A DNA stretch of 63,674 nt, the filler included, from Stramenopiles sp. TOSAG23-3 (taxonomy: Eukaryota): assembly GCA_900128585.1 (NCBI GenBank). It is 8 parts of 8 records of this genome, joined end to end, with 100 filler letters (N's around TTAATTAATTAA, not from the genome) between each part and the next. Parts side by side here need not be neighbours in the genome. Positions count along the whole stretch, not along the records: positions 42,128 to 56,034 come from LT642601.1; 7 more parts are not named here. One strand, given 5' to 3'. Each line of letters opens with the position of its first letter. The stretch's first letter is position 1. A model generated the notes under the pieces. That model saw only the letters and a list, made by a program, of their open reading frames with translations, did no database searches and was not told where the DNA came from. Position numbers and translations under genes: made by a program. Positions 1-63,674 of the stretch are shown here, piece by piece.

Positions 1-703
1 TTTTAATGTAATATTCGTACGAGTAGACACTAATATAATTAAAAAGAACTAATAATAAAGCATCAATGCAATACAGCTATAATAATAATACAATTAAAAA
101 AAACATTAAGTAAAATAAAAGGAAAGCCTTGAATTTGGATTTTAGATTACATACCACACAGAAGGATGAAAAAGTAGTGTACATTATGTAATAGAATTCC
201 ATCTGGTAGTCTAAGGTACTTACTTCTACTTTATACGACCGTTGTTTTCGTTTTTTTATTTTATTTTTAGTGCTATTGCTATATTGTATATTATTAGTTC
301 CATTATAGTACGTCTATTTTTTGATAACAAACAAACAAAAATAAGAAGAACAACAACAACTACGTACAGCAGTACAACGAACTCCTTTCTAATTTTATTT
401 TAACAGGTGTATAGTAAGTAGTAAAGGAATGAAAGAAGAAGAAAGTGTGGTGTGTTGGTGTGGAGGTAAAAAAATAATAATATATAATAACCAAAACGAA
501 ATAAACCCCAAAGGCCGGCGGTCTGCCTACCTACTCATGCGAATGAAAATTACATTTCCCATAATGTATTATTTCAGACGGCTTTGGAAACGGTTTAGAC
601 AGTTTCTATCCCATCATTATTTTATAAACTGTCCAACTCATCCGTCCTATAAACGTGTTTGAGGCGTCTTGTTCGAAACCACGCCCACGCAACCGATACT
701 ACC

Positions 704-2629
704 ATGGCGGATAGAACAATAGACAACCCGGAAGAGTCCCCCGATGCCCCTCCGCAGCAGCCGTCCATCCCGCCATTTCCAACCAAGTTAGAGACTTTAG
801 AAAGCACCCGGGGCGAGGACACAACCGTGTCCACTGACGACATGGGGGTCAACCCCCGCCGGCGCCCGTCCCCCCCGCACCGTGCCCCTCCCCGGGTCGT
901 CCAGTCGCTGGTCCGGCACTCCCGCTACCTGCACAAACTGCGAGACACTGAGAAGAAGCAAAAGGCCGTCCAGGCGGACACGACGCGCCTCCCGTCCCAA
1001 CTAAAACGCTCGAGGCTGTTCAAAAAGTTTCTGCGCCAGGCCGAGCCTATGGGGTTCAGAAAAACGATAGACGTCACGCAGGACCGGCACAACGTGCAAG
1101 TCCACACTGCGTACGACACCAAGTCCTGGAACGTGAAGACGCCCGATATTTGGCAGGCGGGGCCGCTGAAGCTGGCCTTCAGCTTTTACGCAAAGCTCCT
1201 CGACCCGAAGATTGCGACCGGGTCGTACTACCCCACCTTTGAAGCAATAGAGCGCGCCGCGAATACGTGCACGTTTACCGAAGTCCTGGCATTCGCCTGG
1301 GACTTTGATATCGTCCCCCGGTTCCTCTCGCGAGGGGACCTGCGGTACGCATTCGCGTACGTCAAGAGGGCCACGGACGACTATATCAACGAGCTGACGT
1401 ACGAGCAGTTCGAGGAGTTTCTGTCCCGCGTCGCCCTGATCGCCATCGAAGATTCCCCGCCCGGGCAAGTCATAGATTACAAGGAGTCGGTCGTCATGGA
1501 CAGCGAGGGAAAGCCGATTTTTATTCGAAAAACGGGCGGGGCGCTCGCCCCCGAGGGTCTCCCGAAGCCAGAGTTCAAGAAACGGACGAGCTGGCAGAGC
1601 GCCGTGGAAGAGGCTGCGCTGGAGAAGAAGGTCGAACCGATCACGCCGATGGGAAAGGTCAAGAAATTCCTCCGGGAGGTCGGGCTCAACTCGCTCGAGT
1701 ACGTGAAAGACGTGATTGATTCAAAGGGTAAGACGACAGCAGGGCGGCTGAATGGAACGATCAAGCTAAACTCGCCGAGGGACGGGGATGAGCAGAGCCA
1801 GATGAACCGGCTGCTGCGGAAGCGCGACGGCGCCATGTGCGACTACTCTGCGCCCAAGCTCATGGCCAAGCGCAACAGGTGCCGCCAGGACTTCTCCCCG
1901 GAGCTCGTGAAGCCGTGGTACAAGCTGCGTGAGTTTCAGAGCAATGAGAACGTTTGGAAGGGGTTCCACGCCCCTGTCCTTTACATCGGACGCGTGGTCC
2001 TCGGAAAGCCGCACAGGTACCGCATACTCGTCCGTAACCCGATGCGCGACGCCATCACAATCGAGTGTGAGCCGCGGGGCGTCCCGTTCCTCACGCTCCA
2101 GTACGTACGGGCCCCCATCCCAGCCGGGCTGACGGTGAACATCAGCTGCGACTGCGTGATACGGGAGCCTGGGGAACTGGCCGGATTCATCAAGATAAAG
2201 TGGAGGGTGTACAAAACGGAAGTTTCTGCGAGAAAACGCCCTGGGAGGGCCGCCCCGGACATGGACATGGGGAGCGTGTCCGTCCCGGTCTTCGCCGTCG
2301 GCGTCCCGAACGACAGCTTCGCGAGCGCGAGCGCGGAGATGAATTGCCCCGCGGCGGAGCTGGCAAAAGCGACGACCGAGCCTTGCCCAAGGTATTACTT
2401 GCCCCCTGACCATGTCGTCCACAAGTATGAAAAGCCAGCAACTAATGGGGAATGGCAAAGGGCACAGCTTAAATACATTAGCGGACGGGCGACCAGGGAT
2501 CAGCCAGCCCACATTTTACCAAGGCCGGGGACCGGAACCATGTCGCGGTTGAAGGAGTACATGGACCAGCCAACCATCAGGCAGGACACGACGGTGAGCG
2601 AACAGGAAGGCAGACGGAGCAAGGATTAG
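704..2629 (+). CDS. Hypothetical protein with degenerate EF-hand-like region and C-terminal Ig/ASH-like beta domain; possibly flagellar
   Basis: Long GC-rich ORF; first ATG at 704 (accATGg). LTYEQFEEFLSRVAL resembles an EF-hand-like helix; LYIGRVVLGKPHRYRILVRN...APIPAGLTVNI resembles ASH/PapD-like domains. Function is inference. Confidence 0.6.
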   Translation: MADRTIDNPEESPDAPPQQPSIPPFPTKLETLESTRGEDTTVSTDDMGVNPRRRPSPPHRAPPRVVQSLVRHSRYLHKLRDTEKKQKAVQADTTRLPSQLKRSRLFKKFLRQAEPMGFRKTIDVTQDRHNVQVHTAYDTKSWNVKTPDIWQAGPLKLAFSFYAKLLDPKIATGSYYPTFEAIERAANTCTFTEVLAFAWDFDIVPRFLSRGDLRYAFAYVKRATDDYINELTYEQFEEFLSRVALIAIEDSPPGQVIDYKESVVMDSEGKPIFIRKTGGALAPEGLPKPEFKKRTSWQSAVEEAALEKKVEPITPMGKVKKFLREVGLNSLEYVKDVIDSKGKTTAGRLNGTIKLNSPRDGDEQSQMNRLLRKRDGAMCDYSAPKLMAKRNRCRQDFSPELVKPWYKLREFQSNENVWKGFHAPVLYIGRVVLGKPHRYRILVRNPMRDAITIECEPRGVPFLTLQYVRAPIPAGLTVNISCDCVIREPGELAGFIKIKWRVYKTEVSARKRPGRAAPDMDMGSVSVPVFAVGVPNDSFASASAEMNCPAAELAKATTEPCPRYYLPPDHVVHKYEKPATNGEWQRAQLKYISGRATRDQPAHILPRPGTGTMSRLKEYMDQPTIRQDTTVSEQEGRRSKD

Positions 2630-3259
2630 TGACGTGTAGAGAAACGGGGAGGGATGAGAAAACGTGGAAGGAGAGGGATAGAAATAGAAATGAAATAGAA
2701 AGAGAGATGTGAACTCGGAAATAGTATTAGTGTGCGTAGTTTAAAGAAAACGCTCTGTTTCTTTCTCGAGCAGCGCCGCCGCCGCCCTCTGTCTGGCACT
2801 CGCGTCGGGCTGCCCTGCTATTCCAATATTAATAAATTAAGAAATGTACAACAAAGTTCAAGGTCCACGAAGCAGCAAAGAGTAGTATAATAATAATAAG
2901 AAAAAATTCAACAAATTTTTTTTTATAAATTTTATTAATAGTAGTAGAAGACGACTAATAAAATAAACAACAAAAAAGAAGAAGAAAGAAGAAGAAAAAG
3001 AGAAAGAAAAAGAGAAGAAAGAAGAAAAAAGAAGAAGAAAAGCACCACCCACCACCCCAAAAATATAGAACTTTTTACATTTTGTTGTATTTCGTAATAC
3101 AATCTATATATATGTATGCATTTCTCTCCAATCACATTTATTCGAATAAAAAGGTGCGTGGAGGCAGAAAGACTAAAAGAAAGAAAGTGCGCAATTGTCT
3201 ACTTTGTAAAACATCTTAAAGTTTATTACTACAAAAGTACAAGAACAACCTCCCGCGCG

Positions 3260-4513
3260 ATGTTTCTTCTTCGCAGTGTGACGTCCGGCGTGCGGCCTTT
3301 GAGGGCTGTGGCCGCCTCCCGCTCGATGGCCTCGATGGCAAACGTTTTGGGCGAGCAGTTGCAAGAGATCCGCGATGCGGGTACGTGGAAAGTTGAACGG
3401 GTAATAACATCGCCGCAGTCCAGTTCAATATCCGTCGAAGGCCTTGATTCTGAGGTCATCAATTTCTGCGCCAACAATTACCTAGGACTATCGAACGACC
3501 CGGAGCTCGTCGAAGCCGCCAAGCAGTCCCTCGACTCGCACGGGTTCGGCCTGTCGAGCGTTCGCTTCATCTGCGGGACGCAGGACATCCACAAACAGTT
3601 GGAGCAGAGGATAAGCGAGTTCCACGGCATGGACGATACTATCTTGTACGCATCCTGCTTCGATGCGAACGCCTCCTTGTTCGAAGCCATACTGGGCCCA
3701 GAGGACGCCGTGATCAGCGACGAGTTGAACCACGCGTCCATCATCGACGGGATAAGGCTCTGCAAGGCCGAGCGCCACCGGTACACTCACATGGACATGG
3801 TGAGCCTGGAAGAAAAGCTGAAACAGACGCAAGGCTCTCGCCTTCGACTGATTGTGACGGACGGGGCGTTCAGCATGGACGGGGACATAGCCCCGCTGGA
3901 CGAGATAAAGCAGCTGGCAGAAAAATACGACGCGCAGATCTTCATAGACGAGTGCCACGCCACCGGGTTTCTGGGAAGGACAGGCAGGGGGACGGACGAG
4001 CACTTTGACGTAAAGGTTGACATAATTAACTCGACCCTCGGCAAGAGCCTGGGCGGGGGAATCGGGGGCTACACGAGCGGTCCGAAAGAGGTCATCGATA
4101 TGCTCAGGCAGAAAGGAAGGCCGTACCTCTTTTCGAATTCAATCCCCCCCGCCGTCGTTGGGGCGAGCGTGAAAGTTTTCGAGCGTTTGATGACCTCGTC
4201 CGACCTCGTACAAACCATCCGAACCAATACGCACCACTTTCGCGACCGAATGGAAGAGGCGGGGTTCACCATTAGCGGGGCGAGGGACCACCCGATCTGC
4301 CCGGTCATGCTCGGCGACGCGAGGCTGGCGTCGGAAATGGCGGACGCAATGTTGAAACGGGGCGTGTTTGTGATCGGGTTCAGTTTCCCTGTCGTCCCCG
4401 TCGGGAAGGCGCGCATCCGTTGCCAAGTGAGTGCGTCTCATACGACAGAGCAGATAGACCAAAGTGTCGATGCGTTCATCGAAGTAGGAAAGGAATTCGG
4501 GGTGATTCAGTGA
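3260..4513 (+). CDS. GCAT: 2-amino-3-ketobutyrate CoA ligase (glycine C-acetyltransferase), mitochondrial
   Basis: NFCANNYLGL, SVRFICGTQDIH, SDELNHASIIDG, DECHATG and PLP-lysine motif STLGKSLGG; Arg/Ser-rich presequence from ATG 3260. Confidence 0.95.
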   Translation: MFLLRSVTSGVRPLRAVAASRSMASMANVLGEQLQEIRDAGTWKVERVITSPQSSSISVEGLDSEVINFCANNYLGLSNDPELVEAAKQSLDSHGFGLSSVRFICGTQDIHKQLEQRISEFHGMDDTILYASCFDANASLFEAILGPEDAVISDELNHASIIDGIRLCKAERHRYTHMDMVSLEEKLKQTQGSRLRLIVTDGAFSMDGDIAPLDEIKQLAEKYDAQIFIDECHATGFLGRTGRGTDEHFDVKVDIINSTLGKSLGGGIGGYTSGPKEVIDMLRQKGRPYLFSNSIPPAVVGASVKVFERLMTSSDLVQTIRTNTHHFRDRMEEAGFTISGARDHPICPVMLGDARLASEMADAMLKRGVFVIGFSFPVVPVGKARIRCQVSASHTTEQIDQSVDAFIEVGKEFGVIQ

Positions 4514-4972
4514 TTACAAGACGGTACGGTACAGCATGATGAATATCCTTTAGCGAGTTGCATTGTTTTTCTTTCTTTTAGTTCAATTATACAATGAAAC
4601 TTTATCCCAACTATTCGTAGTGTCAACAAAGACGTATAATACCCCGTAGTAGATAATAAAAAGGTTGTTCAGTATGTACCCCAGCAGAGTACCTGGTACC
4701 ACCAGTATATAATTTTTTAATTATTAAATTACATGAATAATAATATAATATTTAATTTTTTATTATAATAAATAATATATTGTATGCATGGCTGGGGATT
4801 GACAATGTATGATTGATTGATTGATCAAAAAATTTCAATCTACAGAGGGAAACGGGGTAAATAATCGAAAGATTTTCTTGTTTGTGTTCTGACGGATTAT
4901 GAAAGTCCAGTCTGGTGAAACGCGTTCAACACGGTGATCTGAAGCAACGCGGTCCTGACAAACGCGTTTGAA

Positions 4973-6823
4973 ATGAACGCCCCCACGGCGGGCGACACCG
5001 AGCGGTTTCCTGAACTGAAACCTAACGAGGTGGCCGTCGGCATCGATCTAGGGACCACGAACTCCGTGGTTGCAGTATGGTCGAACGAAAAACTAAGGGC
5101 AAAAGTTGTCAAGGTCGAGGGGAAGAACAAAACGCTCCCCTCAATTGTCGCGTTCGAGAAGGACGGGCGGAACTCGTGGAAGCCGTACGTTGGACGGAAA
5201 GCCATCGACTACGGCCACCCGGAGATGACCGTCCGGAACGTGAAACGGCTGATGGGGCAAGAGTACGAAAACAGTACTGCCCAGAGGCTGATCAAGGAGA
5301 ACACGGACTCGTATACGATCGTGCCGCTGCCCCGGTCCGAGGCGGACACGTTGAAACCGAGCAAGCTCATGGTAGAGATCAAGGACGACCAAGACTCCCG
5401 ACGGCTTTTCCCAGAGGACGTGTCGGCGTTCATCCTCGGCAACCTCAAGACGACCGTCGAGCTGGCCATCGAGGGTGCCGAAGCAAAGTACGCCGTCATC
5501 ACTGTGCCTGCGCACTTCAATCACTCGCAGCGGTTGGCCACTCTGGAAGCAGCGCACGTGGCCGGGTTCGCACAAGCGAGACTTATCAGCGAGCCGACGG
5601 CGGCGGCCGTCGCGTACGGGCTTTCCATTGCCGGGGAGAAGAACGTGTTCATTTTTGACCTTGGTGGTGGAACGTTCGACACAAGCATTTTGAAAATTCA
5701 GCAGGGGAAGATCGACGTTCTTTCTACAGTGGGCGACCCGAGGCTCGGGGGGAACGACGTGGACAACCTTGTCCTCTCCCACGTGCTGACATCGTTGGTG
5801 AACCGTGTATTTCAAATGAAGTCATCGTGTTCCATTCCCGGCCTGGTCAAGGCCAAGGAGGGCGGGACCCTGACGGTGAAGGAGGGGTGCGACACCCTCG
5901 GGCTCGCCAGGGAGAGCCGCGCGTTCGCGGAGATCGTCCGAGCGTGCGAACACGCAAAGGTAGAATTGTCGAGGCACGAAAAGACGACGGTTGAAATCGA
6001 CCCGTTCGTTTGCTCCGATTTGAAGTGCAACGTCGGGGAAAATTGGGGAAATGGGCAGAAGAAACCGCTCCGCGTGGCGCTAGGGCGTCGGGAGCTGGAG
6101 GCCATGATGAAGCCGCTGCTTTCGAAGTGCAGGGAGACGGTCCTTCGGGCTCTGAAGGATGTCAATTTCAAGCCGGGAGACATCGATGAGATCGTTATGG
6201 TTGGTGGGGCGTCGCGTACCCCCGCTGTCGTCGAGCTGGTTCGTTCCATCTTCCACGGAAAGGCGCTGTGCGCCGGGATTAACCCTGACCAAGTGGTCGC
6301 CGAGGGCGCGGCCATCCGGGCCGCGATGCTCAGCGGAGTGGACAACGAACTGCTGAATGACGTGCTCATGATGGACGTGCTGCCAACGAGCATCGGCCTC
6401 GAGGCTGCTGACGGTGCGTTCGTCCCGCTGCTTCCCCGGCTCTCAAAAATACCGTGCAAAGTGTCAAAGTCGTTCGGGACGTACGAAGACAACCAGGTAG
6501 GGATCACGGTCCGCTTGTTTGAAGGGGAGAAGGACGTGGCCGAGGACAACCACGAGATGGGGACGCTGAACTTCTTCATCCCGCGGGTCCGACGAGGGAA
6601 GAAAGGGGAAACGAAGGTCGAAGTAACCTTTCATTTGAAGTTTGGGGGTATCATCCACGTTACCACCGACATGGACAAGGTAAAGGAATTGGGGGGGATG
6701 GAGTCGTTGAGGCTGCTGTTCTTGTTCGTCTGTGCGGTCGGCCTGGTCGCCGTCTTCGTGTACTTGCGGGTCAACCCGTTGGTGGTGGGGGAAGGGGACG
6801 GGGGGGCGGCGCTTGAGCTTTAG
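4973..6823 (+). CDS. Atypical Hsp70 with no lid or EEVD and a C-terminal transmembrane helix
   Basis: GIDLGTTNS, TVPAHF, EPTAAA, FDLGGGTFD, VGGASRTP, linker DVLMMDV, SBD-beta motif TYEDNQ; ends in hydrophobic LLFLFVCAVGLVAVFVYL. Confidence 0.9.
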   Translation: MNAPTAGDTERFPELKPNEVAVGIDLGTTNSVVAVWSNEKLRAKVVKVEGKNKTLPSIVAFEKDGRNSWKPYVGRKAIDYGHPEMTVRNVKRLMGQEYENSTAQRLIKENTDSYTIVPLPRSEADTLKPSKLMVEIKDDQDSRRLFPEDVSAFILGNLKTTVELAIEGAEAKYAVITVPAHFNHSQRLATLEAAHVAGFAQARLISEPTAAAVAYGLSIAGEKNVFIFDLGGGTFDTSILKIQQGKIDVLSTVGDPRLGGNDVDNLVLSHVLTSLVNRVFQMKSSCSIPGLVKAKEGGTLTVKEGCDTLGLARESRAFAEIVRACEHAKVELSRHEKTTVEIDPFVCSDLKCNVGENWGNGQKKPLRVALGRRELEAMMKPLLSKCRETVLRALKDVNFKPGDIDEIVMVGGASRTPAVVELVRSIFHGKALCAGINPDQVVAEGAAIRAAMLSGVDNELLNDVLMMDVLPTSIGLEAADGAFVPLLPRLSKIPCKVSKSFGTYEDNQVGITVRLFEGEKDVAEDNHEMGTLNFFIPRVRRGKKGETKVEVTFHLKFGGIIHVTTDMDKVKELGGMESLRLLFLFVCAVGLVAVFVYLRVNPLVVGEGDGGAALEL

Positions 6824-7036
6824 GGAGGGGCGGGCTTGGTGGTGAGTCAGATAAATTTCTGTTTTTTCTTTTCTTAATACGTAATCAAATTATAAAAAAA
6901 ATATATACGAACGTACGAACTATTATCTCCAAAAGGTCAAACGGAGGTCTCTTCATTACTACTGGGTCTCGTTTTTAACATGTAATAATAGTGAACCAGT
7001 ACAAAGGAGTTCGACGTTCGACCGCTCAAATTAACA

Positions 7037-7447
7037 TGCTAAAAATGTAATTCGTGTACCATTTTTTAAGAAAGAAGACGACCGTCGTTGTTTTTGTAAA
7101 AGTAAAATGCCATAGTAGACACCTGTTTAATAAAGTGTTCAGTGTCCTTGGCGCGAAAAAAAATCCGACTCGAATTTCAAAGTATGAAAACGTTTCGGCC
7201 GAATACGACAAATGAAAGCAAGGAGAACGCTTAACTACATAAGTTTAGCTCAGACAATGGTCTTGCTAACGATGTCCGGCTCCTAACGAACGTTTATAAA
7301 TTGTTTGCCCTCAAATGACTTGGAAATGTGGTTCCTAGGGACAATTTTTTAGGAAATGGACGATTTTGACCAAACGCCATCCGAACAAACACTTATTAAT
7401 TTTATCGCTTTATAAAAATAAATGGTACAAGATTAATTTTGTGCATT
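7037..7447. repeat. Degenerate long inverted repeat / possible foldback or MITE relic
   Basis: ATGCTAAAAATGTAATTCGTGTACCATTT at 7037 matches the reverse complement of about 7419-7447 (ATGCACAAAATTAATCTTGTACCATTT); inner TAATAA(A)GTGTT and TGGCG blocks are also inverted. Confidence 0.45.
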
Positions 7448-7871
7448 TAAAACCACTTTTGACGCTTGAAAATTAAAAAAAAAATCAAGTTTTCATAAAG
7501 ATCTCTTCGTCTCAAATAGTTAACAGAAAGTCCGTCGCGATGTTTCAATTCCGCGCCGCCAAAGCGTGAACGACTAGACTCCTCACCACCCTTCATTTTC
7601 TATGCTGTGTCTTTATAATTCTACGTTATAATATTTATCGCCCGCCAAACCTCTCTTCTCCCAAACCTCATCACCCTCACCACTTCTTTTTCTTTCAAAT
7701 AATAATCTTTTTTTAATCAAAAATATAATTAGAATTATCATTTCCCTTTTTCCCTTCAACAATAATTCCTTTCTGAAAGTATTTTTTGTTCTTCCCCCAA
7801 CCGTACGAATACAAATATATATTAGGGTTTTCACCGTTCCTTCTGCACAGAATGCCCTGGGACCGTTCCCC

Positions 7872-8711
7872 ATGTCCGCCACCGTTGTAGAAAAGCGAAC
7901 GTGCGTGAATGGGATCGACGTGACCCACGCCCTTGAGTGGGGTCGTGGGGACTGCCCGTGCGGGAAAGCGTCCAAAATAACTTGGTTTTGCCCGTTTTGC
8001 CACACAACAATCGGTGTGCCGGAACACGTTACTGTTCCAAGTATTACGCTCCCAGTGGATACAGTTATCCTCCGACGGGACAAAAAGAACAAGAATACTG
8101 GGTCCCACGCGAAGGTGCTGGCGCCGGAAACGGTTCACATAGTTGACATCGCCACCGTTACGCCCGCGCACCGCCAGAAAAGGGCCAGGGTTAATGAATC
8201 GTTCCAACTCCCTGTGGCCGCTACCCCGGAGAACGCAGTGGTCCTTTTCCCGAGCAAGAAGTCTGTCCCACTCCCAGAGTTGGACAAGACGACGGCTGCA
8301 GCGCTTCAGTACCTAATAATTATTGACAGCACGTGGAACTCGACCCGAGCGATACTCGAGTCGGACACCTTGGTAAATTTCAAACATGTGAGGCTGGCCA
8401 ACGCGCCGGAGGAATCGAGGTTTTGGCGTGTCCCACCGAATGGGAAACACTTTTTGAGCACAATAGAAGCGATGGCCCAGGCCTATAAAGAACTTCCCGG
8501 GACGAGCGACGAGACGAAGGGAGAGTGCGGCCAGCTGATGTACTTTTTTGAAAACATGCTCCACGTCATTACTGAGAGGCGAAAGGAGCGGTACGGAGCA
8601 AACGTGCCGTTGGTATACGACAAAGATCAGAGAGAGGAGCACCGGAAGAAGTGGTACCCGAATGGTTCGAAAAAGAACCGAAGAAGACGGCCCAATACGA
8701 TCGATAAATGA
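7872..8711 (+). CDS. DTWD1: DTW-domain tRNA-uridine aminocarboxypropyltransferase (DTWD1-like)
   Basis: CPCG...FCPFC zinc motif, NTGSHAKVLAP, VVLFPS, IIDSTW, SRFWR, LSTIEA. Confidence 0.85.
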   Translation: MSATVVEKRTCVNGIDVTHALEWGRGDCPCGKASKITWFCPFCHTTIGVPEHVTVPSITLPVDTVILRRDKKNKNTGSHAKVLAPETVHIVDIATVTPAHRQKRARVNESFQLPVAATPENAVVLFPSKKSVPLPELDKTTAAALQYLIIIDSTWNSTRAILESDTLVNFKHVRLANAPEESRFWRVPPNGKHFLSTIEAMAQAYKELPGTSDETKGECGQLMYFFENMLHVITERRKERYGANVPLVYDKDQREEHRKKWYPNGSKKNRRRRPNTIDK

Positions 8712-8760
8712 ATGGTGTGGTAATGTAAATAAAATAATGCTCTCGAATAATTCTTACGCA

Positions 8761-10659
8761 TTACTTAACACGAGGGTTTTTGTAACCGTAATTGTACCCA
8801 ACGCCCCCCACCCCTGGGTTCATCGTATTAGTAGGGTCCACCTGCCTCCACCGTTCCTGCGTTTCCCTGGGCGCATGGTACTCCGTCCCGTGGCCGTGCT
8901 CTGCTGGCAGCATGCCACCGCCACCTTCGATCTTTTTCTTAATTTCCATTTTGCAGTGATGAACGTCAACCCCATCCGCAAACGCAAGGTCTTCGTGCAC
9001 GACGTTGCAACCAAAATGCGAGTAGCGCATTCGCTTCAACGGCACGTGGTCGCCCTTCAAGTAATCGTAGCTCGGGCACGAGGCGTCGTTCTTGGCAAGG
9101 GCGTAGTCGATGGAAACACCCTGCGTGCCGTTTCCAACGCACCACGTCTTGAACGCCGGGGCAGCAGCGAACCGGAAGAAAGTCACCTTTCCCACGTCCG
9201 AAGCATCTTCGCAGGGGCACGCTACGACCTCCGGGTGCGATTCCATGAACGCGTTCAGCCGGTCTTCCGTTCGTTTCATGTTACCATTGCCGTACTCGCC
9301 CAGGGTCACGAGCAAGTGGTGGTCGTATTCTTTCCCCAGCGTTTGTATACTCGGGGGCAGAACCTCGGGAAGCACGTTGTTCACAGCGTACATAAGTCGG
9401 TCTGGGAGCGTGTCAAAAAAAGGGAGGGGAATCTTCTCCACCCAGAGTTTCAGGGCCCACATTTTGCTCAAGCGTTCCCCGATGCCCAGCTTGGAGATGG
9501 CGTGGCACAGCAGCCGGCCGGCGCCGTCGACGACGTCAAAACAGTCCCGGTCCATGTACTCGCACGAGATGGGCAGGTCGTCCGGGTTGTTCAGCAGAAC
9601 CTTATTTTTAAGCTCGTGGGCCTCTTCAATCGACGAGCAACTTATCCACAGCGTTCTTCTCCCGGACGGCTGGGGGAACGTGTCGTGCAACGTTGCCAGT
9701 ATCATGACCTTCCCCTCGCTACGGCACGGCTCGATGCCGCTCGTATCGGCGTTCCACCGTGAAATGTTTTTGTCCAAGCGACAGATGTGACGCCCGTACT
9801 CCTTCGCGTTGGATGCTGGGACCGCCCTTGCCGCCTTGCGGATGTCCTCGGGGGACAGCGTTTCGCTAGTTTCGAGGCGTTCGAGGAGCTCATCCTCCGT
9901 ACTTGCCGACGCAAAACCAATGGTGTCGACGACTTCGACCCGACCGTTGGCGTTGACCTTGGCGTAAACGGAGCGCTCCGTGTACGCCGGGCCTTTTCGC
10001 ATTTGCGTCCCGCCACTCCCGAACGCGACGCCGGCGGCAACCGAGGGGTTCAAAAACATGGACCCAAGAACAGAGTGCGACTCTCGGTTTATTTCGGCAG
10101 CGCGGGTAGATAGGTCGTAGATCCCTGCGCCCGCTAGGCAGAGCATTTGGTCGCCGATGGGCCGGATCGCCTTCAACCGGTTCATGTTGATCACGACGGT
10201 CGGCCTGTCGCACCGGTCACTCCGTGGGACGGAGCCTCCCGTCAACCCTGTATTCTTCCCTTGCGGGATTACAGCGACTTTCGCCTTGACGCATGCTCTC
10301 AAGCACTCGACAGCTTGCTTTAGCGTCCCCGGTTGAACAACAGCAAGCGCCTCCCCTTTTCCTAGTCTGGCACCGATCAACTCGGCCCTGACGCGTAAGT
10401 GAGGGACACCCACGATACCTGAAAGCTCTTGTGGAAGCGCTTCCTGTGATGTGGTTAACCCTTTCGAAGGGGAGCAGGAAGCGTTTGAGCTGGAGGCCGT
10501 CAAAAAGCTATCATCCAGGCCGCAAAACTGCGGAAACCCGCTTGTAAGGGCCCGGCCACTGGCATGCTTCTCCTGCTGCCTCCCAAGCGCATACCCCCCG
10601 GCAGCGCATAGCGCGGAGGAGAGGAAGGGCCTTTTCCAGAATACGGCGCGGACGAACAT
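8761..10659 (-). CDS. dld: FAD/quinone-dependent D-lactate dehydrogenase, bacterial Dld type, with probable mitochondrial presequence
   Basis: QGKNTGLTGGSVP, HFGCNVVHED, PAEHGHG and DPTNTMNPGVG parallel the recalled E. coli Dld motifs (NTGLTEGSTP, PAEHNVG, DPTNSMNPGIG); first ATG at 10659. Confidence 0.88.
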   Translation of the reverse strand: MFVRAVFWKRPFLSSALCAAGGYALGRQQEKHASGRALTSGFPQFCGLDDSFLTASSSNASCSPSKGLTTSQEALPQELSGIVGVPHLRVRAELIGARLGKGEALAVVQPGTLKQAVECLRACVKAKVAVIPQGKNTGLTGGSVPRSDRCDRPTVVINMNRLKAIRPIGDQMLCLAGAGIYDLSTRAAEINRESHSVLGSMFLNPSVAAGVAFGSGGTQMRKGPAYTERSVYAKVNANGRVEVVDTIGFASASTEDELLERLETSETLSPEDIRKAARAVPASNAKEYGRHICRLDKNISRWNADTSGIEPCRSEGKVMILATLHDTFPQPSGRRTLWISCSSIEEAHELKNKVLLNNPDDLPISCEYMDRDCFDVVDGAGRLLCHAISKLGIGERLSKMWALKLWVEKIPLPFFDTLPDRLMYAVNNVLPEVLPPSIQTLGKEYDHHLLVTLGEYGNGNMKRTEDRLNAFMESHPEVVACPCEDASDVGKVTFFRFAAAPAFKTWCVGNGTQGVSIDYALAKNDASCPSYDYLKGDHVPLKRMRYSHFGCNVVHEDLAFADGVDVHHCKMEIKKKIEGGGGMLPAEHGHGTEYHAPRETQERWRQVDPTNTMNPGVGGVGYNYGYKNPRVK

Positions 10660-32849: not shown

Positions 32850-33906
32850 TTCTAGATGGCTTCTCTTTTCTCTTCAGTCATATCCATGTTAGAAATTAGG
32901 GTATATCACAGGCTTCCTCAGATTCAGTCTTTACTATTTGTATGTAAAACATTCCTGTATTGTTTCCCTGTTGTGTTGTTTTCAATTGAAGTACTTATAT
33001 CTAGACGACTATATTGTAATGTATATAGGAGGATATCAGTGCGTACACAGCATTTATCATCTTTCAAAATTTTCTTTCGATGATTTTTTATTTTTTATTT
33101 CTTTTTTTGTTAAATTTTGTTATAAATATATTATTAATAATAAATACAATAATTCCAATAATACGTAGTCTAATAAAACTAATAAAATAGGAGAAGGGAG
33201 TAATTTCTCTTCTCTTCTTTGCTTCTACTTTAACTTGTAAGATAGGTACTAGACTACGAAATAGTACAGTGCCGAACTTGTGATAAATTCAATTCAATTC
33301 TTGGAGGGAGAATTTAATTAAATTGGAAAATCAGAAGAAAATCTAAAATCTGGCGCTAAACTATTTTTCATAATTCAATAACATAGTCGTAGTAGCTAGA
33401 GTATAGAATAGAAGTAAGGATGGCCTACCTCTTTCCTTCTCCTTCCTTCTCTTTGTATTTTCATGATCATGCTTGTTGTAATACTATTTCAATATTAAAA
33501 TGTTTTCTTCTTGTTATTAACAACAACAAAAAAGAAAAGAAGAAGAAGAAAAGAAGAAGAAGGAAGAAGAGAATTAAAAGAAGAAGAAGAATTAAAAGAA
33601 GAAGAAGGAAGAGAGACGACCAACCTACCACGGACGACGTACGTATCTTAATTTAAAATAACAACATCTGTAAAGCTTTATTGAATTGTATTATATAAAA
33701 AAGAAGAGAAGGAAGCAAAGACGGCCAGAGAAAATGGCTTTGAACTTCTTTTTGTGTGTGTTTGTGTGCATGTGTTTGTGTGTTAGTCTAGGAATATTTA
33801 CATTTGGAAGCGTACAATTAGTTTGAAGTATAGTTAGTGTATTTAGAACGATTACGGCAACGCATACCGTCAGTAGCAGTGAAAGCACGCATTATTAGTA
33901 GTAGCC

Positions 33907-36900
33907 ATGATCACGGACTTGCCACCAGCGGAGACGCCAGAAACCAGTACCATCGCCTCTTCGTTCCCGGCTAGCCCTGCAAACGCAGCGTCTGCAGAGC
34001 CGACAGCGATAAACAAGACCCCGCCAGAAGTGTCAATGCAAAGCAAACAGGGCACGGCGAGTCGCCTGGGGTACGGGCGCAGCAACCGGGAGAAATTCTC
34101 TATGGTGGACGAGGACGAGGACATGGGCGAAGAGCTGGCGCTGATGGGGGACGACGAGAACGCCGACGAGATGTTTTCCCTGTTGAACGATGATGACGCT
34201 GCATCCTCCGGGTTGGACGACTCAAAGCCCAGCAGCCCCGCGAGGGATCCCCTGGGGTTTACAGATCTGGAAACGGACCGCGTCCTGCAATCGGTGGCCC
34301 CGACCCCCTCGAAGCCGAGCGTCGCGGAGGAATTTGTGGCCCCCGCCAAGGCGGCGCAAGATGACGCGGACATGGTGATGTCGTCGTCCTCGTCGGAGGA
34401 AGAGGAGGACGAATTGGAGATGCTTTTCAAACGAAAAGCGACGGGGGAGCTCAGCCCTACCAAGCCAGCGGCCAAGCCGTCCGGCACGCCGGACAAGAGC
34501 ACCATGGACGCCGTGCGAAATGTCTTTGGGAACGACAGCAGCAGCAGCGACGACAGCAGCAGCAGCAGCAGCGACAGCGACAGCTCCTCGTCGGAGGACG
34601 ACGGCGGAGACGCGAGTGATGCTGCCGAGGATTTGCCCGAGTCAGTGACCGGCACAAAACGAAAGACCAAGTCCAGCAAAGGGGCCCACAAACGGCACAA
34701 ATCGAACAGTGGGAGCGCCAGCGACCCACAAGAGATCAAAGCAAACCGGCCCAATCCTAAGCTGCCATTCAACGGCCTTGTGGACGAGAAGACCTTCCGC
34801 GAAAGGGTCCAGCGCGCAAAGGACGACCCCAAGTCCATCAGTAAGGTGGCCATGGATTCGAAGGAGAAAGCCAACCTTCCTCGCGAATCTTACCTTGTGG
34901 TGACCACGAAGCGGTGCTACCTGCCCTATTGCGACAAAGACGGCCACCTGAACACAGAGTTCATCTCCGCCATTCGAAAGGAAATGGGGAAAATCAGCAA
35001 GCTAACCCCAGCGAAGCGTCTCGTGCACTCGTACATAAAGGAAACCGGGGCTTTGGTTGCGTTGATGCTGCACCGCGCCAACGTGCTGTTTCAGACGCTG
35101 TGGCCTGGCACCCCCGGGGTTCAATTTGCCGGGGGGATCAAAGACGCTAGCACAACGGTGGACACGACGAAGCGGGCGGTGAGGATGGTCATCAACGTGT
35201 GGTCGCCAGAGTTGAACGAGCAGGACGCGCGCGACCGATCGGAAGCTGCCGCCCGAAGGAACAAAGCCCTGCGAGAACACAAGCTGAATCAGCAACGCCA
35301 AGAGGAGGAGAGCCGGAACGCCCAGAAGCAGGGTCGCGTTGTAATGACGGGCCTCCTGGAAAAGATTCGGCAACGAAAACATGCCCTGTCGTCAAGCACG
35401 TCGGCGAACGAGAAAAACTTTTTCCAGGCCAAGGCAGAGGGCGCCCGCCGCGCCCGCAAAGAAGCGGAGGCCACCCTGCCCCAGGTGCTTCTGAAGGAAA
35501 GCGAAGAGCGGGAAGATGTGGAGTTGGGGGAGGGCGAGGCCGAACCATCCGTGTCAAAGCCTGGAGCTGTCCGCCGGACAGTGTCCGCGCCATCGTTGCT
35601 TCTGAAGGAGCCACGGCTGGGGTCGTTTGGCAGCGAGTCAGGGTCCGACTCCGACGACGACATTGAGCTGGTCATGGAGACCAGGCCTGCACTGTCGCAG
35701 CCCGGGGAGTCCCCATCTACCGCAGGGTTCAAAGCCGCGGCGGACCGTGCAGCCAAAGCACGACGAGACTTAGCGATGCGCTCCAGGCGCCATCACGGTT
35801 TTAAAATGTTCGCCGGCAGCAAGAAGGCCAAAGTCGGCAAGAAGAATTCCAAAGGGGTCACAGACGGGAAGGCGATACGGGACAATTATTTCAAAAAATT
35901 GCGCCAGGAGGCGGCGAACGAGCGCCTGACTTCCCACGCCCAGCTGCAGGGCTACGCGAGTTTTGAGCAATGGAAAGAGGCCGAGCGAAAGGAAGCAGCC
36001 AAGCGAGGACAAGACGAAGCGCAACAGGCTTTGGTCGCGGAAATCGAGAGAAAAGTAATGGAAAATCAGAGGCGAAAGCACGGTGTCGTGGAGAGTGCCG
36101 GGGTGGGGTTTATAGCGGCCGAAAGTTTTTCTGAGCCGAAGCCAGGCTACGTTTTCAAGAGGGACACGCTAGGATTAGGGTACTATGCCGACGGCGTGGA
36201 CGTCTCGGCACTGGCACCACCGACGAAAAAAGAGAGCGCCGAGGCCGATATGAAGGGTGAGGAAGCAGTCCCCGCCGAAAGTGCCGAAAAAGCTTCCGAC
36301 AGTGGCGAAAGCAAATCCTTGAAAGACGAAGGCCCGACGGATAAACCCGCGCCGACGGCGGCCCGACTCAGTCCTGCTTCGAGGATGGCCAAACGAGTTG
36401 CCGAGAAGCCGAAAAAGGTCGGTGCATTGGACCAGCTGTTTTCGAAGCCGAGGAGGGAAGAATCTAGTGTACAAGACAATGTGGCCTATGAAAAGGTGGG
36501 CACAGACGAAGAAGCTGGCCGCTCCGACGACGACGAAACGGTGGAAGCGACGCAAGTCGTTCTGGACGACGACGCCGAAGCCTCTTCCGCTGAGGAAGAG
36601 AACGCGACGGAAGCGAAATCCGATGCGCCGAAAGTAGATCGAGCTGCCGCATACCGTGCCGCCTTGGCCAAAGAAGCAGAGAGCTTGAAAGCTAATAGAA
36701 GGGCGGGGTCTATGGTAGAAGAAGAAGCCGAAGAGTCCGACGACGAAGAAAGGATGACCCACGGGGTCGGAGAATACGGCGTTGACGACATGAAGCGGCG
36801 AGAAGAGCAAGACAGGATGGACGAAAGGATGGATCGCGTCACCCAGAAGGATGTTATGGAGGCCGATTTAGAAGGGATTGTCGATGCCCCGTCGGACGAC

Positions 36901-37998
36901 GAAGGAGACGAAGATGCCGACGAGGCAGGATTTCACGCCGACAAGCTGCGAGAGCAAGACGAGGAAGAAGTGGCTGCTGTTGTGAAGAACATCCAAGAAG
37001 GCTGGAAAGGACGGCGCCGGGGCCGTCGCCATGGCCGTTTGGGCACAGAGGATTTGGTGGAAGGCAACAAACGCCAAAAGGGTCGTTTGGGCCTCGACCA
37101 GAGCGATGACGAAGAAGTGGAAGACGAAGAAGCCGCCCTCCTGTCTAAGATTGAACGGGAACGACTGCGTCACGGCGATGATGATTACATTTCTGATTTT
37201 GACAGCGACCCTGAGGAGGACGAAAATGTCGAGGAGGCCGAAAAGAACGTCACGGACCCAGAGAAGATGCCGCACGATTTCGACGCAGGGGACCAGAAAG
37301 CCACCATCGCGTTGATGCGCTCAAGGGCAAAAAAAACCAGGGCCCTCATGAAATTGGAGGCTAGGAATAGCGCTTCGCCCCTGAACATTCCGAGGGCCCG
37401 CTCCCCCCGCGAGAGTTCCATTTTAGGGGACGAGACGAGCAATCAGATTTTGGCCATGATGCAACGGACCAACGTCAGAACTCCCATCATGCGCCAGGAC
37501 AGCTTTGACGCCCCGAACGTGATGTCAAAACCCCAGCCTGTGCTGCGGCGAAGCTCTTCGTTGCCGGCCGATCCTGCTGCATTTTCTGGGAACAATGCCA
37601 CCAGCGCACCAACCCCCGCAGACAGCAACAGCATGGGCCCAGGACTGTTTCGAAGAAAGTCCATGTCCTTGACAGCGTCCAGGGGATCGTTCTTGTCCAC
37701 CGGGAACTCGTCTTCTGCGTTGAACATGAATTCCACGAATTCCAACATTGCGCCCCCGACCACGTTTGGCGGCATCGGGGCAGGTGGGGCTGCGGCGACT
37801 AGCGCAATTACTCGGAAGTTCGTGTTTCGTAGCAAAGAGATGGATGCTTCCAGTCGCTCTGCATGGGGGACCAATAGCCGCAGCGGCGTAACCTCGCGCC
37901 CCGGGTCTGCCAAGCCGATGGAGCGCGGGAGTAAGAAGAATGCAGAAGCGGGCCAGCTGTGGAGCAAACTGTGCCAAAACAGGTTTACCGACGAGTAA
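33907..37998 (+). CDS. Claspin/Mrc1-like acidic replication-checkpoint mediator (1363 aa)
   Basis: Acidic, disordered protein; MVEEEAEESDDE...FHADKLREQDEEEVAAVVKNIQEG..RRR resembles the MRC1 domain. Confidence 0.65.
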   Translation: MITDLPPAETPETSTIASSFPASPANAASAEPTAINKTPPEVSMQSKQGTASRLGYGRSNREKFSMVDEDEDMGEELALMGDDENADEMFSLLNDDDAASSGLDDSKPSSPARDPLGFTDLETDRVLQSVAPTPSKPSVAEEFVAPAKAAQDDADMVMSSSSSEEEEDELEMLFKRKATGELSPTKPAAKPSGTPDKSTMDAVRNVFGNDSSSSDDSSSSSSDSDSSSSEDDGGDASDAAEDLPESVTGTKRKTKSSKGAHKRHKSNSGSASDPQEIKANRPNPKLPFNGLVDEKTFRERVQRAKDDPKSISKVAMDSKEKANLPRESYLVVTTKRCYLPYCDKDGHLNTEFISAIRKEMGKISKLTPAKRLVHSYIKETGALVALMLHRANVLFQTLWPGTPGVQFAGGIKDASTTVDTTKRAVRMVINVWSPELNEQDARDRSEAAARRNKALREHKLNQQRQEEESRNAQKQGRVVMTGLLEKIRQRKHALSSSTSANEKNFFQAKAEGARRARKEAEATLPQVLLKESEEREDVELGEGEAEPSVSKPGAVRRTVSAPSLLLKEPRLGSFGSESGSDSDDDIELVMETRPALSQPGESPSTAGFKAAADRAAKARRDLAMRSRRHHGFKMFAGSKKAKVGKKNSKGVTDGKAIRDNYFKKLRQEAANERLTSHAQLQGYASFEQWKEAERKEAAKRGQDEAQQALVAEIERKVMENQRRKHGVVESAGVGFIAAESFSEPKPGYVFKRDTLGLGYYADGVDVSALAPPTKKESAEADMKGEEAVPAESAEKASDSGESKSLKDEGPTDKPAPTAARLSPASRMAKRVAEKPKKVGALDQLFSKPRREESSVQDNVAYEKVGTDEEAGRSDDDETVEATQVVLDDDAEASSAEEENATEAKSDAPKVDRAAAYRAALAKEAESLKANRRAGSMVEEEAEESDDEERMTHGVGEYGVDDMKRREEQDRMDERMDRVTQKDVMEADLEGIVDAPSDDEGDEDADEAGFHADKLREQDEEEVAAVVKNIQEGWKGRRRGRRHGRLGTEDLVEGNKRQKGRLGLDQSDDEEVEDEEAALLSKIERERLRHGDDDYISDFDSDPEEDENVEEAEKNVTDPEKMPHDFDAGDQKATIALMRSRAKKTRALMKLEARNSASPLNIPRARSPRESSILGDETSNQILAMMQRTNVRTPIMRQDSFDAPNVMSKPQPVLRRSSSLPADPAAFSGNNATSAPTPADSNSMGPGLFRRKSMSLTASRGSFLSTGNSSSALNMNSTNSNIAPPTTFGGIGAGGAAATSAITRKFVFRSKEMDASSRSAWGTNSRSGVTSRPGSAKPMERGSKKNAEAGQLWSKLCQNRFTDE

Positions 37999-38192
37999 AT
38001 TCACTCATGGCGTAAATGCATTGTAAAATTTCGTAAGGATTCTTAGCGATTTTTAGTACAAATAATATTTTAAACAGTAATATTACATAAGGTACGTTGA
38101 TTTAAAATGAGAGTCTTACAACATACCATATAATCATGTTTTTACATAAGGTACGTCTCCTCTGTAGCAGGCAGCGCCTCCACCTCATTGGC

Positions 38193-38657
38193 TCATCGCC
38201 TTCGTTTCTTCCCAGGCTTGTCACTCGATGGCTCACGCTTTTGGCGCGCGGTGCTCTCCTTCCTCTGGTGGTGACCACACGATTTGCACGTGTACACTAC
38301 TCCCTTTTCTGCACATTTTCGTTTCCGTCGTTTTTTTCTGGAATTCGATATCACCCGAACAGTGCAATTGTCACCCGGAAGAAAAAGAATGGCACACCGT
38401 TTGCAAAACAACACGTGGTCCTCGTGGACGCTTCCCCCCGTGGGTTCTATTCTACTAAGAGCACTTTGTGACAGTACCGACGGCGTGTCTTCTTCACCAC
38501 CGCCGGCACAGTGTCTAACTCCTTCTACCAAACCAACACGCCACAAATAGTTGACGTTCTCACGCTGTGCTGAATGGGATTTGCTCACTTTGCTATCACA
38601 TTCTACCAAACAACACTGTTGGATATTCCCTAGGTCAATTGTCCCCCGGCGCTTCAT
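38193..38657 (-). CDS. RPP21: RNase P subunit Rpp21/Rpr2-like protein
   Basis: VNYLW, FCKRC..LFLPGDNCTVRV, basic stretch, YTCKSCGH zinc ribbon; start codon uncertain. Confidence 0.8.
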   Translation of the reverse strand: MKRRGTIDLGNIQQCCLVECDSKVSKSHSAQRENVNYLWRVGLVEGVRHCAGGGEEDTPSVLSQSALSRIEPTGGSVHEDHVLFCKRCAILFLPGDNCTVRVISNSRKKRRKRKCAEKGVVYTCKSCGHHQRKESTARQKREPSSDKPGKKRRR

Positions 38658-39246
38658 GTATACACACACCCGTTCCAGAAACGTAAGTCTCCCCCAAATA
38701 GAATCCTCCCCCAACACCCCCTAAACTACTAAGGTTAGAAAGACTTCAACAATTGTCCTGGGAGAACAATACTTATTCTATTGTTCGGCAAAGGCATGAT
38801 ATAAATTCTTCTAGTCCTTCGGTTATATTACAGACGATATGTACGGGGGATAATTGATTGCTTCCTCCTCCGAAACAAGAAGAAGAAAGAAGGAAGTGAT
38901 AATGATGATGATGAGATCGATCTGCTGCTGTGAGAGAGGAAGCAAGAAGAGAGGAGGTAGGAGGAGCAAAAAAGAGAGAGGTATTATAAAATACGATGAT
39001 GAATATTATTATTATTATTATTATATATATTTATATTAAAATACCAAGTATAATAATATGATGGGATAATAATATAATTAATATTCCATCATTATATTAT
39101 TAAAAAAATAATATTCTACTTACTACCAAAATACTCTCTAGAGTCTACCGGTACTCGGTTTTATTATTTTAATATTAAGAACAAATTATATATCTTCATC
39201 ATGCATAATCTCTTTCTTCCCATATATGTACACAACTAATTCTTGC

Positions 39247-41238
39247 TTACTCCGATAGTTGCGGATCAGTGGTATCCGAGAAGAATTTAATGAACCGTTT
39301 CGCGTATTCCAACGGCGGAACGCTGGATATTTTCCCCTTCCCCTGACCCGCGATATACGTTTTAAATATATTCTCCCCCCGTTTGATCAAGTTGTACTGT
39401 TGCAGGATATCAATGATGCCAAAGTAATAGATTTCATTGTTGTTCTCCCCAGAGGGGGTCTTTCCTTGGTAGCCGCCAGACTCCTGGTTAAAAATGGGCA
39501 ATCGCTGGTGGCACTCTGGTTCCCGAATGATTTCAGACTCCTCCAGCTCGTCCGCGGTCAAGTTGTACGATTCCTCCAAGCCGTCAGACATCATGCTCTC
39601 GTCGCCGCTCGAAGCTTTTCCGTCGCTCATTTCACCGCCGCTGGTGTTCCCACTGGTGGAGCTTCCGCGGCTGCTTTTTCTAGGGGGTTTCTTGCCTACA
39701 CCATAGCCTGGAATCTTCTCTGGGACGCGCCCGTGGATGCCCACCAGCAGGCTGTAGTCCATGATACCCATCTTAGACAGGAACAGGGAATCGACGCGGA
39801 TCTGATCGATGAACTTTTTCCGCCGCTCCGGGGTCCCTAATTTGATCCTTTGCGCCAAGTTTTCGATGGGGCCACTCAGCGAGTCGTCGAAACCCAGGAA
39901 GTTAAGGTCTTTTCGCACCGACCCTGGCTTTTTCTTGATTTTTTCGTGCGACGTGTACCGCCCTTTGTACGTTGCGCCCTTTATGTCGTATTTGACGTGG
40001 ATGTCTTTCGGTGTGTTGAAAATGTTGTTCATGACGACAAAATGCAGACGGCGCCTGATGTGCGGCATTTTAACACGGTGAAGGCCGTAGTAACGGTTCA
40101 AAAGGCTATCGGGGTATTGGCCCATGTGCTCGACAAAGTATGGGAGGATCCTCCGCAAAAATTTACACTCCTGGTCGGTCAACGTTTTGATCATGTATTT
40201 CATATCGTTGGAGAAAAAGAAGTACTGCCCGCTCTTCGAATTCGATAAAAATTTAATAAACCCCAAGTTCCCACAAATGCTCAGCAAGTACTCTGCCGGG
40301 TCCACTTTCCAAAGGTTGCGCAAGTGCCGGAAGCACAGCGGCGCGTAGTCTTTGAACTTAAAGCTCACCCCTTTCTTCACCGCGGTCCCAGCGGACATGC
40401 TCGGGGAGAGGGGGAATATGTACTTCTCTACTGCCATGAAGTCTTTCATCGTAAGGCGGCGGGAGAGGCTGTTCAAGTTGATCACCCGGCTGGAGTGGGA
40501 GCTTAGGGCGGAAATGCCGTCCGCCCCGACGGAGTCGCTGTCCACGCTAGTCGTAGAGTCCTTCCTCGCCGCCGCCGTCGGCGGGTAGGCTTCGCTAAAC
40601 TGACGGCCGACGCTCACCTGCACCCCGATCATCATCCCGTACGTGAGTGCGTACATTTCATCCTCCTTTCCTATGACATCTTTGGTCCGCACCTCTTTCC
40701 CTTTCTTCTCCCGGCGGTCTCTGCGCAACGCTTTCTTTTTCTGGCTCTTCAACTCTTCCTTCTCCGTCTTCAGCCGCGCTTTGTATTTTCGCGTTATCAA
40801 GCGGCGGCGGCGCCTCCCTTTGTCCTTCTCAAACCCGGCATCGATCGTCAAGTTCACAGCTTTCGCGAAGGGGGTATCTACCTCTGGCATGTAATGCCCG
40901 GGCTCCGTCGCCACCATCGTGTTTGGGCTTTTCATCATCGGCTGCAGCGAGCCCCGGCGGAGCTTTACGAGGTTCTTGATATCGCGCTTCGAGGGGGTGG
41001 GGGAAACGGGGGCGGGGGAAATCTCCCCAAAACCGTCGAAATTCGACGTGCTTGGCGGCATAGACTGTCTTCTACTAGAACGAGGGCTGGGACCCGAACT
41101 CTCCAGCAGCATCGCAAACTTCTCCGCGTTACCAAGGGGAGACTGCCGCCCCGACGGGGAACTGCCCTGGCCACCGCCCGTACCGGACGCGCCCGGAACC
41201 GGAACCTTCGGGGCATCGTCCTCTATTGCGGACGCCAT
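39247..41238 (-). CDS. Phosphatidylinositol-4-phosphate 5-kinase
   Basis: FKFKDYAP, KSGQYFF, YMIKT, YDIKG, KDLN, IMDYSLL, FGIIDILQ. Confidence 0.95.
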   Translation of the reverse strand: MASAIEDDAPKVPVPGASGTGGGQGSSPSGRQSPLGNAEKFAMLLESSGPSPRSSRRQSMPPSTSNFDGFGEISPAPVSPTPSKRDIKNLVKLRRGSLQPMMKSPNTMVATEPGHYMPEVDTPFAKAVNLTIDAGFEKDKGRRRRRLITRKYKARLKTEKEELKSQKKKALRRDRREKKGKEVRTKDVIGKEDEMYALTYGMMIGVQVSVGRQFSEAYPPTAAARKDSTTSVDSDSVGADGISALSSHSSRVINLNSLSRRLTMKDFMAVEKYIFPLSPSMSAGTAVKKGVSFKFKDYAPLCFRHLRNLWKVDPAEYLLSICGNLGFIKFLSNSKSGQYFFFSNDMKYMIKTLTDQECKFLRRILPYFVEHMGQYPDSLLNRYYGLHRVKMPHIRRRLHFVVMNNIFNTPKDIHVKYDIKGATYKGRYTSHEKIKKKPGSVRKDLNFLGFDDSLSGPIENLAQRIKLGTPERRKKFIDQIRVDSLFLSKMGIMDYSLLVGIHGRVPEKIPGYGVGKKPPRKSSRGSSTSGNTSGGEMSDGKASSGDESMMSDGLEESYNLTADELEESEIIREPECHQRLPIFNQESGGYQGKTPSGENNNEIYYFGIIDILQQYNLIKRGENIFKTYIAGQGKGKISSVPPLEYAKRFIKFFSDTTDPQLSE

Positions 41239-41779
41239 ACCCAGGAACAACTCGCACCAACTAACTGCACTTTCTTTCCTCAATCCTTTCCTGAATCCTT
41301 TCCTTTTTCTTTGTCAAAGAACACGCCCTTTTCAACAATTTAAAAACCAAAAAAAGAGAGGGGAGAATGAAAAGGGGGGGGGAAGGAGAAGAAACGAAGA
41401 TCAAAACAAACTATCATAAAAACCAAAACAAGTTCAATTTGTTTGTTGTTAATTTTTTGTGTTGAGTGGTAGTACTACTTGGTACCAAAGGAGGTAGTAT
41501 TAATAGTAGAAGAGAAGAAGAAGCGGATGACAGAATCTGATGATCTATCTATCACTTTCTCCATAGATTATAGAGATTGGCTAGGCAGGCTATTATTTAT
41601 TATTGCTTCTTTATATAGTTGTAATTCTAAATATTAATTAATACGAAGTAATCCTATAGTCCTACAGCAATAAAAAGTAGTAAACTGAAACACTTCTTAA
41701 ATATCCAAATTGAGAGGAAAAGTGGACAGAAGCAAAATTGGAAAGAAAAAAATATAGAAACAGCAAGAAGAAGAAAAAA

Positions 41780-41856
41780 CAATCGAACGAAAGAACGAAA
41801 GAAAGAAGAAAAAACAAACGAACGAAAGAACGAAAGAAAGAAAGACAGAAAAAGGA

Positions 41857-41904
<48 letters not shown>

Positions 41905-41954
41905 ACGAAAGAAAGAAAGAAAAAGGAAAGAAAGAAAGAAAGAAAGAAAAAGGA

Positions 41955-42026
<72 letters not shown>

Positions 42027-42027
42027 A
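41780..42027. repeat. (GAAA)n microsatellite at contig end
   Basis: Directly visible. Confidence 0.92.
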
Positions 42028-42573
42028 NNNNNNNNNNNNNNNNNNNNNNNNNNNNNNNNNNNNNNNNNNNNTTAATTAATTAANNNNNNNNNNNNNNNNN
42101 NNNNNNNNNNNNNNNNNNNNNNNNNNNAAGAAGATAATAGAATAATAAAATACATAATAATACCAGATAATTTAATATAGAAGAAGGAAGAAAAAAAAAG
42201 AACGAAGAACTCTAAAATAAAGAAAAGGCCACGACGTCCTCAGCAGCAGCATTTTTAGTTTTTTTCTTTTGCTCTCTGCTGCTCTCTCCTCCTCCTCCCC
42301 CTCCCTACAAAAAAAAAAAAGGTGATGATGATGAAGAAAAGAGAGAAGAAAACAACTGGGAAGAAGAAGAGGAGGAGGGGCGGGCAGGTATAATACTATC
42401 AACAAAACGAATAAAATGCACATTTGATCAAAGTGTTAAAGTGTTGGAGAATTTTCTCTGTTTATCTATGCTGTGCAACAAACGGGTTTCTTTTTATAAA
42501 CAGCATTGGAAAGTTATAGACTTCCCCTTCCTTTAGTAGTTTAGAGGCCTTAGTTAAAAATCCGAATAACAAG

Positions 42574-42768
42574 ATGGATATGCCCCCAGCAGAGTTTGGC
42601 GAACCCATTGAAACGAACAGCTGCGGCGGCGATACAAAACCAAACGTGATAGATGCGTTCTTTTACAATGATTTTCCTGGCGTATTTGCCCCGAATGTTA
42701 AAAATACCCATGTTGTAACGTCTGAACCATCTGCTAGCGGCTCGGCGGCAAAGAAAGATGAATCTTAG
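42574..42768 (+). CDS. Small protein, candidate COP9 signalosome subunit 9 (CSNAP/MYEOV2)-like
   Basis: 64-aa ATG ORF; VIDAFFYNDFPGVF resembles the recalled CSN9 motif VHADFFNDFEDLF. Confidence 0.5.
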   Translation: MDMPPAEFGEPIETNSCGGDTKPNVIDAFFYNDFPGVFAPNVKNTHVVTSEPSASGSAAKKDES

Positions 42769-43068
42769 CAGTCGCGACCGCCGGATTAGAAAGGCATCAG
42801 CATTTTTTTTTTTATAGTGCGTATCCTATCATATATGAACCAACGAAGACATCAAGGTGTGGAAATGTCTGAACAGCGTGCCAACGTTCTTCAAGAAGAG
42901 AGCAGTGCAAGTTATGTATATTAAAAAAAACAAATTATATAGTATGCTTTAATGTATATTTTTAAAAAAACAAATTATATATGAACTGTATTTTTTTGTA
43001 ATTGATTTTTAAAAAACTAAGACGTAAGAAACAGAACATGCCGTTCGCGTCACGCTAAAGTGGAGGGG

Positions 43069-45051
43069 TTATTTTTGAACCACCGTCGTCCAGCAGTTTG
43101 GCAGGCTGTGTGGATTCGCCCAAAGCTCCAGCAAGCGCCACCGGTCACTGATGTTACCTTCGCTGTCTAGGCGTGCTTGAGGCAACATCCGTTCCACCAA
43201 CTTTCTCAAAAAAGTCTCCGGTTTTGTCTCTGTTGGAAGCCGGTCGTTGACGTAAGGGTCGTGGGGGTCCTGCACATAATCGAAGACGACGTCCTCGGTG
43301 CGCTGGTGCCGAAGTTCGAGCTTGTCGTGGTAATGTTTTCCGCTTGGGGAAAGATGACCTCGTCGAAATATTAATAGGGTTTCGTGCACAGCACTAAAAT
43401 ACGGGCTTTCTCCGTGCACAAAAGTGTTGTCCGTGGACTGCTTTACCCAACTTAAATTTTCTACGTAGTAAAGATCGTGAACTTCTAAGGCCTTGATCAC
43501 CCGACCAATGTATTCTTTTCGAACCCAGATAAAGACTATCCCCGTTGGCATGACTTTTCTGCTCAGGTTCAAATTCTTCAAGTCTTCCGGGAGAACTAGG
43601 TTCGAGTCCGAGGGATTTTCTGCGCCCGTAGAATCCGTCGGTTCTGGGCCATATCGCCACGGCGGGTCCATCGTTATGCCCAAATAATTAAACTCTGGGT
43701 CGTCTTTCAGGGGTTTCAAGTTTTCCAACTCAAATTTTGCCACGTTGGGGACATTGTAGCAGTAAGATTCTTTTGACCCGTCTTCGGTCCTTGCATACCT
43801 TAATGCGCGTGGGATATACGGCTGTATTGGTTTTGCCCATGACGCAGGGCACCCGGGATCATCCGGGTATTTTCGGTCTGCAAGCTTTAGGAACGGAATC
43901 TTGTTGTAGACCACAGCTTTCGGGTCTGCCCTCCTGCGCACGCGCTTCAACGCCGTGATGAAATGGCCACTGGCATCGCTTACGAATGCAATGTTCGTAG
44001 TGCCGTAGCCACGACCTAACTCGCCCGGCAGGCGAGCGTCCCCGATAACCCCTCGCCGACGGTTTCTTTTTTCTCGCCGTTCCCGGCGATTCCGGATTTT
44101 CTTCTCCCTCTTCCGTCGCTTCTTGTTGCGCTTCTTGCCGTGGTACATGTCGTCCCAGAACGCATCTTCGTCGACGTCCCCGGACCAAAAATACTGCCCC
44201 TCGTCTTCTTGGTGCAGTTCCAACAATTCCGCGGCATTTTCCCAGCCAAGGTTCTGTTGGCTCACCCCCGAGAAAAATGCCATATCGTCCGCATCGTTGG
44301 CTCTGGTAGCTGATTCTACCGTGAAGGCGGATGTCCGTCGGAAAATCTCTTCTAACTGAGCTTCCGATACGTTAGTATCGCCATTGACATCGGTAGAACT
44401 GTCGCCTTCCTTGTTGGTACTGGCGGCAGCGTTCATATTTTGTACCTCCTCCATCATTTGAAACTTTTTCATGATCATGTCCACAGTCTCCCCTTCCTCT
44501 ACGTACCCAACGTAGTGCGACGTGGACGGCGCTGACACTCTGTCGCTTGGAACTCCCATATACGCGTTCAGGTTGTTCAGAGCCTTGCGAGCCGCCGACC
44601 GTCTTGGGCGCTTCTCTCTCTTTGGGACAACGCTCGCCGGCTTTGCTTTTTGTGTTTTTTTTCGCTTCTTGGTCTCTTTCGTTGGTTTTTTTCCCTCCTT
44701 GGCTTCGATTGGGTCGTTTCCTGGCTTTTCTGGTTCCAACGAGGCTCCTACCGAGACGGCGGAACTAACTTCTTGACTCTCCACGGTTCTGTTTGACGTG
44801 CCAGACTCCGGCGCAGGCGCAGTAACCTCGGCTTCGGGAGCTTTCTTATCTACAGATGACTTCGTGCTGGATGCCCCGCTTTGCTGTTGCTGCTGGCGCA
44901 TTAGTGCGATCCCATACTTCGCTGGACGCTCCCCAATTTCACAGACCCTACATTTTGAAATGGACTTGGCATTTACGAAGGTGCACACCCCACAGCTCCA
45001 TGGTGGTAGGCTATCGTATGAAACGTCGTTTGATGAAGACACAGAAGGCAT
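43069..45051 (-). CDS. MT-A70 family adenine methyltransferase-like protein (probably MTA9/AMT6-7 clade) with N-terminal RanBP2-type zinc finger
   Basis: WSCGVCTFVN...CRVC zinc finger; ITMDPPW, GIVFIWV, YVENLSWVK, HETLLIFRR, ELRHQR, LLELWA; ATG at 45051. Confidence 0.82.
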   Translation of the reverse strand: MPSVSSSNDVSYDSLPPWSCGVCTFVNAKSISKCRVCEIGERPAKYGIALMRQQQQQSGASSTKSSVDKKAPEAEVTAPAPESGTSNRTVESQEVSSAVSVGASLEPEKPGNDPIEAKEGKKPTKETKKRKKTQKAKPASVVPKREKRPRRSAARKALNNLNAYMGVPSDRVSAPSTSHYVGYVEEGETVDMIMKKFQMMEEVQNMNAAASTNKEGDSSTDVNGDTNVSEAQLEEIFRRTSAFTVESATRANDADDMAFFSGVSQQNLGWENAAELLELHQEDEGQYFWSGDVDEDAFWDDMYHGKKRNKKRRKREKKIRNRRERREKRNRRRGVIGDARLPGELGRGYGTTNIAFVSDASGHFITALKRVRRRADPKAVVYNKIPFLKLADRKYPDDPGCPASWAKPIQPYIPRALRYARTEDGSKESYCYNVPNVAKFELENLKPLKDDPEFNYLGITMDPPWRYGPEPTDSTGAENPSDSNLVLPEDLKNLNLSRKVMPTGIVFIWVRKEYIGRVIKALEVHDLYYVENLSWVKQSTDNTFVHGESPYFSAVHETLLIFRRGHLSPSGKHYHDKLELRHQRTEDVVFDYVQDPHDPYVNDRLPTETKPETFLRKLVERMLPQARLDSEGNISDRWRLLELWANPHSLPNCWTTVVQK

Positions 45052-45845
45052 GGTGTGGATTACTTTGTGGTCATAAAGTAATAAAATTATTCTTCCGCTG
45101 CGTTCTATTGTTTTCATTCTTCCTCGTCCATTGCGCATGTATATATATTTCTAACCAATCGGACTCATCGTGGTCAAAGGGAGGGAATCAGACCATACAT
45201 ACCCGCCATAGCTTTTTGAAATCCTTCTTCTTCATTAAAACAATAAGAAGATAGGAAGAAGAAGAAGAAGAAGAAGAAGAAGGAAAAAAAAAGATACTAC
45301 CTCTCCCTTTTTTTCTTCTTGTCTTACATACAACATAGGAATAGTATCGCTAAAAAAGACAATAATAATAAATTAAAAAAATGATGAATGAAGAAGAAGA
45401 ATAAATGAAGAAGAAGAAAAAAATTACGAAAAACAAGAAGACAAGGAGGGTAGAGGGAGAGGGTAGGCGAATATTAAATAAAATTGTTTATAAAATGTAT
45501 AATAGTCTTCCATCTTCTTCTTCTCTTTTTTATTTTTTATTTATTATATGGATGGAATTGATACGCTGTGTCATTGTTTGTATTAGATTAATCGATATTT
45601 TTATTATGTTCTTCAGGAAAGGCGGGAATTTGTGTTTTTTATAGTTATTGTGTACATGCTATGCTGTCTTGCTGTTCTAAATTTTAGCTAATATTTTTTA
45701 AATTGTCATCAACTACGAGGACTTGGTAATACGAAGAAGTATAAATATGCTGTATTATAAAATAGGAAACAATGCTATTACATTATGTTATAGCTATATT
45801 TATAGGATGTCATAGTAACCCTAATCCTAACCATATATTCATGAA

Positions 45846-47272
45846 TCACTTGCCCTTGTTCAACTTCGCTAACTGTCTCTTCAGTTTACGAATTTCATTT
45901 GTTTCGATTTGTTTCGATGATTTGTTCGACACTTTCTTCACCCTTGATGCGTAATTTAAGCTGCTGATGGTTTCATCGCCGTTCGTTTCGTCTGCGGATA
46001 TGTTGACAAACATCAGTGTTTTCGCGTTTCCCCCCAAACTGTCACTCATTAACATGGTCAAAGGGTGGTTTCTGTACGGAATGTGCTTCGCGCTGGTGGT
46101 AAGCGCGGCAATTACGTCGCCGAGGGCGGTCAATGATTTGTTGATCGCAGTGCCCTCTTCCCGGGAAGTGCCAGACGTGCCGGATTTTCCAATCCGTTCC
46201 GATCCTGCCAAGTCCACCAGTGTTAGTTTGCCAACCGTGGTGATTTTGGTGTTTGTGTTCATGCAATCAATATTGAACGTCATCAAAAGGTGGCTTCGGC
46301 TACTTTCGGAGTTCATCAATGTCGCGGCAGTGTGCCTTTGCTTATGGCCCGTGCGCATCAACACTTCGACGTCTTCTGGCGAGTGCACCTCCTTGCACGT
46401 TAAATTTTGAACATACACGATTCCGCGAGGGTCTTTCTTGATGGCTAGCTTTGTTCGGGGAGAACTTCCTAACAGGAGGTCTTCTAAATGGTCCCTGTAG
46501 AGCTCGAGCATGCTGAAGCGCACTTGGATATCTATTTTGCCTTTCATTCTGGCCTGAATGTCAAACAGTTCAATGACAGATCGCGGTGCAACTCCATACA
46601 TAGTCGAGTCCACGTCCGCCTCCAAGCTCTTCGCTTTCGCTGCACTTCCCCAGCTGCCCTCTGGCCCCATCATCGTGAAGGTCTTTCCGCTACCGGTTTG
46701 CCCGTAGGCAAACAGGCAGACGTTGAAACCGTCTACTGCATTTTGAATCATAGGCCGCGCCTGCTCAAACACTTGCGCCTGGGTACAACCGGGTTGAAAG
46801 ACTGCATCAAACTCAAAGCTCTTCCTAATCACCCGGCTTACGCCCATTACCGACTCGTTCGTTCTCTTCACCCTAATAGTTTGGGGGTCGGGAAACACTA
46901 TGATGTTTTTGTGACCATCGCTTCCTAGCGGTCGTACACGGCAAAGGACTCGAATCGTCCGCTCTGCAAAAAAGTCTTCGCGCAGTTGCGTATTCTCAAC
47001 GTTAAACAGCTCCATCTTTTCCGCCATTAGACGAGATTCCTCTTCCAAGCGCTTTTGCCGTTGTTCCAAAATTGCCTTTTCCTTAAGCTCCTGCTGGGCC
47101 AGCTCTTCCTTCTTCTCCATGTCAACGGATGAAGTTGATGGTGCTGGTTACCAAAAGGGTTTTGCTGGCGTAGGGCCTGTTGGGGGAAACGGTTGTCGCC
47201 GTGTGAAGACTGCCCAAATGAACCCTGAGCCTCATATTTCTTGTTTGCCAGCTTAGTATTTCCACCACCCAT
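45846..47272 (-). CDS. Kinesin-14 (KCBP-like C-terminal motor); probable frame break near 47150 and missing neck
   Basis: IRVLCRVRP, AYGQTGSGKT, NSESSRSH, DLAGSER, HIPYRN, LGGNAKT; upstream ATG ORF MGGGNTK (47272) is in another frame. The uninterrupted ORF is 45846-47120. Confidence 0.85.
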
Positions 47273-48215
47273 AGTATTATATTACAACAAACTAATCATG
47301 AAGTACGCTGTTCAAACCGATCTCATATATACACCACCACCAATTTACTTACTTGCCCCGTTGATTAATTCGGACGATGAAGTGGTGAATACAAAATAAA
47401 ATAGGAAATTATTTATATCGTGGTTCCAATGAAACTCAACGGATTTTTTTGTTTCATGTGAATCCCTTCGATTCAAATTCGTTATAAAATTCGTACTTTC
47501 ACTACACACGAAGCACATCTTTAAAATATGAAAACAACAAATAAATATATATAGCTATTCATATATAGAAGAAGAAGAACAACAAAAGAAACAAAAACAA
47601 CAAAACAACAAAACAAAAAAGCAATAACAAACGAAACACAAACAAACAACAAGAAAAAATAAGCAAACAACTAAAATAAAAGGAAAGATATAATTAATAA
47701 AAGAAGATTATTGTCGTCTCCCTTTATATGATGATATAAGCTTATATTAGTTATAATAGATAATGGAGTTGCTGAAAATATTCTATATTTATAATAGAGT
47801 CTATGATATGAAGACATGAAGACACGACGATTACGAGGCTAATCCAATAATATAAGGAAGAAATAAGGAAAGAAGCTCACCAGCGTACTCTCAACAGACA
47901 CATTTCTCTACATTTTTTAATTAAAATAATATGGAACTTTCGTATCTCATAGATAGTAGTATTAATTATTATTATTATTATTAAGAAAAGGAAGCAAAAA
48001 AAAACAAATTATTATTATTATTATATTTTTATATTATTTATATTTAACGGTTTCATTTCATTTTCTTCTCTCTCGCGTATAGTATAGGTCTATAATTAGT
48101 TCCTTGATGGACACAATAAAAGTTCAAAGAGTAGAGAAAAGCAGTTTTGCTAATCATATTTATTGCTTTAGAAAACCATTTCTGTTTTTGTTCCTGGGTG
48201 CTATACTTAAGACAT

Positions 48216-49166
48216 ATGAGAAACATGAGAAAGAAGCAAACGTTTCTTAGAAAGCGTCCAACTCGGCCCACCACAACGAATTGGTCGCTGGCGAATAGGA
48301 ACAGGTCGAAACCGATCCGAGGTGCCTCCGAACCCCATCGTTCACAACCAGTGCGTGTAGTCCATAGTTCGGACAAGCCGACATATAGAAAGCAAAAAAG
48401 CCGGGCACTTTGTGCACCCGGTGGCGAGTTGGACCGATTTGCGGGAAGGGAGCTGTTGAAGAAATGGTTTCATGCCTTTGATGATGAATCTAGAAATTTT
48501 TCTAGTCCGTCCGTCTTTGCTCAAATAAAACTGCAAGAGGCTCTGAAAGCGACGGTGGATAACCCATTACTAGAAGACGGCCATGCGTCCCGAAGTTGGG
48601 TCCGTACGGCAGTCTCCCTAGAGCTTATCAAGAGACTCCGAAACAGTGAGATATTTTTCAAGTACAGGATGCTCCTTGACCTAATTTACAAAGAACTATC
48701 CCTCGCCATATACTCGGGCATTTCCGGTGACGATTCGTTAAGAATGTCCCTGGATGACTTGTGCCAAGGGAGAAATTTTGCGCTAAATAAAACTATTGAA
48801 GAGCAGAAGAAACGGATCGAGGAACTCACCGAAGACGTTCAAGTTAGAATTTATAAAGATCGACAAAACAACAAGCTGCTAAGCGTTGTGTCAAATAAGC
48901 TGAACACTACCCGACTTAAGACCTCTTTCAAATTGTGGAATGAGTGGTGCACGAGCAGGTTGGCGATTAAGAGTAAATTGTCCAGTTTTCTTAATCGAAA
49001 CAATACGCAGCTCCTTGCAATTACATTTGATGGGTGGGCGTTGTTCGTCGAGCGGTCCGCTGAAGACAAAAAGCGAATACAGAATATGAGTAATTTTTCA
49101 AATAAATTTTCGGCAATATTGAGCGCGAAGAATAAATCCAGGAACTTCAAAAATTCAGTGGCATAA
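48216..49166 (+). CDS. Hypothetical coiled-coil protein with Sfi1-like FxxW repeats
   Basis: ORF over 300 aa; KTSFKLWNEW and AITFDGWALF motifs. Confidence 0.55.
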   Translation: MRNMRKKQTFLRKRPTRPTTTNWSLANRNRSKPIRGASEPHRSQPVRVVHSSDKPTYRKQKSRALCAPGGELDRFAGRELLKKWFHAFDDESRNFSSPSVFAQIKLQEALKATVDNPLLEDGHASRSWVRTAVSLELIKRLRNSEIFFKYRMLLDLIYKELSLAIYSGISGDDSLRMSLDDLCQGRNFALNKTIEEQKKRIEELTEDVQVRIYKDRQNNKLLSVVSNKLNTTRLKTSFKLWNEWCTSRLAIKSKLSSFLNRNNTQLLAITFDGWALFVERSAEDKKRIQNMSNFSNKFSAILSAKNKSRNFKNSVA

Positions 49167-49387
49167 TGCACATCGAAACGGGCGGCACCAACGATATTTT
49201 ATAAATTCATTTGAAAAAACAATATGTGCAAGTAACAAAATACTGGCAGCGGTTAAAAAATATATATAAAAAACAAAAAATGCATGTACTGCGTACGTTA
49301 TTTAATAAATGGCACAGCTGTGTTGAAAATAAATCTTTTTTACTTCTCGTATCATATCATAAGATACATTTTTAAATACTTTTTTTT

Positions 49388-49532
49388 TAAAAACAAAAAA
49401 ATTGGCTGTTATTTTAAAAAAACAAATTATAAAATCATATATTTGATTACTAAAAATCACACCAGTAGAGTTCAGTTCGCAGTGTACATTAATTTTAATT
49501 ACTTAACATAATAGCCCATTTTATTGTTTTTA
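49388..49532. mobile_element. About 145-bp MITE-like element with 25-bp TIRs
   Basis: Left TAAAAACAAAAAAATTGGCTGTTAT vs reverse complement of right TAAAAACAATAAAATGGGCTATTAT (3 mismatches); a second copy lies at 60974-61064. Confidence 0.65.
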
Positions 49533-49645
49533 GATACTTAATCAAACGAGAAATAAATTTCAGTACGCATAGTCCACACAACAAAAATTTTAAACGCGGG
49601 CGCACACTTCCCTTTGCACTGCCTCTCACCTTGCTAGAATGAAAA

Positions 49646-51448
49646 TCAGACTAAAATATGCTCCACGCAATACTCAGGGAAGTCACCAGCAGGCAAAGCC
49701 TCGCCTTTGCATAACTGCTCAAAATGCTTCAGTTGAACTTGCATTTTTTCAACCGATTTTGCTGAATGTACTACCCCGATTACAGTTTCGTGCACGCTTG
49801 CTATTAACTGGTGAAGGTCGCTGTCGGCCGTTGCGCTGCGCATGATCACACCTCCAAAATGTGTATCTAGAACCATGGAAAACCATGCAATTACTCTCGG
49901 AAGTATGTTGTCGGAGGATTTGTGGTCGCGCACGACAAATTCTTCCCCTTTCAGGACATGCTTGAATGTTTTGCGCAAATAAAGCAATATCACACGCACT
50001 TCCGGGTTGCTCAACCGACCCAAGCAAGTGCTCATAAACTTGGCATTGAACGGGGCAAGCAATAAACGGTTCATGACTGGAACGAAAGCCTCATGGTCCA
50101 GATATCGAATCCCATATTGCAAAATTTCCACCAACGACGTTTCCGGGATGTCACTCACTTGCGCAAGGACCAGTTCCAAAACGTTTTGCAGTGAAAAGTC
50201 CCCGACCGTGACATCACTGTTGGCGGCAGTCGCCCCTGACATTTTCTGTTTTTTTCGTGAGCCAGCGTTCGTAGCCCTCCGCCTCTTCGACCTCTTTCCC
50301 GGGGCAACTGTACCCTCTGATGTTTCCTTTTTTGACTTCAGAATTTGCAAGAGGCGGGGGATTAATTGGGGGACCACGCATGCAGACACCCGCCGAGTTT
50401 CCAAAAGTTTCTTTAACCCCCCCCATGCCTCTCGTTCAAGGCACTCCCCTACCATCGTTGTGCAAAAATACGTCGACATCTGAAACTGGTGGTTCCCCGC
50501 TTTAGTTCCACTGCCATCGACGGTGCCAATGCATGCGACCAGCTTTTTACTAAATTCTTCTCTATCCTCTTCATCTGTGAGCTGCTTCATGTGGTATATT
50601 TCATTTCTATTCTCTCGGGTGGCTTCCCCAGAGCGAATATTCCACAATGTATGGGATGGAATCCCAGGTTTTATCGAAGAGTACAGAGGGTTCACAACCA
50701 CTTCCCGGCCGTCTGCACCACACTGCGTTGGGTTTGGAATTCCTCGCCCCACAACATGAACCTGCCGCGACACGTCGGTACGAACCCCAACGGCATACAC
50801 AGCGGAACCGAGAACAACCAGCACAGTCTTACGATCCCCAGAAACAATAGCATTCAAAATATTGCTGCCAGTATGGCTCCTCTTTGATCGATTGGTCTTA
50901 CTGTTTGAGGCGTTCGATTCACTAACCTCTAATGACACAGAATCCAATTCGATATTGAACACGGTATCCCAACCGCAGAGGCGAACGGAACCGTCGTTCT
51001 CCGCGACTTTCACTACTCGGTTTTTTGTAACCTGTACGGTCAGCGCCTCCGGGTCCCCTGCCGTGTCTTCGGGAACGTCGAAAGCGTTCAAGAACTTGTC
51101 ATGGTGTAATTTGGCCGACTCGTCGTCCTCTCTCCACGATACAATCTTCCCGCCCGCACGCTGGGCTACAATCCATCTAACGCGTCCTTCGTTAACTGTA
51201 ATTGCGCCTTTTCCTACAAACGCATTCGTTCTATCTGGTCGGAAAGACCAAGACCGCAAGGTATTGCCATGGTCACGATGGCACACTTTCACTAAATACT
51301 TTTCGGTGACGAGAATCTGGCCCCTAGTAGAAGTCCACACAGCACCGACGATCGTCGCTTTCTGCGCCGTTTTTTTCGTTCGACCTTTGCCGCTCACAGC
51401 AGACGGCAAGACGGCCTTGTGCACAAGGACTGGTGCCGTGAAGTTCAT
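49646..51448 (-). CDS. NOL11: Nucleolar protein 11 (NOL11/Utp8)-like
   Basis: LRSWSF, SDIPETSLV, VIAWFSMVLDTHF and terminal YCVEHILV resemble NOL11. Confidence 0.65.
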   Translation of the reverse strand: MNFTAPVLVHKAVLPSAVSGKGRTKKTAQKATIVGAVWTSTRGQILVTEKYLVKVCHRDHGNTLRSWSFRPDRTNAFVGKGAITVNEGRVRWIVAQRAGGKIVSWREDDESAKLHHDKFLNAFDVPEDTAGDPEALTVQVTKNRVVKVAENDGSVRLCGWDTVFNIELDSVSLEVSESNASNSKTNRSKRSHTGSNILNAIVSGDRKTVLVVLGSAVYAVGVRTDVSRQVHVVGRGIPNPTQCGADGREVVVNPLYSSIKPGIPSHTLWNIRSGEATRENRNEIYHMKQLTDEEDREEFSKKLVACIGTVDGSGTKAGNHQFQMSTYFCTTMVGECLEREAWGGLKKLLETRRVSACVVPQLIPRLLQILKSKKETSEGTVAPGKRSKRRRATNAGSRKKQKMSGATAANSDVTVGDFSLQNVLELVLAQVSDIPETSLVEILQYGIRYLDHEAFVPVMNRLLLAPFNAKFMSTCLGRLSNPEVRVILLYLRKTFKHVLKGEEFVVRDHKSSDNILPRVIAWFSMVLDTHFGGVIMRSATADSDLHQLIASVHETVIGVVHSAKSVEKMQVQLKHFEQLCKGEALPAGDFPEYCVEHILV

Positions 51449-52333
51449 TACAGACTGGTTATCTACAAATCAATACAGGGAAGATAATTCTACCTTGTCG
51501 CAAAACAGTCTAAAAGCGACAACAACGTACTGTAAAGGTTCTCAGCCCGATTCCCCTCTTACCACTCCTTTCATCATTTTCTTTCAATTACATAGATTTA
51601 TATCATTTATCCGATCGTCGAAGGGAATTAATTAATAAATATAAAATAATAATAAAATAAATGGTCGGTCGTCGTGTCTGTGGTGGGTGGGATATTACTT
51701 GTGTTCTATTTAAGTATAAATAAATAATATATTAATATTTGTCCCTTTGGGAATAAATACATGTCTTACTCTGTAATATTATTTTATTAATATTCTATAA
51801 TTATGAAATAAATGTATCCTTAATTTTAGGAGGAGCGGAGCTAACCACAAAATATTAAAAACAATGCTGTGTAAGGTAAATGTAATAATTAAAATATAAA
51901 TTCGCTAAAAATTATAAATTGGGACGGAATAGACGGCTATATAACTATAATGATTTTAATTAGGTGAAATGGATATACTTATATATGTAAACAATACGAT
52001 TCGACGTTATTTTTGGATTTTTTTATTTTAATACCTTTGGTAACAACAAACAATTCAAAAAAAAAACAAATAAACAATCAAATGTTCAGAAAAAGACTTC
52101 ACTTACTTCCTGAGAAAAAAGAGAGACACACACATGATAGTATTTCTTAATTCTAACGTACAAGAAGAGTCACAGTGCGAATACATTTTATCTCTAAACA
52201 CTTGGATAAAAAAATAAAATTGGGTACACTGTAAGTACGCTCGCGTGTATTATTTTTAATTTTCGAGACGCCGAGAACCAGGGCTGAGCCTTTTCCGTGC
52301 GCGTTGGAGTTCTTTTTTTGTTTCCCTTCAAAT

Positions 52334-53263
52334 TCAGTCCTCCTTGATGAACACCTTTGGTCGACTGAAAATGTTGATGGCATCTTCTATCTCCTGCAGC
52401 TTTCTTTCGAGGGACGCTTTGCGGCGGATTGCACTCGGGGTCTCAACCAGCAACGGCATGCGGGACAGGTTGTCCTTTGTTGCCTTCAAGTTGTCCTTTA
52501 AGATTCTTAACGTGTCCAGCCGTTCCTCCTCCGGCATAAGGGTCATGCCTCTGGGGGCCTTTTTGTTGTCTTCGTCTCTCTTCTTCTTCGCTGCGATTTC
52601 AGCCAATTCACTTTTTCTTTCTTGAAGGTACAATGGAACTTTGCCGTACCCGTCACGTTTGGTGGGAGAATCGTCATTCTGCAGCGTAGCTAATTTCTTC
52701 ACTGCCCTCGGGGATGCCGGCGCGTCCACCATCTCCTGCAGGTTCGACGCAATGAAATTCTTTTCTTCCCGTGTTGGCATCGGGCGGACCTCGTTCCGTT
52801 TGGGAACGGCGGGCTTCCGCAACTCTCGCGGCCTGCTACTCTGGGCCTGCCGCTGCTTGCGGATTTCTTCCGCTTTCGCTTGTCGCTCCATTTTCATCCT
52901 CTGCGTCTTCTTCGTTAGCTTCTCTTTTTGCACGCGGCGCTCGTCCCTCAGCCTGGCGGTTTCGGCGATCACCTCCCGGTTGGACGTGCCTCTCCCGTCC
53001 GTGGTCACCCTGGACTTCACCTCTTGAAAACGTTTCATTTTGAACTTGTTCCTCTGCCTCGATTCCTGGGATGCATCCTTATTTTTCTTCGCACGATTTT
53101 CTTGCTGACGCTCCCGCAATATGCGCAAATTCTCCGCGGCGTGGTTTCTAGGCTCAATGCCCCGCCGGCGTTGAACGTCGCGGATGCCCCGGACGGGGTT
53201 CATTAAGTCCCCCACCGCGCTCCCTTTCTTGTTGTACTTTCGGGATATTCTTGACGAGTCCAT
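52334..53263 (-). CDS. ENKD1: Enkurin domain-containing protein
   Basis: NHAAENLR, YGKVPLYL, PRGMTLMPEEERLDTL, RRKASLERKLQEIEDAINIFSRPKVFI. Confidence 0.9.
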   Translation of the reverse strand: MDSSRISRKYNKKGSAVGDLMNPVRGIRDVQRRRGIEPRNHAAENLRILRERQQENRAKKNKDASQESRQRNKFKMKRFQEVKSRVTTDGRGTSNREVIAETARLRDERRVQKEKLTKKTQRMKMERQAKAEEIRKQRQAQSSRPRELRKPAVPKRNEVRPMPTREEKNFIASNLQEMVDAPASPRAVKKLATLQNDDSPTKRDGYGKVPLYLQERKSELAEIAAKKKRDEDNKKAPRGMTLMPEEERLDTLRILKDNLKATKDNLSRMPLLVETPSAIRRKASLERKLQEIEDAINIFSRPKVFIKED

Positions 53264-54276
53264 TTTGAACTCTTAATAAAAAAAATATGAAGATATTTTT
53301 CCACGCAATACGTTCTGTTTCGATAGCTCTTATCCAACACAAGACTTATCATTTGGTAAATACGTAGGGAACAACGTATACAATTTATCACATTGACAAA
53401 GAAAGTAGTCACTTTAAAATCATACTTTTGAAACTCTGCGCACGTGATTTTTTAACTTCCGTTTATACTACCCAATTAATTACCATGGTAATACCACTAC
53501 TATTACTCCTAAAAAACAAATTAATTAATTACGTAGACAATAAATAAATTTTAATAAAAAATATTATATATTTATATTACAACAAATAATTTGTGAATGA
53601 ATAATTTTTAATTTAATATAGACACAGTAGCTAGTCTAACACAGAAGAGAACACAAAATATTTGAAATTGAAGAAACGACCAAAAACAAAAACAAAAACA
53701 AAAACAAAAATAACCAAAACCCCCCCTTCCTCACAGCTTATTATATTCACACAACAGCAAAAATGCTGAAGAATGCAATTCCAATAGAATCCTTGTAGTT
53801 GAAAGAATAATGGTTTATACTGTGTGGTGTATTTTAGTTACTAGACTAAATAGGTACTTGAGAAATTGGAGGATTATACATTCAAATAATAATTTCGTAG
53901 TGTTATTAATATATAAATAGCAAAGATGTTCTTTTTTGGACATTATTCAGAGTCGCCGTTTCTCATCCCAGATTTCGTTATCGTTGCGTTGTTGTTGAGG
54001 TTGTAGTCGTGTATTTAATACATAAAATAGTCTATATACTATGGACTACGAGCGTACCGTACTTTTACTTCTTCTGGTTAAAATAATAAGTAGCATTCAC
54101 CTTTTTTTCAAGATACATACAATTTGTTTACACAGCTTCGTATGTATATTTTTAAAAAAGGCAACGACACTTTTCTTCTTCTCTTTCTGGTGGTGGTTAA
54201 AACAGTTTTTTTTCTCCATAACAATACTTCGTATCATGATAGAAAAGGGAATGTTGAATGTTTGAGCTGCAGCATT

Positions 54277-55302
54277 TTACTGTTTTGTGGAGAATTGGAT
54301 ACCGGTGACATCGTCTTCAATGCCGCATTCGTCGGTTCCACGAGCGATTTTGAAGTATCCATTGTCACCCCATTGGTCATTCCAGGAGTTCTTGACGAGC
54401 CAGTAGTCCTGGCCGCCTTCGGTTCCGTAACCAACCATTTCAACGGCGTGTCCGCCCAACGGTCCTCCGGTCTTGTGGGTGTATACACCAGATTTGTAGG
54501 TTGGGAAATCGGCGTAAACGGTGAACGCAACTGCCAAGGGGCCATTGTTTACGAGTTCGGACATGATGTTTTGTACACCAGTGACGGAGTAAGCGTGTGT
54601 TCCTTTGGTCTTGTCGTCGGCGTAGGACTTTTTGTATCCTGATTCAGAGCACTGCTTGGTGCATTGAGGAGTTGGGTACTCGCTCTCTGGGCACTTGGCG
54701 TACTTCGAGGTTGGTGGAACGTGGTGCGCGCACGGCTTCAACGTGTACGGTCTGCAGGAATTTCCTTTTCCAATGTCTGGGAAGTCCCCACCGGTGACAA
54801 CACCAGTGTTGGCCATCCATTGAAGCGCAGCGCTGGGTTGGCCACCGTTGCACCCTTGGGAGAACCCGCAACTGAAGGAGCGGCAGCATGAGGCAGTGTC
54901 CTCGGTACTGAACTCGACGTCCTCACCCGTGGCAATGCAGCGACGGTCTTCGAAGGACTCGGTGGAACCGAACGCCCAGCAGGAGCCACAGCTGGACTGA
55001 TCGCGAATTTTGGCAATCACGGTACAGTTGGGGTGGGCTGTTACGGCGTTAAACTCCGCGGGAAGGTCGGTGATGGCGTAGTTCATTTGCTTCTCTGGCA
55101 AACGCATGTACTTTGGGTGTCCACGAAGCCACGTGCCACAAAGAGTTCGCGCTTCTTCGGTCGAGTTGAAGCGGGATGGAACGGTGGCTTTCCAGGTGGA
55201 CGAGGAGTCTTTGTTGACCGTGTCAACGATTTCCTCAAAGGAGCTTTCTTGTCCGGAGACGGTGGCGGCAGCTACAAGGGCTAGAACAACAGCTTTCTTC
55301 AT
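54277..55302 (-). CDS. CTSB: Cathepsin B cysteine protease
   Basis: Signal peptide, QSSCGSCWAF, occluding loop PCAHH, GGHAV, WLVKNSW. Confidence 0.97.
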   Translation of the reverse strand: MKKAVVLALVAAATVSGQESSFEEIVDTVNKDSSSTWKATVPSRFNSTEEARTLCGTWLRGHPKYMRLPEKQMNYAITDLPAEFNAVTAHPNCTVIAKIRDQSSCGSCWAFGSTESFEDRRCIATGEDVEFSTEDTASCCRSFSCGFSQGCNGGQPSAALQWMANTGVVTGGDFPDIGKGNSCRPYTLKPCAHHVPPTSKYAKCPESEYPTPQCTKQCSESGYKKSYADDKTKGTHAYSVTGVQNIMSELVNNGPLAVAFTVYADFPTYKSGVYTHKTGGPLGGHAVEMVGYGTEGGQDYWLVKNSWNDQWGDNGYFKIARGTDECGIEDDVTGIQFSTKQ

Positions 55303-56136
55303 GTTTGTTTTTGTGCTTAGGTATTTGAATTAAAGTGATACGATGTGTGTTTAATCGGTTGGATTGCTAAATGGAACATGAATGTCGCCTTTGTTAGTTG
55401 ACTCCACTAACTTTTGTGATCATTCCTACTTCAAGTCACCTGGGTAGATAGAAAGGAATGGTAGAAGGGATACATTCCCAAATTCCAAGAAGTGCAACCA
55501 CCAACAACAAATAATGATGTGCGGTGGTTGTGTAATTAGTTGTTGTTTCTTTCTTTCTTTCTCCGACGACAACCGCAGCAGCGTGTTTTTCATGCTATTC
55601 CATTGAGGAGAGAAAAGATATTAATTTTCATTACTATACATTACACAGCATAGAAAGTGTCTTCGGAAAAAAGTGCCATTTTTTCTTTTCTTGCTTCTTG
55701 GTTTTATAGCTTCTGAATACGAATTATAATATTCTACGTACCTGCTATTTCCTACTATTACCTCTGTGGATGGTTGGGGGTTCCTCTGAGTAATTAGAAG
55801 GATTACATAGGATATTTTAAATAGACTAGTATACTTTTAAATGTACATCCATGTTGCTTTCTCTCTCTATTTTTTAGTCGTCATTCGTGGTATCCTACAG
55901 TTTTAAATCATCATTCATTTTTAGAAAAGATAACTTCAGTTTAGCTTTTAAGCTTTTAAGCTTTATTAAGATAATTAAAAAAATCTCTCTCTTCTCTCTT
56001 CTCTCTTCTCCTTCTCTCGCTCCTTCGTTATTTTNNNNNNNNNNNNNNNNNNNNNNNNNNNNNNNNNNNNNNNNNNNNTTAATTAATTAANNNNNNNNNN
56101 NNNNNNNNNNNNNNNNNNNNNNNNNNNNNNNNNNAC

Positions 56137-56730
56137 ATACCCCCAGGAACCAGGCCTTCCGACGATTGGAAGAAATGGGTGGGGAGCACCCACGGTCGGG
56201 GGCCTGGTGGGGTTCCGCGGAGGCCTGGTTGGAATTTTGACGTTATGGACGAACCGTGTACCCCATTCTTGCATGTCGTTTGCCCACGTGGCTCAAGCAA
56301 AAGATTTGTGAAGAACAGTGTCGAACCAGGATGCGCTCCAATTCCAGTCTGCTTTCGCTACAAGCCAACGAACCTCGATCAAATGGATGATGAGATGGAA
56401 GATGAGATGGAAGATGATGAGTTTGTCGGTGGGAAATGTGGTATTCGTGGAGGCTGTAGGCTGTGAACAGTGCACGGGTTCTACAACAACTATAACCAGT
56501 CTACCGGGGCGCTAAAACCAACAGTAAACTGTTGGGCATTGTCCACGAGCACGTCCACACGAAAGTCCACATGTGTTATCACTGGAAACCCGATTCCAGC
56601 AAAAGTGGAGTGTATTGACATTCAATTGAAGCCTTGGAATGACGAAGAGTGGGTCGAAGAGTTTTGCGACGTATTGGACGAGGCCAATTGTGCCTGGCAC
56701 GCCTTGATAGGAACGATTCAAATGAAATAA
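56137..56730 (+). pseudogene. 5'-partial Cys-rich reading frame with one in-frame TGA (56464-56466)
   Basis: The frame is open from the contig edge to 56730 except for the TGA in GGCRL*TVH; no family recognised. Confidence 0.35.
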
Positions 56731-57224
56731 ACTAAAACAATTTTAACTTTCTTTTACTTTAAAAACAAGAAAAATTGGTATTTTATTCTTTTACTTTATT
56801 TACGAACTCGGCTACCGTGTCCTTGTGGAGGCGTTTGCTAAACCCCCTCTTCGATAGGTTCTTCAATTTGAACTCGACTACGCCGTCTTTCACACGAACA
56901 ACTTTTGCCTCCCTGGCCCTCTTCCTGAAAGTTATGCTCACTACTTTCTTCACGCAGCGTCAAATTAAAATATAAGGTGGTTATTATAGGGTTATTAGAG
57001 TCTTAAAATATACCTACTACTATATTCATTATTTATTAATTAGTTTTTTTTTCACTCCTCTCGCACTGGAGCGACTGGCGCGACCGGAATGTTTGATGCC
57101 CTGTTTTGATGGCCTTGATATTTTAAATTACCACAAGTTACAATAATATTTTTGATTCATGAACCTAAACCTATATGATAAAACTATGATATGCAACATT
57201 GCTACTGGTTTCCATTTTATAGAC

Positions 57225-57947
57225 TCACGGTTCATCGTCCTCTTCTTCTTCGGAGTCGGACCTAACCCTCTTCTTCTTCGGAGTCTCTTGTGCATCCTCG
57301 TTCATTGGCTGGACTGAACCAATATCCCAGCCAGAAAGGCCCCGAGCGTCGACTGAAAGCGATGATTGTGCTGCAGTTTGCATGTCATGGCACAGTGGCG
57401 GCTGGAGAAGAAGTTGCGACACTAAGCGTTGTGCAGACTGCCTGGCCTTCTTGTCGTTCCAACCAAATGTCAGAAGTGGCATACCGTTTGCATGAAAGAC
57501 AACTGGGTTGTACCTTGATGCAAAATCTTCTTCATGCACATGACCCGCCGTCAGGAACGATAACACCGCTGCGTGTACCGCTGCCATCGGGAACAGGAGC
57601 GTAGCGTACGTATCCGCTATCTTGCATGTCGTATCTGTCACCTGGAAGCCGAAGCCGCCTGTCACCTTCACCTTTGTAATCACTGCGCTGTTGCACTTGA
57701 GTGCCACGCCAGTATCGTCAGGTAGCGTTCTCGCCTGCTTTACGATGGCCTCTGCTATGTTTTGCATTGTGGTAGCGAGCAGTAGTAAAGACAAGTCGAA
57801 GAAAGAGTTGAAAATTAGTTTTGCACTGTTGTCCAAAACAATGATTTCTTCGTTGATGCGTAAACCTTCGCCTGATGCGGATTGAAAACAGAAGTAACTG
57901 GCTTTTCGGGACGAAACAAAAATTAATATGGCGGAAATATATCGAAA
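57225..57947 (-). CDS. Hypothetical protein, 5'-partial
   Basis: Frame open to the contig edge; C-terminal PKKKRVR NLS-like motif and acidic tail. Confidence 0.55.
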   Translation of the reverse strand, partial: FRYISAILIFVSSRKASYFCFQSASGEGLRINEEIIVLDNSAKLIFNSFFDLSLLLLATTMQNIAEAIVKQARTLPDDTGVALKCNSAVITKVKVTGGFGFQVTDTTCKIADTYATLLFPMAAVHAAVLSFLTAGHVHEEDFASRYNPVVFHANGMPLLTFGWNDKKARQSAQRLVSQLLLQPPLCHDMQTAAQSSLSVDARGLSGWDIGSVQPMNEDAQETPKKKRVRSDSEEEEDDEP

Positions 57948-58340
57948 ANNNNNNNNNNNNNNNNNNNNNNNNNNNNNNNNNNNNNNNNNNNNTTAATTAA
58001 TTAANNNNNNNNNNNNNNNNNNNNNNNNNNNNNNNNNNNNNNNNNNNNACCCAAGTCGTTCACGCAAGACCTGCTCATGAAGAAACAAGGCTATTGGAAA
58101 TGAAATTTATTCCAAGTTCTAACGTTAGTGAGAGTCACCTTCATACCTTCGTATTCCTCATATTTCGTACTGGTATTATACGAAGGGGAGTAACCATAAT
58201 TCATTTATTACAAAGACGAAGTCATGACAACGTGCACTTGCTTTTATTACTGCAAAAATGAATATCTGCTGAAATTCCATCGATTATTTATAGCTCCAAA
58301 TCATCGAATCGCAAATTTGTGCTTAAAGTAGGACAACAAA

Positions 58341-59858
58341 ATGATGATGAAAAGAAGAACGACGATTTTGCTCGCATTGATTTGCTGCGTCTTCGTGGCG
58401 TGCTCTAGGGGGGATGAAATCGAGGTGGAGTCTGACTCCCCGACTTTGGATGAGCTTGATGCTGAGTACGATGACGACGAGCTCGATGATGTAGACTATA
58501 CGGTCGAAGAAATGATTTTCGAATCCCCGCAAGATATTGAAGACCTGACGAAAACTGCGTTAAAAGAGTTTGCGCTTAAAGTGCGGAAAGAAGAAGGATT
58601 AAAAGGACCGGGAGGGTATGGCACCGTATGCTCGAAGGACGAGCACTGCGAGGATCATGAAAAATGCTCAAAAAACGGAAGGTGCAAACCGAAAAACTCC
58701 ACCATCCCAAATGCATGTCGCTATGGTCTATCGACTTGCGTGCACGACAAAGAGAGCCCCATGAGGAAATTGGCCGACAAGGTCATTGAGAAACGCCTGT
58801 CTATTAAGCCAGCCTTACAAAAGGCGTCATTGCACGCGGCCTTGCTCCCACCGGCGGCGCAAAACTTGATGTCGCTGCCCGTGCCACCACAGCTTCGTAA
58901 TGGGTCGGACGATAAAGATGCCGAGCTCCAGGCAGCCCAAACGGGGGATAAAAACGATTTATCCCCTAGCGTCGCAGCGTACGTCGACAGTGTCGCTCTG
59001 ATGGATGACATATCAAAGGGTGCGCTAACAGGTGCAGGAGCTTTGCCATCGGACACAAAGAAATGGCTCGAGTTTGCCGGTAAAGGCAAAACGAGAGTAA
59101 TGCGGCGACCATTTCGTAACTTTTGGGACCCGCAAGATCGAACGTACCGTATCGCGCAGGACCAAGGGGAAAAGCGTGCAATGGTAAACGCCTCCAAAAT
59201 ATTGGAAAAGCGTCGATTTCCAAACAGCAATGACCACGAACTGATGGAGTGGTTTACCAAGAACGGTGGAAAGTTAAACTTTGTGTCTCCAGATGGGACG
59301 CGGGGTGGATCAAGAAAGCTTGTCGCTGACGAAGACATAAGTAATGAAGACGTAATTTTAGAGGTGCCCTTTCAGATTACTATGAACCAGATGTCTGTCA
59401 GAAATATTAAAGTGGGGCACACCGGTCGTTATTTGGACGAATTTATTGGGGGGTTGTTTGGAAAAAACCAAGAATGGGGCCTTGCAGCATTTTTGCTGTT
59501 CGAGATTAGCAAGGGAAACAACAGCAAGTGGTGGCCTTTCATAAGAACGTTAGATATGCACGTCATGACAACAGGGATCATCACAGAACTCGAAGGAACG
59601 TACACGGCAGACAGGATTAGGCGGTGGGAAGAAGAAGCCGAAGACATGCACAAATTTTTTGAAAAGGTCGTTGGCCAGAAAGACCATATGGGCAATGTTC
59701 AAGAAACGTGGTCGACCAGGAAAAAGTTGCGTTGGGCATTGTGGGCGGCGAGGCAGTGTAATCCAGTACTTGGATGACCGCCGAGATAATTTAGATTCGT
59801 TAGAATATCAAATTGAAGAGGTCCGCGAGTGGGAGCGCGCTAGAAAAAAGAGGCTGGC
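58341..59858 (+). CDS. Signal-peptide protein with Rubisco-LSMT-type SET domain N-half; frame break or deletion near 59753; 3'-partial
   Basis: LMEWFTKNGG, RKLVADEDI...ILEVP, LAAFLLFE...SKWWPFIRTL, LRWA; a coding-like sequence continues in another frame (VIQYLDDRRDN...). Confidence 0.7.
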
Positions 59859-60223
59859 NNNNNNNNNNNNNNNNNNNNNNNNNNNNNNNNNNNNNNNNNN
59901 NNTTAATTAATTAANNNNNNNNNNNNNNNNNNNNNNNNNNNNNNNNNNNNNNNNNNNNATTACTTCGTAAATAATAAGAGCTCTAAAAAAAACGAAGAAG
60001 GAAAGAAGAGAAAAACATAACTAACGAACAACGAATTGAAGAAGAGGACAAAAAAGAAGGAGGAAAAAGTATTGAGTTATTTGTTTGTTGTTGTACGTAG
60101 TGCAATAAGTTGTTGTTGTGTTTCTTCGACCTCGAGAGGCCAGCGCTTTCCCCCAAGTTTCGCAGCCTTGAACGCCTAAGGTACAGACACGAACGATATA
60201 CCACATTCACGAGCCACTTCTTG

Positions 60224-60865
60224 ATGCGTTTAGCAACACCGGCACAAAATAACGGAGATGGCACAGTCCACGCAGTAGATTCGTCTAGCTTAAAAGCTGA
60301 CAAAGGAACTCTTCTTGACATACGTGCGCGAAAGCAAAGCATTGCAGATGTGAACGACGCTTCCATTGCAGATGGGACAGGCTGTAAAGTGCTATCCTTA
60401 AAAAAGAAGAAAAAGAAGAAGAGAAAGAAGAAGAAAAAGGGCAAAAACACTTCTCGCAATGACAGCAGCATTGGTACGGCGAAAGTGGCTCTACGCATCG
60501 TCAACCAAAGCCTAGATAAAGCCTCTGATAGGCTGGTAGTATTAAATCTCAAACACCTTGACATACAGAATTTGTTAGAAAAACACAAGAAAGCAGCGGA
60601 CGAAATGCAACACTTAGATACCCTGAAAGCAAACAGCCAAAGGGGCATTTTGATGATGAGAAAAAAACGAAAGGAACTTTTGCGCCGTATTACAGAAGCT
60701 CTGCAGGGTGTAGACGACATTTTGAAAGAATATCCTGAACTGAGTAGGAAAAAACATTTCAACGATCTGCAAGATGCTGTAAAGGAGGACATATTTGCAG
60801 ACGACGACAAAGCAACAAATTTTAATGAGCATTTTTCTAGAATTAGAGAAGAAGAGAGTGAGTGA
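60224..60865 (+). CDS. Hypothetical coiled-coil protein with poly-Lys tract
   Basis: ORF over 200 aa; start uncertain. Confidence 0.5.
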   Translation: MRLATPAQNNGDGTVHAVDSSSLKADKGTLLDIRARKQSIADVNDASIADGTGCKVLSLKKKKKKKRKKKKKGKNTSRNDSSIGTAKVALRIVNQSLDKASDRLVVLNLKHLDIQNLLEKHKKAADEMQHLDTLKANSQRGILMMRKKRKELLRRITEALQGVDDILKEYPELSRKKHFNDLQDAVKEDIFADDDKATNFNEHFSRIREEESE

Positions 60866-60973
60866 GATAATTACCATCGATGATATGGAAGGTTTTTGAA
60901 ATGTCGACATCGTGTTGGCAATGTTCTGCCGCATCATTTTGACAAAGTGAAGCACCCCATGATTTAATTTTTT

Positions 60974-61064
60974 TAAAAACAAGAAAATTGGCTTTTATTT
61001 AAGTCATTAAAATTAATGTACTGCGAACTGAACTCTACTGATGTGATTTTAGTAATCAACATAT
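60974..61064. mobile_element. Truncated inverted copy of the 49388-49532 element
   Basis: TTAAAATTAATGTACTGCGAACTGAACTCTACTGATGTGATTTTAGTAATCAA is nearly identical to the reverse complement of about 49447-49499 and is preceded by the TIR. Confidence 0.7.
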
Positions 61065-61170
61065 TCCTTTTCACCTTGTCTTTACTATCTGTATGATACG
61101 ATGAAATGTTTAAAGTGATATGATACTTATTCTTATGATATCGCATACATATGTATCTTAATGGTATTCT

Positions 61171-61767
61171 TTACCCCTGCAAGGGATTGAAGTCCCATCC
61201 ACGATATTCTGGACCGTGATGAGGGCCCATTGGGTTCTTCGTGTAACAGTAGCCTCGGTGGTTTGAGATTTTCAATTCAAATCCAATGGGGCATTGGTGA
61301 CCCGGCGGACAATAATGACCTGGGAGGCAGATACGATCTTTACTAAGGTAATCTGGGTGATCCTCGCGCATAAGGCCGCAGTAGTTTTCTACTTTTGTGT
61401 ATCCTGCAGGGCACTGTCCATCCTTGCAGTAATAACCTGGCTCGCATATACTATTTTGAGTAAACGTGGTGACATTTGCGGAGCGACGCAAGCACAAATT
61501 GGTGTTGTAACTTTTGCAAAATTCCTGTTCGTTGCTTTGGACATACAAGGCCGGGATTATGTACGCATCTAAGTCTGCCGCAGCATCCAGTTGCTGTGTC
61601 ATATCAGCTTGCTTCATGCGACAAACTGCATTACTATTAATTTTTATAATCAGGTTCCCCTTGAGCTTGGCAAACTCTTTTTTGCCAGCATAGGCAGTCA
61701 TCTCGTCAATGATTGGGAAGGTGCCACAGTCGGTTTGATGGAAAGTCGTCGAGACAACAGGTTCAAT
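61171..61767 (-). CDS. Cys-rich repeat protein (CxPGxYC repeats), 5'-partial
   Basis: CEPGYYCKDGQCPAG and CLPGHYCPPGHQCPIG; frame open to the contig edge. Confidence 0.65.
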   Translation of the reverse strand: MEPVVSTTFHQTDCGTFPIIDEMTAYAGKKEFAKLKGNLIIKINSNAVCRMKQADMTQQLDAAADLDAYIIPALYVQSNEQEFCKSYNTNLCLRRSANVTTFTQNSICEPGYYCKDGQCPAGYTKVENYCGLMREDHPDYLSKDRICLPGHYCPPGHQCPIGFELKISNHRGYCYTKNPMGPHHGPEYRGWDFNPLQG

Positions 61768-61867
61768 NNNNNNNNNNNNNNNNNNNNNNNNNNNNNNNNN
61801 NNNNNNNNNNNTTAATTAATTAANNNNNNNNNNNNNNNNNNNNNNNNNNNNNNNNNNNNNNNNNNNN

Positions 61868-63577
61868 GAGGTCGCGAGAAACCTGAGGCCCGCGGGGAAA
61901 GGGACTGTCAAGGTGCGCCAGCGCGTCGTCCGGGGCCCAGACGGGATGTGGGACGACCCGAACACGACGACGCCGGACTGGTGGCCGAACGACATACTGA
62001 CCGAAATGTTGAACCAGGGTGCGTTTGACGCGCCGAAGCGCCGAAAGCACCCGAAGAAAAAGCCCCCCCGCATGGCGTACTCCGTCCCGGAAGCGATCGT
62101 CCCGGAGAACCCGACCAAGAACGACCTGGTCACCACCAAATACTTGGACCGCAAAGGGACCGGGTACGGCCCGGAGGCGGACTACGTGCCGAAAAAGGTG
62201 CCACAGAAGCCCGTGAAAATAGAGGTAGACATAAGTGGGGTCCCCATCGCCGAGAAAGAGCGGCGCAACCGGGCCAGGGGGGCCAAGGCGAAGAAGAACG
62301 CGCGCCCACTGCCCAAGCACCTGAAGAAGGTCACCTCGAAAGTCAAACAGCAAGTTTCGGCGTATAGACGAGCGGCCATGAGGGCCAAGTCCGAACGACA
62401 AAAGAGGCTGGAAATGATTATGAGCCCCGACCGCCCGGCGCTGACGGAGAGCAACGACTACGCGCTGCCATCCCGCAGAATTGGGGCGAGGGGCGGGGCA
62501 AAACAGCATAGACCACCCCCAACGCTTGATACCATAGCCGACGCATTTTTGAACGAGTTCGAGGATTTGGCGTCGGACATCAAGGCCAGCAACCGCGTGG
62601 GGCGTGGCCGGGGGGGCGACGACGACGATTGCGACGACGAGGAGGAGGGGGGGGGCTTAGGTGAGGAGGGCGCGGGCTGGGGTGACGAAGGGGGGGCGTC
62701 CCCACCCGCCAAAGTGGCGCTCGACCCGTGGTCCGACGCTGACGTGTACGTTCCGGTGAACGGGAAGTCGTTTGCCTCCGAGGCGGCCGACTACGGCCGC
62801 CCAAAGCCGGCGGGGGTAGTAACCAGGAGCCGCAACGACGACGTCAACATTATGTCATTTATCGAAGTTGCGGCGGAGTCCGAGCGCGAAGTTCGCGCGC
62901 GACGGTTTCAACCCACGTTCGAGGGATGGGTAGGAGATTTTGGAGCAGTCCATACCCACACCAACCGTGCCGCCGACGTTGAGGACGAGTACCAGCCTGG
63001 TGCGCCCGCTGCGGGCCTGAAGGGCCCTCGGGCCCCGCCCGCCCGAACGTCCGCGTACCCCGCGGCCGTCGCGGACGGGGACGACGGTTTGAGCATTGCA
63101 CAGTACGCCCTCCCCACATCGATGGAGGATCACGGCGACCTGTTCGGGAATGACCAGATCAACAAGAGCAAATCGATAGAAGAAGACCCGTCATTGAAGC
63201 GGGAAACAGTCGAAGAGACCCTTCGCAAAGCGGAAGATGCCCTCCAGGCCATTCGAGACGAAGAGGTCGAGTCGGATGTTCACTTAGCCAGCGTCGAGTC
63301 GGAGACCGCTCGCACGGAAAGGATAGTAAAGGAACCACCCATGGTGTTCCAGGAAGACCCGGGGCAGCGCAGGGGCACCGTTGTCATGGGCGGAAGTAAC
63401 CGAAGCGGCTCCGTATACGTCCCCCCAGAGGACGACGGGGAAGCGTGGGAAGACGCGTCGACCCCGGCAAAGCCTGATGATGGTTCCCAAGTAGAGGGAA
63501 CCCTCCCAGACTTGAGTACAAAGGGCGACGCGGAATTGTCTGCAATCGAAAAAGAATTGATGGAAGGGGCCCTTTAA
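61868..63577 (+). CDS. Hypothetical, largely disordered protein, 5'-partial
   Basis: GC-rich frame open from the contig edge to TAA at 63577. Confidence 0.7.
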   Translation, partial: EVARNLRPAGKGTVKVRQRVVRGPDGMWDDPNTTTPDWWPNDILTEMLNQGAFDAPKRRKHPKKKPPRMAYSVPEAIVPENPTKNDLVTTKYLDRKGTGYGPEADYVPKKVPQKPVKIEVDISGVPIAEKERRNRARGAKAKKNARPLPKHLKKVTSKVKQQVSAYRRAAMRAKSERQKRLEMIMSPDRPALTESNDYALPSRRIGARGGAKQHRPPPTLDTIADAFLNEFEDLASDIKASNRVGRGRGGDDDDCDDEEEGGGLGEEGAGWGDEGGASPPAKVALDPWSDADVYVPVNGKSFASEAADYGRPKPAGVVTRSRNDDVNIMSFIEVAAESEREVRARRFQPTFEGWVGDFGAVHTHTNRAADVEDEYQPGAPAAGLKGPRAPPARTSAYPAAVADGDDGLSIAQYALPTSMEDHGDLFGNDQINKSKSIEEDPSLKRETVEETLRKAEDALQAIRDEEVESDVHLASVESETARTERIVKEPPMVFQEDPGQRRGTVVMGGSNRSGSVYVPPEDDGEAWEDASTPAKPDDGSQVEGTLPDLSTKGDAELSAIEKELMEGAL

Positions 63578-63674
63578 GCAGCATGCATGGGACATTAATA
63601 GGGTCCTATGCTTTATATATTAAGACGCATTTAATAATAATCTTCCTTCCACAGCTTTTCTACATCTACTGCTG

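What the first reader, a model, noticed from the sequence alone, without database searches (positions are those of the whole stretch)
43069..45051. MTA9/AMT6-7-like MT-A70 protein retaining DPPW and fused to a RanBP2 zinc finger: hint of a 6mA DNA methylation system
Seen: RanBP2-type finger, a conserved-looking YVGYVEEGETVDMIMKKF block, a basic tract, and an MT-A70 domain with DPPW, YVENL and ELRHQR. From recall, the last two motifs fit MTA9/AMT6-7, the partner of AMT1 in the complex that writes symmetric ApT 6mA in ciliates, rather than METTL3/14/4. Ciliate MTA9 is considered non-catalytic, so DPPW plus an RNA/ubiquitin-binding-type finger could mean retained activity or chromatin-linked targeting.
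Basis: partly seen in the sequence, partly recalled or inferred. Interest (0 to 1): 0.7.

Follow-up and report, generated by a model that had tools for sequence, protein, structure and literature searches.

The report
DNA 6mA partner with ubiquitin-type finger
This marine protist gene encodes the probably non-catalytic partner subunit of the known enzyme complex that methylates adenine in DNA, and in this lineage it carries an extra small zinc finger of the ubiquitin-binding type that may help aim the complex at chromatin.

Summary
The motifs are all there, in one stop-free 660-residue ORF (minus strand, 43069-45051). It is an AMT6/7 (MTA9) protein: the best solved relatives are ciliate MTA9/AMT7 (E 1e-15), and no METTL3/14/4 chain matches by sequence. 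The same genome holds an AMT1 with intact catalytic residues and p2; p1 was not found. DPPW is not special: 37 of 155 relatives have it, and close relatives have NPSW or TPPW. About half of the SAM pocket is replaced, including the equivalent of the essential N360, while the DNA-binding RHQR motif is kept in 159 of 174. So retained catalysis is unlikely. The new element is the finger. It has the full NZF ubiquitin-binding signature (TF plus a hydrophobic residue), occurs in four lineages of one clade that includes a MAST-4-labelled protein, is missing from one sister locus, and persists where DPPW has decayed. Best reading: a non-catalytic, DNA-gripping AMT1 partner with a lineage-specific recruiting finger. 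Ubiquitin binding and 6mA itself are not shown. The scan earlier noted a Naegleria AMT6/7 with DPPY.

The parts
43069..45051 (-). Gene for an AMT6/7 (MTA9)-type MT-A70 protein, 660 aa, no intron needed (upstream in-frame ATGs at 45117 and 45138 possible)
   Evidence: no joints in RNA contigs
44941..45000 (-). NZF-type (RanBP2 fold) zinc finger: W18, C20, C23, T24-F25, N27, C34, V36, C37, followed by a conserved GERPxxY
   Evidence: definition from PMC11372445 passages
44461..44514 (-). YVGYVEEGETVDMIMKKF block, N-terminal hallmark of non-ciliate AMT6/7 proteins; function unknown
   Evidence: 76 of 95 long relatives, 0 of 120 AMT1
44317..44355 (-). Second family block LEEIFRRTSAFTV
   Evidence: (consensus)
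44050..44136 (-). Lys/Arg-rich tract, probable nuclear localisation or DNA contact (inference)
   Evidence: sequence
43072..43764 (-). MT-A70 (methyltransferase-fold) domain, about residues 430-660
   Evidence: (pLDDT 88.6 for residues 400-660)
43657..43668 (-). DPPW motif (D462-W465), aligned with MTA1 D209-W212
43300..43317 (-). ELRHQR; R581 and R584 correspond to AMT7 R379 and R382, DNA-binding residues needed for activity of the complex
   Evidence: alignment; passages of 10.1101/2025.04.24.650485; RHQR in 159 of 174
43072..43128 (-). Degenerate C-terminal half of the SAM pocket: ELWANPHS and VVQK in place of MTA1 EIFARRNN and GNEL
   Evidence: structural register K660 = MTA1 E371; residue roles

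Best explanation
The protein is this organism's AMT6/7 (MTA9) subunit of the AMT1/MTA1c DNA N6-adenine methyltransferase. Steps: (1) its MT-A70 domain pairs with the catalytic AMT1 encoded elsewhere in the genome (family membership and presence of AMT1 and p2 shown; pairing inferred from ciliates and fungi; about 90%). (2) It grips DNA through the RHQR arginines but does not itself transfer methyl groups; DPPW is a remnant kept by many AMT6/7 proteins, probably for structural reasons (residue pattern shown, inactivity inferred; about 85%). (3) The complex writes or maintains symmetric ApT 6mA downstream of transcription starts (inferred from other AMT1-bearing species; not tested; about 85%). 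(4) The N-terminal NZF finger, on a long low-complexity tether, binds ubiquitin through T24-F25-V36 (signature shown, binding inferred; about 60%). It would then recruit the complex to ubiquitinated chromatin or replication proteins, the kind of job done by the PIP box of ciliate AMT6 and the IBD2 contact of AMT7 (inferred; about 30%). The confidence given is for steps 1-3 plus an accessory NZF of probable ubiquitin-binding type.
For: PDB sequence search: MTA9/AMT7 E 1.3e-15, MTA9-B 3e-13, MTA1 6e-5, no METTL3/14/4 among 20 hits at E<=1. Foldseek ranks 1-6 are MTA9/AMT7/MTA9-B chains. The tree separates 142 AMT6/7-like rows, including NALW/NVKW ciliate-type rows, from 10 AMT1 rows (SH-aLRT 100). 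AMT1 on contig C3685: E 4e-86 to MTA1, all 14 checked motif and SAM-pocket positions intact. p2 on C6002: best hit AMTP2, E 7.9e-8. MTA1 R357/N359/N360/N370/E371 are N/H/S/Q/K here; N360A abolishes MTA1 activity and SAM binding (PMC9174199). These positions are 118-120 of 120 invariant in AMT1 and free in AMT6/7. The motif column is variable while RHQR is nearly fixed. All NZF-defining residues are present and invariant across P0001, P0003 and P0154, whose motifs are DPPW, NPSW and TPPW. AMT6/7 are the recruiting subunits in Tetrahymena (PMC11761967).
Against: Part of the SAM pocket survives: N436 (D182 position; N in 47 of 120 AMT1), D462, K610, E642. By pure geometry the model is closest to catalytic MTA1 chains (Z 19.5), which outrank the MTA9 chains of the same entries. 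p1, the main DNA-binding subunit, was not found in 6 genome searches or a seventh; the assembly is fragmented (7088 contigs). AMT1 and p2 lie on other contigs of an assembly of unknown purity. The finger is absent from the L012 locus of the same clade, so it is dispensable. Ran-binding fingers of Nup153/RanBP2 also match it (E 0.001-0.011). The tree has no METTL3/14/4 rows. The AMT1 set is the best 120 of 820 hits and so biased towards conservation.
Confidence: 0.75

Rival explanations
1. The subunit keeps a working second active site, so the AMT1-AMT6/7 dimer has two catalytic domains, or this protein methylates a different substrate.
For: Exact DPPW; N436, K610 and E642 match MTA1 SAM contacts; D at the motif's first place in 57 of 94 aligned relatives; model geometry closest to MTA1. 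Inactivity in the passages I read was tested only on ciliate MTA9, whose motif is eroded.
Against: N360, R357, N359, N370 and E371 equivalents lost, with a charge reversal at E371. 0 of 37 DPPW-bearing relatives have the R[RK]xN loop or terminal GN[EQ] (in 8 the loop was not located, some being truncated). Nearest relatives tolerate NPSW, TPPW and SPPW.
Confidence: 0.1
2. The core is as in the best explanation, but the finger does not target the complex through ubiquitin: it binds Ran, RNA or another protein, controls turnover of the subunit, or is a dispensable accretion.
For: Nup153 and RanBP2 fingers match at E 0.001-0.011; finger absent in L012, P0004 and P0005; other AMT6/7-like proteins carry unrelated N-terminal add-ons such as FYRN/FYRC and Myb; isolated NZF affinities are weak, about 100-350 uM for several.
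Against: The TF motif and V36 are invariant in all four finger-bearing lineages, over a span where whole-protein identity falls to 41%; the top five PDB matches are ubiquitin-binding NZFs, and no ZRANB2-type chain is among the 24 hits.
Confidence: 0.4
3. It is an RNA m6A or METTL4-type enzyme unrelated to DNA 6mA.
For: METTL3 chains are close in fold (Z 17.7-19.1); some RanBP2-type fingers bind RNA (recalled).
Against: No METTL3/14/4 sequence match; AMT6/7 hallmarks YVGYV, YVENL and RHQR; AMT1 and p2 present; the genome search found only these two MT-A70 genes (2 of 2 candidates).
Confidence: 0.02

Closest known systems
Tetrahymena MTA9/AMT7 and MTA9-B/AMT6 (PDB 7yi8_A, 9o6k_A, 8xyl_B), pseudo-enzyme subunits of MTA1c
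   Same: MT-A70 fold, YVENL- and ELRHQR-type motifs, DNA-binding arginines R379/R382, degenerate C-terminal SAM pocket, AMT1 and p2 in the same genome
   Different: DPPW instead of NALW/NIKW; no large insertion in the domain; long N-terminus with YVGYV block and an NZF finger; no PIP-like motif found by my pattern; single copy found
Non-ciliate Mta9/AMT6-7 of early-diverging fungi, green algae, ichthyosporeans and labyrinthulomycetes (e.g. Mucorales Mta9, Ostreococcus, Creolimax CFRG2329, Hondaea)
   Same: YVGYV block, second N-terminal block, near-intact motif (DPPL, DPPF, NPPW, SPPW), RHQR, C-terminal ELWA...W
   Different: None of these carries the finger; by regular expression it was in 4 of 177 proteins scanned (P0001, its near-copy P0002, P0003, P0154), plus locus L016
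NZF ubiquitin-binding domains (TAB2/3, YAF2/RYBP, Npl4, TRABID, HOIP)
   Same: Trp, four Cys, Asn, TF motif, hydrophobic residue in the second CxxC, conserved residues after it
   Different: Sits on a DNA methyltransferase subunit; binding and target untested

Membership tests
AMT6/7 (MTA9) | MT-A70 domain | tested here: met
   Pfam PF05063 27.4 bits, cut-off 23.9; fold searches
AMT6/7 (MTA9) | Closer to MTA9/AMT6/AMT7 than to other MT-A70 clades | tested here: met
   Sequence E 1e-15 against 6e-5 for MTA1 and no METTL3/14/4 hit; Foldseek ranks 1-6; tree against AMT1 only. Geometry-only alignment prefers MTA1
AMT6/7 (MTA9) | DNA-binding arginines (AMT7 R379, R382) | tested here: met
   R581, R584 in RHQR
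AMT6/7 (MTA9) | Eroded catalytic motif, as described for ciliate members | tested here: not met
   DPPW intact; but erosion is not a family-wide trait: 79 of 155 relatives fit [DNSH]PP[YFW], so it does not define the clade
AMT6/7 (MTA9) | Co-occurs with AMT1 and p1/p2 | tested here: met
   AMT1 and p2 found; p1 not found, inconclusive in a fragmented assembly
AMT6/7 (MTA9) | Heterodimer with AMT1; no SAM binding | not tested
AMT1 / catalytic MT-A70 | DPPW motif | tested here: met
   D462-W465
AMT1 / catalytic MT-A70 | SAM residues R357, N359, N360, N370, E371 | tested here: not met
   N646, H648, S649, Q659, K660
NZF ubiquitin-binding finger | Trp, four Cys, Asn, TF motif, hydrophobic residue in second CxxC | tested here: met
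   W18, C20/23/34/37, N27, T24-F25, V36
NZF ubiquitin-binding finger | Binds the I44 patch of ubiquitin | not testable with these tools
   Needs a binding assay
MTA1c 6mA system | Symmetric ApT 6mA downstream of transcription starts | not testable with these tools
   No modification-aware long reads available

The most novel reading that the evidence does not exclude
In a clade of uncultured marine protists that includes MAST-4, the 6mA writer reads ubiquitin: the NZF on AMT6/7 docks the complex on ubiquitinated nucleosomes or ubiquitinated PCNA. That would be a ubiquitin-guided adenine methylation pathway convergent with the ubiquitin-guided recruitment of the 5mC enzymes DNMT1 and DNMT3A (that parallel is recalled, not looked up). 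It may also stand in for targeting done by p1 elsewhere, if p1 is truly missing.
Probability: 0.25. Interest if true: 0.75.

Novelty: new variant of a known kind. Interest (0 to 1): 0.4.

Why it matters
How the AMT1 complex is aimed at transcribed chromatin outside ciliates is open: H3K4me3 was dispensable in Acanthamoeba, and only ichthyosporean p1 has a PHD reader (PMC12695648). A ubiquitin-type reader built into the partner subunit gives one directly testable route. The survey also shows that the eroded motif of ciliate MTA9 is not typical of the family: many AMT6/7 keep DPPW-like motifs and lose the C-terminal SAM contacts instead, so DPPW alone should not be read as activity. It adds a MAST-4-like grazer lineage, absent from the 14 heterokonts in the published table, to the organisms expected to have 6mA. 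The core system is known and expected, which caps the interest.

Tried and rejected
Complex prediction of the finger (residues 12-50) with the genome's ubiquitin and zinc: no answer (score 0.12, mark 0.34, no controls run); not used as evidence. A Myb domain fused to a fungal AMT6/7-like protein (P0234) was followed as a p1 lead. It has three relatives in the genome, but no p1 or p2 chain appeared in sequence, profile or fold searches. Published p1/p2 sequences carry other motifs, and its motif occurs once in that file, in an Mta9 paralogue; rejected as p1. p1 searches in the genome: motif patterns gave 0 hits, 1 chance hit, 10 against 7 control hits, 18 against 7 with p2 recovered as positive control and one weak SANT-like hit, and 25 against 22; the p2 protein found only itself. 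None was p1; absence is not shown. ESM Atlas for the protein gave only sub-threshold MT-A70 clusters (0.84). No light-harvesting gene found (weak evidence for a heterotroph). No PIP-like motif in 5 of 5 clade members. ApT odds in the window are 0.90, like AC/AG, and uninformative. The published tree file was cut, so clade labels could not be read. The scan's notes had no look-alike by sequence. Literature searches for this architecture: 0 papers with 4 of MT-A70/NZF/RanBP2/zinc finger/6mA; 0 with 4 of AMT6/catalytically active/pseudoenzyme/unicellular eukaryotes/MTA9; none of 15 listed 6mA papers mentions MAST-4. A tree with METTL3/14/4 rows and a direct p1 query were not run because those sequences were not among the stored ones.

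Full report
Observation. Window 43069-45051 on the minus strand is one stop-free ORF of 660 residues between a PIP5K gene and a kinesin gene. It lies on contig C198 of the genome. Pfam finds MT-A70 above its cut-off and the RanBP2 finger only below it. The finger alone matches TAB3, TAB2 and YAF2 NZF domains at E 6e-5 to 8e-4. Contigs from RNA libraries of four studies cover the ORF in pieces without joints, one polyA library reaching over most of the finger. This is weak support for expression, and no contig joins finger and domain.

Family. Against solved structures the best sequence matches are Tetrahymena MTA9/AMT7 (E 1.3e-15) and MTA9-B (3e-13), then MTA1 (6e-5); no METTL3, METTL14 or METTL4 chain is among the 20 hits at E up to 1. 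A model of residues 400-660, built on 94 sequences that I chose from 177 for length (pLDDT 88.6), gives MTA9-type chains at Foldseek ranks 1-6. A geometry-only realignment ranks catalytic MTA1 chains first (Z 19.5), ahead of the MTA9 chains of the same entries. I read this as the lack of the ciliate insertion, but it counts against a strongly distorted pocket. A quick tree of 142 near-complete domains (of 174) and 10 AMT1 rows separates the two sets with SH-aLRT 100 and puts NALW- and NVKW-bearing rows, which I take to be ciliate MTA9 and AMT6 from motif and length, with the query. It has no METTL3/14/4 rows and only a midpoint root. Named relatives include Ostreococcus, early-diverging fungi, Creolimax and Hondaea. 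The cluster of the 59%-identical relative P0003 has a member labelled Stramenopile MAST-4, so the organism is probably MAST-4 or near it (inference).

The rest of the system. The MT-A70 search of the genome returned two genes, 2 of 2 candidates. The other is AMT1 (E 4e-86 to MTA1, 4e-33 to METTL3), with all 14 checked motif and SAM-pocket positions intact. Its three closest relatives (80-83%) mirror the three closest relatives of the query, which fits a shared history. A motif search found a 160-residue p2 on C6002, best match AMTP2 at E 7.9e-8. p1 was not found in seven searches, which proves nothing in 7088 contigs. AMT1 with AMT6/7 is already tabulated for labyrinthulomycetes and Blastocystis, and 6mA peaks are reported in Aurantiochytrium, so the system is expected in heterotrophic stramenopiles.

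Is DPPW a sign of activity? Of 174 relatives with a domain hit, 155 have letters at the four motif columns. DPPW is the commonest, then DPPL and NPPW; 79 fit the signature [DNSH]PP[YFW] (the set holds some near-duplicates). Published fungal Mta9 sequences show DPPL. The closest relatives have NPSW, DPPW, DPPW, SPPW and TPPW. MTA1 binds SAM with D182, D209, K334, E353, R357, N359, N360, N370 and E371, and D182, D209 and N360 are essential (PMC9174199; PMC9852454). The query keeps N436, D462, K610 and E642 but has N646, H648, S649, Q659 and K660 at the other five places; the structural alignment confirms K660 at E371. Those five places are invariant or nearly so in 118-120 of 120 AMT1 (the best 120 of 820 hits, so biased) and free in AMT6/7. 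None of the 37 DPPW-bearing members shows the AMT1 loop or terminal GNE (in 8 the loop was not located). What the family does keep is RHQR, 159 of 174, whose arginines are AMT7 R379 and R382, DNA contacts needed for activity of the complex. Selection is therefore on DNA binding, not on catalysis. Retained activity is not excluded (about 10%), since in the passages read inactivity was tested only on ciliate proteins.

The finger. NZF domains are defined by Trp, four Cys, Asn, a TF motif and a hydrophobic residue in the second CxxC (PMC11372445); all are present. The finger was found in 4 of 177 AMT6/7-like proteins and 0 of 120 AMT1: the query, its near-copy, P0003 and P0154, plus locus L016. 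These belong to one six-row clade (SH-aLRT 96). It is in 14 of 15 listed members of the P0154 cluster and 8 of 11 of the P0003 cluster, the exceptions being shorter records. It is absent from L012, a P0005-type gene with a stop seven codons before its start and no finger motif in any frame of the 7 kb locus. So the finger is probably ancestral to the clade, lost in one branch, and kept where the catalytic motif has decayed. In Tetrahymena AMT6 and AMT7 are the recruiting subunits, through a PIP box and an IBD2 contact (PMC11761967). No PIP-like motif was found here. Other AMT6/7-like proteins carry FYRN/FYRC or Myb add-ons. A ubiquitin-binding finger fits this pattern of lineage-specific targeting modules, but binding and target are inferred only, and Ran-binding fingers also match.

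Comparison and verdict. It works like, and is, an AMT6/7 subunit; it fails the AMT1 test on SAM residues. The finger fusion was not found in print, in a library that lacks most subscription journals. New variant of a known kind; interest 0.4.

What I saw of papers. Passages only: PMC7145601, 10.1101/2025.07.08.663716, PMC9174199, PMC11258239, PMC11372445, PMC9852454, PMC11761967, PMC12485025, 10.1101/2025.04.24.650485. PMC12695648: passages, supplementary text, table parts 1-2 of 3, tree file with the tree cut. PMC12019607: passages, supplement searches, parts 1 and 3 of 8 of the sequence file. Supplementary figures with MTA9 alignments and logos in these papers could not be seen and may already show the DPP-type motifs of non-ciliate members. 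Recalled, from no call: RNA binding by ZRANB2-type fingers, Ran binding by Nup153/RanBP2 fingers, ubiquitin-guided DNMT1/DNMT3A recruitment, and the ADA2 label for L036.

Noticed in passing
L009:653-2827 (-) (G000 C1422); L010:197-1972; L011:607-1818: Three proteins share an atypical Myb domain (NPNAYYYRF...RVGYQCS) also found in early-diverging fungi, chlorophytes and Reticulomyxa; L009 adds a weak U-box and a weak N-terminal GIP1_N match. The same domain is fused to a second Mta9 paralogue in Mucorales (P0234). It is not p1 or p2, but its range and the fusion hint at a link to the 6mA system.
   Followed up: partly
P0258, P0059, P0119: Other add-ons in the family: FYRN/FYRC on an AMT6/7-like protein with DPPW, a PHD finger on an AMT1, and zinc ribbons on another AMT1.
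   Followed up: no
P0160, P0208, P0027: AMT6/7-like domains joined to WD40, PTH2 or PARG domains in single records; probably gene-model fusions.
   Followed up: no
L004:1117-1344 (-), L005:1501-1728: The genome's ubiquitin copies read KEATLHL near residue 65, where Ser is usual (recalled); Ser65 is the PINK1 site in animals (recalled).
   Followed up: no
window 42072-42083 and other gaps: The window is a scaffold of several contigs; most gaps are two runs of 44 N around a 12-base linker (TTAATTAATTAA at this gap), an assembly artefact.
   Followed up: no
window 39247-41238 and 45846-47120: Neighbours are a PIP5K and a kinesin motor gene; no functional link seen.
   Followed up: partly
G000: No METTL3, METTL14 or METTL4 gene surfaced in the MT-A70 search and no light-harvesting gene; absence not shown in this assembly.
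   Followed up: no
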